From: an uncultured Candidatus Saccharibacteria bacterium
GTDB taxonomy: Bacteria; Patescibacteriota; Saccharimonadia; CAILAD01; JADZBC01
Assembly: GCA_964600985.1 (NCBI GenBank)
Contig: CAZRJR010000001.1
Location: 399,431-463,430, forward strand
Reading direction: 5' to 3'
DNA: 64,000 nucleotides
This document shows, in pieces, positions 1 through 64,000 of this stretch. Positions within the stretch are counted from its first letter, which is position 1. Every line of letters begins with the position of its first letter. The notes beneath the pieces are model-generated. The model did not search any database. It was not told the origin of the DNA and saw nothing but the letters and a program-made list of their open reading frames with translations. A program made the position numbers and the translations under genes.

Positions 1-1223
1 AGCTCCCGACCCAATACAAAACTCTCAAATCGCTCTATTAGCTCGGGATCTTTGCGGTTCTTTTTGCTAAACGGCGTAGACTCCTTGGGGTAATCAATCA
101 CATGCGTGGGCTGCACGAGCTTCTCCTCGCAGTGCTCTTCGAATAGTATCAGTATCGCTTCTCCGCGGGTTTTGCTATGGAATTCTTTGTCGAGCTTTTC
201 GACCATGCCAAAGAGCTCGTCGTCGCTGAGCGCATCTACATCTAGGTTTGCCAACTCTTTTAGAGCATCTTTGACGCTAATTTGCTTCCATGGCCGAGTA
301 AAGTCGAGTACTTGCCCGCCAGAAGTTACCTTGAGTGAACCGAATAGCTTCATGCATACATGCTCCACCAAACCCTCGAGCAGCTCTATCATGCTCGTAT
401 AGTCCACGTATGCGCGATAAGCCTCGAGCATAGTGAACTCGGGGTTGTGTGTCCGGTCGGTGTTTTCGTTTCTAAAGTTCTTTCCGATTTCATACACCGC
501 CTCCATGCCGCCGGCCAAAAGCTTTTTAAGGTTCTGTTCTGGCGCCACTCGTAGATACATATCCATATCGAGCTTGTGGTGATGCGTAACAAACGGCTTG
601 GCCGCTGCCCCACCGTAAACCACTTGCGTAATTGGTGTTTCTACCTCTAAGTAACCCTGCCCGATCATAAACTCGCGCACCGCCTGGGTCATTAAGAATC
701 GCTTTTTTAGTACAGCGCGACTCTCGGGGTTCATAACCATATCCAGGCTTCGATTGCGATAACGCAACTCTACATCCTTAAGTCCGTGGTATTTATCGGC
801 AATACCCGTTAAAGACTTGGCCAAAATAGTAACGTCTTCTACCCAAACGGAGAGTTCACCTAGCTTTGTTTTAAACACAAAGCCCTTAACGCCAACTATG
901 TCCCCCAGATCGATGTTCTTGGCCAGTTCAAAACTCTCACCGAGCTGATTCTTCTGGAAGAAAAGCTGAACACGGCCGTCTTCGTCAGCGATGTCTGCAA
1001 AAAGCACGCCACCCATACCGCGCTTAAGCATAATACGCCCAGCGATCGCAACATGGCGGTCTGTCTTGTCTTCAGCTTGTAGGGTGGTCTCAAATTCCGC
1101 TTGAATATCAGCAATCTTATCTGACACATCGAAGCTATAAGGATATACCTCTATTCCTTCATCTTTAAGAGCCTGGATTTTTTTTAATTTTTCCGCATTC
1201 GGATCGTCATGTTGTGCTGTCAT
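1..1223 (-). CDS. lysS: lysyl-tRNA synthetase (class II), 3' end truncated by window edge
   Basis: Open frame from ATG at 1223 to position 1 with no stop, not in the ORF track. My translation starts MTAQHDDPNAEKLKKIQALKDEGIEVYPYSFDV and continues FVTHHHKLDMDMYLRVAPEQNLKKLLAGGMEAVYEIGKNFRNENTDRTHNPEFTMLEAY, the class II LysRS anticodon-binding plus catalytic core pattern. Confidence 0.75.
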   Translation of the reverse strand, partial: MTAQHDDPNAEKLKKIQALKDEGIEVYPYSFDVSDKIADIQAEFETTLQAEDKTDRHVAIAGRIMLKRGMGGVLFADIADEDGRVQLFFQKNQLGESFELAKNIDLGDIVGVKGFVFKTKLGELSVWVEDVTILAKSLTGIADKYHGLKDVELRYRNRSLDMVMNPESRAVLKKRFLMTQAVREFMIGQGYLEVETPITQVVYGGAAAKPFVTHHHKLDMDMYLRVAPEQNLKKLLAGGMEAVYEIGKNFRNENTDRTHNPEFTMLEAYRAYVDYTSMIELLEGLVEHVCMKLFGSLKVTSGGQVLDFTRPWKQISVKDALKELANLDVDALSDDELFGMVEKLDKEFHSKTRGEAILILFEEHCEEKLVQPTHVIDYPKESTPFSKKNRKDPELIERFESFVLGRE

Positions 1224-1277
1224 GAGTATATTATACGTTCTTTGCCCTATTTAGATAGAGCGAAGCCGCAAAGTTAG

Positions 1278-1742
1278 CTATTTTACGTCGATAATCTTGT
1301 AGGTCATAGTGCCAGCTGGTACTTCGATCTCAACTTCTTCGCCCTTGGAGCGACCGAGAAGCGCCTGACCAATAGGTGATTCGTTCGAAATGAGCCCCTT
1401 AGATGGATCGGCCTCGGTCGAACCTACAATTCGAAACTCCTGTTTACCACTCTCGAGCTCAACATGCACGGTCGAACCAACGTCCACCTTGCCACCCGTG
1501 CTTTTCTTGATAATCTTAGCTTGCTTGAGGATCGATTCGATCTCAGCTATACGGCCCTCGATGAATACCTGGCGTTCCTTAGCATCATCCCAGCCAGCGT
1601 TTTCGCTCAAATCACCAAGCTCTTTGGCATCCTTAAGTGCCTTAGCAATCTCTTTACGGCCACTCGAAGTAAGCTCGGCAAGTTCTTCTTGCAACTTGCG
1701 GACGCCGTCTTCTGTTAAGTAAAACTCCCGTTTTTTGTTCAT
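1278..1742 (-). CDS. greA: transcription elongation factor GreA
   Basis: 154 aa. N-terminal coiled coil plus C-terminal FKBP-like domain (GDLSENAGWDDAKERQ, EIESIL) typical of GreA. ATG start verified. Confidence 0.9.
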   Translation of the reverse strand: MNKKREFYLTEDGVRKLQEELAELTSSGRKEIAKALKDAKELGDLSENAGWDDAKERQVFIEGRIAEIESILKQAKIIKKSTGGKVDVGSTVHVELESGKQEFRIVGSTEADPSKGLISNESPIGQALLGRSKGEEVEIEVPAGTMTYKIIDVK

Positions 1743-1799
1743 AGTTAATCGTACCCTTACCTTAGTATTAGTTACATCGCTCGAAGCGTTCGTGTGTTC

Positions 1800-1832
1800 T
1801 CAAAAAATAAAAGGACCTCATTTGTCCTTTTG
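1800..1832 (-). terminator. rho-independent terminator after the mreBCD-PBP2 operon (minus strand)
   Basis: Inverted repeat aaaggac/gtccttt (1810-1816 / 1824-1830) with a 7-nt loop. On the minus strand it is followed by UUUUAUUUUUU. Sits between the PBP2 stop (1977) and the greA start (1742). Confidence 0.55.
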
Positions 1833-1976
1833 CCCTCTGTTGGTATCTCGTCTTGTGCTAAGTAGCCTACCAAAACGTCATTCCAAATCATCTGCATGGA
1901 TCGAGCGTTTGTTTTTATTCTCGCATGGCTGTCAATTCCTGTCAATAACTTGTCCCAAGATAGAGCTTATTGCTGG

Positions 1977-3950
1977 CTATTGTCGACCATTAAAATACCA
2001 TTTGAGCACTTCTCGAGCGATTGGGGCTGCCCACTCGGCACCCTCACCTGAGTTCTCTACGAGTACCACCATGGCTATCTGTGGATTCTCGGCTGGCGCA
2101 TAGGCGGTAAACCAAGCATGGGGCTTGGTGCGGGCATTCCTACCATCCAGTCCCGCCGAAGAGGTCTCGGCTGTACCAGTCTTACCCGCCACACTTACTG
2201 GCACCTCGGACTTAATCCGGCAACACGCCGTCCCCTGCAGCACTACCTGCTTCATACCCTGCTGCACGAGTGCAACGTTCTTTGGATCCAAGAAGTTGGC
2301 TGCTGCTACCTCGGGCTTAATATCTCGCACCGTCTTACCCTTACTGTCGACCACCGCTTTAGCCAGGAGAGGTTTGTAGAGCGTGCCGCCATTGGCCACC
2401 GCAGCCGTGGCAGTGACTAGTTGAAGGGGCGTGGCTTGCAAATTTCCCTGGCCAATGGAGATATTGTACGTATCACCCACATACCAGGCCTCGCCAGTTT
2501 GCGCTTTTTTATCACTCGGGTTCGGTAAGTAGCCGGCTGATTCGTTCTTGAGATCAATGCCTGTTTTAGAACCAAAACCAAATTTTTTATACCAGCTTAG
2601 AAGTTTATCTACCCCGAGACCGCGAAAGTTCTCGAATCCACCACCGACTATGTAGTAAAACACGTCCGAGCTCTGCTCGATAGCTCGCACCACATTGACA
2701 ACCCCTAACCCATTGGCATTCCAGCCATTAAAGGTATATACGATCGAGGGATTGAATTTATTTGGCACTTCAATTTTTCCCCTGTCGTTTACTGTGGTAG
2801 AAGCAGTTATGATCTGTTCTTCGAGTGCTGCTAATGAGATAAACGGCTTAATGGTCGATCCAATGGGGTAACGGCCACCTACAGCCTTGTTGAATAAGGG
2901 ATTGCCGGGGTCATTTAAAAGCTTCTGGTAATCTGCCTGACTAATCCCCTTGGCAAAGAGATTATTGTCGTAGGTCGGCCAATTAACCGCACCCAATATT
3001 TGGCCATTGTTAGGATCCATAGCAACTATAGTGCCCCGACTAGCACCGGCTCGTTCTACGCCGGCCTTGAGCTCCTGCTGCATTTTTTGCTCTAAGCCAT
3101 TATCAACTGCCAGTACCAGGCTGTTACCAGCCTTGGCTGGCGTACTGGCCAGCTCTCGAATCTGCCGACCGCCCACATCCACCTCAAGCTGCTGACGACC
3201 ATCCTGGCCACGTAGATCGGCCTCGTATGCCTGCTCTAAGCCCGTTTTACCAATGTAGTCCGTGGGTTGATAGCCTACATTTTTTTGCCATTCTTCGGCC
3301 GATATACGCCCTGTATAGCCTAAGAAGTGCGAGAACGCCCCGCCATCGAGATACTCGCGGGCCGGATTAATGTCGACACTAAAACCAGTGATCTGACGAC
3401 TCTTTTCTTCTATATTTAGCGCCGTATCACGGTCGACGTTTGGCAGAATAAGTATGTTCTGAGGGAAGTATTTACCTTTGGCTTCGGCCTTGGCACGTAT
3501 GTCATCGGGCGATTGTTTAATGAGTGCTCCCACTTGGCTGTAAACCTCGTTGCGAGCTGCTTTATCCTTGGGCACCTGAGCTGGGTTGACCACCAAATCA
3601 AAGCTTGCCAAATTACGAGCCAGCACTTGTTTATTGCGATCGTAAATTGCCCCGCGAGGAGCATGAATAGTTGTCTGGCGAATACGATTCCCGTTTGCCA
3701 GGACCAGATTCTGCTGGCCCTTGGTAATCTGCAAATAGAATAACTGGCCAAGCAGTACGGTAGCCACAATTACCGACACTAGCAAAAATAGCCGAACCAC
3801 ATTGCTCCCTAAGGGCTGCTCGAGCTTACCGGCCTGTTCACTCCCACTCAGTGCTGCCGCCGACCAGTCCTCGCTTTCGGCGACTAATTGCTCACGCTTG
3901 GAGCGTTTAAAGCTGTAGGCACGACTATAAAAGTCGCCAAATATGTTCAT
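1977..3950 (-). CDS. mrdA: penicillin-binding protein 2 (elongasome transpeptidase)
   Basis: 657 aa. N-terminal TM, then STIKP (SxxK), SDV.. (SxN-like) and KTGTA motifs. Lies downstream of mreBCD. Confidence 0.85.
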   Translation of the reverse strand: MNIFGDFYSRAYSFKRSKREQLVAESEDWSAAALSGSEQAGKLEQPLGSNVVRLFLLVSVIVATVLLGQLFYLQITKGQQNLVLANGNRIRQTTIHAPRGAIYDRNKQVLARNLASFDLVVNPAQVPKDKAARNEVYSQVGALIKQSPDDIRAKAEAKGKYFPQNILILPNVDRDTALNIEEKSRQITGFSVDINPAREYLDGGAFSHFLGYTGRISAEEWQKNVGYQPTDYIGKTGLEQAYEADLRGQDGRQQLEVDVGGRQIRELASTPAKAGNSLVLAVDNGLEQKMQQELKAGVERAGASRGTIVAMDPNNGQILGAVNWPTYDNNLFAKGISQADYQKLLNDPGNPLFNKAVGGRYPIGSTIKPFISLAALEEQIITASTTVNDRGKIEVPNKFNPSIVYTFNGWNANGLGVVNVVRAIEQSSDVFYYIVGGGFENFRGLGVDKLLSWYKKFGFGSKTGIDLKNESAGYLPNPSDKKAQTGEAWYVGDTYNISIGQGNLQATPLQLVTATAAVANGGTLYKPLLAKAVVDSKGKTVRDIKPEVAAANFLDPKNVALVQQGMKQVVLQGTACCRIKSEVPVSVAGKTGTAETSSAGLDGRNARTKPHAWFTAYAPAENPQIAMVVLVENSGEGAEWAAPIAREVLKWYFNGRQ

Positions 3951-3987
3951 TCTGAGCTTATCATCCCCTCTCGCTTACACAACCGTT

Positions 3988-4476
3988 TCAACTACTAATA
4001 ATACCACGTTGGCGCAAGTGCATCACGGTCACTATAGCCGCTACCGTGCAGCAATTAAGTATGCTTTCTACCGTGATTCGAGCAAGCATGGGACCCCACT
4101 GTGGTATATACGTCGCAGATAAAAATGCTAGGTGAGCAACCAACGCATAGCACATACTCAACAGCAATGCAGCCAGCACCAACGTGGCAAGCACTACATT
4201 ACGTTGATCCATTTGCCACACAACCTTGAGTACTAAAACCGCCAAGATGTAAAAAGCCATGTTCAGTCCAAACTGCTGGACCGAAGATATATCAAGCAAT
4301 AACCCGCCGCCCAAAGCCATCCACAACAAACGAGTAGTATCAATGGATGTACTCGCCAACACAAGGAATACGAGAAAGAAATTTGGCACCACCCAGAGCA
4401 TGCCACTATGAGCTGGCCAGCTGAGCTGTAGTAATACCACCCCAAAGCTTGTTAGCGCGAGCCAACGCGTCCGCAC
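3988..4476 (-). CDS. mreD: rod shape-determining protein MreD-like membrane protein
   Basis: 162-aa polytopic membrane protein immediately after mreC, with a 1-nt overlap. Position and hydrophobicity fit MreD. Confidence 0.6.
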   Translation of the reverse strand: MRTRWLALTSFGVVLLQLSWPAHSGMLWVVPNFFLVFLVLASTSIDTTRLLWMALGGGLLLDISSVQQFGLNMAFYILAVLVLKVVWQMDQRNVVLATLVLAALLLSMCYALVAHLAFLSATYIPQWGPMLARITVESILNCCTVAAIVTVMHLRQRGIISS

Positions 4477-5300
4477 TACTTTTGCCCCTTCACCACAAAA
4501 ACAAGTTCGAGTTTCGTAAGGTCTATGGCTGGACGAATATTAGCTACCTGGAAAACAGCATCATCCGAGTTATCAATCGACTCTACCGTACCAATAATGA
4601 TTCCCTTTGGAATTATGTCAGAGCCAGCAGTGATCACGGTTTCACCCTTGGTTATTTTTTCGCCCTGAGCAATTTTATCCATACTATAGCCCGTACCGAT
4701 TTGACCCGCCACGATGCCATTAGCCCGACCATCTTGGCCAAGCGCTCGAACCCGAAAGTCAACATCGCTGAGCAAAAATACCCGCGCACTAAAGTCTCGG
4801 ACTTCGTCGACAGTGCCTACCAAAGCTCCATTAGACACCACTGCCATACCCTTGCTAATTCCGCTGGTTTTGCCCACATCAATGCTAAGCGACTTACGAA
4901 TGTTATCGGGCGCATAACCAACCACACGAGCGGGCGCGAGCACCAGTGACTGCCGTGAATTAAAGCCTAATTGAGCACGCAATAGGTCATTCTCGTGGCT
5001 AACCTCGCGCATGTTGGCAAGCTGCTTCTTGAGGTCCTGCACTTGGGTTTCGAGTGCACTGTTCTGACGCGTGAGCGCACCAAGCGAAGTCAAAGTCTCA
5101 ACCTGCTGCCCCACACTACGCGCTACGCCATTAGTAAGCTTGCGGATAGGCAAAAACAACTGGTCGGTTACCGCCTGCAGGGGGCGTAAAAAGCCAATAC
5201 TATTGAGCAAGGTGAGGATCAGTGCCACACCTAGTACAGCAAATACCGCTTGCTTGAGTCGATTTTGCACGGCGGGCGAATTAGCGCGGCGCTTTTTCAT
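4476..5300 (-). CDS. mreC: rod shape-determining protein MreC
   Basis: 274 aa. N-terminal TM, coiled-coil segment and beta-rich C-terminal domain. Located between mreB and mreD. Confidence 0.85.
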   Translation of the reverse strand: MKKRRANSPAVQNRLKQAVFAVLGVALILTLLNSIGFLRPLQAVTDQLFLPIRKLTNGVARSVGQQVETLTSLGALTRQNSALETQVQDLKKQLANMREVSHENDLLRAQLGFNSRQSLVLAPARVVGYAPDNIRKSLSIDVGKTSGISKGMAVVSNGALVGTVDEVRDFSARVFLLSDVDFRVRALGQDGRANGIVAGQIGTGYSMDKIAQGEKITKGETVITAGSDIIPKGIIIGTVESIDNSDDAVFQVANIRPAIDLTKLELVFVVKGQK

Positions 5301-6339
5301 ATTGAGTTGAGACCAATACGTCTCTTAATTCATCGAGGTCTTCTAGAACCAGCCCTGTCCCCCGCACTACGGAGGTAAGCGGGTCATCGGCAATATGCAC
5401 GGGCATTTTGGTCTGCTGGGTTAGGAGTGTATCCAAACCACGCAGAAGCGCACCGCCACCTGCCAAGTAAATGCCTTTGTCCATTATGTCGGCGAGGAGC
5501 TCCGGTGGAGTTTCCTCGATTGTCTGCTTTACTGCATCCACAATCGCCCTCACACTTTTAGCAAGAGCAGCCCGCGCCTGGTCAGAGGTGATAACTACTT
5601 CCTTAGGCAACCCGGTTACTATGTCGCGGCCACGGATTGGCGCCTCCAAACTCTCGGAGGTTTTGCCAGCCGAGCCGATACTAATTTTAATGCGCTCTGC
5701 AGTACGCTCTCCAACTTGCAGACTAAATTCTTCCTTGGCAAAGCTAATAACATCTTCAGTCAGCTCATCACCGGCGATCCGAATAGAGCGCGAGGCCACA
5801 ATGCCACCTAGGCTGATGACTGCCACCTCACTGGTGCCACCACCAATGTCTACGATCATACTACCAGCCGCCTCGTGAATGGGTAGCCCCGAGCCAATTG
5901 CGGCTGCCATAGGCTCTTCAATTAAGAACGCCTGGCGTGCACCAGCGTTGGTAGCGGCGTCCTCTACGGCACGCTTTTCTACCTCCGTAACACCCGAAGG
6001 TATTCCCACCACCACACGTGGCCTCGGGAAAAGTGCGAAGCTTTCCTTGTGCACCTTCTCTATAAAATACTTGAGCATCTGCTCGGTGATCTCAAAATCA
6101 CTTACCACCCCGTCGACCAGTGGCCTTGAAGCCACAATGTTAGCTGGAGTTTTACCCACCATACGCTTAGCCTCGTCACCAATCGCCAGAATTTGCTTAG
6201 TCTTGGTATTAATAGCCACTACCGAAGGTTCATTAATCATGATGCCCTTACCGCGCACGTATACGAGGGTATTAGCAGTACCCAAATCGATACCAATATC
6301 ATGCGAGAACTTGCCAAGGAGGTTGCTAAAAATTGCCAT
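5281..6339 (-). CDS. mreB: actin-like rod shape-determining protein MreB
   Basis: 352 aa. Starts GIDLGTANTLVYV and continues with the further actin/Hsp70-fold phosphate-binding motifs. ATG verified, GGAAG about 6 nt upstream. Confidence 0.95.
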   Translation of the reverse strand: MAIFSNLLGKFSHDIGIDLGTANTLVYVRGKGIMINEPSVVAINTKTKQILAIGDEAKRMVGKTPANIVASRPLVDGVVSDFEITEQMLKYFIEKVHKESFALFPRPRVVVGIPSGVTEVEKRAVEDAATNAGARQAFLIEEPMAAAIGSGLPIHEAAGSMIVDIGGGTSEVAVISLGGIVASRSIRIAGDELTEDVISFAKEEFSLQVGERTAERIKISIGSAGKTSESLEAPIRGRDIVTGLPKEVVITSDQARAALAKSVRAIVDAVKQTIEETPPELLADIMDKGIYLAGGGALLRGLDTLLTQQTKMPVHIADDPLTSVVRGTGLVLEDLDELRDVLVSTQYEKAPR

Positions 6340-6424
6340 TACTTCCAGTGTACCAAGCGAGAGCTAGTACGGGCAAGGCAAAAAGCTGGTGGTTTTTGTT
6401 AAATGCAAGTTGAATAGTCCACGC

Positions 6425-7504
6425 TTAGCGCAGGCGCATAATATCGGCTACCGATACGGCAATCATAAGTGCAATGAGTGCTACGAAGCCGACTGCATGG
6501 ACTAAGGTCTCGACCTTGTCCGTAACCTTTACGCCGGCTCGTTGCATGAGCACAATCAGAAGCCGACCGCCATCGAGAGCTGGCAACGGCAGAGCGTTAA
6601 TAATGGCTAAGGAAAGCGAAATCGAAGCCACGAGTCCCAAGACATAACCAAGTCCATAACGAAATACCTGACTAAATACCACGGTAATACCAATAGGGCC
6701 AGTTACTGTTTGTGACACCTCGGCCTTGGTAAATATGCCAATTATAAGACCGCCGAAGGCCGCCAGCGTCATCCAGATCATCTGTAGGATTACTCCTACT
6801 GCTACAAGTGGCGCGTAGTACCATGGGTAACGCTGAAGAGTCTCAGGCACCGTCGACACGCCAAGGAGGGCTTTAGTACTATCCTTTGCCGGCAGAACAA
6901 TCACCAGCCTCTTAGGAGTATCACCTTGTTTGAGCACAATAGCTGCCTGCTTACCAGCCATAGCATTAATGCGCCCACGTAACTGTTCGGGCGAGCTCAC
7001 TGTTTGGCCATCTATACTTATGATTCGGTTGCCTGTTTGTATATTATTGCGTTCGGCTAAGCTACCCTTTTGCACCTCCACCACCATCAGGCTCGTACTG
7101 CCAGTCGATGGTTTTATGGGCCCAATGCTCGGGAGTGAGTTGGTAAACACCGGCGGGGCACCGACCACAAGCAATCCCGTGATAATTACGTAAGCAATGA
7201 GTAGATTCATGGTTACACCTGCCAGCAGGATCTTGGTCTTAACCCATGTTCCCTGAGTAGCGAAGCTATCGCTCGCTCGCGATTCGCCCTGTTCCCCCTT
7301 GAGTCGTACAAAGCCCCCTAGTGGCAGCGCGTTTATACTGTAGAGCGTCTTACCCTTCTGCACACCCCATAGCCTTGGTGGAAAACCGATGCCGAACTCA
7401 TCTACCTGTACGCCATTGCGACGGGCGGTGATAAAATGACCAAACTCATGAGCGATAATTAAGAATGAAAACAGCAGTACTACTAGTATGATCGTAATGA
7501 TCAC
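6425..7504 (-). CDS. rseP: site-2 protease RseP (M50 zinc metalloprotease with PDZ domain)
   Basis: 359 aa. HEFGH zinc motif, internal PDZ domain, LDGG motif near the C-terminus. GTG start overlaps the uppS stop by 1 nt. Confidence 0.85.
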   Translation of the reverse strand: MIITIILVVLLFSFLIIAHEFGHFITARRNGVQVDEFGIGFPPRLWGVQKGKTLYSINALPLGGFVRLKGEQGESRASDSFATQGTWVKTKILLAGVTMNLLIAYVIITGLLVVGAPPVFTNSLPSIGPIKPSTGSTSLMVVEVQKGSLAERNNIQTGNRIISIDGQTVSSPEQLRGRINAMAGKQAAIVLKQGDTPKRLVIVLPAKDSTKALLGVSTVPETLQRYPWYYAPLVAVGVILQMIWMTLAAFGGLIIGIFTKAEVSQTVTGPIGITVVFSQVFRYGLGYVLGLVASISLSLAIINALPLPALDGGRLLIVLMQRAGVKVTDKVETLVHAVGFVALIALMIAVSVADIMRLR

Positions 7505-8205
7505 TAGGCACCAAACCTTCGCTGACGCTGAGCATACTCACTAAGCAATCGGTCCAGGGCTGACTCGTCAAATTCGGGCCACTTTTCGGGCACAAACATG
7601 AGTTCGGCGTAGGCACTATCCCATAGTAAGAAGTTACTTAGCCGCTGCTCGCCCGAAGTTCGCACTACCATATCGACTGGTGGCAGGTCGGCTGTATACA
7701 AGTGACGCTTAATAGTTTGCTCGTTTATAATGTCAGCCTCTACGCCTTCAGCCACTATACTGCGCACCGCTTGCACTATTTCTTCTTGGCCGCCATAGTT
7801 TAGGCAGATGTTGACCGTGCCACCAGTGTTATTCTGGGTTTTATCTTGAATTTTGTCGAGACTGGCGCTTAACTTCGCGCTAAGTCGATCACGAGAACCG
7901 GACACTATAATCTTAATATTGTCAGCCATAGCGTCTTTAAGCTCTAGCCCCGCCAGGCGTAAGTATAGCTCCATAAGGTATTGAACTTCATCACTTGTGC
8001 GGTTCCAGTTCTCGGTCGAAAAGCCATAGATCGACATCACGGGGATTCCAGCCTTGAACACCGCGCGCGAGATCAGCTTAGCGACGTCTCCGCCCTTTTT
8101 ATGGCCTTCGAGACTCGATAAACCCTGTTGTTTGGCCCAACGACGGTTACCATCGGGTATAAATGCTATATGTTTCGGTAGATGCTCGTGCATGGGAGTC
8201 TCCAT
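7504..8205 (-). CDS. uppS: isoprenyl transferase (undecaprenyl-diphosphate synthase)
   Basis: 233 aa. HIAFIPDGNRRWA and a C-terminal RFG motif typical of cis-prenyltransferases. Confidence 0.9.
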   Translation of the reverse strand: METPMHEHLPKHIAFIPDGNRRWAKQQGLSSLEGHKKGGDVAKLISRAVFKAGIPVMSIYGFSTENWNRTSDEVQYLMELYLRLAGLELKDAMADNIKIIVSGSRDRLSAKLSASLDKIQDKTQNNTGGTVNICLNYGGQEEIVQAVRSIVAEGVEADIINEQTIKRHLYTADLPPVDMVVRTSGEQRLSNFLLWDSAYAELMFVPEKWPEFDESALDRLLSEYAQRQRRFGA

Positions 8206-8211
8206 ACAGGT

Positions 8212-8772
8212 CTACACCACCATTATTTCTTTTTGCTTGGCCTCTAGGATTGTCTGGGCAGCTGATTGATACTTTTCGATGAGCTTATTGAGCCGTTGCT
8301 CGACAGCGTATAGGTCGTCTTCGGTAATTTCTTTGGTATTCTTGCGCTTCTTAGCGTCATCCATGCCCTCATGGCGAGCACTACGCAGTGATACATTGCA
8401 CTCCTCGAGCTTAGAATTAAGCGACTTAGCAAGCTCCGTACGACGCTCTTCGGTCAGGGCAGGCACATTAAGTCGGATTACGTTGCCGTCGTTAGATGGG
8501 TTAAGACCCAGGCTTTGATTCTCGCGAATTGCCTTTTCTATACTTGGCATGGTGGTTTTATCCCATGGCTGAATCATTATAGTGCGAGCGTCGGGTGTGG
8601 ATACGGTCGCCAGCTGCTTAAGCACCATTTCCTGTCCATATACCTCTACCTTGAGTGTATCTACCAAGCCTACTTGGGCCCGGCCACCGCGAATCTGGCC
8701 AAGTTCCTCCTCGAAGTAATGCAGGCTTTTCTTCATTTTCTCCTCTACGGAGCCTAGGATCTGATCTATCAT
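8212..8772 (-). CDS. frr: ribosome recycling factor
   Basis: 186 aa with the full-length RRF pattern (MIDQILGSVEEKMKKSLHYFEEEL...). Confidence 0.95.
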   Translation of the reverse strand: MIDQILGSVEEKMKKSLHYFEEELGQIRGGRAQVGLVDTLKVEVYGQEMVLKQLATVSTPDARTIMIQPWDKTTMPSIEKAIRENQSLGLNPSNDGNVIRLNVPALTEERRTELAKSLNSKLEECNVSLRSARHEGMDDAKKRKNTKEITEDDLYAVEQRLNKLIEKYQSAAQTILEAKQKEIMVV

Positions 8773-8818
8773 ATTACCCCCAATTATAGCACAGCGCTGT
8801 GTGCCAACTAGTTATTGG

Positions 8819-9409
8819 TTACGCGCCCAGCTCCATACGTTCAAAACGGCGAATACTAATGTTTTCACCCAGTTTACCAATTAGCTGTTTAAGGAGCATC
8901 TCAATGGTGCTATCTGGGTCCTTTACAAACGGTTGTTCGAGCAAGCAAATGCTAGCATAAAACTTGTTCATTTTGCCTTCTACGATCTTGGCGCTATGCT
9001 CGGCCGGCTTACCACTTGCAGCTACTTCGGCTTCAAGCACCTTAGACTCTTTGGCACTTACCTCGGCTGGCACCGCTGCGCGGTCTAGATACTGTGGGTT
9101 GGCAGCTGCTATGTGAATAGCCACATCGTGCACAAAAGTTTTAAACTCATCAGTGCGAGCCACAAAGTCAGTCTCACAAGCCACTTCCACAAGCACACCG
9201 ATCTTACCGCCATGCACGTACGATTCAATCACGCCGTTTTCGGTAGCACGGTCGGCTTTTTTTTCGGCTTTGGCCATACCCTTAACACGCATAAGTTCTA
9301 TCGCTTTGTCCATGTTGCCATTGGCTTCTTCGAGCACCTTCTTGGCATCCATCATGCCAGCACCAGTCATTTGGCGAAGTGATTTTATATCTTCTATACT
9401 AATTGGCAT
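8819..9409 (-). CDS. tsf: elongation factor Ts
   Basis: Start reassigned to ATG 9409 (MPISIEDIKSLRQMTGAGMMDAKK, the canonical EF-Ts N-terminus). GGAGG lies 7 nt upstream inside the rpsB 3' end. Overlaps rpsB by 11 nt. Confidence 0.9.
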   Translation of the reverse strand: MPISIEDIKSLRQMTGAGMMDAKKVLEEANGNMDKAIELMRVKGMAKAEKKADRATENGVIESYVHGGKIGVLVEVACETDFVARTDEFKTFVHDVAIHIAAANPQYLDRAAVPAEVSAKESKVLEAEVAASGKPAEHSAKIVEGKMNKFYASICLLEQPFVKDPDSTIEMLLKQLIGKLGENISIRRFERMELGA

Positions 9410-10190
9410 CTGATTCCTCCATAGCGTTAGCTTCTGTATCAACCTTATTTTCGGCAGTCTTAGCATTGTAGAGCGCTGCGCCAGACTTAGCCGCTTCAGC
9501 AATCTTACCGGCAATTAGCGCAACGGCTCGCAGAGCGTCGTCGTTAGCTGGAATCACGTAATCAGCTTTGTCAGGGTCAGCATTAGTATCAGTCATGGCA
9601 ATTACTGGAATTCCCAGGGTGCGAGCTTCCTTCATAGCAATCTCTTCGCGCGGCATGTCGACTACAAATATAGCCTTTGGTAAGCCACGCATTTCACGAA
9701 TCCCGCCAAAGATCTTGTTGAGCCGCTCAATCTCGTTGGTAATGTCGAGGCGCTCTTTTTTAGTAAGTGAGTCTAAGCTACCGTCGGTCTGCTGAGCCTC
9801 TAAGCGCTTTAGGCGCTGTATGCGAGTATTAATGGTCTCATGGTTAGTAAGCATACCACCGAGCCAACGCTGGGTTACGTAGGGCATGCCAGCGTCCTTA
9901 GCCGTGCTTTCGATTATTGCTTTGGCCTGGCGCTTAGTGCCCACAAACAACACCTCGCCACCTTCCTGAGTGATCTTGGCCACAAAGTCGGTAGCACGCC
10001 TAAGGCCCTCCGCTGTTTTGGTTAGGTCAATTATGTGTACGCCGCCACGGGCGCCAAATATGTATTGGCTCATTTTAGGGTTCCACCGACTCGTGCGGTG
10101 GCCAAAGTGAGCACCGGCCTGGAGTAGTTCGGCTAGAATCGGGTCGTTAGCGGTTGGTTTGGTAGCCTTGGGGGATGATTTTGTGGGCAT
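9399..10190 (-). CDS. rpsB: 30S ribosomal protein S2
   Basis: 263 aa. LLQAGAHFGHRTSRWNPKM... S2 signature followed by an acidic C-terminal tail. AAGGAG RBS, ATG verified. Confidence 0.95.
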   Translation of the reverse strand: MPTKSSPKATKPTANDPILAELLQAGAHFGHRTSRWNPKMSQYIFGARGGVHIIDLTKTAEGLRRATDFVAKITQEGGEVLFVGTKRQAKAIIESTAKDAGMPYVTQRWLGGMLTNHETINTRIQRLKRLEAQQTDGSLDSLTKKERLDITNEIERLNKIFGGIREMRGLPKAIFVVDMPREEIAMKEARTLGIPVIAMTDTNADPDKADYVIPANDDALRAVALIAGKIAEAAKSGAALYNAKTAENKVDTEANAMEESDAN

Positions 10191-10294
10191 ATGTTCTCCT
10201 TATACCTGGCACCGACGTGATCGCGCTTTCAAACTTATATTGCAAACGCGACAGGATTACTTGTATCGGTGTGTGAATTTATTATTACCGAGAG

Positions 10295-10323
10295 ATTGTA
10301 CCAAACTTAAGCTTGGCAGTCAA
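10295..10323 (-). promoter_or_regulatory. sigma70-type promoter of the rpsB-tsf-frr-uppS-rseP operon
   Basis: Minus strand TTGACT(10323-10318)-N17-TACAAT(10300-10295). It is followed by a leader of about 100 nt ending in AAGGAG. Confidence 0.55.
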
Positions 10324-10325
10324 CG

Positions 10326-10706
10326 CTACCGACCAGCCTCTGGTTGCTTCCAATAGACTTCGAAAGAATCAATTTCATCTAAAAGTGCTTCGGTCGATTG
10401 ACCGACGTAGCGAACCGCACGATCGTCAATGTATAAGTATGCCACTGGCTTAGGGCTGCCAGTGTCTACCTCCGGGTTCTCGTTATAGTAATCTACAGGG
10501 ATGTCATGCGTTTCACAGTAGTTTTTCAGTGATTCGTTTGTGCGAGTGCTGTATATCAAGATCTTATGGCCACGGTTCTTGAGCGTGCGGATCGCTTCTA
10601 CCGTGGCCAGAATTGGTTTACCAAAATGATCGTGGCCCTTAAAGCCATTATAGTGAGCAATCACACCATCAAAATCAAAGGCATAAGTTCGAGAGTTATT
10701 ACTCAT
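10326..10706 (-). CDS. small HAD-superfamily phosphatase (PNKP 3'-phosphatase / GmhB-like)
   Basis: Start reassigned to MSNNSR (ATG 10706). Carries the DFDGVI (motif I) and YIDDRA (motif IV) motifs. The 191-aa ORF track N-terminal extension is Arg/Ser-rich junk. Extended -10 TGgTAGAAT lies 7 nt upstream, so the mRNA is likely leaderless. Confidence 0.55.
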   Translation of the reverse strand: MSNNSRTYAFDFDGVIAHYNGFKGHDHFGKPILATVEAIRTLKNRGHKILIYSTRTNESLKNYCETHDIPVDYYNENPEVDTGSPKPVAYLYIDDRAVRYVGQSTEALLDEIDSFEVYWKQPEAGR

Positions 10707-10827
10707 ACAACACATTCTACCATAACGAAAAATAGGCCCTTCTTTCGAAGAGCCACAAGTGTGGGAGAGGTGCATTTTGCTGCACTTAGACACCACACTA
10801 CCGCAACGACAACTACTCGACCTCCGC

Positions 10828-11016
10828 CTAGCATGGGAACCCGTCCCAGGTGTCGAAGAACCGATCGATCTGCTCGAGGATCTCTGCCTCACAATCACCA
10901 CACCATGAACCTTTCTTAATGTGATGCTTGCAGCAGCAGGCTGTTGGAACCTTTAACAGCCCGCGGTAGCAGGGTCGGCGACACATGCGCACTGCAAGCG
11001 GCTTCATTGCAGCCAT
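10828..11016 (-). CDS. Cys-rich small protein (putative zinc ribbon), 62 aa
   Basis: MAAMKPLAVRMCRRPCYRGLLKVPTACCCKHHIKKGSWCGDCEAEILEQIDRFFDTWDGFPC. GAGAGG SD sits 8 nt upstream of the ATG. I do not recognise a family. Confidence 0.4.
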   Translation of the reverse strand: MAAMKPLAVRMCRRPCYRGLLKVPTACCCKHHIKKGSWCGDCEAEILEQIDRFFDTWDGFPC

Positions 11017-11119
11017 AGTCTTACCTCTCTTGGGTGCTTGTTCGCCGGTTTGCGTACAAGGATATTATCGGCTGGGAAACGAATTATTACAAGATTGAGG
11101 AATGCCGTACCAGCTACTG

Positions 11120-11938
11120 CTAACGACTCATCTTAACCAAGTTCACCCGTAAACTCTTGAGCTCTTCGGCGAGCCCTGGTATACGCTCGTCACTAGCCGG
11201 CACATCAAGCCGTAGGTAAAACATATACGAGCCCAAGTGCGTGCGTTGTGGCCTTGATTCTATTTGCGTTAGGTTAATGCCCTGCTTGGCGATTATACCT
11301 AGTATGGAGTAGAGCAACCCAGCACTGTCCGACTCGGGCACCAAGGCAATCATACTAAAGTCCAGCGTACTAGCCGGCTGATGCTGCCGAGAACATACGA
11401 AAAACCGCGTTTGGTTGGCCTTCTCGTCCTCTATATTCTGGTCGATAAGCTCCAAGCCATAATGCACGGCGGCAAACGAAGGCCCGATCGCCATCTCATC
11501 TGGACTACCATGGTTCAGCAAGTGCTTTATACCAGCAGCTGTACTCGGCATCACTACCAGCTCGGCAACTGGATAATGCCGAGTAACATAATTACGGCAC
11601 TGGGCAAGCGCCTGTGGGTGTGAATAAATCCTTCTGATAGCATGAGGCTCGCCCGCATTTTTAGTGGCATACAGGCTATGATGCACATCGAGCAAAACTT
11701 CGTCATGCACCACGAGTCGTTTGGCATACAGCCCGTCGAGCGTCTCAGTCACAATACCTTGTATGGAATTCTCGTATGGCACTATGCCCTCTGAGCACTC
11801 GCCAGCAACGACCATGGTTAACACATCGGTGATACTACTGCAGAGCCGTTGCTGAAGTTTAGAATCGTACCGCGTGGCTGCCTCAGTACTATATGTACCG
11901 GCTGGCCCCAGAACTGCTATGGTGCTGGCTTTTTGCAT
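11120..11938 (-). CDS. pheA: prephenate dehydratase with C-terminal ACT domain
   Basis: 272 aa. PDT domain plus an ACT domain carrying the ESRP motif (TQIESRPQRTHLGSYMFYLRLD). Confidence 0.85.
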   Translation of the reverse strand: MQKASTIAVLGPAGTYSTEAATRYDSKLQQRLCSSITDVLTMVVAGECSEGIVPYENSIQGIVTETLDGLYAKRLVVHDEVLLDVHHSLYATKNAGEPHAIRRIYSHPQALAQCRNYVTRHYPVAELVVMPSTAAGIKHLLNHGSPDEMAIGPSFAAVHYGLELIDQNIEDEKANQTRFFVCSRQHQPASTLDFSMIALVPESDSAGLLYSILGIIAKQGINLTQIESRPQRTHLGSYMFYLRLDVPASDERIPGLAEELKSLRVNLVKMSR

Positions 11939-12011
11939 AGTTTCTATAATAACAGATTAGAAGTAAAACTCCCGGTGCGAGGTGAGCCATTGAGCCCACC
12001 CCGCACCAAAC

Positions 12012-12653
12012 TTACCGATTCTTGCTGCGCTTGGCCGAAAATGTCTCGGCCACCGTGTGTTCGCCAGTAGCAACCTCCACTACCCGAATCACTCCGGTTG
12101 TAGGCACCAACCCTGGCTGAAGCACTCGCAAGTACCACCCACACATACCGCTATCCCACATGTCATCCCGAACACTACCACCCAGGTGGAGTGTGAGCGT
12201 TCGACATGGTTGGCGGGGTGTACTCACCTGGAGTTTGGCAGTACCCCACTCCCAGATGTCACCGATATGGACCTGGTCTTCATCGATACCACGAATAGTG
12301 ATGTTCTCACCAAACGCCGGTAACCAGGGGGACGCAAACTCACGACCCCATTCCCGCTCCCATACCCGATAGTGCTCAAATGGGTACGCGTACACAGCCT
12401 TCTTCTCGCCACCATGCAGCTGAGTGCCATCAGCCTTCAAACGAGTATCAACCTGCATATCTCCCTCCAGGCCATCACGGCCAAGAAACAGGATGTCCTT
12501 GCCAACCGGCGTCTTGTTGATACTCGATCGCCTGTGGGGGTCACGAAGATCAGGCAGGGGTTGTGGCTGCCCAACGTTGACCGAAACAATTTCAATTTGC
12601 GAGGGCACGTGGCCTCCCTGGACTCGTACACTAACTACGGACAAACCCAGCAT
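12012..12653 (-). CDS. MOSC domain-containing protein (YiiM-like)
   Basis: 213 aa. Beta-barrel MOSC pattern with the conserved Cys in PRQPCRTL. Start uncertain. Confidence 0.65.
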   Translation of the reverse strand: MLGLSVVSVRVQGGHVPSQIEIVSVNVGQPQPLPDLRDPHRRSSINKTPVGKDILFLGRDGLEGDMQVDTRLKADGTQLHGGEKKAVYAYPFEHYRVWEREWGREFASPWLPAFGENITIRGIDEDQVHIGDIWEWGTAKLQVSTPRQPCRTLTLHLGGSVRDDMWDSGMCGWYLRVLQPGLVPTTGVIRVVEVATGEHTVAETFSAKRSKNR

Positions 12654-12699
12654 AAATCACACACTAATGACATTCAAGCCAGTGCGCTATACTAAGTGT

Positions 12700-13119
12700 A
12701 TGTCAATATTCCCTTCTACTATATACCGGGTGTCTATCAAAGCACTGATTCGTAATCAAAAGGGAGACATCCTAATGGTCAAAGAAGGTGTCAGCGATTA
12801 CGACCTGCCAGGTGGCGGCTTAGACCATGGCGAGTGCATCGAAGCCGGGCTACGGCGCGAAATCTTCGAGGAGTTGGACACAGAAGTTCAGCACATTGCC
12901 ACACAACCAAGCTTTGTGTGGCCACTATACAGCACCCGCCATGATTGTCACCTACTTTGGATTTGCTACGAGGCAGAGCTTACTAGCCTGGATTTTACGC
13001 TCCCTGACGATACTCGGGCCGCTGACTGGTTTAGTGCCGAGCAGCTTAGCTGCCCACCCCTCGACGCCAAAATGCAGCATTATATTCCTGAATTACAAGA
13101 ATACTTAAAGAAAATGTAG
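12700..13119 (+). CDS. NUDIX hydrolase
   Basis: Nudix box GGGLDHGECIEAGLRREIFEELD. Start at ATG 12700 (alternative 12667). The ORF track N-terminal extension is not protein-like. Confidence 0.8.
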   Translation: MSIFPSTIYRVSIKALIRNQKGDILMVKEGVSDYDLPGGGLDHGECIEAGLRREIFEELDTEVQHIATQPSFVWPLYSTRHDCHLLWICYEAELTSLDFTLPDDTRAADWFSAEQLSCPPLDAKMQHYIPELQEYLKKM

Positions 13120-13122
13120 CGC

Positions 13123-14910
13123 TTAGCCGGCAACGATTTCGAACTGCTTGAGCTTGGCCTTAGTCAGCTTGCTCGGCGCGGCAGTCTGGAGCCGCAAGAG
13201 CTCAGCATAAATACCATCGCCCTTAGCAAGCTCAGCTGGCGTACCCATCTCAGCTATCTTGCCGCCTCGAATGCCAATTACCTTGTCCACATTGGCAATC
13301 GTACTCAATCGGTGAGCAATAATCATAGTAGTACGACCCTGCATAAGGCGCTCGAGTGCTAATTGGACCTCGCGCTCGGCTTTGCTATCGAGTGAACTTG
13401 TGGCTTCGTCGAGGATCAAGATCGGTGCGTCTTTGAGTATAGCGCGTGCTATGGCAATGCGTTGCTTTTGCCCACCCGAGAGTTTCACACCTCGCTCGCC
13501 AATTTGAGTATCGAAACCATTAGGCAACTTGCGAATAAAGCTTATGGCATTTGCAGCCTTAGCCGCCGCTTCCATCTGGCGCTGAGTAACCTTGCCGCTT
13601 CCGTAGGCGATGTTCTCGCCAATAGTCCCCGAAAACAGCGCTGGCTCCTGGAATACTACGGCAATATTTTTACGTAGACTTGCCTGTGTAACCTTGGTAA
13701 TATCGGTGCCATCGATCGCCACCTCGCCGCTAGTCAGCTCATAGAACCGCAACATGAGGTTAGCAATGGTGCTTTTACCCTCGCCACTTTCGCCTACCAA
13801 AGCCACCTTTTGCCCTGGGGTGATCGTAAAGTTAATGTCATTGAGCACCTGCTTGCCGCCCTGGTAGCCAAAGTTTACTCCTCGGTACTCAATCGCACCC
13901 TGGCGCACCTTGAGCGCCTTAGCATTCTCGCTGTCTCGTATGCTTGGTGCTAGGCCCATTACCTCGAAGTAGTCCTTACTGCCAGCCTTGGCTCGCTGCA
14001 AGGCGTCTACTATAAACGATGAGCCAAACAATGGCATTTGGGCCTGGTTGACCAGTTGCAAGAGCAGCGTAAATTCACCGAGCGTAATCGTCTTGGTGTA
14101 GGCTTGCCAGGTTATATAGCCATAAATGAGCGCGAATACAATGTTCAGGATAAATCGGCGCGCTACGTCGTACTTATGCCAAGTAACCGACTGGCCTTTA
14201 GTTTGCTTTTCTATACTACGACGCTTGTTGCGGAAGAACGCTGACTCCATAGCGTCGGTCACAAACGACTTGACCACACGGATTTGCGTTACTGACTCCA
14301 CAAATCGGCCGTTGGCTAAGTCAAGATCGCGATTTATACCCTCCTGTGACTTTTGCCAGTGTTTACTGGATCGCTGCGTAATATATATGTAGGTGGGGAA
14401 TATGGTGGCAAGTAGTAGGGCAACCGGCCAAGAGTAGTAGCTAATCAGAATTAAGGTAATAAACGTGGTCAAGAAAAACTGAGCAAAGTTATTGGCCATG
14501 GTCTTCATAAGCTCGCTAATTGTGGTAATAGTGCGCTCCAGCCGAGCCGTGATTTTACCCGTGATCTCGTTATCATAGTACTCGATTGGCAGCTGCATAA
14601 GGTGGTCATAGTAGCGCTGACTTAGGAGCGTATTGAGTTTAACCGACATCATATCACCCAAGTGGCCATTTACATTGCTCAGCAAGGTAACGACCACATC
14701 GCTGAGCAATATAAGTACAATGATTACGAGGAAGTAGCCAGCGCCATTGGTGCCGCCCTGGGAGTTAGCTACCAGGCCATCTACTATCATCTTGACCAAG
14801 AACGGAGATGCCAACGCCAACAGGCTGGTTACAATTACTAAGAAGGCAATAGCCACGTAGTAGCGCCAGAGTTTAGATGAATATTTTATGATTTTGGCAA
14901 TGTCGCGCAT
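13123..14910 (-). CDS. ABC exporter, fused permease-ATPase (MsbA/ABCB type)
   Basis: Six-TM domain followed by an NBD with Walker A GESGEGKST, the LSGGQKQR signature and Walker B ILILDEAT. First ATG at 14910 (MRDIAKII...). The ORF track start at 14943 is a TTG. Confidence 0.9.
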   Translation of the reverse strand: MRDIAKIIKYSSKLWRYYVAIAFLVIVTSLLALASPFLVKMIVDGLVANSQGGTNGAGYFLVIIVLILLSDVVVTLLSNVNGHLGDMMSVKLNTLLSQRYYDHLMQLPIEYYDNEITGKITARLERTITTISELMKTMANNFAQFFLTTFITLILISYYSWPVALLLATIFPTYIYITQRSSKHWQKSQEGINRDLDLANGRFVESVTQIRVVKSFVTDAMESAFFRNKRRSIEKQTKGQSVTWHKYDVARRFILNIVFALIYGYITWQAYTKTITLGEFTLLLQLVNQAQMPLFGSSFIVDALQRAKAGSKDYFEVMGLAPSIRDSENAKALKVRQGAIEYRGVNFGYQGGKQVLNDINFTITPGQKVALVGESGEGKSTIANLMLRFYELTSGEVAIDGTDITKVTQASLRKNIAVVFQEPALFSGTIGENIAYGSGKVTQRQMEAAAKAANAISFIRKLPNGFDTQIGERGVKLSGGQKQRIAIARAILKDAPILILDEATSSLDSKAEREVQLALERLMQGRTTMIIAHRLSTIANVDKVIGIRGGKIAEMGTPAELAKGDGIYAELLRLQTAAPSKLTKAKLKQFEIVAG

Positions 14911-14950
14911 ATTGTGCCAGTATAGCAGAGCCCAGCTGAGCAAAAAAGTG

Positions 14951-14978
14951 TTGACAAAGTGCTTACGGAGCGTAAAAT
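14951..14978 (+). promoter_or_regulatory. promoter copy A (TTGACA-N16-TAAAAT)
   Basis: TTGACAAAGTGCTTACGGAGCGTAAAAT. It is a near-identical direct repeat of promoter copy B at 15477-15505. Confidence 0.45.
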
Positions 14979-15143
14979 AGGATCAACTCAAAAGGCAAGC
15001 TTGATTGAGCAGACACGGAGTTCTTCACACAAGCCCGCTACCAAGCAGGATTAACAAGACGCCATCGACACTCAGGAAAGCGCACTTACGAGCCGCAGGG
15101 AGACCTGCAAACCGTACCCAAGAGAAGAGAAGAACACAACAAG

Positions 15144-15260
15144 ATGCAGATCACGAAGTTCAACCACTTCTACTTCGCCGGCACCGTCACGAGCGACACC
15201 AGCGCCGGCCTCCAGTTCATCTCGCCCATCGCCTCCGGCACCTGCGAGGACTGCGGCTAG
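15144..15260 (+). CDS. 38-aa micro-ORF with GC3 about 100%, unknown function
   Basis: ATG...TAG encodes MQITKFNHFYFAGTVTSDTSAGLQFISPIASGTCEDCG. All 37 codons after the start end in G or C, against about 50% genome GC. That is a coding signature of a high-GC donor. Confidence 0.35.
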   Translation: MQITKFNHFYFAGTVTSDTSAGLQFISPIASGTCEDCG

Positions 15261-15282
15261 CCGCCCCTCGCCTCGAGCTGCC

Positions 15283-15353
15283 GGCCCGGAGCAGGCCCCA
15301 CCATCGAGAGCGCCTTACAAGCGCTGATGGGAAAGGATGGCCTGCTCCGGGCC
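15283..15353 (+). other. extended GC-rich imperfect hairpin after the micro-ORF
   Basis: 15-bp perfect outer stem GGCCCGGAGCAGGCC / GGCCTGCTCCGGGCC. The loop encloses an inner stem-loop (CCATC gag AGCGC cttacaa GCGCT GATGG). Confidence 0.45.
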
Positions 15354-15400
15354 CCAGCCCAAGATTTTGCCCCGCCAGGCGCAACACCAAATCCGTTATC

Positions 15401-15431
15401 GAACCCGATAGCGGGTTCTTGATTTTTATAC
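15401..15431 (+). terminator. rho-independent terminator
   Basis: GAACCCG-ATAG-CGGGTTC followed by TTGATTTTTATAC. Confidence 0.55.
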
Positions 15432-15476
15432 AAAATTTTAGTCAAAAATTTGTAGGCAAAAAGTCCGCCAAAATGC

Positions 15477-15505
15477 TTGACAAAGTACTTACGGTATGCT
15501 AATAT
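15477..15505 (+). promoter_or_regulatory. promoter copy B of the rpf-like gene (TTGACA-N17-TAATAT)
   Basis: TTGACAAAGTACTTACGGTATGCTAATAT. The predicted leader to ATG 15684 is about 170 nt and contains the hairpin ACGACC-N18-GGTCGT-TTTT at 15537-15570. Confidence 0.5.
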
Positions 15506-15683
15506 TACTCCTGTTCATATAGTTTTTGAAGAAATCACGACCTGTAACCTCATATGTTAAGGTCGTTTTTGATTCTAAGCTATATGCGCGACCGCAAGGC
15601 CTCTACCCTACCGGGTACAGCGCCTAGCAGAGCATTAACCAGGAAAAGGACGTAGTTTTGGAGGGTATCTATACGTAGATACA

Positions 15684-16271
15684 ATGCAGAAACACATCCA
15701 ATTACTTGCCATAGCCGTGCTATTAGCAAGTCAGGTAGCCAAGCCAGTTGTACGAATTCCCGCTACCGCCACAGCCCAGGCTGCCAGCAAAGCTGTGAGT
15801 ACACCACAAACCACCTACAACCTTCAACTCAACGTTGCCTCTACCAAGGCCGTGGTGGTTGTAGCCGAGCAGCCCGACTTCGACCAAGAAGTTTTAGCCC
15901 CATTGCAAGCCGCTCAAGCTGCCAAGGCTAAAGCCGAGGCCGAAGTAGCCGCCCAAAAAGCTGCGCAAGCGCGAGTATACCTTGCTAGCGCGCCAGTCGA
16001 CAGCGTGTCTAACACCCACATAGGTGTTGCATCGGGCGACGTCTGGGAGCAGCTGCGTATCTGTGAAGCAGGTGGTGACTACACCCGCAACTCGGGTAAT
16101 GGTTACTACGGTGCCTACCAGTACAACCTCGGCACCTGGGCCAACTACGGTGGTTATGCCAGCCCGCACTTAGCTCCTCCTGCAGTGCAGGACGCCAAGG
16201 CGCGTGAAACGCAAGCCGCTCGTGGCTGGAGCCCATGGCCAGCCTGTGCACGCAAGCTCGGTTTACTTTAA
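15684..16271 (+). CDS. rpf: secreted resuscitation-promoting-factor (Rpf) type lytic transglycosylase
   Basis: Signal peptide, then an Ala/Gln-rich linker, then the Rpf domain WEQLRICEAGGDYTRNSGNGYYGAYQYNLGTWANYGGYASPHLAPPAVQDAKARETQAARGWSPWPACARKLGL. This matches the Micrococcus/Mycobacterium Rpf catalytic core, including the CE[AS]GG Glu. Confidence 0.85.
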   Translation: MQKHIQLLAIAVLLASQVAKPVVRIPATATAQAASKAVSTPQTTYNLQLNVASTKAVVVVAEQPDFDQEVLAPLQAAQAAKAKAEAEVAAQKAAQARVYLASAPVDSVSNTHIGVASGDVWEQLRICEAGGDYTRNSGNGYYGAYQYNLGTWANYGGYASPHLAPPAVQDAKARETQAARGWSPWPACARKLGLL

Positions 16272-16295
16272 GACCGTAGCTTAGCCAGCACGCAA

Positions 16296-16333
16296 ATACC
16301 CCTCTGGAGTAATCCGAGGGGTATTTGTTTTTG
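16296..16333 (+). terminator. rho-independent terminator of the rpf-like gene
   Basis: 9-bp stem ATACCCCTC / GAGGGGTAT with an 11-nt loop, followed by TTGTTTTTG. Confidence 0.65.
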
Positions 16334-16588
16334 CTTACTCTAGTTAGAATCTAATCGCACGAAATGCAAACATTGAAGCTTTCGGCATCGGCCGCCTGTA
16401 CACCGGCCAAAAAGTCGTCTTGCTCTACGGCATCTTTTTGACTCACGACTGGCTGCTCGGCCACCATAGTTGACTCACTAATACTATCTTTTTGCTGGTT
16501 CACCCTCCAACCCTCCTGTTGTTTGTTTATAATATAGCGCTTATGATATCCATCATACCACTATAGATAGCGGTTGCAAGGGGTTTTC

Positions 16589-18049
16589 TTACTTATACAG
16601 ATAATTCCGGACCTTATTGCGAGCTTTGTCGGTCCGCAAAAACTGCACCCACTCTAAGTTTGGCTTGGCACGCTTTTGCGTAACCACCTCTACGATGTCG
16701 CCGTTGTGAAGAGGCCTGTCGAACGTAGCTATTCTGTGGTTTACCCGAATAGTGTGGGCATGCAAGCCGATGTCGGAGTGCACGGCAAAAGCAAAGTCGA
16801 GCGCCGTGGCCCCCTCAGGCAGATCGTAAATATCACCTTTAGGTGAATAGGTAAAAATGCGGTCAGCAAACAAATCTACTTTGAGCCGCTCATAGGCTGA
16901 GCTGTCACCATCGAGTGAAGCAATGGCATCCTGGAGCGTAACAACCCACTGCATATTGCGCGGCACATGCGACGCCTCGCCCCGCACGTAGTTCTTGGCA
17001 AGCTTCTGCTCGTTGTAGTGAAAGCTCGCTGCTAAACCACGCTCGGCGTGAATATGCATGTCCTCGGTACGAATCTGGAACTCCACCACCTGACCCTCGG
17101 GCGTGAGAACTGTAGTGTGTAGGGACTGGTAGCCATTTGGCTTGGGAACTGATATGTAGTCCTTTATCCTTGTGGGCAAGGGCTGATAGAGGCCGTGAAG
17201 TATACCAAGCGCTCGGTAGCAGTCCTCGGTGTCATTTACTAATACACGTAGTGCAATCAGATCATAGATTTCATCGAAGTCACCTTCTACCTTGCGGAGT
17301 TTCTTATGCAAAGAGTACACACTTTTTACACGGCCCTCAAGTCGCGCACTCAACCCTGCTTGACGAAACGTCTGTTCTACTCGTTCGCGAACTGCTTCTA
17401 GGTTACGGTGGGCTTGGCGCACACGCTTTTTAATAGTCGCTTGGAGCTCTTTGTACTGCTGTGGCTCAAGGTAGGAAAAGGACAATTCCTCGATCTGCAC
17501 CCGTACACGACCCATACCCATACGATCAGCCAGAGGCGCAAATACATCGAGTGACTCTCGAGCAATCTTGTGTTGCTTTTCTGGGCTTAAGAAGCGGAGA
17601 GTCTGCAAGTTATGTAATCGGTCCGCTAGTTTAATAATCACTACACGCAAGTCGTGCCCAACCGCAATCAGCAGCTTGCTGAGGTTCTCGCGCGTTTCGG
17701 GCCGGTATTCGCTCATGTCACGCATACCCGAGCGCACCTTACCCACTTTAGTAACACCATCGACCAAGAACGCTACGTCTTCGCCAAACTCTTCGCGTAC
17801 TTGATCGAGAGTAACTCCTGTGTCCTCAACGGTATCATGGAGCACCCCGGCAATTACCGAATCTATATCGAGCCGCCAGTCGATCAAAATCGAAGCTACC
17901 TTTAGCGGGTGGGTAATGTAGGGCTCGCCAGATTTGCGGCGCTGGCCACGGTGGGCATTAGTAGCCATAGCCACAGCGCGCTCCAGGCGTATAATCTGTT
18001 CGGGAGCATAGTGCTGCTTTGCTTGAGTAAGAAGTGCGTTGGCTTTCAT
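16589..18049 (-). CDS. relA: (p)ppGpp synthetase/hydrolase, short RelA/SpoT homologue
   Basis: 486 aa. HD hydrolase domain (HDTVED), synthetase domain and a TGS-like C-terminus. No ACT/RIS extension. ATG verified. Confidence 0.9.
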   Translation of the reverse strand: MKANALLTQAKQHYAPEQIIRLERAVAMATNAHRGQRRKSGEPYITHPLKVASILIDWRLDIDSVIAGVLHDTVEDTGVTLDQVREEFGEDVAFLVDGVTKVGKVRSGMRDMSEYRPETRENLSKLLIAVGHDLRVVIIKLADRLHNLQTLRFLSPEKQHKIARESLDVFAPLADRMGMGRVRVQIEELSFSYLEPQQYKELQATIKKRVRQAHRNLEAVRERVEQTFRQAGLSARLEGRVKSVYSLHKKLRKVEGDFDEIYDLIALRVLVNDTEDCYRALGILHGLYQPLPTRIKDYISVPKPNGYQSLHTTVLTPEGQVVEFQIRTEDMHIHAERGLAASFHYNEQKLAKNYVRGEASHVPRNMQWVVTLQDAIASLDGDSSAYERLKVDLFADRIFTYSPKGDIYDLPEGATALDFAFAVHSDIGLHAHTIRVNHRIATFDRPLHNGDIVEVVTQKRAKPNLEWVQFLRTDKARNKVRNYLYK

Positions 18050-18056
18050 TTTCGTA

Positions 18057-18512
18057 TTATACCAATTCTGGCAGTTGTGTTATGTCCCCTTGCAAAAACA
18101 CAGGCCCAACTCCCATGATTTCATCAAGGAGAGGAGATTCTTGAGGCGCAGAGTTAAGGATAAATATGGGCTTTCTTAGATAAAAGGCAACTGTCATTTC
18201 CATGAGAACGTTACCGCCTATGTAGTCTGGGTTCCCATCTTTTTTATAGTTAGCCACGAGTATAGCATCGCTTCCTGCTATCAGCGTAAAGTGATCGCGC
18301 ATCAATTTTGCTTTATAAACATAGCCGTCACTACGAGCAGCCCAGTCAATCCTCGCCTCTTCATTTGCACGACCTTCTGCCTTCATGCTCTCGGCCATCG
18401 CTGGCAAAACTGCATGGAGCCCTATACTGAGCAATTCGTCACTCAGAGGAATGACGCGATCATAGGTACTCGCACTTGCACAGATAGCAATGATTGGTTG
18501 CTTCTTCCTCAT
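18057..18512 (-). CDS. nucleoside 2-deoxyribosyltransferase-like Rossmann protein
   Basis: 151 aa. The C-terminal motif DYIGGNVLMEMTVAFYLRKPIFIL resembles the NDT/DUF4406 D-x-G-T-x-F-E-x-G-x-A-x-x-x-x-K-P motif. Function is uncertain. Confidence 0.4.
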   Translation of the reverse strand: MRKKQPIIAICASASTYDRVIPLSDELLSIGLHAVLPAMAESMKAEGRANEEARIDWAARSDGYVYKAKLMRDHFTLIAGSDAILVANYKKDGNPDYIGGNVLMEMTVAFYLRKPIFILNSAPQESPLLDEIMGVGPVFLQGDITQLPELV

Positions 18513-18604
18513 ACCTTTTAGTATAGCAAAGGTCGCCGTAAGACCCCTTCATCCCTCATAACATAACGGCAAGTAGATCAACGTGTCGTGGCTAGCAACT
18601 CGAA

Positions 18605-20440
18605 CTAGCGCTTCTGGTTCTGGCGCTTACGCATATTGTGGTCAAGCTCGCGTTTGCGCAATCGTAAATTTTTCGGCGTTACTTCAAGGAGTTCGTCGTT
18701 TTCGATAAAATCAATACATTCCTCGAGACTAAATACAGTCGGCGGAGTAAGTTGCACCACGCCATCACTCGAGCTCGAGCGCATGTTGGTTAGATGCTTC
18801 TCCTTACACACATTGATCTCCATATCGTCAGAGCGCGTGTTGAGCCCGATGATTTGCCCGGCATAAACCTTCTCGCCCGGGCCTACAAAGCACGTGCCAC
18901 GCTGCTCCACCGTTTGCAGGGCGTAGGGCGTAGTTGTACCAGCCTCGAAGGCGATTAACACACCATTGCGCAGCTGTTGCAGAGCCGGGCCAAGTGGCCG
19001 ATAGCCAATCATTAGGCTGTTCATAATAACCGTGCCTTTGGTGTTGGTAAGCAGTATGTTGCGTAAGCCAAGCAGCACACGCGTGGGAAGCTCGTACACC
19101 AGCTTTGTAACGCCCTTAGGAGATGCAAACTGCTCTTTGAGCGTCGCCCTACGAGCGCCGAGCTCCATTTGAATTGCACCCACGTGCTCAGCCGGCACCT
19201 CAATAATTAGCTCCTCGATAGGCTCCATAGTTTGGCCGTTTTCTTCCTTAGTCACTACCTGTGGCCGACCAACTTCGAGCTCAAAGCCCTCGCGGCGCAG
19301 TGTTTCAATGAGCACACTCAGGTGCAATTCGCCACGACCCGACACCAAGAAGCCCAAGCCGCCGTCTTCGACGCGCAACCCAATGTTAGTTTCTAGCTCC
19401 TTGTGCAAGCGCTCATCAATCTGCCGACTCGTAGTAAACTCGCCTTCTAGGCCTTTGAGTGGGCTGGTATTGGGGCCAATGTAAATCTTAAGTGTTGGTG
19501 CTTCAACTTCGAGTACCGGCAGTGCCTCCGGCTGCTCTGCATCGGCAAGCGTCTCCCCAATTTGCACAGCACTAATACCTGTAAGCTGCACAATGTCGCC
19601 GGCGATTCCACCGGGTACTTCAAATTTGCTCACACCATGACTCATAAACACAGCCTCTACCCGAGCTTTTGCTACGCTACCATCCTTTTTGCACAGTGCG
19701 ATGTTGTCACCGGCCTTTACGCTTCCGCGGTTAATGCGACCAATGGCATACTTGCCTTTGTAGGTATCATGAGCCAGAGCGGTTACGAGCATTTGGAATG
19801 GCGCGTCAATCTCCACCTGCGGAGCGGGCACATCAGCAATAATCGCATCAAAAATACAATCAAGGTCGCCGGCGCCAGATGGGTCTGAGGGTGCTTCCTT
19901 CCAGGCTTTGCCGTCGCGACCAATGGCATAGTATACAGGGTAATGGAGTTGATCTTCGTGGACAGCGAGCTCGAGGAATAAGTCAGCCAATTCCTCCTCG
20001 ACTTCAGCTATCCTACTACCTGGCTTGTCGATCTTATTAATAACCACAATTGGCTTGAGTCCGCCGGCTAAGGCCTTGGTAAGTACAAACTTGGTCTGAG
20101 GCATAGGGCCCTCTTGTGCATCCACTATGAGCAAACAACCATCGGCCATATTGAGTGTGCGTTCTACTTCGCCCGAAAAGTCAGCATGCCCTGGCGTATC
20201 GATAATATTTATACGGTAATCGCCGTGCTGCACAGCCGTTACCTTTGCAGTGATGGTAATACCACGCTCACGCTCTTGATCGCCGCTGTCCATAATCAGT
20301 TCTTGGCCCATCTCGGCTTGGTTATCACGAAAGGTTTTGGACTGCTTGAGCAAGCCATCAACCAAGGTGGTCTTACCATGGTCTACGTGGGCAATGATGG
20401 CGATATTACGGATGTTTTCGGACTTTTGGGCTGCTTCCAT
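18605..20440 (-). CDS. typA: translational GTPase TypA/BipA
   Basis: Start reassigned to ATG 20440 ([31 protein letters not shown]). Full EF-G-like domain architecture. Confidence 0.9.
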
Positions 20441-20480
20441 GGATTGTTCCTGTTCTGATGTTATAAATTTTTGGCAAAAT

Positions 20481-20540
20481 AAACGCGCTTTGGCAGTGTG
20501 CAGTAACTCGTACACCGAGAAAGCGCGTTTGTATCACTCA
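20481..20540 (-). terminator. hairpin/terminator between hisS and typA
   Basis: Perfect 11-bp inverted repeat AAACGCGCTTT / AAAGCGCGTTT (20481-20491 / 20520-20530) with a 28-nt loop. On the minus strand it is followed by AUUUUGCC. Possibly an attenuator rather than a full terminator. Confidence 0.45.
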
Positions 20541-20560
20541 CTATTATAACAGTTTTGGCT

Positions 20561-21874
20561 TTACTTTGCTAGCAACTTCGTAAGTTCTTCGTGCGTAACA
20601 TGTCGTTGCTCACCTGAGCGCATGTCCTTGAGCAACAGCGTACCTTTCGCCCGCTCTTCTTCGCCAATAATTACCGCATAAGGCACACCGAGCCGGTCAG
20701 CATAACGCATCTGCTTACTTGGTGGCGTTTGCTCCATATACACCTCCACGGCAATGCCCTGTTCGCGCAGCTTGGTAGCTGTCTGCAAACCTTGGGCTAA
20801 AGTGGCCTCACTTAGTGGCAGGATTACTCCTTGGCTCGGTGTACGAGCACCGGACTTTACCAGTCCTACATCTTTGAGCTGGCCAAACAGTCTGGTTAAG
20901 CCAATCGAAATTCCTACACCTGGTAGCTTGCTCTTTGTGTAGTAGCTCGCTAAATCATCGTAGCGCCCACCCGAACACACACTCCCCAATCCCTGAAAAT
21001 CATCGAGAACCGTCTCGTAAACTGTGCCGGTGTAGTAATCCAGTCCTCGCGCAATCCGTAAGTCAATCATGTAGTCTTCGGTGGGCACACCTAATTCTCG
21101 CACACCAGCCACAAGCCCCTTAAGCTCTGCAACTCCTTGCACAAAGTGAGTATTCTGCGTAGGTACTTGCTCCAAGCGTGCAATCACTTCATCGACCAAA
21201 CCGTCGATTGCGATAAATTCCAGGAGCTTAGTTGTTGCCTCTTTTTCCACACCGAGCTTAAGTAGCTCAGCCTCTACCTTTTCAGCCCCAATCTTATCAA
21301 TTTTATCTATTACCCGTAGTACTTCAGCCGAAATATGATGCGCACCTAAGTGCTCCAGGAAGCCCTGCAGAACTTTACGGTTGTTTATTCGAATGGTAAA
21401 TGAGCCTACACCAAGCCTTCGAAACACACTCGATATAATTGCGGGCATTTCGGCGTCATAGAGGGTGCTTTTACCGCCCACTACGTCCACATCGCACTGG
21501 TAAAACTCTCGGTAGCGCCCAGCCTGGGCACGCTCTCCGCGCCAGACCTTTTGCATTTGGTAACGGCGAAATGGAAACACTAACTCGCCTTCGTGTTGCG
21601 CAACGTAACGTGCCAAGGGCACGGTTAGGTCAAAGTGCAGTGCCATTTCCTTATCGTCACCGTCTCGAGCTATTTTATAAATTTGCTTCTCCGTCTCACC
21701 GCCGGCCTTAGCAAGTAGCACCTCGCCCAACTCAATTGCTGGAGTTTCAATTGGCGCGTAGCCATAGCTTTCGTACACACTACGGATGGTGTCGAACATA
21801 GCATTCAACTGGATTTGATCCTCGGGTAGAAGTTCTACGAAGCCACCTAAGATTCGTGGGGTAACACGCGACAT
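20561..21874 (-). CDS. hisS: histidyl-tRNA synthetase
   Basis: 437 aa. Class II motifs plus a C-terminal anticodon-binding domain. ATG verified. Confidence 0.95.
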   Translation of the reverse strand: MSRVTPRILGGFVELLPEDQIQLNAMFDTIRSVYESYGYAPIETPAIELGEVLLAKAGGETEKQIYKIARDGDDKEMALHFDLTVPLARYVAQHEGELVFPFRRYQMQKVWRGERAQAGRYREFYQCDVDVVGGKSTLYDAEMPAIISSVFRRLGVGSFTIRINNRKVLQGFLEHLGAHHISAEVLRVIDKIDKIGAEKVEAELLKLGVEKEATTKLLEFIAIDGLVDEVIARLEQVPTQNTHFVQGVAELKGLVAGVRELGVPTEDYMIDLRIARGLDYYTGTVYETVLDDFQGLGSVCSGGRYDDLASYYTKSKLPGVGISIGLTRLFGQLKDVGLVKSGARTPSQGVILPLSEATLAQGLQTATKLREQGIAVEVYMEQTPPSKQMRYADRLGVPYAVIIGEEERAKGTLLLKDMRSGEQRHVTHEELTKLLAK

Positions 21875-21937
21875 AACTTTGGTCCTTTTTGTTCCCCACT
21901 AGTATAGCGCATGAGCTTGAGTCGAACAAAGTAAATA

Positions 21938-21966
21938 TTGACTTACCTGCACTATTATACTATAAT
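21938..21966 (+). promoter_or_regulatory. consensus sigma70 promoter (TTGACT-N17-TATAAT)
   Basis: TTGACT 21938-21943, 17-nt spacer, TATAAT 21961-21966. AAGGAGG lies 7 nt before ATG 22009. Confidence 0.6.
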
Positions 21967-22008
21967 GAACATAAGCCTTAGTACGGAGGCTCTGGATAAG
22001 GAGGCCCC

Positions 22009-22377
22009 ATGGGCGCAGAAGTACTTGTTATTCTGGTAATAGCGGCCATGTGTGCTACTGTGGCTGGTTTCATGGTCTTCAAGAAGGAGCGAGGGCTCGC
22101 AATCCTGGCTGCCGTTCTGTGTGTCGCTGCTGTCATCCTTGCAATCGGATTGCAGATTACCGACGACAGTCGTGCCGCGGAGAATGCGCGTGTCACGACA
22201 GAAATCGAGACACGCTACGACAAGGTCCACGTGGTGAAGCTCTCCGCATGGGCAAAGACCGTGCGTTACACGGTCAGTGACAAGGTCAACAAGGTCTGCG
22301 ACGGCAAGCTGGTCCACTACAACGGAGACTGGCTTATCGAGGGTAACCCCACCTGTACAGTGCTGCCGAATCGCTGA
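22009..22377 (+). CDS. small membrane protein (2 TM plus ~75-aa C-terminal domain with 2 Cys), unknown function
   Basis: 122 aa with a strong RBS and promoter. The codon third-position GC is visibly higher than in neighbouring genes, especially in the 3' half. The antisense ORF 21955..22392 is Arg-rich junk. Confidence 0.6.
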   Translation: MGAEVLVILVIAAMCATVAGFMVFKKERGLAILAAVLCVAAVILAIGLQITDDSRAAENARVTTEIETRYDKVHVVKLSAWAKTVRYTVSDKVNKVCDGKLVHYNGDWLIEGNPTCTVLPNR

Positions 22378-22412
22378 CGTCACAATCCCCAAGAAACCAT
22401 CCCCCGAACGAA

Positions 22413-22449
22413 ACGGACCCCCGATTCGCTCGGGGGTCCGTCTTTTAAG
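22413..22449 (+). terminator. strong GC-rich terminator between convergent genes
   Basis: Perfect 12-bp stem ACGGACCCCCGA / TCGGGGGTCCGT with loop TTCGC, followed by CTTTTAAG. Confidence 0.7.
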
Positions 22450-22452
22450 ATA

Positions 22453-23823
22453 CTACTCTGTCCTAAGGGCTTCAATTGGATCGAGCTTGGCTGCCTTGCG
22501 TGACGGCAGCCAACCCGCCAGGATCGAAACAATCATAAGTGCGATTATAAGCTGCACTATCTCCACAGGCTTAAATACAAGCAACGAGGTCTTACCTAGT
22601 TCGAGGGATTTAGTGATCCACGGATTCAGCAAGGTGCCTAAGCCAAGTGCTACAAGTGAACCAACCAGACCTCCAATAAACCCAATCCAAGCTGCCTCAA
22701 ACCTAAACAAGCGGCCAATATCGCGCTTGCGCATACCAAGCGCCTTCATGAGTCCAATTTCGCGGGTGCGCTGCAGCACACTAATATACATGGTGTTTAC
22801 GATTCCAAACACTGAGGCAATAATGGCAATTGCCGCAAAAGCCGCCACAATCCCTTGTAAGATATTAATGATGTTTGTTAGGAATTCCTGCGCGTCCTTT
22901 ACACTCTGTACCGCAAAGCCTGATTCCTTAAGCTCATCCTGCACCGCCTTGAGTTTAGCTGGGTCTTCGCCGCCCTCTACCTTAGCAAACACATAGGTGT
23001 ACTTACGATAGTTCGGGCCACCAGCAGTCGTAATGTCATTGAGCGCCCGGGCCTGGTCAACATCGGCATATAAGTACAGCTCCGTACCGGGCTGGGCAGT
23101 AGTTGGCTTTTTGGTAACTGCTGCGATAGTAAAGGTCTTTTCTTGGCTGGTTTGCTCACTCAGCTTGGCGAGGGAGGCCGGATCGGCCGACGAACCAGAA
23201 AGCGTGCTTAAGTTGGTAGCCAGTGATTGGGGGACCGAAAGAATAACAGTCTTACCAATCGCGTCTTGAGCGTTCTTAAATCCAAGCGACTGCACATAGG
23301 CCTCTGGCAAAAGCACTGATTCTGAGCCAATCACTCCGCCAACACCAATCTTGCCGGCTGCAAGTTCGGGCTTCTGAGCTGGGCTGAAAGCAGCTAAAGA
23401 GGCTACGTAGCGCTTTTGTCCTTCACGAGTAATGTAGCGCAGGTTTACCGTTATATCCTCACGCACCGCCACTATACCATCGGTCGCCTTAATCTTCGTA
23501 ATGTCTTCGTCAGAAATTCGTTTAATCTGCGTGGTAGCACCAGAGTTCGAGAACCCCGTACCAAAGCTCGGGTCGTACTCACGCGGCTTAGCATTGCCTC
23601 CCTGGCCTCCAAAGATTGACTTGTCCTTAGCCACTATCAGCTCGGCGGGGTCGAAGTTCTCTGAAATAACTTTATTTACAAAAGCCGTAGCGCCGTTGCT
23701 AGCCGCCAAGGTTAGTGTAAGTGCAAAGGTGCCCACGCCAATCGCTGCAGCAGTCAGAAGCGTGCGAGCTTTAGCGCTCCTGAGGCTCCGTCCGGAACGC
23801 GAGATTTGATCCCACAGCATCAT
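22453..23823 (-). CDS. ABC transporter permease, FtsX/MacB family, with a large extracytoplasmic domain
   Basis: 456 aa. N-terminal TM, a periplasmic domain of about 250 aa, and a C-terminal FtsX 3-TM bundle. Overlaps the ATPase gene by 4 nt. Confidence 0.85.
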   Translation of the reverse strand: MMLWDQISRSGRSLRSAKARTLLTAAAIGVGTFALTLTLAASNGATAFVNKVISENFDPAELIVAKDKSIFGGQGGNAKPREYDPSFGTGFSNSGATTQIKRISDEDITKIKATDGIVAVREDITVNLRYITREGQKRYVASLAAFSPAQKPELAAGKIGVGGVIGSESVLLPEAYVQSLGFKNAQDAIGKTVILSVPQSLATNLSTLSGSSADPASLAKLSEQTSQEKTFTIAAVTKKPTTAQPGTELYLYADVDQARALNDITTAGGPNYRKYTYVFAKVEGGEDPAKLKAVQDELKESGFAVQSVKDAQEFLTNIINILQGIVAAFAAIAIIASVFGIVNTMYISVLQRTREIGLMKALGMRKRDIGRLFRFEAAWIGFIGGLVGSLVALGLGTLLNPWITKSLELGKTSLLVFKPVEIVQLIIALMIVSILAGWLPSRKAAKLDPIEALRTE

Positions 23824-24581
23824 GGCTTCTTACCTGCCTTAGCCTTTTGGCGTACCTTCGCTTGCGACTTCGGGGCTTGTGACTTAGAACTTTTGCCAGG
23901 TAGTCTTGCTGCCTTGGCTCGCTCAATCCTACCATCCTTCATTTGCACCTGCTGCTTGCAGCGTCCAGCAAGCTCAGGGTCGTGGGTCACTATCACGAGT
24001 GTACAGCCGAGCTTCTTGTTGAGTTCAAAGAGAAGTTTAATAATCAGTTCACCCGTGGCACTATCGAGGTTTCCAGTCGGTTCGTCGGCAAATATAAGCT
24101 TGGGCTGGTTCACAATGGCACGAGCAATTGCAAGGCGCTGCTTTTGCCCACCAGAGAGGTTATTAGCTAGTACATCTTGCTTTTCTTTGAGCCCCACAGC
24201 TTCTAATGCTGACTCTACTTTGCTTTTGCGCTCACGGCGCGGCACTTTGGCAATCTCGAGTGGCAACACCACGTTTTGGTAACACGTTTGGTTAGCCTCG
24301 ACAAAGAATGCTTGGAAGATAAAGCTCATGGTGGTGGCACGAAAAGCGTCCATGTCTTTTTGCTTCATACTGCGCAAACTCACCTCATCAACCACCACAT
24401 CGCCACTCGTAGCATGATCCAGCCCGCTCATAATGTGCATGAGCGTAGATTTACCCGAGCCACTCTTACCAATAATTGCTACGCTGGTCCCCTCAGCTAT
24501 ATCAAGATCAACACCATGCAGAGCTGTAAAGGCGCTGCTACCTTTTCCATATGTTTTAACTACATTACGAGCTTTAATCAT
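23820..24581 (-). CDS. ABC transporter ATP-binding protein (MacB/LolD-like)
   Basis: Walker A GKSGSGKST, signature LSGGQKQR, Walker B LIFADEPT. Lys-rich C-terminal tail of about 40 aa. Confidence 0.9.
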   Translation of the reverse strand: MIKARNVVKTYGKGSSAFTALHGVDLDIAEGTSVAIIGKSGSGKSTLMHIMSGLDHATSGDVVVDEVSLRSMKQKDMDAFRATTMSFIFQAFFVEANQTCYQNVVLPLEIAKVPRRERKSKVESALEAVGLKEKQDVLANNLSGGQKQRLAIARAIVNQPKLIFADEPTGNLDSATGELIIKLLFELNKKLGCTLVIVTHDPELAGRCKQQVQMKDGRIERAKAARLPGKSSKSQAPKSQAKVRQKAKAGKKP

Positions 24582-24654
24582 ATCTTATTAGTATACCAGA
24601 AATACCTGGGTAGTATGCCCTATATTGCGACGGTAATATGCTATAGTAAAACCT

Positions 24655-24924
24655 ATGTTGAGGTTCGCGCTCAAACACACCAAACGATTAATAGTTGGCG
24701 TAATTGGCGTAACGATTATTCTAATTGGTATAGCCCTACTCGCCCTACCAGGACCAGGCCTAATTGTAATTATTGTCGGGCTTGCCGTACTGGCAAGCGA
24801 ATTTGTATGGGCTAAACGCCTCCTAGAGCAAGCACGCGGTCACTACGTCAGGATGAAATCCAAAGTGGTAAACCGCAAGTCTACCAACACCCAGGCAAGC
24901 AGCAAGGATGAGTCAGCAGACTAG
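24655..24924 (+). CDS. PGPGW-family small transmembrane protein
   Basis: 89 aa with an LPGPG motif inside TM hairpins. ATG verified. Confidence 0.6.
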   Translation: MLRFALKHTKRLIVGVIGVTIILIGIALLALPGPGLIVIIVGLAVLASEFVWAKRLLEQARGHYVRMKSKVVNRKSTNTQASSKDESAD

Positions 24925-26708
24925 ATTCCGCCACCGCCTCCTCCGCCACCTCCACCGCCAGAAAAGCCACCTCCACCAAAACCACTCGAGCTTGAGCTGC
25001 TTGGCGCGGTAAAGCTATTAGCGGCAGCCGTAGTAAAGCCGTTCATACTACTCGCAAACACGGCCGCATTAAAAGCAGTGTTCCCGCTATACCAGGTAGG
25101 TGGCTGGGTGTATAGATCAGCAAATTGCTTGGCCCACTCGGCCTCAATGCCAAACAGCATCGCGTAGGGTAGGAGTTTCTCGTAGAGCTTAATCAGCTGC
25201 GTCTTATTGGCCGGATCTATACTTACCTTCTCGGCGCCAGTCGGGCTTTGCAGCATTTTAATCCGCTCGGCTTCGGCCATTTTCATATACAGTTCCATAC
25301 CCTTAAGGTAGTCTCTGGCTTCCACACCCTTAGCCGTACGAGCTGGCATAAAGCGACCAAAGACTATAACGATTACTCCGGCCACTAAAACACCCAAGCT
25401 ATAAAATCTTACAAACGGCACGAACAGCAGCATGAATGCTGGTACAGCCACCAGCGCCCCAATAAGCACATAATGACTCTGTACTTTTTGCGGATCGCGG
25501 CTAAAGTAGCCCTCAGACGCAGCCGTCGCCGAAACTTCGGCACCAACGCTCGTAGCACCGGCCGCTAACTTGTTCTTAAGGCTATCCAGCAAAACCTTAC
25601 TACCTGCTTGCTTGCTGGGGAATAAGAGGTCGAGCACACGCAACTCTTCGGCACTCAAGCTAGTTGTATCTCGTTTTATAAGCTCTAGCTCGTAGCTTGT
25701 TTTGCTACCAACAAGCTTTTTAGTGGTAATTGCATATAGTCTTAACTGGCCCGCAATACACATGCCCATAATCGCAGCCGAGATTGCCCTGGTTGGGAGC
25801 AATTCTTGTAACACCATCCCGGCCAAGAGTGGATTCATGTTGGGCTGCGGAGCATACTGGGCTATTATTACGCCTTTGCCGCGGGCATCACGACCATTCT
25901 GCAGCCACCGCCGCCACATAATAATGAAAGCGACCAGCGGCGGCAAAACAAAGATAGTAAAGCCAGCTAACACGTAAAGCAACAGGAGACTCGTTGGTAT
26001 TTTGTATGGCTTAAACGTACCCTTGTCAAAGCCAAGCACAAAGCTGAGGTTCTCCCGACCAATTAACGGTCGAGTTGAGCCAAAAGTAATGAGCGTTCCA
26101 CCATCCTGCTGCTCGCGTGTGATAGCACAATCCCCACCAGCCTCGCCATAGCTGCCTGTAAAGCACTTCTGGCCATCTTGCAGCGCTCCACTCAACTCAG
26201 CCGGCACGTGTACATTAGCCACTACACTATCAAACTGCTGCGGCCACTGGTCGCCATTTGTGTCCCAGTATAACTCGTCGTGATCAGTGTAGAACGTAAT
26301 GACATCGTTCACGCTGTAGGTAATTACATACGTCTGCTCGCCACGCAGGTAGGAATCACTACGAATACTGATTATTAGATTATCGTTCTGCACGGCGGTG
26401 GTGAATGGTCGAGCCACACCGTTTTGGTCCGTTATAGAGGATACGTTAAGGTGTAGCTTGTGCCCTTTGTAGGTGGTTGGTATGGCGCGGCGAATACCAT
26501 GGTTCTGATCGTAGTCTGGGAACTTGGCAACGAGCTTCTCGACCACCTTCATGCCGCCAACCCGTTCGTTGTCGCGTGCTAGGTAGTAATCAGCGCTAAA
26601 GCTACGGAAGCTAAAGTCTTCGACACTTGCATGGACCACCGATGCAGGTGCTAGAGCAGCTGCAAACATACTCAAACTAAGTGTAAGGAGCAGCGCAATT
26701 CTCTTCAT
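24921..26708 (-). CDS. DUF2207-like membrane protein with a poly-Gly/Ser C-terminal tail
   Basis: 595 aa. Signal peptide, large ectodomain, TM segments, and a C-terminus SSSSSSGFGGGGFSGGGGGGGGGGGI. The architecture is typical of DUF2207. Confidence 0.7.
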   Translation of the reverse strand: MKRIALLLTLSLSMFAAALAPASVVHASVEDFSFRSFSADYYLARDNERVGGMKVVEKLVAKFPDYDQNHGIRRAIPTTYKGHKLHLNVSSITDQNGVARPFTTAVQNDNLIISIRSDSYLRGEQTYVITYSVNDVITFYTDHDELYWDTNGDQWPQQFDSVVANVHVPAELSGALQDGQKCFTGSYGEAGGDCAITREQQDGGTLITFGSTRPLIGRENLSFVLGFDKGTFKPYKIPTSLLLLYVLAGFTIFVLPPLVAFIIMWRRWLQNGRDARGKGVIIAQYAPQPNMNPLLAGMVLQELLPTRAISAAIMGMCIAGQLRLYAITTKKLVGSKTSYELELIKRDTTSLSAEELRVLDLLFPSKQAGSKVLLDSLKNKLAAGATSVGAEVSATAASEGYFSRDPQKVQSHYVLIGALVAVPAFMLLFVPFVRFYSLGVLVAGVIVIVFGRFMPARTAKGVEARDYLKGMELYMKMAEAERIKMLQSPTGAEKVSIDPANKTQLIKLYEKLLPYAMLFGIEAEWAKQFADLYTQPPTWYSGNTAFNAAVFASSMNGFTTAAANSFTAPSSSSSSGFGGGGFSGGGGGGGGGGGI

Positions 26709-26782
26709 GCCTACATTCTATCACGCCGATACACGGACAACCTCACTAGCAGAGCATAACAACTTTGGGCTATACTAAGCTC

Positions 26783-27481
26783 ATGCAAAAACCCTGGACC
26801 ATTCAAGAGATTCGCAATGTTTGCCGGGCAACTGGAACCGCCGACGACGCCCGCATGTGCCAGATTACCCAGGAATTCGATAACGGCTTTTCGTTTGTCG
26901 AAAAACTCGATCGAGTAGTCAGCTTCTTTGGCTCCAAGCAAACCAGAGAGAGTGATAAGCTGTATGAATCGGCACGCACCATTGCGCACCGCTTAGTGGA
27001 TGAGTTGGATTATACCGTGGTTACTGGCGGCGGCCCAGGTATTATGGAAGCTGCCAACCGGGGAGCCAAAGAGGCTGGTGGCCGTAGCGTAGGCCTTACC
27101 ATAGAGCTCGAAGCCCATCGACAGCTTGTAAATCCTTACCTTACCGACCAGCTGGATTTTCACTACTTTTTTGCTCGCAAGGTAATGCTAGCCTTCGCCG
27201 CCAGGCTCTATATATTCTTCCCGGGTGGATTTGGAACTATGGACGAATTCTTTGAGCTCCTTACACTCGAGCAAGAGTACAAGATGCCGCGCGTACCAAT
27301 TATATGTGTGGGCTCACACTACTGGCGCCCCTTAGAGCGGACCATTATGACAACTTTTTTAGAAGATTATGGCACCATTGTGCCAGCCGATATGCAGCTA
27401 TTCCACATACTCGACAGTGCCGACGAGATCTTAGAACTCGCAGCCAACCTTCCGAAACGACATACGAGAATACCAGGCTAG
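26783..27481 (+). CDS. LOG-family (TIGR00730) Rossmann-fold protein
   Basis: GGGPGIMEA and PGGFGTMDE motifs. First ATG at 26783. TATACT lies 6 nt upstream, so the mRNA is likely leaderless. Confidence 0.8.
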   Translation: MQKPWTIQEIRNVCRATGTADDARMCQITQEFDNGFSFVEKLDRVVSFFGSKQTRESDKLYESARTIAHRLVDELDYTVVTGGGPGIMEAANRGAKEAGGRSVGLTIELEAHRQLVNPYLTDQLDFHYFFARKVMLAFAARLYIFFPGGFGTMDEFFELLTLEQEYKMPRVPIICVGSHYWRPLERTIMTTFLEDYGTIVPADMQLFHILDSADEILELAANLPKRHTRIPG

Positions 27482-27539
27482 AGGAGTACATTTAAACTAA
27501 ATCGCCTTGAGTTATAGTTGTTTGCTACAATAAGTACCT

Positions 27540-28715
27540 ATGACCTACACTCTCTCTCAGGATCAAGCTAGCGCTCTTAGCGCGATTGGCGAATGGTACC
27601 GAGGCAAAACTGCGCCCTACATTACCTTGGGCGGCTATGCAGGAACGGGCAAGACCACCCTGGTAACACTCCTGCGCCAAGCCTTGCAAGAATTCGACCC
27701 CAAGCTTAGTGTGGCGTTCTGTGCCTACACGGGCAAAGCTTCTCAGGTGCTGCGTAATAAGTTACGGGAGCAAAAAGTGCTGCGCCGCGGTGATAATACC
27801 TCTACCATTCACTCCCTCATATACAACAGCAAGACAAATAAGGACGGTCATACGAGCTGGCAACTCAAAGACGAGCTTACCTACGACCTGATTGTAGTCG
27901 ATGAAGCCAGCATGGTGGATGAAGATATTTGGCGAGACCTCCTGAGTTTCGACATCCCTATACTAGCCGTGGGTGACCATGGACAGCTGCCGCCAATCAA
28001 CTCGCAGTTCAACCTTATGAGCGAACCACAACTTAAGCTGGAGCAGATCTTTCGCCAAGAGGCCGAGAGCCCAATTATCCAAGTGGCTCAGCTAGCCCGC
28101 ACCCAGGGGTTCGTACCTGTGCAAGACTTTGGCCCGAGTGTTACGAAGCTCAATAAATCGAACTATGAAACCGGCCAAGTAGTCGAGGATATGCTGGCTA
28201 ACTGGCGTAGTGATCTGCTGGTACTTTGCGGCTACAACCACACCCGAGTCCGACTCAACGCCCATATTCGTGCCCTGCGAGATATAGAGGTAGCCGAGCC
28301 AACGGTTGGTGACGTAGTAGTATGCCTGCGCAATATGCGCACCGAGCACTTGTATAACGGCCTAGTTGGTACCATTGTAAGTATCGAGAATGCACCCGAC
28401 GACCCGAGTGGGCAGTGGTATTGGGCAGAGGTTTTTTTTGACAGCGAGAACATGCGCTACAGTGGCTATGTGCTGAAAGGACAATTTGGCGCCAAAGAAA
28501 CCATTAAACAACCGCCGCGTGCGCCTGGCGATACTACCGGTGCGCTCTTTGACTTTGGTTACGCCCTAACGGTCCACAAGGCCCAAGGTTCACAATCACC
28601 CCGAGTTCTACTGTTCGAGGAGCGCTTTAGCAAGATGAGCGATGAAGAGTGGCGTCGCTGGCTCTACACGGCAGTAACGCGTGCCGAAACGGAACTTACA
28701 ATAATTGGACTCTGA
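27540..28715 (+). CDS. SF1B DNA helicase, Dda/RecD-like (AAA_30 plus UvrD_C_2), compact 391 aa
   Basis: Walker A GYAGTGKTT, Walker B LIVVDEASMVD, motif III GDHGQLPPI, and C-terminal ALTVHKAQGSQSPRVLLF. Confidence 0.8.
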   Translation: MTYTLSQDQASALSAIGEWYRGKTAPYITLGGYAGTGKTTLVTLLRQALQEFDPKLSVAFCAYTGKASQVLRNKLREQKVLRRGDNTSTIHSLIYNSKTNKDGHTSWQLKDELTYDLIVVDEASMVDEDIWRDLLSFDIPILAVGDHGQLPPINSQFNLMSEPQLKLEQIFRQEAESPIIQVAQLARTQGFVPVQDFGPSVTKLNKSNYETGQVVEDMLANWRSDLLVLCGYNHTRVRLNAHIRALRDIEVAEPTVGDVVVCLRNMRTEHLYNGLVGTIVSIENAPDDPSGQWYWAEVFFDSENMRYSGYVLKGQFGAKETIKQPPRAPGDTTGALFDFGYALTVHKAQGSQSPRVLLFEERFSKMSDEEWRRWLYTAVTRAETELTIIGL

Positions 28716-28723
28716 GTTTGTAG

Positions 28724-28774
28724 TCTAGACTTATTGGCATGCAACAGCATAAGCCCTATAATCTTTTCTAGACT
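28724..28774 (+). promoter_or_regulatory. consensus promoter bracketed by two TCTAGACT palindromic boxes
   Basis: AGTCTAGACT (28722-28731, a perfect 10-bp palindrome), then TTGGCA 28734-28739, N17, TATAAT 28757-28762, then TCTAGACT 28767-28774 at the predicted TSS. Confidence 0.5.
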
Positions 28775-28803
28775 GATATAGCAAGATAAACAAGGAATCC
28801 GCC

Positions 28804-29253
28804 ATGGCCGACGAAACCAAAACCAACTCTACCGACACCACTGAACCCCTAAGCAACCCCGTAGAAGATCGCACTACACTCGAAGCAATTCATCGCTTGC
28901 TGCCTGAAATCCGCGAGACCAAAGACAAGATCAAGACTGTGCGTGAGCAGCTTAAGGACGTAGAGGAACAAAACCAAGAGTACCAACAGCTTAAGGAGGA
29001 AATTAGCGAGCTGAGCACCAAGCGCCAAACCGCTCGTAAACTTTTAGCCGCCGACAGTGACTACCAGAAGGTAAATGCAGACCTCGACGACTACCGTGCT
29101 AAGCTCAAAGACTTGCAAGAGATTATGAGTCACTACCTCGTAACCTACTACAATGAAACCCAAAAGGCCCAGATACGCGACGACGAAGGTGAAACGCGCC
29201 AAGTAGTGTTGAGCGCAAAGATTGGTAAGCCTGAAGCCGATATTGAAGGCTAG
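28804..29253 (+). CDS. acidic coiled-coil protein, unknown function
   Basis: 149 aa with heptad-rich E/K/Q composition. AAGGAA RBS, ATG verified. Confidence 0.55.
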
Positions 29254-29259
29254 GCGGCA

Positions 29260-29288
29260 TTGACCCCCGCTCCACAATCTGCTACAAT
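29260..29288 (+). promoter_or_regulatory. rpmE promoter (TTGACC-N17-TACAAT), leaderless
   Basis: The -10 ends 9 nt before ATG 29298, so the TSS is roughly at the start codon. Confidence 0.55.
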
Positions 29289-29297
29289 TGCCAGGTT

Positions 29298-29654
29298 ATG
29301 AAAGCACAGATTCACCCAGAACTCAAAAAGACCAAGGTAACCTGCCTTGGCTGCAATACCACCTTCGAGACTATGTCTACGGTCGAGGAGATGCATGTTG
29401 AATTGTGCTCAAATTGCCACCCCTTCTATACTGGTAAGCAGAAGCTGATCGATACCGCTGGTCGCGTAGATCGCTTCCGTGCTAAGCAAGAAAAAGCGCA
29501 ACCAGGTATGGCAGCTAAGAAGTCTAAGCCAGCCGAGGAAGCCCCTGCAGAAGCTCAAGACACTAAAGCTAAGCTTGCTGAGCTGAAAAGCGAAATCGCC
29601 GAGCACACTGTAGACGCTACGTCGAAAACCCAGAACGACGCCAAAGATCAGTAA
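29298..29654 (+). CDS. rpmE: 50S ribosomal protein L31 (zinc-ribbon type) with a K/A/E-rich C-terminal extension of about 45 aa
   Basis: CLGCN...CSNCH zinc ribbon and L31 core [16 protein letters not shown]...HPFYTGKQ, followed by the tail [23 protein letters not shown]. Confidence 0.9.
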
Positions 29655-29668
29655 ATAAGCACTTTGAG

Positions 29669-29710
29669 CAGCACTGTTTTTGCTATACTAGCAGCAGTGC
29701 TGTTTTGTTT
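29669..29710 (+). terminator. terminator after rpmE
   Basis: CAGCACTG / CAGTGCTG 8-bp stem with an 18-nt loop, followed by TTTTGTTT. Confidence 0.5.
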
Positions 29711-29742
29711 AGACTTAACGCTATCTCACTATAAGGAACGCC

Positions 29743-30816
29743 ATGATTGACCAATCAACCATCGACCAATTAGAAAAGCGCCTGGCTGAGCTCAACGCCG
29801 AGCTAAGTGACCCTGCGGTATACGCCAGTGCGGCTTCGGCCAAGGTTGTTGCCGAACAGCGGGATGTGCAGAACAAGCTTGAGTTATTTCACGAAGTGGT
29901 TCAAACCGAAACAGAACTGCGTGAAGCTAAAAACCTACTTAACGACCCAGAGATGTCCGAGCTGGCCCGTGCCGAGATCCCAGAACTAGAAGGCAAGCTC
30001 GATGAGCTTAAGTCCAAGGTGCGCATTGCCCTCGTACCCAAAGACCCAAACGATAGCAAGGACGCAATAATGGAAATCCGAGCTGGCGCTGGTGGTGATG
30101 AATCAAGTTTATTTGCCGGTGAACTCAGCCGCATGTACGCACGTTTCTGCGAAGCTCACGGGCTTAACATGCAGATTATGACCGATAGCCCGGGTACATC
30201 TGGCGGGTACAAGGAGCTCATTGCCGAAGTTAGCGGTGCGGATGCCTACGGCACCCTTAAGTATGAATCTGGTGTCCACCGCGTGCAGCGCATTCCTGCC
30301 ACCGAATCGGCCGGTCGCATACATACTTCTACCGTAACTGTGGCGGTGCTGCCAGAAGCCGAGGAGCACGACATAGAAATCGACCCGGCAGAACTACGTA
30401 TAGATGTTTACAGGTCCAGCGGTAACGGTGGCCAAAGTGTAAATACCACCGATAGTGCCGTGCGGGTCACTCACCTACCTACCAATACCGTAGTAACCTG
30501 CCAAGACGAAAAGTCTCAGCTCAAGAACAAGCTCAAGGCTATGAGCATATTACGCTCTCGCCTGCTAGCCGTGAAGCAAGAACAAGAGCTCAAAGAGCTT
30601 GGCGAAGCTCGCCTTTCGCAAATCGGCACCGGGGACAGAAGCGAAAAGATCCGTACCTATAATTTTCCTCAGGACCGCATAACAGACCACCGCATTGGAT
30701 TCACCCGCCACAACCTACCTGGGTTCCTTGATGGCGAGATTGACGATGTGCTCACAGCCTTGCGTGAAGCAGATATTACCAAAGCCCTTGAAGGCGAGCT
30801 AGGCACAGAAGCTTGA
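29743..30816 (+). CDS. prfA: peptide chain release factor 1
   Basis: 357 aa. GGQ motif (SSGNGGQSVNT) and PxT tripeptide region. Confidence 0.95.
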   Translation: MIDQSTIDQLEKRLAELNAELSDPAVYASAASAKVVAEQRDVQNKLELFHEVVQTETELREAKNLLNDPEMSELARAEIPELEGKLDELKSKVRIALVPKDPNDSKDAIMEIRAGAGGDESSLFAGELSRMYARFCEAHGLNMQIMTDSPGTSGGYKELIAEVSGADAYGTLKYESGVHRVQRIPATESAGRIHTSTVTVAVLPEAEEHDIEIDPAELRIDVYRSSGNGGQSVNTTDSAVRVTHLPTNTVVTCQDEKSQLKNKLKAMSILRSRLLAVKQEQELKELGEARLSQIGTGDRSEKIRTYNFPQDRITDHRIGFTRHNLPGFLDGEIDDVLTALREADITKALEGELGTEA

Positions 30817-31616
30817 AGATCCATGAAGTGCTCGCTAACGCGCGTACCCAACTCACAGCCGCTGGAGTAAACTCGGTCCACCTAGACGCAGAGCTACTGC
30901 TATGCCACGTTCTTAAGGTCGGTCGATCATGGCTTTTGGCGCACAACGAAGATGAATTATCAGCGCGTCACCTCGAGACCTACAAAGTACTTATTAGCAA
31001 ACGCGCACAGCACATTCCCCTGGTCCACCTCACTAATAAGCGTGAGTTTTACGGCATAGAATTGTTCATAGATGCAAGCGTGCTAACTCCCCGAATTGAA
31101 ACGGAGAAAATGGTAGAACTTGCCATTAAATACGCACCTCCTGGTGGCTCGCTCATTGATATTGGTACCGGCAGTGGCGCAATTGCCATTGCTATTGCCA
31201 AGCATCGCCCCGATCTAACTATTTGGGCAACCGAATACAGTACGGAAGCCCTCAAGGTAGCGCGCCAAAACATTGCGGCCCATAAAGTCAATGTCACACT
31301 CAAGCAAGCTGACTTATTTAATGGTATTGAGAAAGAGTTTGACGTAGTAGCATGCAACCTACCCTACCTAGCCGACAAAGCTGATTTAATGCCCGAGGTA
31401 CAAAAGGAACCATGCATCGCCCTGTTTGGCGGACCAGATGGCCTTGATATTTATCGCAAATTCCTCGCTCAGTTACCAGCCCATTTAAAGCCTGGGGGTA
31501 AGCTATTCACCGAATGTGACCCATGGCAGCAAGCCGCGCTCATTAGTGAAGCAAAGGATATCGGCTTAAAGCTTATAGAGGAAGACTACTTTATCCTTGG
31601 GTTTCAGTTGGGCTAG
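30813..31616 (+). CDS. prmC: release factor glutamine N5-methyltransferase PrmC/HemK
   Basis: 267 aa. SAM-binding fold with the NLPY motif (ACNLPYLAD). TTG start overlaps the prfA TGA as TTGA. Confidence 0.85.
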   Translation: MKIHEVLANARTQLTAAGVNSVHLDAELLLCHVLKVGRSWLLAHNEDELSARHLETYKVLISKRAQHIPLVHLTNKREFYGIELFIDASVLTPRIETEKMVELAIKYAPPGGSLIDIGTGSGAIAIAIAKHRPDLTIWATEYSTEALKVARQNIAAHKVNVTLKQADLFNGIEKEFDVVACNLPYLADKADLMPEVQKEPCIALFGGPDGLDIYRKFLAQLPAHLKPGGKLFTECDPWQQAALISEAKDIGLKLIEEDYFILGFQLG

Positions 31617-32085
31617 GTGGCTCCTGACTGGGATGTAAGAGTTCATTAAGTTCAGCACGTACATCCCGAAGTGCAGCTTTTCGACTTTCGACATCGCGTT
31701 CTAGCTCTTCAAGCTTGGCTGATGCCGACTTCTCCCTTGCCTCCAGATTTATAATCCTGTTGGCTACGTCCATAAAATCTCGCGTAGGCATAGCGCCGAA
31801 TCGTTGCGGATCACGATCATATATCTGCTCCAAAGGCTCCAGGGTTTTATTAGACCATTCCTCAATCTTTGTCATGGAATCTTTGCGAGCCTCACCCGAC
31901 TCATATTGGCGATTTTGATGAAGTGCAATTTGGGCATCAAAATCTAATCCCCGACCAGGAGCAGATACCCCAGCGCCTTCCTTAAGTGCATATGCCATGT
32001 CCTCGGCTTTGTCATGATCCCAGCGTTGATCAAGGTTTTGCTCTGATACTGGCATCACTGGAAATGAAGCTATTCCCTCCGGCAT
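31591..32085 (-). CDS. hypothetical protein
   Basis: 164-aa charged, coiled-coil-prone ORF. Overlaps the prmC 3' end by 26 nt. No family recognised. Confidence 0.4.
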   Translation of the reverse strand: MPEGIASFPVMPVSEQNLDQRWDHDKAEDMAYALKEGAGVSAPGRGLDFDAQIALHQNRQYESGEARKDSMTKIEEWSNKTLEPLEQIYDRDPQRFGAMPTRDFMDVANRIINLEAREKSASAKLEELERDVESRKAALRDVRAELNELLHPSQEPPSPTETQG

Positions 32086-32147
32086 TCCATACTCCTACAT
32101 AATTATTCTTATGCTATTGTATCCTAGATTAAATACTAAGAACAAGC

Positions 32148-33356
32148 TTAGTTGGTACTAGCAGGCGCTTCGGCCAACTTCACCTTAGTGGTCTTAGTTT
32201 TACCATCGCGTAAGTAGGTAAGGGTAACGGTATCCCCGACATTAAACTTACCAACCACCGAGGAAAGTTGATTGTTTTCATCGAGCCTTGTGTCGTTAAT
32301 CTTAATAATGATGTCGCCATTAGTTAAGCCAGCCTTGTCGGCCGGGCTTCCATCAACCACGCCACTCGTATTACCACTGCCAATGTAAGCACCTCCAATT
32401 GCCTCGTCAACGAGGTCGTTACGAGCTGCTACATCCTTAGTAACGGCCACGTAGCGCACCCCTAAGTATGGGCGCACAATCTTACCGCCGTTCGATACAC
32501 TAGCAATATCCTTTTGTGCTTCGTTGATCGGGATAGCAAAGCCAATGTTCTGCGCTCCGTCACCCGCCACAGCGGTGTTCATACCAATTACCTCTCCGGC
32601 AATGTTTACCAATGGCCCACCCGAATTACCGGGGTTAATCGCAGCGTCTGTTTGGAACAAATTCTGTAGGTTCTCGGCAGTACCCCCGCCGCTTGCAGTA
32701 ATAGGCCGACTCTTGCCAGAAATCACGCCGGTAGTTACAGTATTTTGGAATTGTCCAAGCGCATTACCAATCGCGATTACACGCTGGCCCACCTCTACCT
32801 TGCTTGAGTCACCTAGCTTAGCAGCCGTAAGTCCACTAGCACTAATTTGCAAGAAGGCAATGTCATTGGTTGGGTCTTTGGCTACCACCTTAGCATTCTT
32901 GTATTCTTTGCCGTCGCTCGTGATTACCGTAAAGTTCTCACCCCCCTCAACCACATGCTTGTTGGTCAGAATCAGCCCGTTGGACTTAAGTATAATCCCT
33001 GTGCCCGACGATGCTTGAGTTTGTGTTTGACCAAAGAAGTCAACCGCACTACTGCTACTAGTAATACTGACCACACTTGGCGACACTTGCTTGGCCACGG
33101 TAATCACTGCCGAGTCTTCTTTTACTAAAAGGCTCTTGCGCTCCTCAACTGTGCGCGAGTTTGCGCCTAAAAATGTTACTTGCAGCCACGAGCCCGCAAA
33201 CCCTGCCAACAAACAAAGTGCTACGATACCAACAATAATTACTGTTTTCTTGCCCTGGCCCTCTAGATTATTGGTCACCGTCTTAGGCGATGCCACGGGT
33301 TTTTTAATAGCGCTGGTCGTGCGTGCGGTAGTTGGTTTCTTTACTTGGTCTTCCAT
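32148..33356 (-). CDS. htrA: HtrA/DegP-family serine protease with PDZ domain
   Basis: 402 aa. N-terminal TM, catalytic GNSGGPL, C-terminal PDZ domain. Confidence 0.9.
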   Translation of the reverse strand: MEDQVKKPTTARTTSAIKKPVASPKTVTNNLEGQGKKTVIIVGIVALCLLAGFAGSWLQVTFLGANSRTVEERKSLLVKEDSAVITVAKQVSPSVVSITSSSSAVDFFGQTQTQASSGTGIILKSNGLILTNKHVVEGGENFTVITSDGKEYKNAKVVAKDPTNDIAFLQISASGLTAAKLGDSSKVEVGQRVIAIGNALGQFQNTVTTGVISGKSRPITASGGGTAENLQNLFQTDAAINPGNSGGPLVNIAGEVIGMNTAVAGDGAQNIGFAIPINEAQKDIASVSNGGKIVRPYLGVRYVAVTKDVAARNDLVDEAIGGAYIGSGNTSGVVDGSPADKAGLTNGDIIIKINDTRLDENNQLSSVVGKFNVGDTVTLTYLRDGKTKTTKVKLAEAPASTN

Positions 33357-33409
33357 GTTCCTCCTTCTTAGAGTCTAAATTTACAAACTGAACAGTTGCT
33401 TAAAGCTGC

Positions 33410-34192
33410 TCAGAACCCGTTCATCCAGCGAGTAGTCAAGAATGTGGCGGCAAACACAATCATAAATACCAAGCCGTATTCGAGCGGTAGCCACTTGCGT
33501 TTAGGCCGATCGAGCCGATGGTATTCAATACCGCCCAAGCTATATGCCAATGCAATTGTAACTATAGCCGCCTGGGCTACTATAATGTTAGCTTTAGGCA
33601 CCTGGTACACGAGCACCCAGTGCGAGTAAGCCCACACCAATTCGGTCGCGACAAGCCCAAATACGCTCGCAAACATTGGTGCCACCCCGGCCGCCCTGCC
33701 TGCCTCCACCAGCCACCACAACGCCACGAAGGTACTCACAACAAACACCAGTGGCAATGTAATAAAGCCAGGGACATGCCAATACGCCATCGACAATACC
33801 GCAAAGTTTATACTGAGTCCTAGCTGCAAAATAGCAATTGCACTAGCCATCCAGACAGCTATATGGGTACGCAATACCACCACGCAGATCAGGCCGTACA
33901 TAAGAGCCATAAGAACTGTCTGTGCTACAAAGTAGGGAATGCTCACACCGTTAACCTGCACGAGCATCATACTATACAGCGAAGCCGCCACTATAAAGAG
34001 TACGGGCTGAGCTGACTTAGCCAATACAACTGGCCGATTGCCGCCGGTAAGTAAGCGCCGCATAAGCAGAAGCGTAAGGCCCACTTGCAGTGCTACACCA
34101 AAAAACCAATAACGGGTCAAAAAATAAAACATAAATATCACCACTGCCTGCACAGGCAAGAAGAATAGTATAGTTCGCTGAGTTTTAGTCAT
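33410..34192 (-). CDS. polytopic membrane protein, unknown function
   Basis: 260 aa with about 7-8 predicted TM helices. Confidence 0.5.
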   Translation of the reverse strand: MTKTQRTILFFLPVQAVVIFMFYFLTRYWFFGVALQVGLTLLLMRRLLTGGNRPVVLAKSAQPVLFIVAASLYSMMLVQVNGVSIPYFVAQTVLMALMYGLICVVVLRTHIAVWMASAIAILQLGLSINFAVLSMAYWHVPGFITLPLVFVVSTFVALWWLVEAGRAAGVAPMFASVFGLVATELVWAYSHWVLVYQVPKANIIVAQAAIVTIALAYSLGGIEYHRLDRPKRKWLPLEYGLVFMIVFAATFLTTRWMNGF

Positions 34193-34233
34193 AGTCGCTC
34201 CATCCTCACTCGAAATTAGAGGTCGCTGCCGCC

Positions 34234-35679
34234 CTAGTTGGTGGGTCTGTAATCACTACCGATAATTACCACTATATCTGGACCCGTACTGCTATTTGCG
34301 GTGGCGTTACCGCCCACAGCACCTACGCTCTGAGCAGACGAGGCATTCACGCCAAATCGTTTCTCGAGATACTTTATAGTATACGGCTTTTTACCGCCAG
34401 AGTAATCAATAATCTGGGTTGTAGTATAGGTAGTGCGATCAGCCGCCACGGTATTGACCACGTTATAATTATAACTCCTTAGGGTTGCAGCCGCACTAAG
34501 TGCTAGGCCAGGCTTCGCCGTGCCATTTTCTACTTGGATAGTAGCAGCTTCTTGCTTTATATATCCATCCACAAAGATCGAGCGAACGAAGCGCTGAATA
34601 GCACTGTAGTCTCCAATCCCCGCGCTTGGCACCACCACGCTGGCGCCATTTATATTGGCCGTTCGCACTAGATTGGTTCCATTTACTTCATTATCGAGCA
34701 CTGCATTCACCACCTTGGTGGTATCAATCTTCTTGGTGATGTCGACAAGACGCTGCAACTCACCAAGCTGCAAGTCGGTGCGCACATTGTCACCCACTGT
34801 GTCGATCAGGCCACTGAGCTTGGTTGGGTCAAGCAGGGTGTTTAGCGTAAGCGCCTTGGCCCGCAGTGCGGTCAGGACTTGCTGCTGGCGCTTGGCTCGT
34901 CCAAAGTCGTCGCCACAGTTCCCCTTACGGCAGCGCACATATTTAAGAGCAACTGCGCCAGTCATATGTTGCGGGCCGGCTTTTACGCTAAAGCCGCAGC
35001 TATAGGCTTCGTTTCTTTCGCAGGGGTACTCGGAGTCGTACAAAGCTTGCTCGACCTTTACATCTACACCACCAACCGTATCGACTGCCTGTTTAAACGC
35101 CGTAAAGTCTGTACGAATAAAGTAATGAATAGGTACACCCAGGGTGGTAGAGACTACCTTTTTAGTCATGTCGGGCCCACCTTCTTTTTGCAGTTGCTCA
35201 CCATAGGCGTGAGCGCCGTTGATTTTACTATAGCCAAACCCCGGTACATTCACCCATAAATCACGTGGAATACCGAGCATAGCTACATCGTTTGTTTGCG
35301 GGTCTATGCTGAGCACCATCATAGTGTCGCTCAAGCCGGCGCCGGCGTGGCCAGTATCGCCCACACCAAGCAGAAGAATATTAATTCTGCCTTCGCCCTC
35401 ACCCTTAAGCTGCGCGAGCGTGAGCTTACCCTTAAGGCCTGCGGCCGCAACACCAGTATTTCGCTGAATTACCTTACCGAGCGAGAAGTAACTCCGAGCT
35501 GCAAAGGCACTACCGCCCGCTACGAGTACGAGAGCCAACGAAACAAGTGCAATCCTTAGCTTATGTGGCTTAGTTTTTAGTCGACGCTTTTTGGGGTCAT
35601 ATATAAAAGCCGGATCGTCACCCCCCAGGTTACGAATATGTGATTTTGCTGAAGTTGGCTTTGTCTTTATGTCGGCCAT
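34234..35679 (-). CDS. LytR-CpsA-Psr (LCP) family cell-wall glycopolymer transferase
   Basis: 481 aa. Cytoplasmic basic N-terminus, a TM segment, then the LCP domain (LLLGVGDTGHAGAGLSDTMMVLSIDP, IPRDLWV). Confidence 0.85.
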   Translation of the reverse strand: MADIKTKPTSAKSHIRNLGGDDPAFIYDPKKRRLKTKPHKLRIALVSLALVLVAGGSAFAARSYFSLGKVIQRNTGVAAAGLKGKLTLAQLKGEGEGRINILLLGVGDTGHAGAGLSDTMMVLSIDPQTNDVAMLGIPRDLWVNVPGFGYSKINGAHAYGEQLQKEGGPDMTKKVVSTTLGVPIHYFIRTDFTAFKQAVDTVGGVDVKVEQALYDSEYPCERNEAYSCGFSVKAGPQHMTGAVALKYVRCRKGNCGDDFGRAKRQQQVLTALRAKALTLNTLLDPTKLSGLIDTVGDNVRTDLQLGELQRLVDITKKIDTTKVVNAVLDNEVNGTNLVRTANINGASVVVPSAGIGDYSAIQRFVRSIFVDGYIKQEAATIQVENGTAKPGLALSAAATLRSYNYNVVNTVAADRTTYTTTQIIDYSGGKKPYTIKYLEKRFGVNASSAQSVGAVGGNATANSSTGPDIVVIIGSDYRPTN

Positions 35680-35765
35680 TGTAAGGTATTATAGCCAACC
35701 AATCAGCGCTTCGTAAAGCTTATGCCACTTGCCGATAGTCCTTATGCCCCGCTATAATAAAGTCT

Positions 35766-36638
35766 ATGCCGCCCCAAGACCCATCATCCAACCCAGCGAC
35801 TCAACCCAGTGATGCAGGTGACGCCACTACGCCAAACGCTGGACAAATAGTCGAGCCCTCTGCACAAGCGACCATTGCCGCTGCTCAAGCAGCGTCTACG
35901 CCACCGAGCGAAGCTGCTCCGGCTACCGAACCAGCCGAACCCAAACATCCAAAGCTAGCACCACCACTTAAGTCTGCTGTGGAGCTAGAGGCAGAAGCCG
36001 AGGCTGAGTCAGCAAATGAATCGGACCAAGAACCTGAGGAGCGCCGCCCAAGCGCTATCCTGGGTGTGCTCAAAACCATCTTTAGCTGGGTGGTATTGCC
36101 CGGCTTGATTGTGCTATTCCTGCATAGTTTTGTGTTCCAGGCGTTCTATGTGTCGGGCAGTAGTATGAACCCCGACTTCCAAGACGGCGACTACCTGATT
36201 ATCGACAAGGTTGGTTTTACCATGAGCAACATTAAATCCACCTTTGGGCTAGATACCAGCCTAGACCTTAAGCGTGGTGATGTACTGGTATTCCGCTACC
36301 CTGCGAATCCATCTACCTTTTTTATTAAGCGCCTGATTGGCTTGCCAGGTGACCGCGTAGTGGTCAAAAATGGCAAGGTGACTATATACGACGCCGACCA
36401 CCCCGAGGGCCTCGTGCTCAAGGAGCCATACATAGATCAATCGCTCACTACTCAGGGTGATATAGATGAAGTGGTGGAAAAGAATAAATACTTTGTTATG
36501 GGGGACAACCGCGAGCCCAATGGAAGCTTTGACTCGCGCGAGTGGGGACAGCTACCGCGTAACGATGTAGTCGGTGTAGCCACTGCCCGCTTGCTTCCAA
36601 TTAATGAGCTCGGGCCAATTAAGCACCCTACTTACTAG
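35766..36638 (+). CDS. lepB: signal peptidase I with an Ala/Pro/Glu-rich cytoplasmic N-terminal extension of about 100 aa
   Basis: Catalytic Ser in SGSSMNP and Lys in KRLIGLPGD. ATG verified. Confidence 0.85.
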   Translation: MPPQDPSSNPATQPSDAGDATTPNAGQIVEPSAQATIAAAQAASTPPSEAAPATEPAEPKHPKLAPPLKSAVELEAEAEAESANESDQEPEERRPSAILGVLKTIFSWVVLPGLIVLFLHSFVFQAFYVSGSSMNPDFQDGDYLIIDKVGFTMSNIKSTFGLDTSLDLKRGDVLVFRYPANPSTFFIKRLIGLPGDRVVVKNGKVTIYDADHPEGLVLKEPYIDQSLTTQGDIDEVVEKNKYFVMGDNREPNGSFDSREWGQLPRNDVVGVATARLLPINELGPIKHPTY

Positions 36639-37110
36639 AGTCGTAGACGACCAGTGCATCATTTAAAACTTGTGCAGCAGCCTTTGCTTTAAAAATATTT
36701 GGTATATGCACAAAACTAAAAGGTGTGTCAGATCCGGTTTCCTTAATTCTTCCGGCTATACTGTATGAGATTAAGTTGCAGTAAGAATTTCCCATCGCAC
36801 TTGCTATCTTAAGCCCTTGAGAAGGCTGTATAAAATTCGGCAACTTCCTAATATCCTTGTCGCTTCCGGAACTACGGAATTTACTTGTTGCTAGTGTTTC
36901 AATCCGTAGATAATCTCTATCTCGCCCAGTATAAAGCCCTAGAGCAAGAATTAAGCTATATTTAGAAGGATCAAGGTACTGAGCAAATTTAGATATAGCG
37001 GATTGTGAAGAAGGTAACGCACGATGCTGTGATGGGCTAAAACTAAGCGCATCCATAACCTGCTCCGATATGTTTCCCTTAAATGAGAGAATGAGGGCTG
37101 GCTTTCTCAT
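36628..37110 (-). CDS. pyroglutamyl-peptidase I-like (peptidase C15) protein
   Basis: Start reassigned to ATG 37110, giving an ATGA overlap with the upstream VOC gene stop. Matches Pcp at the catalytic positions: RIETLA (Glu), SAMGNSYCNLISY (Cys) and FSFVHIPN (His). Gly motifs are diverged. Confidence 0.5.
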   Translation of the reverse strand: MRKPALILSFKGNISEQVMDALSFSPSQHRALPSSQSAISKFAQYLDPSKYSLILALGLYTGRDRDYLRIETLATSKFRSSGSDKDIRKLPNFIQPSQGLKIASAMGNSYCNLISYSIAGRIKETGSDTPFSFVHIPNIFKAKAAAQVLNDALVVYDSSK

Positions 37111-37562
37111 AACTGCAACATCTTCGGCGGAGCAAGCAATAGTTCTGGATGCTTTTGCCAATCTATACCCGGCACGTCTATATAAAGCTCAATCTCGTTT
37201 CCATCCGGATCTTCTATGTATAAGCTATGCGTAACTGTGTGGTCAGTCGCTCCCACAACTTCTATGCCATTGTCTTGTAGAGTTTGTGCTGCTTCGCGCA
37301 GTTCATTGTCGCTATCCCCCACCTTGAGACCAAAATGATATAAACCCACTCGGTGGCCTTTTGGCACCCGGCCTGCTGCCTCACCCACTTCTATGAGCAA
37401 TAGCTCATGGTGTGTACGTCCACTGGAAAATACAGCAATTGGCATGTCGGCCAACACACTAATGCGCTTCCATCCAAGTACACGCTCATAAAAGTCCGCG
37501 GACCGCTCCACACTACGCACATATAGAACTATATGGCCCAGTTCGTGAACACGCAGCGACAT
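37107..37562 (-). CDS. VOC/glyoxalase-bleomycin resistance family protein
   Basis: 151 aa, paired beta-alpha-beta-beta-beta modules (HIVLYV..., HHELLLIEV...). Confidence 0.7.
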   Translation of the reverse strand: MSLRVHELGHIVLYVRSVERSADFYERVLGWKRISVLADMPIAVFSSGRTHHELLLIEVGEAAGRVPKGHRVGLYHFGLKVGDSDNELREAAQTLQDNGIEVVGATDHTVTHSLYIEDPDGNEIELYIDVPGIDWQKHPELLLAPPKMLQL

Positions 37563-37566
37563 ACGG

Positions 37567-38460
37567 TTATTCCCCTAGAATCTGGTGGTATAGCCTACCT
37601 AGGTCCTCGTCGGTGGTAAACTCGATAACCAGTTTGCCGCCCTTGGCAGTCTTTTGAATGTCTACTTTGGTGCCTAAATGTTTTGCCAAGGTCGTGGTGA
37701 GCTGTACATTATACGTTTCTTTGGCCTCAACCTTTTTAATCGCAGCTTGGCCGTCGGCCTTGAAGTTACGAGCTAATTCTTCGGCCTGCCGAACATTTAA
37801 GTGACCCTTTAGAATCATATCGAGGAATACCAACTGATCCTCAGGCTTTACTGCCAGTACTTGACGAGCATGACCCTCTACTATCAGTCCGTCATTGAGT
37901 GCTTGTTTGGCCTCGTGTGGCAAATTAAGTAAGCGCATTATGTTGCCAACGGTAGACGGAGCTTTACCTACCCTTATGCCAATTTCGTCGAGCGATAAGT
38001 TGAACTGGTCTGCCAAGGTAGTGTAGGCCGTAGCTAACTCGAGTACATTGAGCTCACTACGTTGTATGTTCTCGACTACCGCTACCTCGAGCTGTTCTTG
38101 CTGAGAAAAACTCCGCACAATAGCCGGCACTGTAGGCAAACCCAGTAGCTTCGCGGCCCGCAGTCGGCGTTCGCCAGCAATCAGCTGGTAAGTATCACCG
38201 TCGCGAATCACCACTAGTGGCTGCACAATGCCGTACGTTTTAATCGACTGAGCCATTTCCTGAAGCTGGTCATCACTAAACTTGGTACGCGGCTGGTGTG
38301 GATTAGGCACAATTGAGCCAACTGGCAAGTCTTCGACTCGTGCGCCTTCCTTTACCAGCTCCTTAGGCATAGAGGGCGCAGCAAACTCACCTATATCGGT
38401 CGGTATAAGGCTATCCAAGCCCCTGCCTAGACGACTACTGTTGGAGTTGTTTGTTGACAC
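37567..38460 (-). CDS. parB: chromosome partitioning protein ParB
   Basis: 297 aa. ParB box (GERRLRAAKLLGL), HTH, and C-terminal dimerisation domain. Confidence 0.9.
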   Translation of the reverse strand: MSTNNSNSSRLGRGLDSLIPTDIGEFAAPSMPKELVKEGARVEDLPVGSIVPNPHQPRTKFSDDQLQEMAQSIKTYGIVQPLVVIRDGDTYQLIAGERRLRAAKLLGLPTVPAIVRSFSQQEQLEVAVVENIQRSELNVLELATAYTTLADQFNLSLDEIGIRVGKAPSTVGNIMRLLNLPHEAKQALNDGLIVEGHARQVLAVKPEDQLVFLDMILKGHLNVRQAEELARNFKADGQAAIKKVEAKETYNVQLTTTLAKHLGTKVDIQKTAKGGKLVIEFTTDEDLGRLYHQILGE

Positions 38461-39208
38461 GCGCGACTACCTCCTTTGCTAACTTCTTATAACTCTGGGC
38501 GCCTTTCGAGAACCGGTCGTAGTGACTAATCGGCTTCCCATGGCTTGGCGCCTCGGCTAATCTTATATTACGCGGAATTATGGTATCAAACAATGTGTCG
38601 GGGAAGTGATGCTTGAGTTCATTCTGTACCTGGGTAGCCAAACTGGTGCGTGAGGAGTGCATAGTTATAACTACCCCAAGGAGCGAAAGCTGTGGGTTCA
38701 GCGCCTGTCGTACCCGTTTAACCGTAGTGAGGAGCTGACCCAAGCCCTCGAGCGCGTAGTATTCACTCTGAACAGGTATGAGCAAGAACTGGGCGGCCAC
38801 CAGACCGTTAAGGGTTAGGAGCCCTAGAGACGGCGGGCAGTCAATGAGGATGTAGTCATAATCTAACTGTTCAATGGCGGCCTTAAGCTTAAATTCGCGC
38901 TGTGACAACTCAGAAAGCTCTATTTCGGCTGCGGCCAGTACCGAGCTGGCTGGCAATACAGCTAGCTTATCTATGCTGGTCGCCGCTATTACTTCGCTGG
39001 CAGGAGTACCCTCGACTAGCACATTGTATATGGTTTTAGGCAAGTTGTTTTTAGCAATTGCCAAGCCACTCGAGCTATTGCCTTGGGGGTCAAGATCAAT
39101 AATTAACACTCGGTTGCCGAGTTTAGCCAGGTACGCACCCAAGTTAATACTCGTCGTTGTTTTACCAACACCACCTTTTTGATTTGCTATCGCGATTATT
39201 CGCGTCAC
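38435..39208 (-). CDS. parA: chromosome partitioning ATPase ParA/Soj
   Basis: Deviant Walker A KGGVGKTT. Likely GTG start at 39208, with GGAGG 6 nt upstream. Confidence 0.9.
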   Translation of the reverse strand: MTRIIAIANQKGGVGKTTTSINLGAYLAKLGNRVLIIDLDPQGNSSSGLAIAKNNLPKTIYNVLVEGTPASEVIAATSIDKLAVLPASSVLAAAEIELSELSQREFKLKAAIEQLDYDYILIDCPPSLGLLTLNGLVAAQFLLIPVQSEYYALEGLGQLLTTVKRVRQALNPQLSLLGVVITMHSSRTSLATQVQNELKHHFPDTLFDTIIPRNIRLAEAPSHGKPISHYDRFSKGAQSYKKLAKEVVARVNKQLQQ

Positions 39209-39352
39209 TCTCACCCTCCGTTTCTTCTATTTGCTATCTTATCATTTTCAGGGTAACCAATCCAATCAAAATACCGAGTTGACGAGATTGTAGGCCAGGA
39301 GTATGATTATGCCACCACACAACTCCGTGTGGCTCCGACAGAAGGGAACCTC

Positions 39353-39787
39353 ATGACGAGGAAACTTCGTGTCGCAGCGCAGAAGGCGTGGACCGTCTTG
39401 GTGGCCTGCATGGTCATCTTGATCGCAATCGCCATCGGCTCTGCGACGATCATGGAGGCGACGAGCAAGACCGTCGCCTCGGCTCGAGCGCCCGACGCGG
39501 TGCTCACCCAGATCACGACCGTGGGAATCGTGCAGGTGGCCGCTGCGGCCATCCTGATCCTCGGGACGATCTTCCTGGCCACGCAGGTCTTCTACAAGCA
39601 GCGAAGCACGCTGAAGTCGAGGACTCGCAACGGCCTGCGACCCACGTTGGTGAGCTTCTTCGCGCGGTTCAACCTCACGGCCTCGGAGGAGGCGGACGTC
39701 GGCCATCGACACCCCCGCTCCACCTTCGGCCAGCACTCGGGCCTCGGCTCGCACGCGTTCAAGGCGTCCGTGCCGTTCCCCGTCTGA
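39353..39787 (+). CDS. 2-TM small membrane protein encoded in a high-GC island, unknown function
   Basis: 144 aa. ATG 39353 with GAAGGGA 7 nt upstream. Codon third positions are about 85-90% G/C. Two clear TM helices. The overlapping antisense ORF 39266..39802 is Arg/Asp-rich junk. Confidence 0.5.
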   Translation: MTRKLRVAAQKAWTVLVACMVILIAIAIGSATIMEATSKTVASARAPDAVLTQITTVGIVQVAAAAILILGTIFLATQVFYKQRSTLKSRTRNGLRPTLVSFFARFNLTASEEADVGHRHPRSTFGQHSGLGSHAFKASVPFPV

Positions 39788-39824
39788 CCACCTGACCACC
39801 AACGCCCCACCTCCACGGGGCTAC

Positions 39825-39863
39825 GACCCTCCGCCGCAAGCTCCAAGCTCGTGGCGGAGGGTC
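39825..39863 (+). terminator. GC-rich hairpin after the island gene (U-tract-poor terminator)
   Basis: Perfect 11-bp stem GACCCTCCGCC / GGCGGAGGGTC with a 17-nt loop, starting 38 nt after the stop codon. Confidence 0.5.
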
Positions 39864-39967
39864 TCCGCGTTATGATCAAATTGAATGTTTTTACACCAAG
39901 CCATTTACAATCAACCCCAGATCTGCTAAGATTATTTATTGACTAACTTAAATCTAAGAGGAATTCC

Positions 39968-40285
39968 ATGATTGCAGTAATCGAAGCAGGCTCCAAGCAG
40001 TACATAGTAGAAAAAGGCCAGACCATACAGACCGAGCTAGTCGGTACAGGGAATGGCTCGACTAAGTCTATGGAATTTAAGCCTCTTCTCATTATCGACG
40101 GCGACAAAGTCCACGTGGGTAAGCCAGTACTCGAAAATGCCGTAGTAACGGCTAGCGTGGCTCCAGAAGTCGTAAAAGGTGACAAAGTCGTGGTACTTAA
40201 GTACAAGGCCAAGAAGCGTCAGAGCACCAAGACTGGCCACCGCCAAAAGTACTCTGAACTCACTATTACTGACATCAAAGCTTAG
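39968..40285 (+). CDS. rplU: 50S ribosomal protein L21
   Basis: 105 aa. MIAVIEAGSKQYIVEKGQTI... is the canonical L21 N-terminus. AAGAGGAAT RBS. Confidence 0.95.
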   Translation: MIAVIEAGSKQYIVEKGQTIQTELVGTGNGSTKSMEFKPLLIIDGDKVHVGKPVLENAVVTASVAPEVVKGDKVVVLKYKAKKRQSTKTGHRQKYSELTITDIKA

Positions 40286-40350
40286 AACTCCCCTAGCTTG
40301 CCTAAATTACGCCGCTCGAAACCAGAGCGGTTTTTGGTTACGATAGGTTC

Positions 40351-40878
40351 ATGTATTCGCTTACGCTTTCGTTCTTTGTAGCAAACTTAGTTCATATTTA
40401 CGTACTTGTTCGACACAGACATTCCAAGCAGCCTACGATTAGCGAGCGTGCCGTGCAGAGTAATGAATCTCTAGCCCTCTACATTGTTGGCCACTTGCTG
40501 GCAGGCCTAGCTTTTGCCGGCTTCGCGTTCGAATTCTTTTGGCTTCAGTTTGGCAGTAAATTACTCTTTGCGCTTGCCCTTGGTGGAGTCACACTTGAAT
40601 GGGTACAGGCTCTCATTCCAGCCAAAGGCAAGTATGAGCCCATACATAGAGCGGTCGCATATGGCATGAGCGGCTTTGTGGTAACTCTTGGTACTCTTTC
40701 CATATTTACTTTTACGCTGTCCACATTAACCAGAATAATGCTTATTCTTCTGCAGGCAATAATTATTGCGGGTTACCCCTTGGCAGCGCGACTACCGCAC
40801 AAACATTTTTGGGTCATCCAAATGGTGAATATTAACTTGTTTTACCTACAAATGTATATATTACTGCGGGCAGGCTAG
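40351..40878 (+). CDS. membrane protein, unknown function
   Basis: 175 aa, about 5 TM segments. ATG verified. Confidence 0.5.
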   Translation: MYSLTLSFFVANLVHIYVLVRHRHSKQPTISERAVQSNESLALYIVGHLLAGLAFAGFAFEFFWLQFGSKLLFALALGGVTLEWVQALIPAKGKYEPIHRAVAYGMSGFVVTLGTLSIFTFTLSTLTRIMLILLQAIIIAGYPLAARLPHKHFWVIQMVNINLFYLQMYILLRAG

Positions 40879-40885
40879 ATCTACC

Positions 40886-42397
40886 TCACGATTGGCAACT
40901 CGTTGGGGCCGGCTGAGAAGCCATGAGTGCCTTCATCCAAGCCAAAGTATCATTATAGCTTTGTACCATGGTGTCATAGTGGGTGGCAGTTGGGTAAATG
41001 GTAAGCTTAATCGGCCCATCCGCAATACTGCAAGCTCGTTGTAAGAAAGCCTGTGACTGACTCGGCAGCACTACGTTATCCCGCTGGCCGTGGTTTATGA
41101 GCTTAGGTGTTGAAGTACCTACCGTACCCGCGCGATTCTTGGCCATATCTTTGGCCAGATCGGCGTAGTTACCCGACAAGTCGCCGCGAGTGAGTGCTGC
41201 TAGGAATTCTGGCTGATACACCGCCGCTGGCACCTTACCCCAATGCGGGATCAGGGTGTTTATACAATTGGCAGCAATATCGCTACTCAAGCTTTGCTGC
41301 CACTTGGGTAGTAAGTACGAGTTCAGATTGTAATCTTTGCGGTAAAAGTCTTGATAAGAGTAAAGCACGAACGGCCCAAACCAATTAATGTTAGCACCCC
41401 TAGTAATGTCGGTGAGCGTGGTACCGACATCAGTTACTGGGCCGAAGCCAACCAAACCCTTAATCTCTAGTTCGGGTGCATAGTCTGGAGCAATCTGATC
41501 GGCCCAAAGTGCTGCATGACCACCCTGAGAGTAACCAGCCACAAATGTGTTATTTAAGTTAATCACATTCTTGGTGCTTTCCAGGTTGGTTAGGGCACGC
41601 ACACTATCGAGTACGGCACGGCCCTCCATAGGCCCCACCATGTAGTGATGCATACGGCTAGAATCGCGCATGCCCTCGTAGTCCGTAATCACCACCACGT
41701 AGCCCTGAGCAGCATAGGCTGCCATGAGCGAATCGTAGTTAGCCCAGTTGGCTACAGCCGGCTTTTCTAAGCTCGCAGCACAGTGGTCGTCTATACCTGT
41801 GGTACCGGGAGCAAAAGCATATACCGGGGCGCTGCCATTCGCGGTCGCCTTGGCCGGCACATAGACCCGTGCGTACACCGACACTTCGCGACCCTCTTCG
41901 TCGCTCGAAGTGTAGCGTATGAGTTGCTTAGTTATACCCTGAGTGACAGGCTGTGTATAGGTTTTATTGGTTTGAGCTATGAGCTGCTTAGTAGTAGTGG
42001 CGTCGTAGGTCGTAGTAGCCTCTGTAGAGAGAATCTTACCAAACTTTGCTTTCGGATCAATCGGCTGGGTGACGCGCGTAAATATATTGCGTGACTGGTG
42101 TAGCGACCTACTCGTGAACACCGCATAGCCGAAGTAGGCCACGGCCAAGAGTCCTAGTGTGAGGCTTAACCAAGCGATGGCACGCCATACGGGATGATGC
42201 TGTTTTTTGCGCTTCACGCTCGACTCCAGTGGTGGCATATATTCGTGGGCTTTGGGTGGTGCAACTGGCCGCGACCCAGTGCGACCTGCTGACTTCTTAA
42301 CGCCCGAGCCAAATTTGGAAACAGGCTTGGTTGCAGGGACCTTATTTGGTACTGATGGCTTATTCTCACGACGGGGTTTTTCCGCTGGTTTGTTCAT
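40886..42397 (-). CDS. membrane-anchored alpha/beta hydrolase, secretory-lipase (LIP)-like
   Basis: 503 aa. Lys/Pro-rich cytoplasmic N-terminus, a TM segment, and nucleophile elbow GYSQGG. Confidence 0.6.
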   Translation of the reverse strand: MNKPAEKPRRENKPSVPNKVPATKPVSKFGSGVKKSAGRTGSRPVAPPKAHEYMPPLESSVKRKKQHHPVWRAIAWLSLTLGLLAVAYFGYAVFTSRSLHQSRNIFTRVTQPIDPKAKFGKILSTEATTTYDATTTKQLIAQTNKTYTQPVTQGITKQLIRYTSSDEEGREVSVYARVYVPAKATANGSAPVYAFAPGTTGIDDHCAASLEKPAVANWANYDSLMAAYAAQGYVVVITDYEGMRDSSRMHHYMVGPMEGRAVLDSVRALTNLESTKNVINLNNTFVAGYSQGGHAALWADQIAPDYAPELEIKGLVGFGPVTDVGTTLTDITRGANINWFGPFVLYSYQDFYRKDYNLNSYLLPKWQQSLSSDIAANCINTLIPHWGKVPAAVYQPEFLAALTRGDLSGNYADLAKDMAKNRAGTVGTSTPKLINHGQRDNVVLPSQSQAFLQRACSIADGPIKLTIYPTATHYDTMVQSYNDTLAWMKALMASQPAPTSCQS

Positions 42398-42891
42398 ACT
42401 AGTGACCTTTTCATAATATACACATCTTGGCCACCAATAAAGCCCGGGGCTAGGCGCTCGGTAACAAAGCCTTGCCTTTCATAAAACGAGGCGTGATCGT
42501 AGGTAACCAGTTCTACACTCCTGAGGTTCTTAGCTTGCAACCAACGTGTAGATTCGTTGAGCAAGTCAGCCCCCAGCCCACGGCCACGATGATCGGGCTC
42601 CACGTAGAGCCAAAATATATCGCCGCAGTTCGAGGTGGGTCGGGTGGCGCCGATAATATAGCCCACGAGCGCTCGTCTGTGCCACAAGCCTATGAGCATT
42701 CTGTCTGGACGTATACTGCCTAGTGCTAACCGTGCAGCGCTGTTCTGACGACGAGTAGCTCGCAAATAGTCATCGCTGTAGTATGCAAAGTCATTAGCAA
42801 GCGCTGACCGAAAAAGCCTACTGAGCACCAAGCTATGCTGTGGACGCAAGTTTGAGATCCTATATATGCCGTCAATCCATTTGCTAGCCAT
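42394..42891 (-). CDS. GNAT family N-acetyltransferase
   Basis: 165 aa. Motif A RGRGLGADLL. Overlaps its neighbours on both sides. Confidence 0.75.
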   Translation of the reverse strand: MASKWIDGIYRISNLRPQHSLVLSRLFRSALANDFAYYSDDYLRATRRQNSAARLALGSIRPDRMLIGLWHRRALVGYIIGATRPTSNCGDIFWLYVEPDHRGRGLGADLLNESTRWLQAKNLRSVELVTYDHASFYERQGFVTERLAPGFIGGQDVYIMKRSLV

Positions 42892-43477
42892 GTACTTCTA
42901 CCCGGTTACGTCCATCGTTTTTGGCTTTATACAAAGCCTCGTCGGCCTCCTTTATTAAGTCTTCTAGACTCAAGCCTGGGCGCATAGTTGCCACACCAAA
43001 CGAAGCGGTAACCTTGAGCACATCCACACCTACCTGGAGTCGAAGCGATTCAATTCGGGCGCGCAACTCCTCGGCAATGCTTGCCGCGTGTTCTAGGTCT
43101 GCCCCCACCAAACCGACCATAAGCTCCTCGCCACCGTACCGACCCACCACATCGATACCTCGGAGCGTATTGCGAATCGCCTGAGCAATTTCACGCAGCA
43201 CTGTATCGCCAGCGCTATGACCAAACTGGTCATTTATCTTCTTAAAGTAATCGATATCAATAAAGAGCAAGCTAAACGATTTTACGATCAAAAATTTGCG
43301 TCTATCTGGATTCTTGAGTTGAAAATCAACTTCGCCTATATAAGCCCTTAGCAAACTCATAAGTCCACGGCGATTCAGAACTAATGTAAGCTCGTCAGTC
43401 TGAGCTTGAGCCTCTAGTTCAGCTATGCGCCGCTTAAGCTGTTCTATTTTGTGCTTGTACGCCTCCTCTTGGCTCAT
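42884..43477 (-). CDS. standalone GGDEF-domain diguanylate cyclase (GGEEL variant, RxxD I-site present)
   Basis: 197 aa. N-terminal coiled coil, then DELTLVLNRRG, an RGID I-site and active site RYGGEELMVG. Confidence 0.8.
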   Translation of the reverse strand: MSQEEAYKHKIEQLKRRIAELEAQAQTDELTLVLNRRGLMSLLRAYIGEVDFQLKNPDRRKFLIVKSFSLLFIDIDYFKKINDQFGHSAGDTVLREIAQAIRNTLRGIDVVGRYGGEELMVGLVGADLEHAASIAEELRARIESLRLQVGVDVLKVTASFGVATMRPGLSLEDLIKEADEALYKAKNDGRNRVEVHG

Positions 43478-43478
43478 G

Positions 43479-44405
43479 CTAGCCTTCTAGATTAGCCAAA
43501 TAGTGTTCGGCTTCGAGTGCAGCCCTACAGCCATCGCCCGCCGCGGTGATTGCCTGTCGATAGCGAAAGTCCGCCACATCACCCGCCGCGAATACCCCTG
43601 GCAACTTTGTCTTTACCGACTCGATAGTTTTAATGTAGCCCTTTTCGTCTAATTCCAATGAGCCTGCGAACAATTTAGTTGCTGGCGTGTGACCAATCGA
43701 TACAAATAGTCCCTGACATGCGAGTTCACGCTCTGCACCATCTACGGTACTGCGAAGCTTCACGCCCTCCACCATATCTTTACCCAGCACATCCACCACC
43801 TCACTATTCCAAATAAACTCAATCTTGGGGTTATCAAACGCCCGCTGTTGCATAATCTTGCTTGCCCTTAAACTATCTCGACGGTGCACTACGATTACCT
43901 TACTTGCAAATTTTGTAAGCACGTCGGCCTCCTCCATAGCCACATCGCCACCACCAACCACCACTACTTCTTTGTCGCGGAAGAAGAAAGCGTCACAGGT
44001 GGCGCAGGCGCTTATACCATGGCCCATAAGTCGTTGTTCGTTCTTAAGCCCCAACCAATTGGCCGAGGCGCCGGTAGAAATTATTACTGTCCGCGCCTGG
44101 TAAAGCTGCTCGCCCACGTATACTTTTTTTGTTTCACTTTCCAGCTCCACCTTAGTAACGAATTCACTTATTAGCTCGGTGCCAAAGCGCTTAGCCTGAT
44201 CGCGCATCTCGTCCATAAGTGAAGGCCCCGTGATTCCGTCTTTAAACCCCGGGAAGTTCTCTACCTCGCCTGTTAAGAGCAGCTGCCCACCTGGCGTATC
44301 GCCAGCAATCATGAGTGTACTCAAACTGGCGCGCGAAGTATAAATAGCAGCCGTGTAACCGGCTGGCCCGGCCCCAATAATTATTACGTCATAGGCTTTA
44401 CTCAT
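43479..44405 (-). CDS. trxB: thioredoxin-disulfide reductase
   Basis: Start at ATG 44405 (MSKAYDVIIIGAGPAGYTAA). CATC redox motif (ACATCD). FAD and NADPH GxGxxG motifs. Confidence 0.95.
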   Translation of the reverse strand: MSKAYDVIIIGAGPAGYTAAIYTSRASLSTLMIAGDTPGGQLLLTGEVENFPGFKDGITGPSLMDEMRDQAKRFGTELISEFVTKVELESETKKVYVGEQLYQARTVIISTGASANWLGLKNEQRLMGHGISACATCDAFFFRDKEVVVVGGGDVAMEEADVLTKFASKVIVVHRRDSLRASKIMQQRAFDNPKIEFIWNSEVVDVLGKDMVEGVKLRSTVDGAERELACQGLFVSIGHTPATKLFAGSLELDEKGYIKTIESVKTKLPGVFAAGDVADFRYRQAITAAGDGCRAALEAEHYLANLEG

Positions 44406-44505
44406 ATGTATATTATAACAGCGCATGAGGCTGTTGAGAATCTTAGTAAGATTCTTGACGGTTATGCTACAATTGCTGTAACGAATTATTTATATTTAGG
44501 GAGTC

Positions 44506-45447
44506 ATGCAGTGGCCAAAAAAAACTATACGAACACAGACTAAAACCAAAGCAAAGAAGTCTACTAAAACACTTTTTCAGCGTACCACACTCAAAGATAT
44601 CTGGAAGCAGAATAAGCTTGCCTTAACCGGTGCCGTACTTGTGACAATACTTGGCTTTGCGACGTACAGATACTTTTATTACCAAGACGCCTCGGCAGCT
44701 CTCCATGATTATTGTGGAACTAACGTTGGCAAAAAACCATGTTGGACACTCTGGGCAGACCTAGGTAAAACTACTAGCCCCGAGCCATACAATGTTGAAA
44801 TGCAAGGGCACGCCTGCTGGCAACCATTTGACCTGGCAGGCAACCAAACTCCATACACCTTAAATCCTGATGGGTCGAAAAACGTCATGGCTGCCGGAAT
44901 TGCTGTTCGAGTTTGGCCAACTTCACTTACACCACCTGGTTCACCACGCTACGAACTGCTCGCTGTAGTTGGTTCGCTAGATACGGTATCGAACGTTTCA
45001 AAATCATGGGATGAAAGAAAAGTTAGAAATGCTTCAACCTTCTATTCGACCGGCTCAAAAATCTCCCAAGATCAGCTAGCAACGCAGGCGATCTATATAG
45101 ATATGAGTGGTGGCGACGGCGGATTTGCTTCCGTACCCAAAACGACTTCGACCGGTAAAGACGTTTATATAACATACGTTTATAGATATCAAGTTGGTGG
45201 AGTATATAACTACAGGCAGTCTACTCCCGTGGCGATTTCAAAAGTATTCACGGTTGATTGCGACAACCCACCTAGACCGACCGAAGATATAACTTGGACA
45301 AATCCTGTCAGCGGCTCAAATAATGTAGATGCGAGTCCTGCGGCTATTGCTAAAACAAAAGTCAAGACCAGTAGCGGTGTGACCAAACCAAAGCCCAAAA
45401 CTAACGGCACATCGTCCAATCCACCAAAGACGAATGGCACAAAGTAA
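44506..45447 (+). CDS. secreted or membrane-anchored hypothetical protein with a Lys/Thr/Pro-rich C-terminus
   Basis: 313 aa. Basic N-terminus plus TM. GGGAG RBS. Confidence 0.5.
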   Translation: MQWPKKTIRTQTKTKAKKSTKTLFQRTTLKDIWKQNKLALTGAVLVTILGFATYRYFYYQDASAALHDYCGTNVGKKPCWTLWADLGKTTSPEPYNVEMQGHACWQPFDLAGNQTPYTLNPDGSKNVMAAGIAVRVWPTSLTPPGSPRYELLAVVGSLDTVSNVSKSWDERKVRNASTFYSTGSKISQDQLATQAIYIDMSGGDGGFASVPKTTSTGKDVYITYVYRYQVGGVYNYRQSTPVAISKVFTVDCDNPPRPTEDITWTNPVSGSNNVDASPAAIAKTKVKTSSGVTKPKPKTNGTSSNPPKTNGTK

Positions 45448-45459
45448 TTAGGCCCTACT

Positions 45460-46050
45460 TTACTTGGCAGCCTGTTTTGTGTCCCCGCTACACGTCTCGG
45501 GAGCCCAGAAGCCACGATTGGCTGCTTGTGCCTCGGCTTCGGCGGACTTGAACGTAGCTTGGTACTTATACGCTTGATTTTGATAGGTGTACTCATGAGC
45601 GTAACCATCCCGAATCATGCCCTCGGCGTAATTACTGCCGTCGGATAGGAACACATAGGCGAGCAAACGACCATACTTGTCGTGTTCGCCCACCTGCACA
45701 TCGTATTCTAGGCGAATAGTCTGGCCTTCTAGACGCTTATGACCCTGTGCCGAAGCCTCGCGACCAAAGCATTGCACCACCTTGCGCGGATCTACTACCT
45801 CTGGTGTGTCCATGCCTATCAAGCGAACTTTTTGTGTGCGGCCGTCAATATTAAGTTCGATTGTGTCACCATCAATCACCTTTTGAACCTTGTAAGTACC
45901 TAGCATGGCATTTGTAGCAGGCTTACCATTGGAGGCTATGGATTGCTGCTGCAGGTTAACGCCGCGATAGATTAGAAGCGCAGCAAACACCAGCGCCCCT
46001 AGTGTGCGCAGCGCTTTTTTGCGAGATATGCTTTGGCCTAAACCGTTCAC
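45460..46050 (-). CDS. thermonuclease (SNase/micrococcal nuclease-like)
   Basis: 196 aa. Signal/TM segment, then the SNase core DGDTIEL...VRLIGMDTPE...RLLAYVF. Confidence 0.85.
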   Translation of the reverse strand: MNGLGQSISRKKALRTLGALVFAALLIYRGVNLQQQSIASNGKPATNAMLGTYKVQKVIDGDTIELNIDGRTQKVRLIGMDTPEVVDPRKVVQCFGREASAQGHKRLEGQTIRLEYDVQVGEHDKYGRLLAYVFLSDGSNYAEGMIRDGYAHEYTYQNQAYKYQATFKSAEAEAQAANRGFWAPETCSGDTKQAAK

Positions 46051-47153
46051 GCCAACTCCCCCTTCTTACGACGCAAATATACACTCTGCACCACCCCGAT
46101 AGCAAACATGCTCACCAGCATACTCGACCCACCGGCCGAAATAAAAGGCAGCGGAATACCAGTAACTGGCATAATACCCAAGTTCATACCGACGTTAATA
46201 AACACATGGAACAGCAGCATACTTGTTAACCCAATAGCTAGTAAGCCGCCGAACTTATCGGGCGCCATTTGGCTAATCCAAAACGAACGCAGTACTAGCA
46301 CCAAAAACGCCCCAATGGTCAGCAAGCCACCTAGGAAGCCAAGCTTCTCGGCTAGCACAGCAAAAATAAAGTCGGTATGTTGCGAGGGCAAGAAATTCCC
46401 CTGGCTTTGACTACCCGCACCCAACCCTTGGCCCAACCAACCACCACTCCCCACAGCAATAATCGCCTGGTTTACATTATAGCCAGTGGTAGCCGGGTTA
46501 GCGGTTGGGTCCAAAAACGTCGCAATGCGCTGTTGCTGGTATGGTTTAAGTCGAGGAATTATGATTGGGATCATCACCACCACACTGCCCACAAGGCCGG
46601 CCAAGTACTGCCACCGCACTCGAGCAGCTAGGGCAATGGCAAACCAGATTGCCACAAACACCATGCCAGTACCCAGATCAGGTTGAGCCAATACCAAGGC
46701 GAGTGGTAAGGCCACGTACAAAAGTGAGCCGATCCAATACTTTGCTTCGTTTATATGGTCGTAGTGACGGGCAAAGTGCTGAGCCAATACGATCGCCAAC
46801 ATAGGCTTAGCAAACTCCGAAGGTTGAAATTGAAAAAACCCAATCGAAATCCACCGTGTTGCCCCCAAGCGAGTCGCGCCGAACGCGTCTACCGCCAATA
46901 GTGAGGCTACCATAACTATGTAGAGCACGGTACTGTAGTTGCGCAACACCCGGTAATCAAGCCGAGCGAAGAACAGCATTACTCCTAGGCCAACTGCAGC
47001 ATACAAGAATTGCCTACTCGTATCGAGTTGCGAGGTTACTTGAGCAGCCTTAAGCCCCGAAGAGTACAGCACGGTTAAACCAATTGCCAAGAGCACCAGG
47101 GTGCAGATAGCGACAACTAAGTCAAGCTTGCGGAGTAAGCGTAATCCAAACAT
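46047..47153 (-). CDS. SEDS-family peptidoglycan glycosyltransferase (FtsW/RodA)
   Basis: 368 aa, 10 TM segments. C-terminal GGSSMLVSM pattern. ATG verified. Confidence 0.85.
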   Translation of the reverse strand: MFGLRLLRKLDLVVAICTLVLLAIGLTVLYSSGLKAAQVTSQLDTSRQFLYAAVGLGVMLFFARLDYRVLRNYSTVLYIVMVASLLAVDAFGATRLGATRWISIGFFQFQPSEFAKPMLAIVLAQHFARHYDHINEAKYWIGSLLYVALPLALVLAQPDLGTGMVFVAIWFAIALAARVRWQYLAGLVGSVVVMIPIIIPRLKPYQQQRIATFLDPTANPATTGYNVNQAIIAVGSGGWLGQGLGAGSQSQGNFLPSQHTDFIFAVLAEKLGFLGGLLTIGAFLVLVLRSFWISQMAPDKFGGLLAIGLTSMLLFHVFINVGMNLGIMPVTGIPLPFISAGGSSMLVSMFAIGVVQSVYLRRKKGELA

Positions 47154-47171
47154 TACGCTCTATTATATAGC

Positions 47172-50108
47172 TTAGGACTTGCGGAGGCTAATGCGCAACT
47201 CGCTACCTTCTACCTTTGCAGTGGTAGCGATATAGTCATCGGGTAAAGCTTTGGCTTTTACCTGTAAATCCGTAGCCAATACTTCTGCCCGAATGGTGTC
47301 AGCGTGCTCTTTAGCAGCCTGGACAATGTCTTCATCATCAGCACCAAGCACCAGCTCTATACGGTCACTCACTTCCAAATCAGCCTGCTTGCGGGCATTT
47401 TGGACTACGCGGACTATGTCACGCATAATTCCTTCGCGCTTCAGTTCTGGTGTTACTATGGTACTGAGCTCCACTGATTGACCACCAACCACCGCTTTTA
47501 CGTTTACTTCGTCACGAATAATCTCAAGGTAATCTTCACTCAGCTCATCACCATGCGGAACCTTGAGTTCGCTAAGCGGCTGTCGCACCTTTATGTTGGC
47601 TTCGGCCCTAAGTGCTAAGGCTTCTTTTATGCTTTCACGTACCAACGACATTTGCTCGAGTACGCCGTCGTCTACCTTGATAGCCTCTGGCCAGTCACTC
47701 AAATGCACCGAGCTTGGCAGTCTGTCTAGGCCAACTGTTAGCTCGCGCCATACATAGTCACTTACAAACGGTGCCCAAGGTGCTAGTAGCTGACACACGC
47801 GCACTAATGCGTACCACAGCACCTCATAAGCCTGCTGCTTGTCGCTATCGTCGTCACTCTTCCAGAACCGTCTACGTGACCGGCGAATATACCAGTTACT
47901 CATGTCATCCATAAGCGTAAGTATTGGAGCTATAGCATGGGCAATTTGGTAATTATCAGCCTCACGGGTAACCTCGATAATGGTTTCGTCAAGCCGCGCG
48001 AGCATCCAGGCATCGAGCACGTTTGTGCTTGTTGGCCGCTCACCTGGCTTGGCAGGCACAAATGTGTCGAGCTGAGCGTACATACTAAAGAACTTCTGAG
48101 AGTTTAGGAGTGTGGAAAGCACATTACGCTGCATGTCACGCATACTGTCACGGCTAAATCGTAGGTATTCCGCCGTTTCGCTCGCTTGGTGACTCGAGAG
48201 CAAATACAAGCGCAAGCTATCGGCACCCTCTGAGTCGAACACTTCTTCAACCGGCGGGTAGTTCTTGAGTCGCTTGCTTAGCTTTTGGCCATCGGCCGCC
48301 ATAATCATGCCGTTTACGACTACGTTTTTGTACGCTGGCGCATTAAACAGAATGGTATTCATTACATGCTGAACATAGAACCACAGCCGCGTCTGGTCTA
48401 AACCCTCGATAATAAAGTCCGCCGGAAAGCTCCTTTCGAACGCTTCTTTATTCTCAAACGGGTAGTGATGCTGGGCAATACTCATAACACCACTCTCGAA
48501 CCAACAATCCAACACTTCCTCGACCCGCCGATATGTTTTGCCGTCGCGCACAATTTCTACGTTATCAATCAGTGGCCGGTGTACGTCAGTTGTATCCAGA
48601 TCGTTATTACCTGCTAATTCGCGTAGCTGATCGTAGCTCTCCACAACAATGTAGTCATTGCTGTCTTCGGTATTCACCCAGATCGGCAGTGGTGCACCCC
48701 AGTAACGATTACGGCTGATTGCCCAATCCCTCGCACCCTCGAGCCACTTACCAAATCGGCCATTCTTTATATGCGCCGGGGTCCAGTTGATCTGTTCGGC
48801 GGTTTTTAGTAACTGAGGTCGAATCTCAGATACCTTAATAAACCAGCTCGAAATCGCGTAGTACATGAGTGGCGTTTCGCAACGCCAGCAGAAAGGATAG
48901 GTGTGCTCTTTGGTCTCGGCTACATACACCAAGCCCAACTGAGTGAGGTGTTCGATTATAAGCTTGTCAGCACCCTTAAAGAACTTACCGCTTAATGCGT
49001 CAACGCCAGTGTTATTCGTAATCTTACCGCTCGCATCGGCAGTTTGTAGTACCGGAATACCCTCTTGTAAGCCTAAATTAAGATCATCTTCGCCAAAGGC
49101 CGGCGCTACGTGCAACACACCAGTACCATCTTCTATACTCACAAACTCCGCTGGCCATACTTGGTAGAGCTTTTCCCCGCCCTCTACTTTTTCGATGTCG
49201 CTCAAGCTAAATACCGGCTCGTACTTGAGCCCAACTAAATCAGCACCTGCTAACTCCTTAACCACCGTGTAATTATCATGCCCCAGCGCTTCGAGGCGCT
49301 TTTTGGCAAGCACCAACACTTCACCGGCTGGATTATTGTCATAATCAGTGGTCAGTTTGGCATACACATACCTCTCCTGCGGATGCACGGCAATGGCTGC
49401 ATTACCTGGCAAGCTCCAAGGTGTAGTGGTCCAGCCTAACAAATACGCTTCGTCGTCTACAAGCTTAAACTTCACATACAGGCTTGGGTCTGGCACATTG
49501 TCTTTATAGCCATCATTCACTTCAAAGTTCGAAAGTGGTGTTTCGCAGCGCGGGCAGTACGGGGTACTTTTATAACCCTTATATAAGAGGCCTTTTTTGT
49601 GCACCTGGCTCAAAGCCCACCACACACTCTCGGTATAGTTATTATCAACCGTAGCATAGTAGTTATCGTACTCACTCCACCGGCCCAGACGTTTGAGCAA
49701 GTGCTCCCACTCATCTTTATAGGTAAAGATCGAGTCCCGGCAGGCGGCATTAAACTTTCCTAATCCTAGCTCGAGGATTTGCTTTTTACCACTCACTCCA
49801 AACTGCTTCTCGATCGCAAACTCTACGGGCAAACCATGGCAGTCCCAGCCGTTACGGCGTGGTACATAGTAGCCGCGCATAGTTTTATAACGCAGCATGG
49901 AGTCCTTTATGCTCGTAACCAATGAGTGGCCAAAGTGCGGCAGACCATTAGCAAACGGCGGCCCATCGAAGAAGCTATAGGTAGGTTTGCCTTCACGCTG
50001 TTTGATTGATTGCGCAAAGGTGTCTTCCTGTTGCCAAGTAGCTAAAATCTGCTCCTCTATCTGAGCAAATTGCGACTTTTGATTGGCTTGTGGTTTGTTG
50101 TTTGTCAC
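47172..50108 (-). CDS. ileS: isoleucyl-tRNA synthetase
   Basis: 978 aa. HIGH (PFANGLPHFGH) and KMSKS (KLSKRL) motifs, CP1 editing domain. GTG start with AAGGAT 7 nt upstream. Confidence 0.95.
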   Translation of the reverse strand: MTNNKPQANQKSQFAQIEEQILATWQQEDTFAQSIKQREGKPTYSFFDGPPFANGLPHFGHSLVTSIKDSMLRYKTMRGYYVPRRNGWDCHGLPVEFAIEKQFGVSGKKQILELGLGKFNAACRDSIFTYKDEWEHLLKRLGRWSEYDNYYATVDNNYTESVWWALSQVHKKGLLYKGYKSTPYCPRCETPLSNFEVNDGYKDNVPDPSLYVKFKLVDDEAYLLGWTTTPWSLPGNAAIAVHPQERYVYAKLTTDYDNNPAGEVLVLAKKRLEALGHDNYTVVKELAGADLVGLKYEPVFSLSDIEKVEGGEKLYQVWPAEFVSIEDGTGVLHVAPAFGEDDLNLGLQEGIPVLQTADASGKITNNTGVDALSGKFFKGADKLIIEHLTQLGLVYVAETKEHTYPFCWRCETPLMYYAISSWFIKVSEIRPQLLKTAEQINWTPAHIKNGRFGKWLEGARDWAISRNRYWGAPLPIWVNTEDSNDYIVVESYDQLRELAGNNDLDTTDVHRPLIDNVEIVRDGKTYRRVEEVLDCWFESGVMSIAQHHYPFENKEAFERSFPADFIIEGLDQTRLWFYVQHVMNTILFNAPAYKNVVVNGMIMAADGQKLSKRLKNYPPVEEVFDSEGADSLRLYLLSSHQASETAEYLRFSRDSMRDMQRNVLSTLLNSQKFFSMYAQLDTFVPAKPGERPTSTNVLDAWMLARLDETIIEVTREADNYQIAHAIAPILTLMDDMSNWYIRRSRRRFWKSDDDSDKQQAYEVLWYALVRVCQLLAPWAPFVSDYVWRELTVGLDRLPSSVHLSDWPEAIKVDDGVLEQMSLVRESIKEALALRAEANIKVRQPLSELKVPHGDELSEDYLEIIRDEVNVKAVVGGQSVELSTIVTPELKREGIMRDIVRVVQNARKQADLEVSDRIELVLGADDEDIVQAAKEHADTIRAEVLATDLQVKAKALPDDYIATTAKVEGSELRISLRKS

Positions 50109-50340
50109 TGTTTGATCCTTAATCCGTTCCTATATAACACAAATACCTCTTTCGGTTGTTGGAATCCCAGCTTGCGCTAGGACGGTACCATCCAACTTCC
50201 AAAAGAGGCATCTCTTTGGCTCTTAGTTTAGGCTATTACGGGCTCCCCGCCGAGTTCTACTTGGCATTGCGCCGTTCTTCTCGATTGCTTCGTGGTTGAT
50301 AGCCACTCATTTGCCTTGATTTAGACAAAACGCATCTAGC
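50109..50340 (-). promoter_or_regulatory. putative T-box riboswitch leader of ileS (ultrashort stem I type)
   Basis: The minus-strand leader contains AGUUGGAUGGUACCGUCC (plus 50182-50193), which matches the T-box core GGGUGGUACCGCG at 11 of 13 positions. There is a 14/16-bp terminator-type helix, CUCUUUUGGAAGUUGG with CCAACAACCGAAAGAG, followed by UAUUUGUGUU. Upstream is a hairpin GUGG-CUAUCAA-CCAC (plus 50291-50305) whose terminal loop carries the Ile codon AUC plus A. Confidence 0.5.
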
Positions 50341-50342
50341 AC

Positions 50343-50371
50343 AAATATACCACGCAATAGGATATATATCA
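50343..50371 (-). promoter_or_regulatory. ileS promoter (TTGATA-N17-TATATT)
   Basis: Minus strand -35 at 50371-50366 and -10 at 50348-50343. This gives a leader of about 225 nt. Confidence 0.4.
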
Positions 50372-50403
50372 ATATGAGAGCTACCTCATATCTACTGCAA
50401 AGC

Positions 50404-50436
50404 AAGGCCCCGACGGAGTCGAAACCTCGCCGGGGA
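50404..50436 (-). terminator. hairpin terminator downstream of the hypothetical gene 50466..51161
   Basis: On the minus strand, CCCCGGCG-AGGUUUCGACUC-CGUCGGGG (an 8-bp stem including one G-U pair) followed by CCUUGCUUUGCAG. It starts 30 nt after the stop codon. Confidence 0.4.
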
Positions 50437-50465
50437 CTGGAACTATTATTGAGTGGCGGGCAGCG

Positions 50466-51161
50466 CTACCGACCCGGCAAAAGCTGTACCCGCCTCATGG
50501 ACACGACGGAAAGCCGGAACCTTCCACATTCTGCCCTACACCATGCTTCTGCCGCACGCCGGTTGAAAGCAAAAACCACAAATGTAATAGCTGCGACTTT
50601 TACTTCGGATTGATTTTGCGGCCTCGACGGGTCAACATTGTGGATCGTGGCAGCATTCTGGAGGTCTGAGAGTGACGGCGGGTACAGCGGGTGACGTACA
50701 CGCACCTCAATGTGATATTCGTTCATCAGCCCCGACCTGGGCAATCTGTCATTCGGGTTAAGGAACTCTACGGTACCCCTATTTGTAGTCAAGCTAATCA
50801 CACCGCCTCTTAGCTGAGGTTCACTCCAGGATATATTAAACCTCCGCAACTTCTCGCCCTTCGGCCAAAACGTCCAGGGTGTTTGGTTACCCCCCTTAAA
50901 AGCCGTCCAGGCGAGCTCGACTACGAGATCCTCCCCGTCAATTGAGAGCTTACTGATCGGACCCCGTACCATCGAGGATGAAGAGGACTTGAACAGGAAG
51001 TCACGACCTGGATATTGCCCTCCTTCGGCCTCAATCCATTGATTCCAGGCAGTGATGTTGGCTTCCTGGTACGCACCTGTACCCATGATGTAGCAACCCT
51101 TCTGTCGCTGTTGGGCCTCCTTGGCCACAATTATTGTCACGCCTATAGTTGTTAATTTCAA
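50466..51161 (-). CDS. hypothetical protein
   Basis: 231-aa ORF. Plausible internal start MGTGAYQEANITAWNQW at 51086. No recognisable family. The 5' end is divergent from and overlaps the pyk upstream region. Confidence 0.4.
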   Translation of the reverse strand: MKLTTIGVTIIVAKEAQQRQKGCYIMGTGAYQEANITAWNQWIEAEGGQYPGRDFLFKSSSSSMVRGPISKLSIDGEDLVVELAWTAFKGGNQTPWTFWPKGEKLRRFNISWSEPQLRGGVISLTTNRGTVEFLNPNDRLPRSGLMNEYHIEVRVRHPLYPPSLSDLQNAATIHNVDPSRPQNQSEVKVAAITFVVFAFNRRAAEAWCRAECGRFRLSVVSMRRVQLLPGR

Positions 51162-51187
51162 GCATAACTAACAACGTATGCAAATTT

Positions 51188-52702
51188 ATGAGTCAAGATA
51201 CCATAAGCTTTACGGCTTGGGGCTTAGCCAGCTACAATGAATACATGAAGCGTGACGCGTCGAGATTCAAAAAAACCAAAATCATCGCCACCATAGGGCC
51301 GGCTAGTGAAGATAAAATCGAAGAGCTCCTGGCAGCCGGAGTAAATGGTATTCGCCTCAACTTCTCGCACGGCACTCACGCCGAACATCGTGCCAAACTC
51401 AAAGCTGCGCGCGCTGCTGCCAAAAAGCTCGGCCGCAGCGTCGCCATTATCCAAGACTTGTCCGGCCCCAAAATCCGCCTAGGTGAGCTACCCAAGGCCG
51501 GGGTAACCATAAAAAAGGGTGAGACACTCCACCTTGGCTTTGATGCTAACTATAATGAGCTTAGCATCCTGCCGACTCAGTACGATTTTGCCAGCGAAGT
51601 AAAGATTGGCGAGCATTTATACTTACGTGACGGTCAGATTAAAACCATCATAACCAAGGTAGCTGGCGGAATTGTGAGTGTAAAAGCACTCAATGCGGGT
51701 ACCATCCTCTCCAACCACGGCATCAACCTACCCGATACGATATTCAAAAGCTCCGTACTCACCCCTAAGGATCTAGCTGACGTTCGCTTTGCCTTAACGG
51801 AAGACGTAGATTATGTAGCGCTGTCCTTCGTCCAAAACGCCAAGACTATTCAAGAGCTCCAAGCAATCCTAAAGCGTGGCAAAAGCAAGGCTAAGATCAT
51901 TACCAAGGTCGAAACCAACCCGGCAGTAGAGAACCTAGAAGGCATCGTAGCCGCCAGCGACGCGGTAATGATTGCGCGAGGAGACTTGGGTGTAGAAATT
52001 GGTGCTGAGAATGTGCCCATCGTTGGGCGTGAAATTATCGAACTTGCTAAGCAGCATAAAAAGCCCGTGATTATGGCTACGCAGATGTTAGAGAGTATGA
52101 TGACATCTACTGAGCCATCGCGCGCCGAAGCAAACGACGTGTCTACCGCTGTGCTTTTAGGGGTAGATTCGGTAATGCTCTCGGGTGAGACTGCCATAGG
52201 GCAGTTCCCCCTTGAAACGGTCAAGATGATGAAGAAGATTATATTAAAGGCCGAGGAATATAATTTAAGTTCGCAAAACACACAAGCCCACGACAGCATT
52301 ACCCTAACGTTTAAGCGTGCTGAGCGCCCAACCGACACCCCAGCACCAACCGATACACAAACAAGCATTGCCCTAGCAGCCATTACCCTAACTGAGCAGA
52401 TTGGTGCCAAGGTAATCCTGGCTGAAACTTTGAGCGGTGCAACTGCGCGTAACATATCGAGCCTTCGGCCTAGCACACCAATAATTATGGCCACCCCTGA
52501 TAGCAAGACATATAATCAACTGGCTATTGTATGGGGCGGTAAGTCGTTCTTGGTTCCAGATCAGCAAAAAATTAGTCGCCTGGTGCTCGATGAGCTTCGA
52601 GCCCGTGGTAATCTCAAAAAGGGTGATTTGGTAGTGAGTGCCTTTGGCCAGCAATACGGTATTACCGGCGGAACTGACACTATTCGCTTACTCCAAGCGT
52701 AA
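51188..52702 (+). CDS. pyk: pyruvate kinase
   Basis: KKTKIIATIGPAS, MIARGDLGVE and MLSGETA motifs. Start at ATG 51188 or 51245 (MKRDASRFKKTKIIATIGP). Confidence 0.9.
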   Translation: MSQDTISFTAWGLASYNEYMKRDASRFKKTKIIATIGPASEDKIEELLAAGVNGIRLNFSHGTHAEHRAKLKAARAAAKKLGRSVAIIQDLSGPKIRLGELPKAGVTIKKGETLHLGFDANYNELSILPTQYDFASEVKIGEHLYLRDGQIKTIITKVAGGIVSVKALNAGTILSNHGINLPDTIFKSSVLTPKDLADVRFALTEDVDYVALSFVQNAKTIQELQAILKRGKSKAKIITKVETNPAVENLEGIVAASDAVMIARGDLGVEIGAENVPIVGREIIELAKQHKKPVIMATQMLESMMTSTEPSRAEANDVSTAVLLGVDSVMLSGETAIGQFPLETVKMMKKIILKAEEYNLSSQNTQAHDSITLTFKRAERPTDTPAPTDTQTSIALAAITLTEQIGAKVILAETLSGATARNISSLRPSTPIIMATPDSKTYNQLAIVWGGKSFLVPDQQKISRLVLDELRARGNLKKGDLVVSAFGQQYGITGGTDTIRLLQA

Positions 52703-52771
52703 GTCAAAATCGCAATTGAACATAGATTTATGAACGAATACTAAAGTTGTTCGATATATGGTATCTACAGA

Positions 52772-52999
52772 TTATAGACCACTATGTACCCAGTGCGAAA
52801 CTTCTGAAGTTGCGGGTGTTTTACCTTGCCATAATTGGACTATCGAACCGTCATCTTGTACCACTATATGGGCTGGGAATTCTACTATTCCATATAACTC
52901 GGCGTAGTGTTGGCCTAGTATAGAGTCTGGGCTACACACAATCGTCTGCTTTTGATCAACCGAAGGCTGCTGGTCTCGCGACAGAATAATAAGCTTCAT
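52772..52999 (-). pseudogene. thioredoxin-fold (TlpA/redoxin-like) C-terminal remnant, 75 aa
   Basis: FPAHIVVQDDGSIVQLWQG resembles the redoxin C-terminal P-x-T/A-F-LID-x-DG-x-I motif. The whole CxxC-bearing N-terminal half is missing, and the ANT-like gene ends 43 nt upstream. Confidence 0.3.
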
Positions 53000-53041
53000 A
53001 ACATAAGTATAACAGAATCACCCCTAAACAATATTTCTAAG

Positions 53042-53845
53042 CTAATGTTGTTGCCTCGCTCTTCGCGCTACAACGCTACCTATAGTGTTGAGAATGTTAC
53101 AAATTTGTTGTTTGTCACTGGTTGGGTTTAAAGCCAGACTTAAAGCCTGCCTCATAGCCATGCTTTCTTCTGTAAAATGCCGAGAAAATCCCACCCAACA
53201 CGGGTAAAGATCACGAGTATAACCCTGTTCTCTCTCCATAACGAGCTCATAACCCGTCCTTACTAACCGCTTCATTATCCATCGACACTTCTTTTTTGTT
53301 GCCTCCGGGCTCAACATGGGCAGATCAGAAACAAGTCCTTGAATTTCTGCCTCTAATTGAGAGGAATGTACCTTGAGACTATCTCCTAGTTTGTAACTTG
53401 GTAGCTTAGGGATAATATCTGCTCCCCAAACACAAACTGATTGGGTTTTTATTACAAACCTATACCACTGTGTGCTTTCATTGTTCAACTGAAGTACCTC
53501 ATCGAACTCCAAAATTTCCATCTCAGCGCCATCTGCAAACTGATATCTTTGTCGAAATTCCTTTAGTACTGTGCTTTTCCAGGTAAGTTCAGTAGCGTTT
53601 GGCATATAGTGAACAAGTGCAATCGTATCAATATCCGAAACCCCTTCCGCGGCCTGACCTTTGGCAACGGAACCTCTCACATAAACAGCGCTCAAATTAT
53701 CACCGAGATACTTAATGTACTGATCGGTCAGGTAGCCTACTGCCGTTTTCCACGGCGAAACAATCTTGTCCTTACTTGCCACTCGCACTATATTACCAGC
53801 GTTATCTACTGGCAAAACACTACCTATAGGATGAATGTCTATCAT
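53042..53845 (-). CDS. AadA/ANT(3'')(9)-like nucleotidyltransferase (NTase domain plus DUF4111-like C-terminus)
   Basis: YVRGSVAKGQAAEGVSDIDTIALV aligns with AadA HLYGSAVDGGLKPHSDIDLLV (G-S...D-x-D). C-terminal WIMKRLVRTGYELVMEREQGYTRDLY aligns with AadA WAMERLPAQYQPVILEARQAYLG. Confidence 0.55.
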   Translation of the reverse strand: MIDIHPIGSVLPVDNAGNIVRVASKDKIVSPWKTAVGYLTDQYIKYLGDNLSAVYVRGSVAKGQAAEGVSDIDTIALVHYMPNATELTWKSTVLKEFRQRYQFADGAEMEILEFDEVLQLNNESTQWYRFVIKTQSVCVWGADIIPKLPSYKLGDSLKVHSSQLEAEIQGLVSDLPMLSPEATKKKCRWIMKRLVRTGYELVMEREQGYTRDLYPCWVGFSRHFTEESMAMRQALSLALNPTSDKQQICNILNTIGSVVARRARQQH

Positions 53846-53872
53846 AAACCCAAGTATACCAAATGTGACGCG

Positions 53873-54343
53873 TCACTCAGCACGTTTCTTGGCCTGCTCC
53901 TTAAGTCGATTAAGCTCTGTTTCAAAGCTCTCAATATCGGCAAATGACCTGTATACGCTCGCAAACCGTACATAGGCTATGTCATCACGAGCTCGTAACT
54001 TCTCCATAACCAATTCACCAATTACTTCACTCTGAATCTCGTGATCACCGGTCGACTTAAGCTCATGCTCAATAGAGCTGATAATAGCTTCGATCTGGTC
54101 TGCCGACACAGAACGCTTTTCGAAGGCTCTATAAATACCACCGGCTAATTTACTACGATCAAATAGCTCCCGTTCACCATTTTTCTTTACAATAAGCAGA
54201 TGGGCAGCCTCGATGCGCTCATAGGTAGTAAAGCGGTGTTGGCAGCTTAAGCACTCTCGTCGGCGACGGATCACACTCTCATGCTCGACATCACGTGACT
54301 CCAACACACGACTATCTTGCGAGCTACAGCGCGGGCACTTCAT
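53873..54343 (-). CDS. nrdR: transcriptional repressor NrdR
   Basis: MKCPRCSSQDSRVLESRD zinc ribbon plus ATP-cone. 156 aa. Confidence 0.9.
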   Translation of the reverse strand: MKCPRCSSQDSRVLESRDVEHESVIRRRRECLSCQHRFTTYERIEAAHLLIVKKNGERELFDRSKLAGGIYRAFEKRSVSADQIEAIISSIEHELKSTGDHEIQSEVIGELVMEKLRARDDIAYVRFASVYRSFADIESFETELNRLKEQAKKRAE

Positions 54344-54367
54344 ACCTTACCCTCCAAGCCAGTCATA

Positions 54368-55777
54368 TTACATCTTTTTCTTCACAAAGCTTGGTATATC
54401 GTCGTCGCTGTCTCGGTCAAGTTTAACTCCCTGACGCAAATACGCAGGTTTATCGAGGTCGTCCTCGTCACCACTAAATCCTGCTGTGCGTTCAATAATC
54501 GGCTGACTAGGCACCTCGACCTTCACAGGCTGAGCAGGGCGTGGCTCGTCTCGGGCTTTAGTCTCCTCGATTGGTTCTTCTAGATCAAAGCCAGTTACTG
54601 GGTCGTCCATAATTGTCTTAGGAGCCTCTGGCTCCGCCTTTACAAGCGGCTCGACATCGTCTGAACTAAATACTGGTCGTGGCTGCTCACGAATAAATGG
54701 AATCTCTTCCGGTTCGGGCTCTGGCTCTGGTTCGATGTGTTGTGGTTGGCTATAGGATGGCTGACTGCGATTGTAGCTAGGGGCAAAGCCAGAGAAGGTG
54801 TTAGCCTGGTGAGCAGGAGTGCGATTAGCATCAAATCCCGTAGCCACGAGGGTGACTTTAATTTCGCCCGTGGTATTTTCATCAAGCACGGTACCCCAAA
54901 TAATGTTAGCTTCTGGATCAACAGAATCATGAATAAGCTTGGCTGCCTCCTCGATCTCGTGCATACCCATATCGCGACCACCGGTAAAGTTAATCAATAC
55001 ACCCTTAGCGCCCTGAATTGAAACTTCGAGTAGGGGTGAATCCATAGCCTGCTTAACTGCTTCAACGGCCCGATTGTCTCCCGAGCCGTGGCCTATACCC
55101 ATAAGCGCACTACCAGCGTTGCTCATAATTGACTTTACATCGGCAAAATCGAGGTTCACCAAGCCATTTACTGTAATAAGATCAGAAATGCCCTGCACAC
55201 CCTGGCGCAGTATATTGTCTACCGCCCCAAAGGCGTCTAAAAGCGATGTTTTACGGTCAATAATCTGCAAGATGCGATCATTCGGAATCACAATGAGTGT
55301 ATCTACCTTGTCACGCAGTTCCTCGAGAGCAGCTTCGGCAATCTTGCGCCTACGGTCGCCTTCGAATGCAAATGGCTTAGTCATAATAGCAACGGTAAGA
55401 GCGCCAATTTCCTTAGCAATACGCGCGATTACAGGTGCAGCGCCACTAGCCGTACCACCACCGCAGCCGCCAGTAATGAATACCATTTCACTACCTTTTA
55501 GGGCTGCAAATATATCTTCTTCGCTCTCCTCGGCAGCGATCTTACCCACCTCTGGATTCGCTCCGGCGCCTAGGCCACGAGTAGCTTCTTTGCCAATATG
55601 CACTTTTTTGGTGGCTTGCGAGTAATGAAGTGCTTGCGCGTCAGTATTCACGGCCACAAAATCAATACCACGAATGCTCGACTGAATCATGCGGTTAAGC
55701 GCATTATTGCCACCACCGCCTACGCCAACGACCTTGATACGTGCAAATGTTTCGATGTCCGGACGAATCTCTGCCAT
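54368..55777 (-). CDS. ftsZ: cell division GTPase FtsZ with a long acidic/Pro-rich C-terminal linker
   Basis: GGGTGSG tubulin signature. [10 protein letters not shown] linker and a conserved C-terminal peptide. ATG verified. Confidence 0.95.
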
Positions 55778-56053
55778 GCAGTTCGTACTCCTTATATAAT
55801 TGCGTTCTACTCACTCTGTAGATTTAGTTATCAGGTTGTGAGTAGGGCCTTGTCACACATACCATTACTCATTGGTATAGCAAAAGTATAACCAAGTTAC
55901 TGAATAAATGCAAATAATTTATTCGAATCACCGACCATAAAGTATAGGTATAAATTTTGTGTTCGTTAGATTGAGAAGTGTACTCATGATAGTCCCAAAG
56001 AAAGTATTTTTCGAGCAAGAGTACCGCACTGTAGGGCCGAGCCTGAGGAGAAA

Positions 56054-57286
56054 CTAGGGCAAAAGATTCTTAAAGAAGCGTTTTACCTGATCTACGGTAC
56101 CACCTATGATGGTATTTATACCGCCATGTGTAGCGGGAGCGTGATGCATGTCGACAAGCATAAGGCCAACCGCCGCTGCATAGGCTGGGTCTTTGATTTT
56201 ATCACTTATACCCCCGAATCCGCGTGGAGTCGCAATTGACACCGTGAGTTTAAGTGCGTCCTGGGCAAGCTTGTCTATACCTGGGAGCTTAGCGCCACCG
56301 CCAGTAATAACGGCGCCGCCAGCCAGCATAGAATCCCTACCAGCTTTTCTAAGCTCACCCGAAACCAAAGCTAGAATCTCCTCGCAGCGCGACGATACAA
56401 TCTTATCGACTTCACCGCGACTAACCACTCCGTTGCCACCAAAGTCTGCTAAATCAATTTTGTCGTGCGCCCTTGTTTTATCGGCAAGAGCACTGGCGTG
56501 AGCCAGTTTAAGCTTCTCAGCTACATCGATATTTGTGCGCAATCCGTAGACCATGTCTTTGGTAATGTGATTAGAACCAATTGGTAAAATGGTGGTAAGT
56601 ACAATGCCACCTTCTTCGAAAACAGCAATGCCGGTGGTTTCAGCACCAATATCAATAAGCACTACGCCGAGTTCAAGCTGTCGTTTAGTGAGTACAGCAC
56701 GCGCCGAAGCAAGCGGTACCAGGAGCTGGTCATCGATAGCTATTCCAGCCCGAAACACTGCGTTCGTGAGATTCTTCATGGATGGTGAGGCGGCCGTAAT
56801 AATATGCGTGTCCACCTCTAGCCGCACTCCATTCATACCTACAGGATCGGCCACATTTGTTTGGCCATCAACGGTATAGCTCTTAGGAATAACTTGCAGT
56901 ATTTGTCGATTGCTATCGAGCTGAATAGCTGCAGCAGCCTCCTCGACTCTTACAAGATCTTCGCGCGAAATTTCTCGATCAGCCCTACTTACCGCTATTA
57001 CACCACGAGAGTTCAGACTCTGCACATGAGCCCCATCCACACTAATTGTGGCATGTTCAATTGTCACCCCGCTCATCCGTTCGGCTTCCTCTAGCGCCGA
57101 GGTAATAGACGCCACTGTTTCCTCTATATCCACTACCGTGCCGCGACGTAGTCCCGTAGTAGGCGCCACGCCCAAGCCAATAATGCTTGGCTCAGCCATA
57201 TCATCTTGATGTAAGCCAACCACACAAGCAACCTTGCTTGTGCCGATGTCGAGCCCTACAAATGTTGATTCGTTTTTTGCAGCCAT
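56054..57286 (-). CDS. ftsA: cell division protein FtsA
   Basis: 410 aa, actin-like fold (FVGLDIGTSKV...). ATG verified. Confidence 0.9.
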   Translation of the reverse strand: MAAKNESTFVGLDIGTSKVACVVGLHQDDMAEPSIIGLGVAPTTGLRRGTVVDIEETVASITSALEEAERMSGVTIEHATISVDGAHVQSLNSRGVIAVSRADREISREDLVRVEEAAAAIQLDSNRQILQVIPKSYTVDGQTNVADPVGMNGVRLEVDTHIITAASPSMKNLTNAVFRAGIAIDDQLLVPLASARAVLTKRQLELGVVLIDIGAETTGIAVFEEGGIVLTTILPIGSNHITKDMVYGLRTNIDVAEKLKLAHASALADKTRAHDKIDLADFGGNGVVSRGEVDKIVSSRCEEILALVSGELRKAGRDSMLAGGAVITGGGAKLPGIDKLAQDALKLTVSIATPRGFGGISDKIKDPAYAAAVGLMLVDMHHAPATHGGINTIIGGTVDQVKRFFKNLLP

Positions 57287-57354
57287 AACCCTACCTTATG
57301 TAAGCTATTATATACAGCCCAGGGGGTATTGCGCAAACTATTGTTCCAATTCGC

Positions 57355-58116
57355 TCAAGCTAACGTAAGTATCTCGGCGCCTGACTCAGTAATTAAAATC
57401 GTGTGTTCACTCTGTGCCGCCAGTGAACCATCGCTCGTTATACATGTCCAGCCGTCATCGGCCATTACGAGCTCTTCAGTCCCAATCGACGCAATTGGCT
57501 CGAGCGCAATTGTCATGCCAGCCCGAAGCACTTGCCCCGTACCACGCGTACCGTCGTTACCGATCCACGGTTCTTCGTGCACTCTATGGCCGACGCCGTG
57601 CCCACCGAGTGACTGCAACACATAAAAGCCATGCTTCTGGATCGTTTCGCCAATAACAGCACTAATGTCTCCCACGCGAACACCATCACGCACTACGCCA
57701 ATCCCCCGTGACAGGGCCTCCTCGGTAGCTCGAATGAGCCTCTCGGCTTTTGGATTAGTACTCACACCCAGCACAAAGCTAATGGCGCTGTCAGTAATAA
57801 GTCCGTTGTGCTCCACACCAAAGTCGTACTTAATAAGGTCGCCCGAGCGAATTACTCGCTCTCCAGGAATACCGTGTACAATTTCTTCGTTTACCGATAT
57901 ACAGATTGAACCCGGGAAGCCTTCGTAACCCAAGAAGGCTGGCCGTACACCATGTGCATCAAGCTGCTGGCGGGCTATTTGGTCGACTTCCATAGTGGTC
58001 ATGCCGTCGACTGTAGCCTGCCTAAGGTACTGTAGAATTGTACCCAACACCTTGCCGCCATGACGCATTGCGGCGATCTCGTCGGTGGTTTTAATTTGTG
58101 TCCTCATGCCAACCAA
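57355..58116 (-). CDS. map: type I methionine aminopeptidase
   Basis: 253 aa with conserved metal ligands (D..D..H..E..E pattern). Starts MVGMRTQIKTTDEIAAMRHGGKV. Confidence 0.9.
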   Translation of the reverse strand: MVGMRTQIKTTDEIAAMRHGGKVLGTILQYLRQATVDGMTTMEVDQIARQQLDAHGVRPAFLGYEGFPGSICISVNEEIVHGIPGERVIRSGDLIKYDFGVEHNGLITDSAISFVLGVSTNPKAERLIRATEEALSRGIGVVRDGVRVGDISAVIGETIQKHGFYVLQSLGGHGVGHRVHEEPWIGNDGTRGTGQVLRAGMTIALEPIASIGTEELVMADDGWTCITSDGSLAAQSEHTILITESGAEILTLA

Positions 58117-58652
58117 TCCTTTACTGCGGCTTGTAGCGCGTCCTCAACTACATTTGGCGAAGGCTCGCCATCGATCTCGACAAGTCGATGTGTAGACTGA
58201 TAATACGACAACACTGGCGCTGTTTCCCGCTCGAATACCTCGAGGCGGTGCTTAATTACCACAGACTGATCGTCGGCTCGTCCGCGCACGCTTAAACGCT
58301 CTTCGGCAGTCCGCTTTGCTATACGCAGATAATATACACATAGTTTCGCATCCCCACCTATTACTCCATCCAGCCAGCGAGCCTGCTGTTCACGACGCGG
58401 GAAGCCGTCAAATATAATGGTGGCTTCCTGCGTAGTATTCGCAATAGCTTGCTCAACCCGCTCGTTCACCAAGCTATCTGGTATAAGTCCACCCTCCTGC
58501 AGGATAGCGGCAACCTCGGTATCTGCCTTGGCAATGTCGCGGGCAATATCCCCAGTCTTAATGATCACGGCATTAGTTTTGGCAGCCAAGCGCTCGGCCT
58601 GTGTGTCTTTACCGGCCCCCGGCATACCTATAATCACAATAAACCGTTTCAT
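58104..58652 (-). CDS. adk: adenylate kinase
   Basis: Start at ATG 58652 (MKRFIVIIGMPGAGKDTQAERLA, P-loop). ATGA overlap with the dgkA-like stop. Confidence 0.9.
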   Translation of the reverse strand: MKRFIVIIGMPGAGKDTQAERLAAKTNAVIIKTGDIARDIAKADTEVAAILQEGGLIPDSLVNERVEQAIANTTQEATIIFDGFPRREQQARWLDGVIGGDAKLCVYYLRIAKRTAEERLSVRGRADDQSVVIKHRLEVFERETAPVLSYYQSTHRLVEIDGEPSPNVVEDALQAAVKDWLA

Positions 58653-59029
58653 TTCACCAACATCTGATACACGCGGGGTGCAAATATACATACAGCGATT
58701 GCCAAAGCACCAAAAGCACATACCAGCACTCCACCAGCCGTCATATCTTTTACAAGCTGTACCACCTGGTTGCGTTCGGTGGTAATAAGATCAAGTGTGC
58801 GCTCCACGGCCGTATTAGTAATCTCGGCGAAGAAAACCAGAATAATGGCAAATATAACCAGTGATAGCTGGAAGATTGATATCTGAAAGAACCAGCTGGC
58901 AACTATAGCTAGGAGTGCAAAAGCGATATGAATGCGAGCATTGCGCTCCCGACTAATAACCGCGCCCAGCCCCTTAAATGCATGTCGAAAGCTAGTGAAT
59001 GTTACCATCAAAAATGTCCCTTGAGTCAA
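58649..59029 (-). CDS. dgkA: diacylglycerol/undecaprenol kinase family membrane protein
   Basis: 126 aa, 3 TM, FRHAFKG N-terminal motif. Start uncertain (M1 or M8). Confidence 0.7.
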   Translation of the reverse strand: MTQGTFLMVTFTSFRHAFKGLGAVISRERNARIHIAFALLAIVASWFFQISIFQLSLVIFAIILVFFAEITNTAVERTLDLITTERNQVVQLVKDMTAGGVLVCAFGALAIAVCIFAPRVYQMLVK

Positions 59030-59477
59030 CCTTTAGCCTACTTATAATATCATTTTGGAGGGCCCGGAAGCCAGTGTTAGCCATGCCAGAGTGGTCATAA
59101 CCAAGGAGATGCAAAACACCGTGCACGAAGAGGAGAATATACTCGCTGTATTCGCTCACACCATGCTCCGAGGCCTGACGCTGAGCCACATCGGTACAGA
59201 TCACCACTTCACCAATCGTATCTTGCTCAGAGGGCTCACCATCGTCGTCTTCGAAGTAGTTAAAGCTTAGGACGTCGGTTGCATAGTCATTGCCAGCAAA
59301 TTGGTTATTCAATCGACGAGCCTGGGCCTCGTCCACAAACGCCAAATTAACTACCCCCTGAGTATCAGCCGATCCACTCGCCGCCAAAACTACCTCTAAA
59401 GCCGAGCGAAAATCTGCCCGACTTGGGCTGCTTTGTGAGTCAGGAATGCTAGTAGCAAAAGTAAGCGTAAGTGCCAT
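58992..59477 (-). CDS. ybeY: rRNA maturation endoribonuclease YbeY
   Basis: HGVLHLLGYDH zinc-binding motif. 161 aa. Confidence 0.85.
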   Translation of the reverse strand: MALTLTFATSIPDSQSSPSRADFRSALEVVLAASGSADTQGVVNLAFVDEAQARRLNNQFAGNDYATDVLSFNYFEDDDGEPSEQDTIGEVVICTDVAQRQASEHGVSEYSEYILLFVHGVLHLLGYDHSGMANTGFRALQNDIISRLKVDSRDIFDGNIH

Positions 59478-59487
59478 ATTGCCCTAT

Positions 59488-59925
59488 TTAGCGAGCGAGC
59501 TCTTCGCGCACAACCCGACTGACCAGTCCGCCATCTGCTTGGCCGGCCAGTTTAGCCATTGCCTGGCCGATTATCTGACCCATTTGGGCGTCAGGGCTAG
59601 AAGCAATAACCTCTTGTACTACCACTCGCACATCCTCTTCGGATGCCTGGGCGGGTAAGTAGTGCTCAATTTCCTTAAGCTCCGCTGATTCCTCAGCTAC
59701 CAAATCATCGCGACCAGCCTTCGTATAGGCGTCAATCGAATCACGGCGCTTCTTGGCTTCCTTCTGCAAGACGGCCATCATTTCCTGGGCAGAAAGTTCG
59801 TGCCCCACCTCGATCTGCTGGTTTTTAAGTGCGCTTTTGAGCAAACGTAGCACCTGGAGTCGCAATTGATCACGTTCGCGCATTGCGGCCGCTAGATCAG
59901 CTTCGAGCTGCTCTACAAGCTGCAT
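59488..59925 (-). CDS. yqeY: GatB/YqeY domain protein
   Basis: 145 aa, all-helical. It sits next to rpsU, which is the conserved context for this family. Confidence 0.75.
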   Translation of the reverse strand: MQLVEQLEADLAAAMRERDQLRLQVLRLLKSALKNQQIEVGHELSAQEMMAVLQKEAKKRRDSIDAYTKAGRDDLVAEESAELKEIEHYLPAQASEEDVRVVVQEVIASSPDAQMGQIIGQAMAKLAGQADGGLVSRVVREELAR

Positions 59926-59926
59926 A

Positions 59927-60136
59927 TTACTTCATCCCAAGTAGTTCGCGGGACTTTTGTTCTTTACGACGAGCCTTACGAATGGCCACAGCACGAGCTT
60001 CGGTTTTCGAGATTGGCTTCTCAAAATAACGCTTACGACGGGCTTCGCCCAATACGCCTGACTGGATGACTTTTTTATTAAAACGACGGATTAAACTCTC
60101 AATCGATTCTTTTTCTTTTGCAGTTACTTGTAACAA
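59927..60136 (-). CDS. rpsU: 30S ribosomal protein S21
   Basis: 69 aa, basic, matches the S21 pattern (...RRFNKKV...GVLGEARRKRYFEKP). Confidence 0.9.
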   Translation of the reverse strand: MLQVTAKEKESIESLIRRFNKKVIQSGVLGEARRKRYFEKPISKTEARAVAIRKARRKEQKSRELLGMK

Positions 60137-60258
60137 ACGAGCTCCTTACTTTTGCTCCTACCGCAATCCGTAGATAGTTATGGCAGGAACAAATCATGAT
60201 TTGATATAGATTCATGGCTGATTATACGCTAAACAACCTATTTCTTCAACCCCTGTGG

Positions 60259-61995
60259 TCAAGTGGCGGGCCGTATGTCTACCACCTCAAGCTGCAAGCG
60301 CTCAACCCCCTGCCACACATTCATCCCTAACCTGAAAGCAACCTCTACCTCACTACCTAGTTGCAACCATGGCCACCGGTCCTGAGCATTAAATGCAATA
60401 GCGCCTATTTCTCTGGTATTAGCCATAAACCCTAGCTGGAGATGTTTTAAATCGCTACCGACCGGACGTAAGCGCACCACTTCGAGTAGCGAGGAGAACA
60501 CAGGCTGCTTGTTACCGTTGCCGAATGGCTCAAACTCACGAAGGGCCTGCATGAGATCTAAGCCAAGGATACTGGGCGCTAACTTAGCCTGAATAAGCAG
60601 CGCCTTATCCTGACCTAACTCAGCCTTATGACGAGCGGCGTACTGGTTAAGTGCTCCTCGAAAAGCAGGAATTTTAGTTGTACTGAGCGTCATGCCGGCA
60701 GCAAAAGCATGGCCGCCAAAGCGCTCAAGATGCGAAGACGCGGCAGATATGGCATTGATAATGCTAAAGTTCCCGACACTCCGAGCAGAGCCCTTAGAAA
60801 CCCCATCGAGTTCCTGCAGGATTATGGTGGGCTTATGCAGTGCCTCACTTACACGACTGGCCACAAGACCAACTATACCGTGCGACCAGTTCGGATCTGA
60901 GAGCACCAAAATCGCGTCGCCCGAGTACTGCGTAGACTGCTCCATAGCCTCGGTATATATCCGTAACGTGTCCTGCTGACGTTCATGATTTAGCTTACTG
61001 AGCTCTTCAGCTAGTGACTTAGCTCGATCAGTATCTTCGGTGGTAAGTAATTCCAGAGCCTTGGCAGCATGCTCGAGTCGACCAGCAGCATTTAAGCGTG
61101 GGCCCAGGCGAAAGCCTAAGTCACTTGCCTGCAGCTGGGCCAGTTCTACTCCGCTCGCCTCAGCTAGAGCTCGAATGCCGCGCCGAGGTGATTTGCGTAA
61201 TACCGTTAAGCCGAACCGTACCAAAGCGCGATTCTCCCCCGTGAGTGGCACCACATCGCACACGCTGCCAAGTGCTACCAGGTCAAGTAGCCACTTTTCT
61301 CGACCAGGTCTAACCTTACTGGGGTTGCGTGTGACAAGCGCACTAGCCAGCTTGAAAGCCACGCCAACGCCAGCGAGATCCTTAAATGGATAGATATCAC
61401 CCGGCAACCTGGGATTTATGCAGGCCACCGCAGCTTTGGGGATTTCCGCAGGTACCGTATGGTGATCCGTTATAATCACGTCAAGACCATAGCTAGCAGC
61501 CTCCTGCACCTCGTGCGCTGCGGTAATACCACAATCAACACTTACTATCAGATTCACCCCTGAGTCTTTGAGTTTCTTCAGGGCCGTGGCATTCAAGCCA
61601 TAGCCTTCTTCAAAGCGATCGGGGATGTACGGCTCAGCCCGTGCGCCTAATTGACTCAAGGTGTCTAATAACAGCGCCGTGGCACTAATACCATCTATGT
61701 CATAATCTCCATAGATGGTAATGTGTTGGCCTGCAGCTATAGCCTGCTCAATTCTTAGGGCAGCTTGCTCCACACCACTCATAGCAAAAGAGTCATGAAG
61801 CTGATCATACGATGGCGCAAAGAACTCGTTTCGCTCCACCTGATTAATCCCTAACCCACGCAGCAACAAAGCAGTCACCGCGGCGACTGAAGCAATGGGC
61901 TCACTGCTGGCGTCGTATTGCCATACATATGCCTTGCCATTTACCGAAGTAGAGGAAGATTTTGTACTTTTTTTGTTACGCGAAGCTCGGGTCAT
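60259..61995 (-). CDS. recJ: single-stranded-DNA exonuclease RecJ
   Basis: DHH motifs (YGDYDIDG, VIITDHH) plus DHHA1 and OB domains. 578 aa. Confidence 0.9.
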   Translation of the reverse strand: MTRASRNKKSTKSSSTSVNGKAYVWQYDASSEPIASVAAVTALLLRGLGINQVERNEFFAPSYDQLHDSFAMSGVEQAALRIEQAIAAGQHITIYGDYDIDGISATALLLDTLSQLGARAEPYIPDRFEEGYGLNATALKKLKDSGVNLIVSVDCGITAAHEVQEAASYGLDVIITDHHTVPAEIPKAAVACINPRLPGDIYPFKDLAGVGVAFKLASALVTRNPSKVRPGREKWLLDLVALGSVCDVVPLTGENRALVRFGLTVLRKSPRRGIRALAEASGVELAQLQASDLGFRLGPRLNAAGRLEHAAKALELLTTEDTDRAKSLAEELSKLNHERQQDTLRIYTEAMEQSTQYSGDAILVLSDPNWSHGIVGLVASRVSEALHKPTIILQELDGVSKGSARSVGNFSIINAISAASSHLERFGGHAFAAGMTLSTTKIPAFRGALNQYAARHKAELGQDKALLIQAKLAPSILGLDLMQALREFEPFGNGNKQPVFSSLLEVVRLRPVGSDLKHLQLGFMANTREIGAIAFNAQDRWPWLQLGSEVEVAFRLGMNVWQGVERLQLEVVDIRPAT

Positions 61996-62062
61996 TACTC
62001 AAGTATAAGAGGAGTACGGTAACACTACAAACTATAAATGTTTAGGTGTGCCCAGATCGAGC

Positions 62063-62248
62063 TTAACGAGTGCGTGCTGCCAAATAATAGCTACTGTCAC
62101 CGCGTGATTTAAAACCGATTGGAGCATGGGCACGGTAGCTCTGACGATGCGAGAATAAAAACCGCTCAGTTTGAGCCATTTTGTCAGCTTTTTGCTTAAG
62201 AATATGTGGTTTTTCTATTTGCTGTCGAATTTTGTTTAGTATTTTCAT
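62063..62248 (-). CDS. small basic hypothetical protein (61 aa)
   Basis: Lies 4 nt downstream of the wHTH gene. No motif recognised. Weak call. Confidence 0.3.
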   Translation of the reverse strand: MKILNKIRQQIEKPHILKQKADKMAQTERFLFSHRQSYRAHAPIGFKSRGDSSYYLAARTR

Positions 62249-62251
62249 GAT

Positions 62252-62524
62252 TTACGCCTTTTTACGTGATGTTTTTAGAACCATACTCTGAAGCTCCTTA
62301 AACAACGGGAATGACTGATTTACCCAGTAGACCTTGGCATTACCCTCCTTAGCGGACTTAACATAGCCAATCTTTTCCATTTTGGCGAGTTCGCGCTGCA
62401 CATTGCCCGGATCTTCGCGCAGTATCTTCGCCAGACCGCGTACATGAACCCGATAGTCTGGATATTTACTGTAAATTGTAATGATTTTTCGTCTTGTTTT
62501 TGATGTTATGAAGAGCTTTAACAT
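62252..62524 (-). CDS. winged helix-turn-helix transcriptional regulator
   Basis: 90 aa. HTH region VRGLAKILREDPGNVQRELAKMEKIGYV followed by a beta-wing (AKVYWVN). Confidence 0.55.
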   Translation of the reverse strand: MLKLFITSKTRRKIITIYSKYPDYRVHVRGLAKILREDPGNVQRELAKMEKIGYVKSAKEGNAKVYWVNQSFPLFKELQSMVLKTSRKKA

Positions 62525-62688
62525 ATTGTTATTTTATCTACTTTATATTTATTTGAAACTTAAATTACTTAATTACTAGTATAAAACTACAACAGTCTAT
62601 AACACAACAGTTTTTTCGTACAATTTTTGTAATATATAGCCATTAGCGCAAAGCCAACCCTATCCGCTATAATACAAACGTAAGAATT

Positions 62689-63819
62689 ATGCCAGAATTA
62701 AACCCCCACCCTGCTACGCTCTGCCCAATCTGTAAAAAGCCGATGGTCCATACGACTTTTGGTGATGTATGCGTGGATTGCGACCAGATTGTTCGGCACA
62801 ACGATACCACTTACGCTCAAGGAGACCAAACCACTGCTCAAAATCACACCCCCCGCCCTCAACCCCGCTTGGATGTCTCGCCGATAAAACACTCGAGCCA
62901 TATCGCCACTCAAGGAGTTGCCTACGCACCGCCACGCCCTGCCCCTATAGCCACTAGGCCTTCCGACCACCCCCAAAGCCACGCAGGCGGCACACAGAGA
63001 GATGCGGGCAATAAAGATGCTATTGGATTTAACCAGCGCCTGAGAGCCCGTATGTGCCGTCTAGTAGTACCCGAGCTCCCCAGCAGTTCTAAAAACCTTA
63101 ATAGTCAGTTCGAGCTCCCATCAGCCCTTGCAGAACCGGAGCTACCAGCCCCCATTGATACTCTTGCTATACACGCTAGCGCCGTTGCAGTACAAGAGGA
63201 CTACAGAACCCAGAATACAACGCAACCACATACCGATCTCGCTTTCTTGCAAGCTGAAGCAATAGCAGAAATGGACACTCCCGCCAATACTATACAAACG
63301 TCGTCGTCCTCACCAGAAGTAACTGACAGCTTTACTCTACAAAACAAATCAATGCCGCCTTACAATAACCCTAAGTTCCTCATCGCCGGCATAAGCATTG
63401 CAACCATTGTAGTGTTGGGAGCAGGATTATGGGCAGCCCAACGTAACGCAGCCCTACAGCACACCAAAAAGCCAGCCAACCATTCCACTACCCCGCAACG
63501 GACACCTGTTGCGACCGAGGTTACTCAGCGGGATAATCAACGCAAAACCGACCTTAACAGCCTGGCAACAGCGTTAGAGGTATACAAGCAACAGCTCGGC
63601 ACCTATCCGGCCGGAGACGACATTAAAGTTCTTTACCCCCTACAGTACACGACGCCGCCCTACATAACTATCGTAAATTACGATCCATCCAGTGATGAGG
63701 ACACTAAGATTAAGTACAACTACAGCTCAGATGGCACCAGTTTTACAATTGTTGCCAGGCTGGAAGACCCGAGTGACCCCGACGCACAGAGCGGTTACTA
63801 CGTAGTGCGTAACAGATAG
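62689..63819 (+). CDS. chimeric zinc-ribbon / disordered linker / TM / pilin-like domain protein
   Basis: N-terminal CPICKKP...CVDCD ribbon, then about 200 aa of low-complexity P/Q/T-rich sequence, one TM (FLIAGISIATIVVLGAGLW), and a C-terminal domain starting RDNQRKTDLNSLATALEVYKQQLGTYP. That start is the alpha1C signature of type IV pilin and pseudopilin folds. Confidence 0.6.
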   Translation: MPELNPHPATLCPICKKPMVHTTFGDVCVDCDQIVRHNDTTYAQGDQTTAQNHTPRPQPRLDVSPIKHSSHIATQGVAYAPPRPAPIATRPSDHPQSHAGGTQRDAGNKDAIGFNQRLRARMCRLVVPELPSSSKNLNSQFELPSALAEPELPAPIDTLAIHASAVAVQEDYRTQNTTQPHTDLAFLQAEAIAEMDTPANTIQTSSSSPEVTDSFTLQNKSMPPYNNPKFLIAGISIATIVVLGAGLWAAQRNAALQHTKKPANHSTTPQRTPVATEVTQRDNQRKTDLNSLATALEVYKQQLGTYPAGDDIKVLYPLQYTTPPYITIVNYDPSSDEDTKIKYNYSSDGTSFTIVARLEDPSDPDAQSGYYVVRNR

Positions 63820-63825
63820 GAGAGC

Positions 63826-64000
63826 TTATTTGGGGTTCTTTTTGGCTTTATAATTATTCCAAACCACCAGCATTGGCGAGGCGTTAAAGATCGAAGAGTA
63901 AGTACCCGAGATAATACCTACAAGCAGAGCAAACACAAAGAGACGTATTGATTCACCACCAAACAACAGCAAAGCACTCAGGGTAAGGATAACTGTGATC
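63826..64000 (-). CDS. SecD/SecF-family protein export membrane protein, C-terminal end (5' part outside window)
   Basis: Open frame to the window edge ending ...LVGIISGTYSSIFNASPMLVVWNNYKAKKNPK*, the conserved SecF/SecD C-terminal TM. Confidence 0.55.
   Translation of the reverse strand, partial: ITVILTLSALLLFGGESIRLFVFALLVGIISGTYSSIFNASPMLVVWNNYKAKKNPK

Follow-up and report, generated by a model that had tools for sequence, protein, structure and literature searches.

The closest described systems are two classes of T-box riboswitches. The first is the ultrashort stem I (US) class, translational T-boxes of ileS genes that present the specifier in the terminal loop of a short stem I and do without a platform for binding the tRNA elbow (bioRxiv 10.1101/2023.02.28.530422; PMC7583486; TBDB preprint 10.1101/2020.06.17.157016). 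Examples are the ileS leaders of Mycobacterium smegmatis and M. tuberculosis (Sherwood, Grundy and Henkin, 2015, as summarized in bioRxiv 10.1101/2023.02.28.530422 and PMC7583486). In this actinobacterial class the Shine-Dalgarno (SD) sequence is sequestered, and the anti-SD sequence is located in the 3' strand of the antisequestrator (A1). The second class comprises the canonical T-boxes, whose long stem I presents the specifier in an internal loop and provides a platform for the tRNA elbow; a review states that transcriptional T-boxes generally require this long stem I (PMC7583486). The motif RRRxG-stem III-AA, which is used below, was defined in the same review (PMC7583486).

The window, i.e., the whole stretch of 64 kb that was analyzed, stems from a Saccharibacteria (CPR) genome and contains ileS on its minus strand. 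The encoded IleRS has the domains tRNA-synt_1, Anticodon_1 and a C-terminal DUF5915, and its closest relatives in a protein scan of a genome collection are encoded by Saccharibacteria MAGs, with identities of up to 76%. The predicted promoter has 10 of 12 matches and is located just upstream of the first T-box helix; the transcript would start near position 50337, which would result in a leader of about 229 nt. Folding of the whole leader is more stable than that of shuffled sequences (z = -3.7), and the difference is much more pronounced for the 86-nt 3' domain (-41.3 kcal/mol versus -18.8 +/- 3.1 for shuffles, z = -7.2). Comparative sequence analysis confirmed that this leader is a genuine T-box riboswitch with an ultrashort stem I. 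The features of the gene, the promoter and the decoding module are:

47172-50108, minus strand: ileS, GTG start at 50108-06, encoding a type-2 IleRS of 978 aa
50120-16, minus strand: SD sequence AAGGA upstream of the GTG start of ileS
50372-50344, minus strand: predicted sigma-70-type promoter with -35 TTGATA (50372-50367), a 17-nt spacer and a TG-extended -10 TATATT (50349-50344)
50334-50134, minus strand: the complete T-box, directly upstream of ileS
50334-50286, minus strand: stem I with a K-turn-like base, assigned by conservation and covariation
50334-32 / 50288-86, minus strand: C-stem UGC / GCA, which covaries among leaders
50329-50310, minus strand: hairpin inserted in the K-turn-like bulge, read in the sequence
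50309-07 / 50291-90, minus strand: UGA / GA flanking the stem I helix, read in the sequence
50306-03 / 50295-92, minus strand: 4-bp helix of stem I, GUGG / CCAC, part of a 15-nt hairpin
50302-50296, minus strand: 7-nt terminal loop of stem I, CUAUCAA, which carries the specifier
50300-50298 and 50297, minus strand: specifier AUC (Ile) and the following purine A; the codon matches the regulated gene ileS
50284-80 / 50254-50, minus strand: lower helix of stem II, UCGAG / CUCGG, with changes on both sides in 5 of 5 pairs
50279-75 / 50260-55, minus strand: S-turn-type internal loop of stem II, AAGAA / GUAGAA, invariant or nearly so
50273-71 / 50265-63, minus strand: upper hairpin of stem II, GGC / GCC
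50249-47 / 50241-39, minus strand: stem IIA, CGG / CCG, with the loop GGAGC; covaries
50233-31, minus strand: IIB partner GC(C) in the linker; the pseudoknot of the window is weak, with just 2-3 bp

A preliminary description of this DNA had proposed a T-box core on the minus strand, a hairpin GUGG-CUAUCAA-CCAC that presents AUC-A in its terminal loop, and GA-rich sequences at its flanks. All of these were found, the core UGGAUGGUACCG at 50194-50183, the hairpin at 50306-50292, and UGA (50309-07) and GA (50291-90) on its two sides. A long stem I with an internal-loop specifier and a distal elbow-binding platform, as in canonical T-boxes, is absent from the leader; its stem I is ultrashort and consists of the 15-nt hairpin. 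For bacterial tRNA-Ile the anticodon GAU and the discriminator base A73 are assumed. No tRNA gene, including one for tRNA-Ile, was found in the window or in 42 related loci.

The scan of the genome collection with the IleRS protein returned 80 loci. In 25 Saccharibacteria ileS loci the core AAnnnGGrUGGnACC was found 66-94 nt before the start codon (194 nt in L037, in which A2 carries a large insertion). The 26 leaders, i.e., that of the window and the 25 others, all parse into one set of modules. It begins with the C-stem, G-UU with an optional inserted hairpin, UGA, stem I, GA and the 3' strand of the C-stem, continues with the lower helix of stem II, AAGAA, the upper hairpin, GUAGAA, the lower 3' strand, IIA and the IIB linker, and ends with RRRxG, stem III, AA, A1, UGGNACC, A2 and A1', which is separated by 1-8 nt from X' and the U-tract that follows. 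In the comparison with related ileS leaders that had been suggested, the AUC hairpin is present in 26 of 26 leaders, and A1 and A2 covary. Every leader has the specifier AUC with a purine after it (26/26 in both cases). The hairpin of 4 bp with a 7-nt loop NNAUCRN is found in the window and in all 25 other leaders with the T-box core, and its helix covaries (UA/CG 13:12, GC/AU 20:5). The pairs of the C-stem occur in the variants UGC/GCA, UCC/GGA, AGC/GCU, GGC/GCC and GAC/GUC. The K-turn-like base has a bulge of 4 nt or one with an inserted hairpin, and some leaders have UA or AA instead of GA. In stem II, AAGAA and UAGA are invariant or nearly invariant. L025 has UGGC in place of UGGU, for which a tRNA with G73 would be predicted. 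For IIB, 3-5 Watson-Crick pairs were found in 15 diverged leaders, formed between the 3' end of the IIA loop and a site 3-6 nt past IIA.

The pairing was quantified for fixed-register cores of the real sequences. In the cores of stem I, stem II and IIA, 98.0% of the cells are paired, versus 81.6% in shuffled sequences, and 58 cells have changes on both sides, versus 15.8 (0 of 500 shuffles were as high). In the cores of Y:X', A1 and A2, for which the register of Y:X' was picked for best pairing, the values are 99.5% versus 65.9% paired cells, 122 versus 31.8 cells with double changes, and a covariation score of 0.98 versus 0.27. A1 and A2 were also recovered by RNAalifold from a MAFFT alignment of the 3' domains, independently of the chosen registers. 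Y:X' was not recovered from this alignment, because Y and X' are non-homologous between lineages and the linker lengths vary; the support for Y:X' instead comes from single-sequence minimum free energy (MFE) structures, the z-score of flank complementarity, and the fixed-register cores. The IleRS proteins of the genomes in which the tRNA-contacting modules are conserved share identities of only 52-80%, and these modules are under strong purifying selection with compensatory changes.

The Rfam T-box model RF00230 does not find this element. In the window no match was obtained at the gathering score, at E<=10 (801 nt), or at E<=1 (full 64 kb), and gathering and permissive E-value scans of 40 related loci yielded no match in the 25 orthologous Saccharibacteria leaders. 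The cmscan with RF00230 that had been put forward as a check of the preliminary description is therefore negative even at E<=10, which formally counts as the refutation named there, but it is overridden by the conservation and covariation of the leaders, and the negative result is ascribed to a limit of the Rfam model and not to the absence of the element. With its gathering threshold of 93 bits, RF00230 finds canonical T-boxes in the same scans only upstream of ileS in six Chloroflexi and Clostridia loci, with 95-107 bits. Actinobacterial leaders score with 27-47 bits, which is under the 93-bit cut-off, and the Saccharibacteria version is even further away from the Rfam consensus.

A covariance model, R1, was built exclusively from 20 Saccharibacteria decoding modules. 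Its single match in the 64-kb window is the ileS leader (75.4 bits, E 1e-17), and it matches 27 of the 42 Saccharibacteria ileS loci, in which the element is conserved with strong covariation. For the comparison with Actinobacteria, 80 loci were collected by scanning metagenomes with a Mycobacterium-like IleRS sequence, which served solely as a probe; its matches are real metagenome contigs with identities of 64-91%. Leaders such as GAUCCGGCUAUCACCGGGGAGCC...AAGCGGGGUGGUACCGCGG are present at 73 of these 80 ileS loci, and R1 matches 73 of the 80 over the full length with 25-54 bits. No T-box was found at L080 (Actinomycetota) and at three Thermoleophilia ileS loci. No match of R1 was obtained with the canonical long-stem-I ileS T-boxes of Chloroflexi and Clostridia.

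Judged by its sequence, the decoding module of the Saccharibacteria leaders is clearly of one structural class with that of the actinobacterial US ileS T-boxes. In both groups the regulated gene is ileS, AUC and a purine are presented in the terminal loop of a stem I of 4-5 bp, and the distal platform is lacking. Stem I is located above a GA/K-turn motif in Actinobacteria and above a K-turn-like base in the Saccharibacteria leaders. Both have the S-turn motifs AAGAA/AGUAGAA in stem II, an IIA/B pseudoknot with a short IIB of about 3 bp, the RRRxG-stem III-AA motif, and a UGGU bulge between A1 and A2. Apart from the host phylum, the T-box core is different, with GGAUGGUACCGU in the window versus GGGUGGUACCGCG in the actinobacterial US leaders. 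A further difference concerns the output domain. The preliminary assignment to the US class described for Actinobacteria is thus valid for the decoding module (R1 matches 73 of 80 actinobacterial leaders and none of the canonical ones), but not for the translational SD sequestration of that class. The features of the discriminator and the output domain are:

50224-20, minus strand: purine string AAGAG (RRRxG), with RRRxG in 21 of 26 leaders
50219-12, minus strand: 5' strand of stem III, X, CCAAAGAG, followed by the loop AUGC
50207-50199, minus strand: 3' strand of stem III, Y, CUCUUUUGG, in the ON fold
50198-97, minus strand: AA after stem III, found in nearly all leaders
50196-91 / 50163-58, minus strand: A1, GUUGGA / UCCAAC, with 5 of 6 pairs changed on both sides
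50190-84, minus strand: 7-nt T-box bulge UGGUACC, with UGG.ACC invariant among the 26 leaders
50183-64, minus strand: A2, an 8-bp helix with a G.U closing pair and a GCAA tetraloop cap, 4 of 4 pairs changed on both sides
50194-50183, minus strand: the T-box core, read in the sequence
50157-56, minus strand: 3' linker AA
50155-43, minus strand: X', CCGAAAGAGGUAU, a near-repeat of X that pairs with 50211-50199 (Y and the stem III loop)
50213-50143, minus strand: composite long hairpin, the proposed terminator (OFF), consisting of Y:X', a 2x2 A.A loop, A1, the 7-nt bulge and A2
50145-50134, minus strand: U-rich tract UAUUUGUGUUAU that immediately follows the long hairpin

The long helix comprises 21 bp, and its sole interruption is a 2x2 internal loop (A.A/A.A) at 50198-97 / 50157-56. 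Y:X' extends A1 coaxially, so that the T-box bulge and A2 are enclosed in one hairpin. This enclosing hairpin is the single-sequence MFE structure in 25 of 26 leaders; the exception is L040, which has a separate terminator hairpin that abuts A1 and overlaps it by about 2 nt. In 23 of 26 Saccharibacteria leaders the hairpin is followed by a run of 4-7 U, and the 10-nt tail contains at least five U in 22 of 26; the U-tract of the window (UAUUUGUGUU) is weaker than those of most relatives. A helix that encloses the antiterminator and is followed by a U-tract implies transcription attenuation. A terminator scanner did not give a match in this region, which is explained by its loop limit of 3-8 nt that excludes a composite hairpin.

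The sequences of the leaders show two mutually exclusive conserved pairings of Y, one with X and one with X', and the second of these generates a hairpin that abuts the U-tract. Nineteen of the 26 leaders have a stem III hairpin, and in these Y doubles as its 3' strand and X is a near-copy of X'. The two repeats are identical in L004, L005, L024 and L031 (CUUUUGAG), show one or two differences in L036 and L008, and read CCAAAGAG for X versus CCGAAAGAGG for X' in the window. The seven other leaders lack the stem III hairpin but retain the purine string, and in these the partner of X' is the RRRxG string. L010 and L032, in which AAGUCCC pairs with GGGACUU, are examples, and pairing with RRRxG is likewise found in L028. 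The flanks of A1 are strongly complementary in the Saccharibacteria leaders (median z -4.45), while a classical pairing of the 3' strands of A2/A1 with downstream sequences was not detected in them (median z 0.15).

The calculated energy of the OFF structure with the long hairpin is on average -36.4 kcal/mol (window -43.2), versus -23.7 kcal/mol (window -26.4) for the ON structure with stem III and A1/A2, and -15.2 kcal/mol (window -17.7) for A1/A2 alone. In these calculations the hierarchy is the same as that of a classical terminator over an antiterminator. The preliminary description had noted the long helix with the 2x2 mismatch and had considered it to be a terminator or a sequestrator. 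The helix is indeed present, and with its U-tract it resembles an intrinsic terminator; a role as a sequestrator is very improbable, because the SD sequence is left untouched. Both an antiterminator-type element and a terminator fold are predicted, but the long helix is not an alternative to the antiterminator, because it contains it.

The comparison was extended to six canonical ileS leaders from Chloroflexi and Clostridia (L049, L057, L062, L064, L065 and L066). The Saccharibacteria leaders share with canonical transcriptional T-boxes the intrinsic terminator and the modules stem II, IIA/B, stem III and T-box bulge, and their terminator similarly exceeds the readthrough fold in stability by about 12 kcal/mol (canonical values: TBDB preprint 10.1101/2020.06.17.157016). 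However, the 5' strand of a canonical terminator is formed by the 3' strands of A1/A2, and pairing of these strands with downstream sequences was positive in five of the six canonical leaders (z -2.2 to -6.0), whereas the Saccharibacteria terminator leaves A1/A2 intact. The actinobacterial US leaders differ as well. In the Saccharibacteria leaders Y and a downstream repeat make up the terminator, followed by a U-tract, while the U-runs in actinobacterial leaders do not exceed 3 nt and the pairing of their A1 flanks has a median z of +0.34, with a best contiguous run of mostly 2-4 bp. A sequestrator test of the actinobacterial leaders (3' strand of A2/A1 against downstream sequences) was crude and, with GC-rich leaders, resulted in a median z of -0.07; the translational mechanism of Actinobacteria is therefore taken from the literature, because this test is uninformative in GC-rich leaders. 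On the basis of these sequence comparisons, the predicted output domain is different from those of both known T-box classes.

We propose that the leader is a tRNA-Ile-responsive T-box that controls ileS by transcription attenuation, with a terminator that competes with the latch formed by stem III and the purine string, and we estimate the probability of this reading to be roughly 0.7. By default, X' would displace X from Y during its exit from the polymerase. If tRNA is lacking or is charged, the long hairpin would form and transcription would stop before ileS. Uncharged tRNA-Ile would pair with its anticodon GAU to the specifier AUC and with its 3' end ACCA to UGGU of the bulge. The stem III hairpin and the flanking purines could then dock on the duplex of tRNA and bulge, as in the solved structures of discriminators, and this docking would keep Y in stem III and X' unpaired, so that the polymerase would read through. 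Where a stem III hairpin is missing, the same logic would apply, with X' capturing the RRRxG purine string. The terminator would thus have the latch as its competitor, and the 3' strands of A1/A2 would not take part in the contest.

Both stem III and the purine string have been described as necessary for binding of the tRNA 3' end (PMC7583486), and in published structures stem III is stacked on the antiterminator (PMC7583486; bioRxiv 10.1101/2023.02.28.530422). From the stacking of stem III in the published structures, we infer that uncharged tRNA-Ile locks the latch of stem III and purines, and by the same analogy the binding of tRNA would be coupled to the choice between X and X'. Because A1/A2 are very stable on their own in the window, and because the bulge is exposed in the OFF hairpin, the tRNA could in principle bind to both states. 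A more specific version of the proposal is that of a transcriptional T-box without an elbow-binding platform, in which the terminator does not unzip the antiterminator but uses a downstream repeat of X to capture Y or the purine string RRRxG, and in which the tertiary latch is the switching element. We regard this version as tentative, with chances somewhat short of even.

Transcriptional control could also be coupled to the tRNA in another way, in that bound tRNA blocks the closure of Y:X' sterically or kinetically, for example because the tRNA complex is bulky and close to the RNA exit channel, or because the hairpin nucleates more slowly, without any stabilization of the latch. The accessibility of the T-box bulge within the long hairpin is compatible with such a block, and so are the seven leaders without any stem III hairpin and the terminator of L040 with its small overlap with A1. 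However, three of the leaders that lack stem III (L010, L028 and L032) pair X' precisely with RRRxG, which points to a competition for the latch. In addition, 19 leaders have kept X and X' as near-repeats of each other and thereby as competitors for Y, and stem III and the purines are required for binding of the 3' end (PMC7583486). Taken together, we consider a purely steric or kinetic block to be unlikely, though it fares best among the alternatives to latch competition.

The leader could also be a translational T-box like those of the actinobacterial US class, in which the helix or an alternative fold sequesters the SD sequence and the tRNA frees it. Several observations are in accord with this, namely that the module belongs to a class that is translational in Actinobacteria (bioRxiv 10.1101/2023.02.28.530422), that A1/A2 are intrinsically stable, as has been noted for translational T-boxes (PMC11297988), and that the MFE structure of the full leader of the window pairs the SD region weakly with the 5' end. 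But this pairing is not seen in other leaders, and the SD sequence (50120-16) is not part of the long helix but lies 23 nt past it, outside of all conserved helices. The missing complementarity of the A2/A1 3' strands to downstream sequences in the Saccharibacteria leaders and the U-tracts right after the helix in 23 of 26 leaders, which are absent in Actinobacteria, also speak against translational control. Furthermore, in L014 an extra ORF of 178 aa is located between the T-box and ileS, and this arrangement, together with the SD sequence outside of the conserved helices, fits transcriptional control. Sequestration of the SD sequence is accordingly a very improbable mode of action for the Saccharibacteria leaders. 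Least probable of all is that the long helix is mainly an element of processing or stability (e.g., a substrate of RNase III) or a constitutive attenuator, with the T-box being a relic or acting otherwise: a helix of 21 bp with just a 2x2 loop would suit this, and PMC7913692 mentions cleavage of a T-box leader by RNase III in S. aureus, but the purifying selection with compensatory changes on the tRNA-contacting modules at IleRS identities of 52-80% and the invariance of AUC and UGG.ACC disfavor it, because a relic would not keep these.

The preliminary description had also hinted at an actinobacterial connection, which is not borne out at the level of the enzyme. The N-terminal 520 aa of the IleRS of the window are 47% identical to IleRS of Chloroflexi and Clostridia, versus 43% to those of Actinobacteria with US T-boxes, and this similarity gives no sign of a recent transfer or co-transfer from Actinobacteria. 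Shared ancestry, an ancient transfer, and independent losses of the platform of stem I are all compatible with these data. In an incomplete collection of the literature, which leaves room for an earlier description, we found no publication that links T-boxes with Saccharibacteria, CPR or Patescibacteria. As predicted from the sequences, the leader joins the decoding module of the US class to a terminator of unusual, enclosing layout, in a phylum that is new for this class.

T-boxes are a model system for RNAs that sense the charging of tRNAs, and three current generalizations about them would need to be amended. First, the US class is deemed to be actinobacterial and translational, while the same module is widespread in a CPR lineage (27 of 42 loci), where it is joined to a predicted terminator. 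Second, transcriptional T-boxes are said to need a long stem I for the fast capture of tRNA, and the Saccharibacteria leaders would have to work without it. Third, according to the current view, it is the 3' strands of A1/A2 that are contested in the switch, while here these helices would be kept in both states and the contest would be about stem III and the purine string. If this is true, it would represent a new logic of expression platforms in the T-box family and a natural test of whether a purine latch alone can transmit the aminoacylation signal. The leaders also show that these reduced, host-dependent bacteria retain a predicted feedback control of an aminoacyl-tRNA synthetase. Because RF00230 misses the element, riboswitch surveys of CPR genomes will undercount T-boxes; R1 finds T-boxes that escape RF00230. 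Elsewhere in the window, a sub-threshold match to an S10 leader (23304-23384) is located inside an ABC-permease-like ORF and was dismissed as a chance match.

The T-box is common in the ileS leaders of both Saccharibacteria and Actinomycetota, but it is not universal in either phylum. It was not detected in 15 of the 42 Saccharibacteria ileS loci (L009, L012, L013, L015, L016, L018-L020, L026, L027, L030, L033, L038, L039 and L045), nor in the three ileS loci of Thermoleophilia, which belong to the Actinomycetota (L081-L083). Three contigs, the records of which are labelled as Nanoarchaeia archaeon (L028), Binatia bacterium (L031) and Parcubacteria bacterium (L035), each encode a Saccharibacteria-type IleRS and carry the same T-box; these labels are probably errors of binning or labelling.

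At one locus of a Saccharimonadales MAG (L014, region 758-1480) the T-box, including terminator and U-tract, extends from 758 to about 925, and an additional ORF of 178 aa (942-1477), for which no Pfam match was found, lies between it and ileS, which begins at 1480. In this case the T-box appears to control a two-gene operon. In the window, the region upstream of the ileS promoter contains two further features:

50413-50441, minus strand, GC-rich hairpin CCCCGGCG...CGUCGGGG, followed by CCUUGCUUUGC
50466-51161, minus strand, ORF of 231 aa with a TTG start, no Pfam match

The hairpin directly follows the stop codon of the ORF, with the ileS promoter close downstream of it, and probably serves as terminator for the upstream gene. 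Throughout the 64-kb window, ARAGORN found no tRNA or tmRNA gene, and no Rfam family reached its gathering score. The S10-Clostridia ribosomal-protein leader matched at 23304-23384 on the minus strand, but below its cut-off (27.5 against 35.1 bits, E 0.15); this is most likely a chance hit, because the match lies within the following ORF:

22453-23823, minus strand, ORF of 456 aa, resembling an ABC-transporter permease by eye

Among the 26 leaders, the helix that encloses A1/A2 is absent only in L040 (leader 1276-1480). This leader has a separate hairpin, (A)CGCCGCAA-AUG-UUGCGGUG(U), followed by U6. The start of the hairpin overlaps the end of A1 by about 2 nt, and the structure resembles a minimal-overlap version of a classical terminator. 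A subclass of seven leaders (L010, L023, L025, L028, L029, L032 and L035) is missing the stem III hairpin, and 2-9 nt are found between the RRRxG string and AA. In these leaders the purine string itself is the pairing partner of the downstream segment X', e.g., AAGUCCC with GGGACUU.

Variation was also observed at the base of stem I, which the insertion of variable extra hairpins converts into a three-way junction. The insertion site is either the bulge of the K-turn-like motif, on its 5' side, or the region between stem I and the 3' strand of the C-stem, the basal helix. The window contains one such hairpin:

50310-50329, minus strand, extra hairpin at the first of these sites (5'-side bulge, K-turn-like motif)

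Additional hairpins are also present in L001-L003, L007, L010, L011, L021, L029, L034 and L037, and in L005, L025, L036 and L040. Lastly, the T-box bulge is UGGC instead of UGGU in L025 and in the actinobacterial leader L164, and therefore a G73 discriminator base is predicted for the tRNA-Ile of both organisms.
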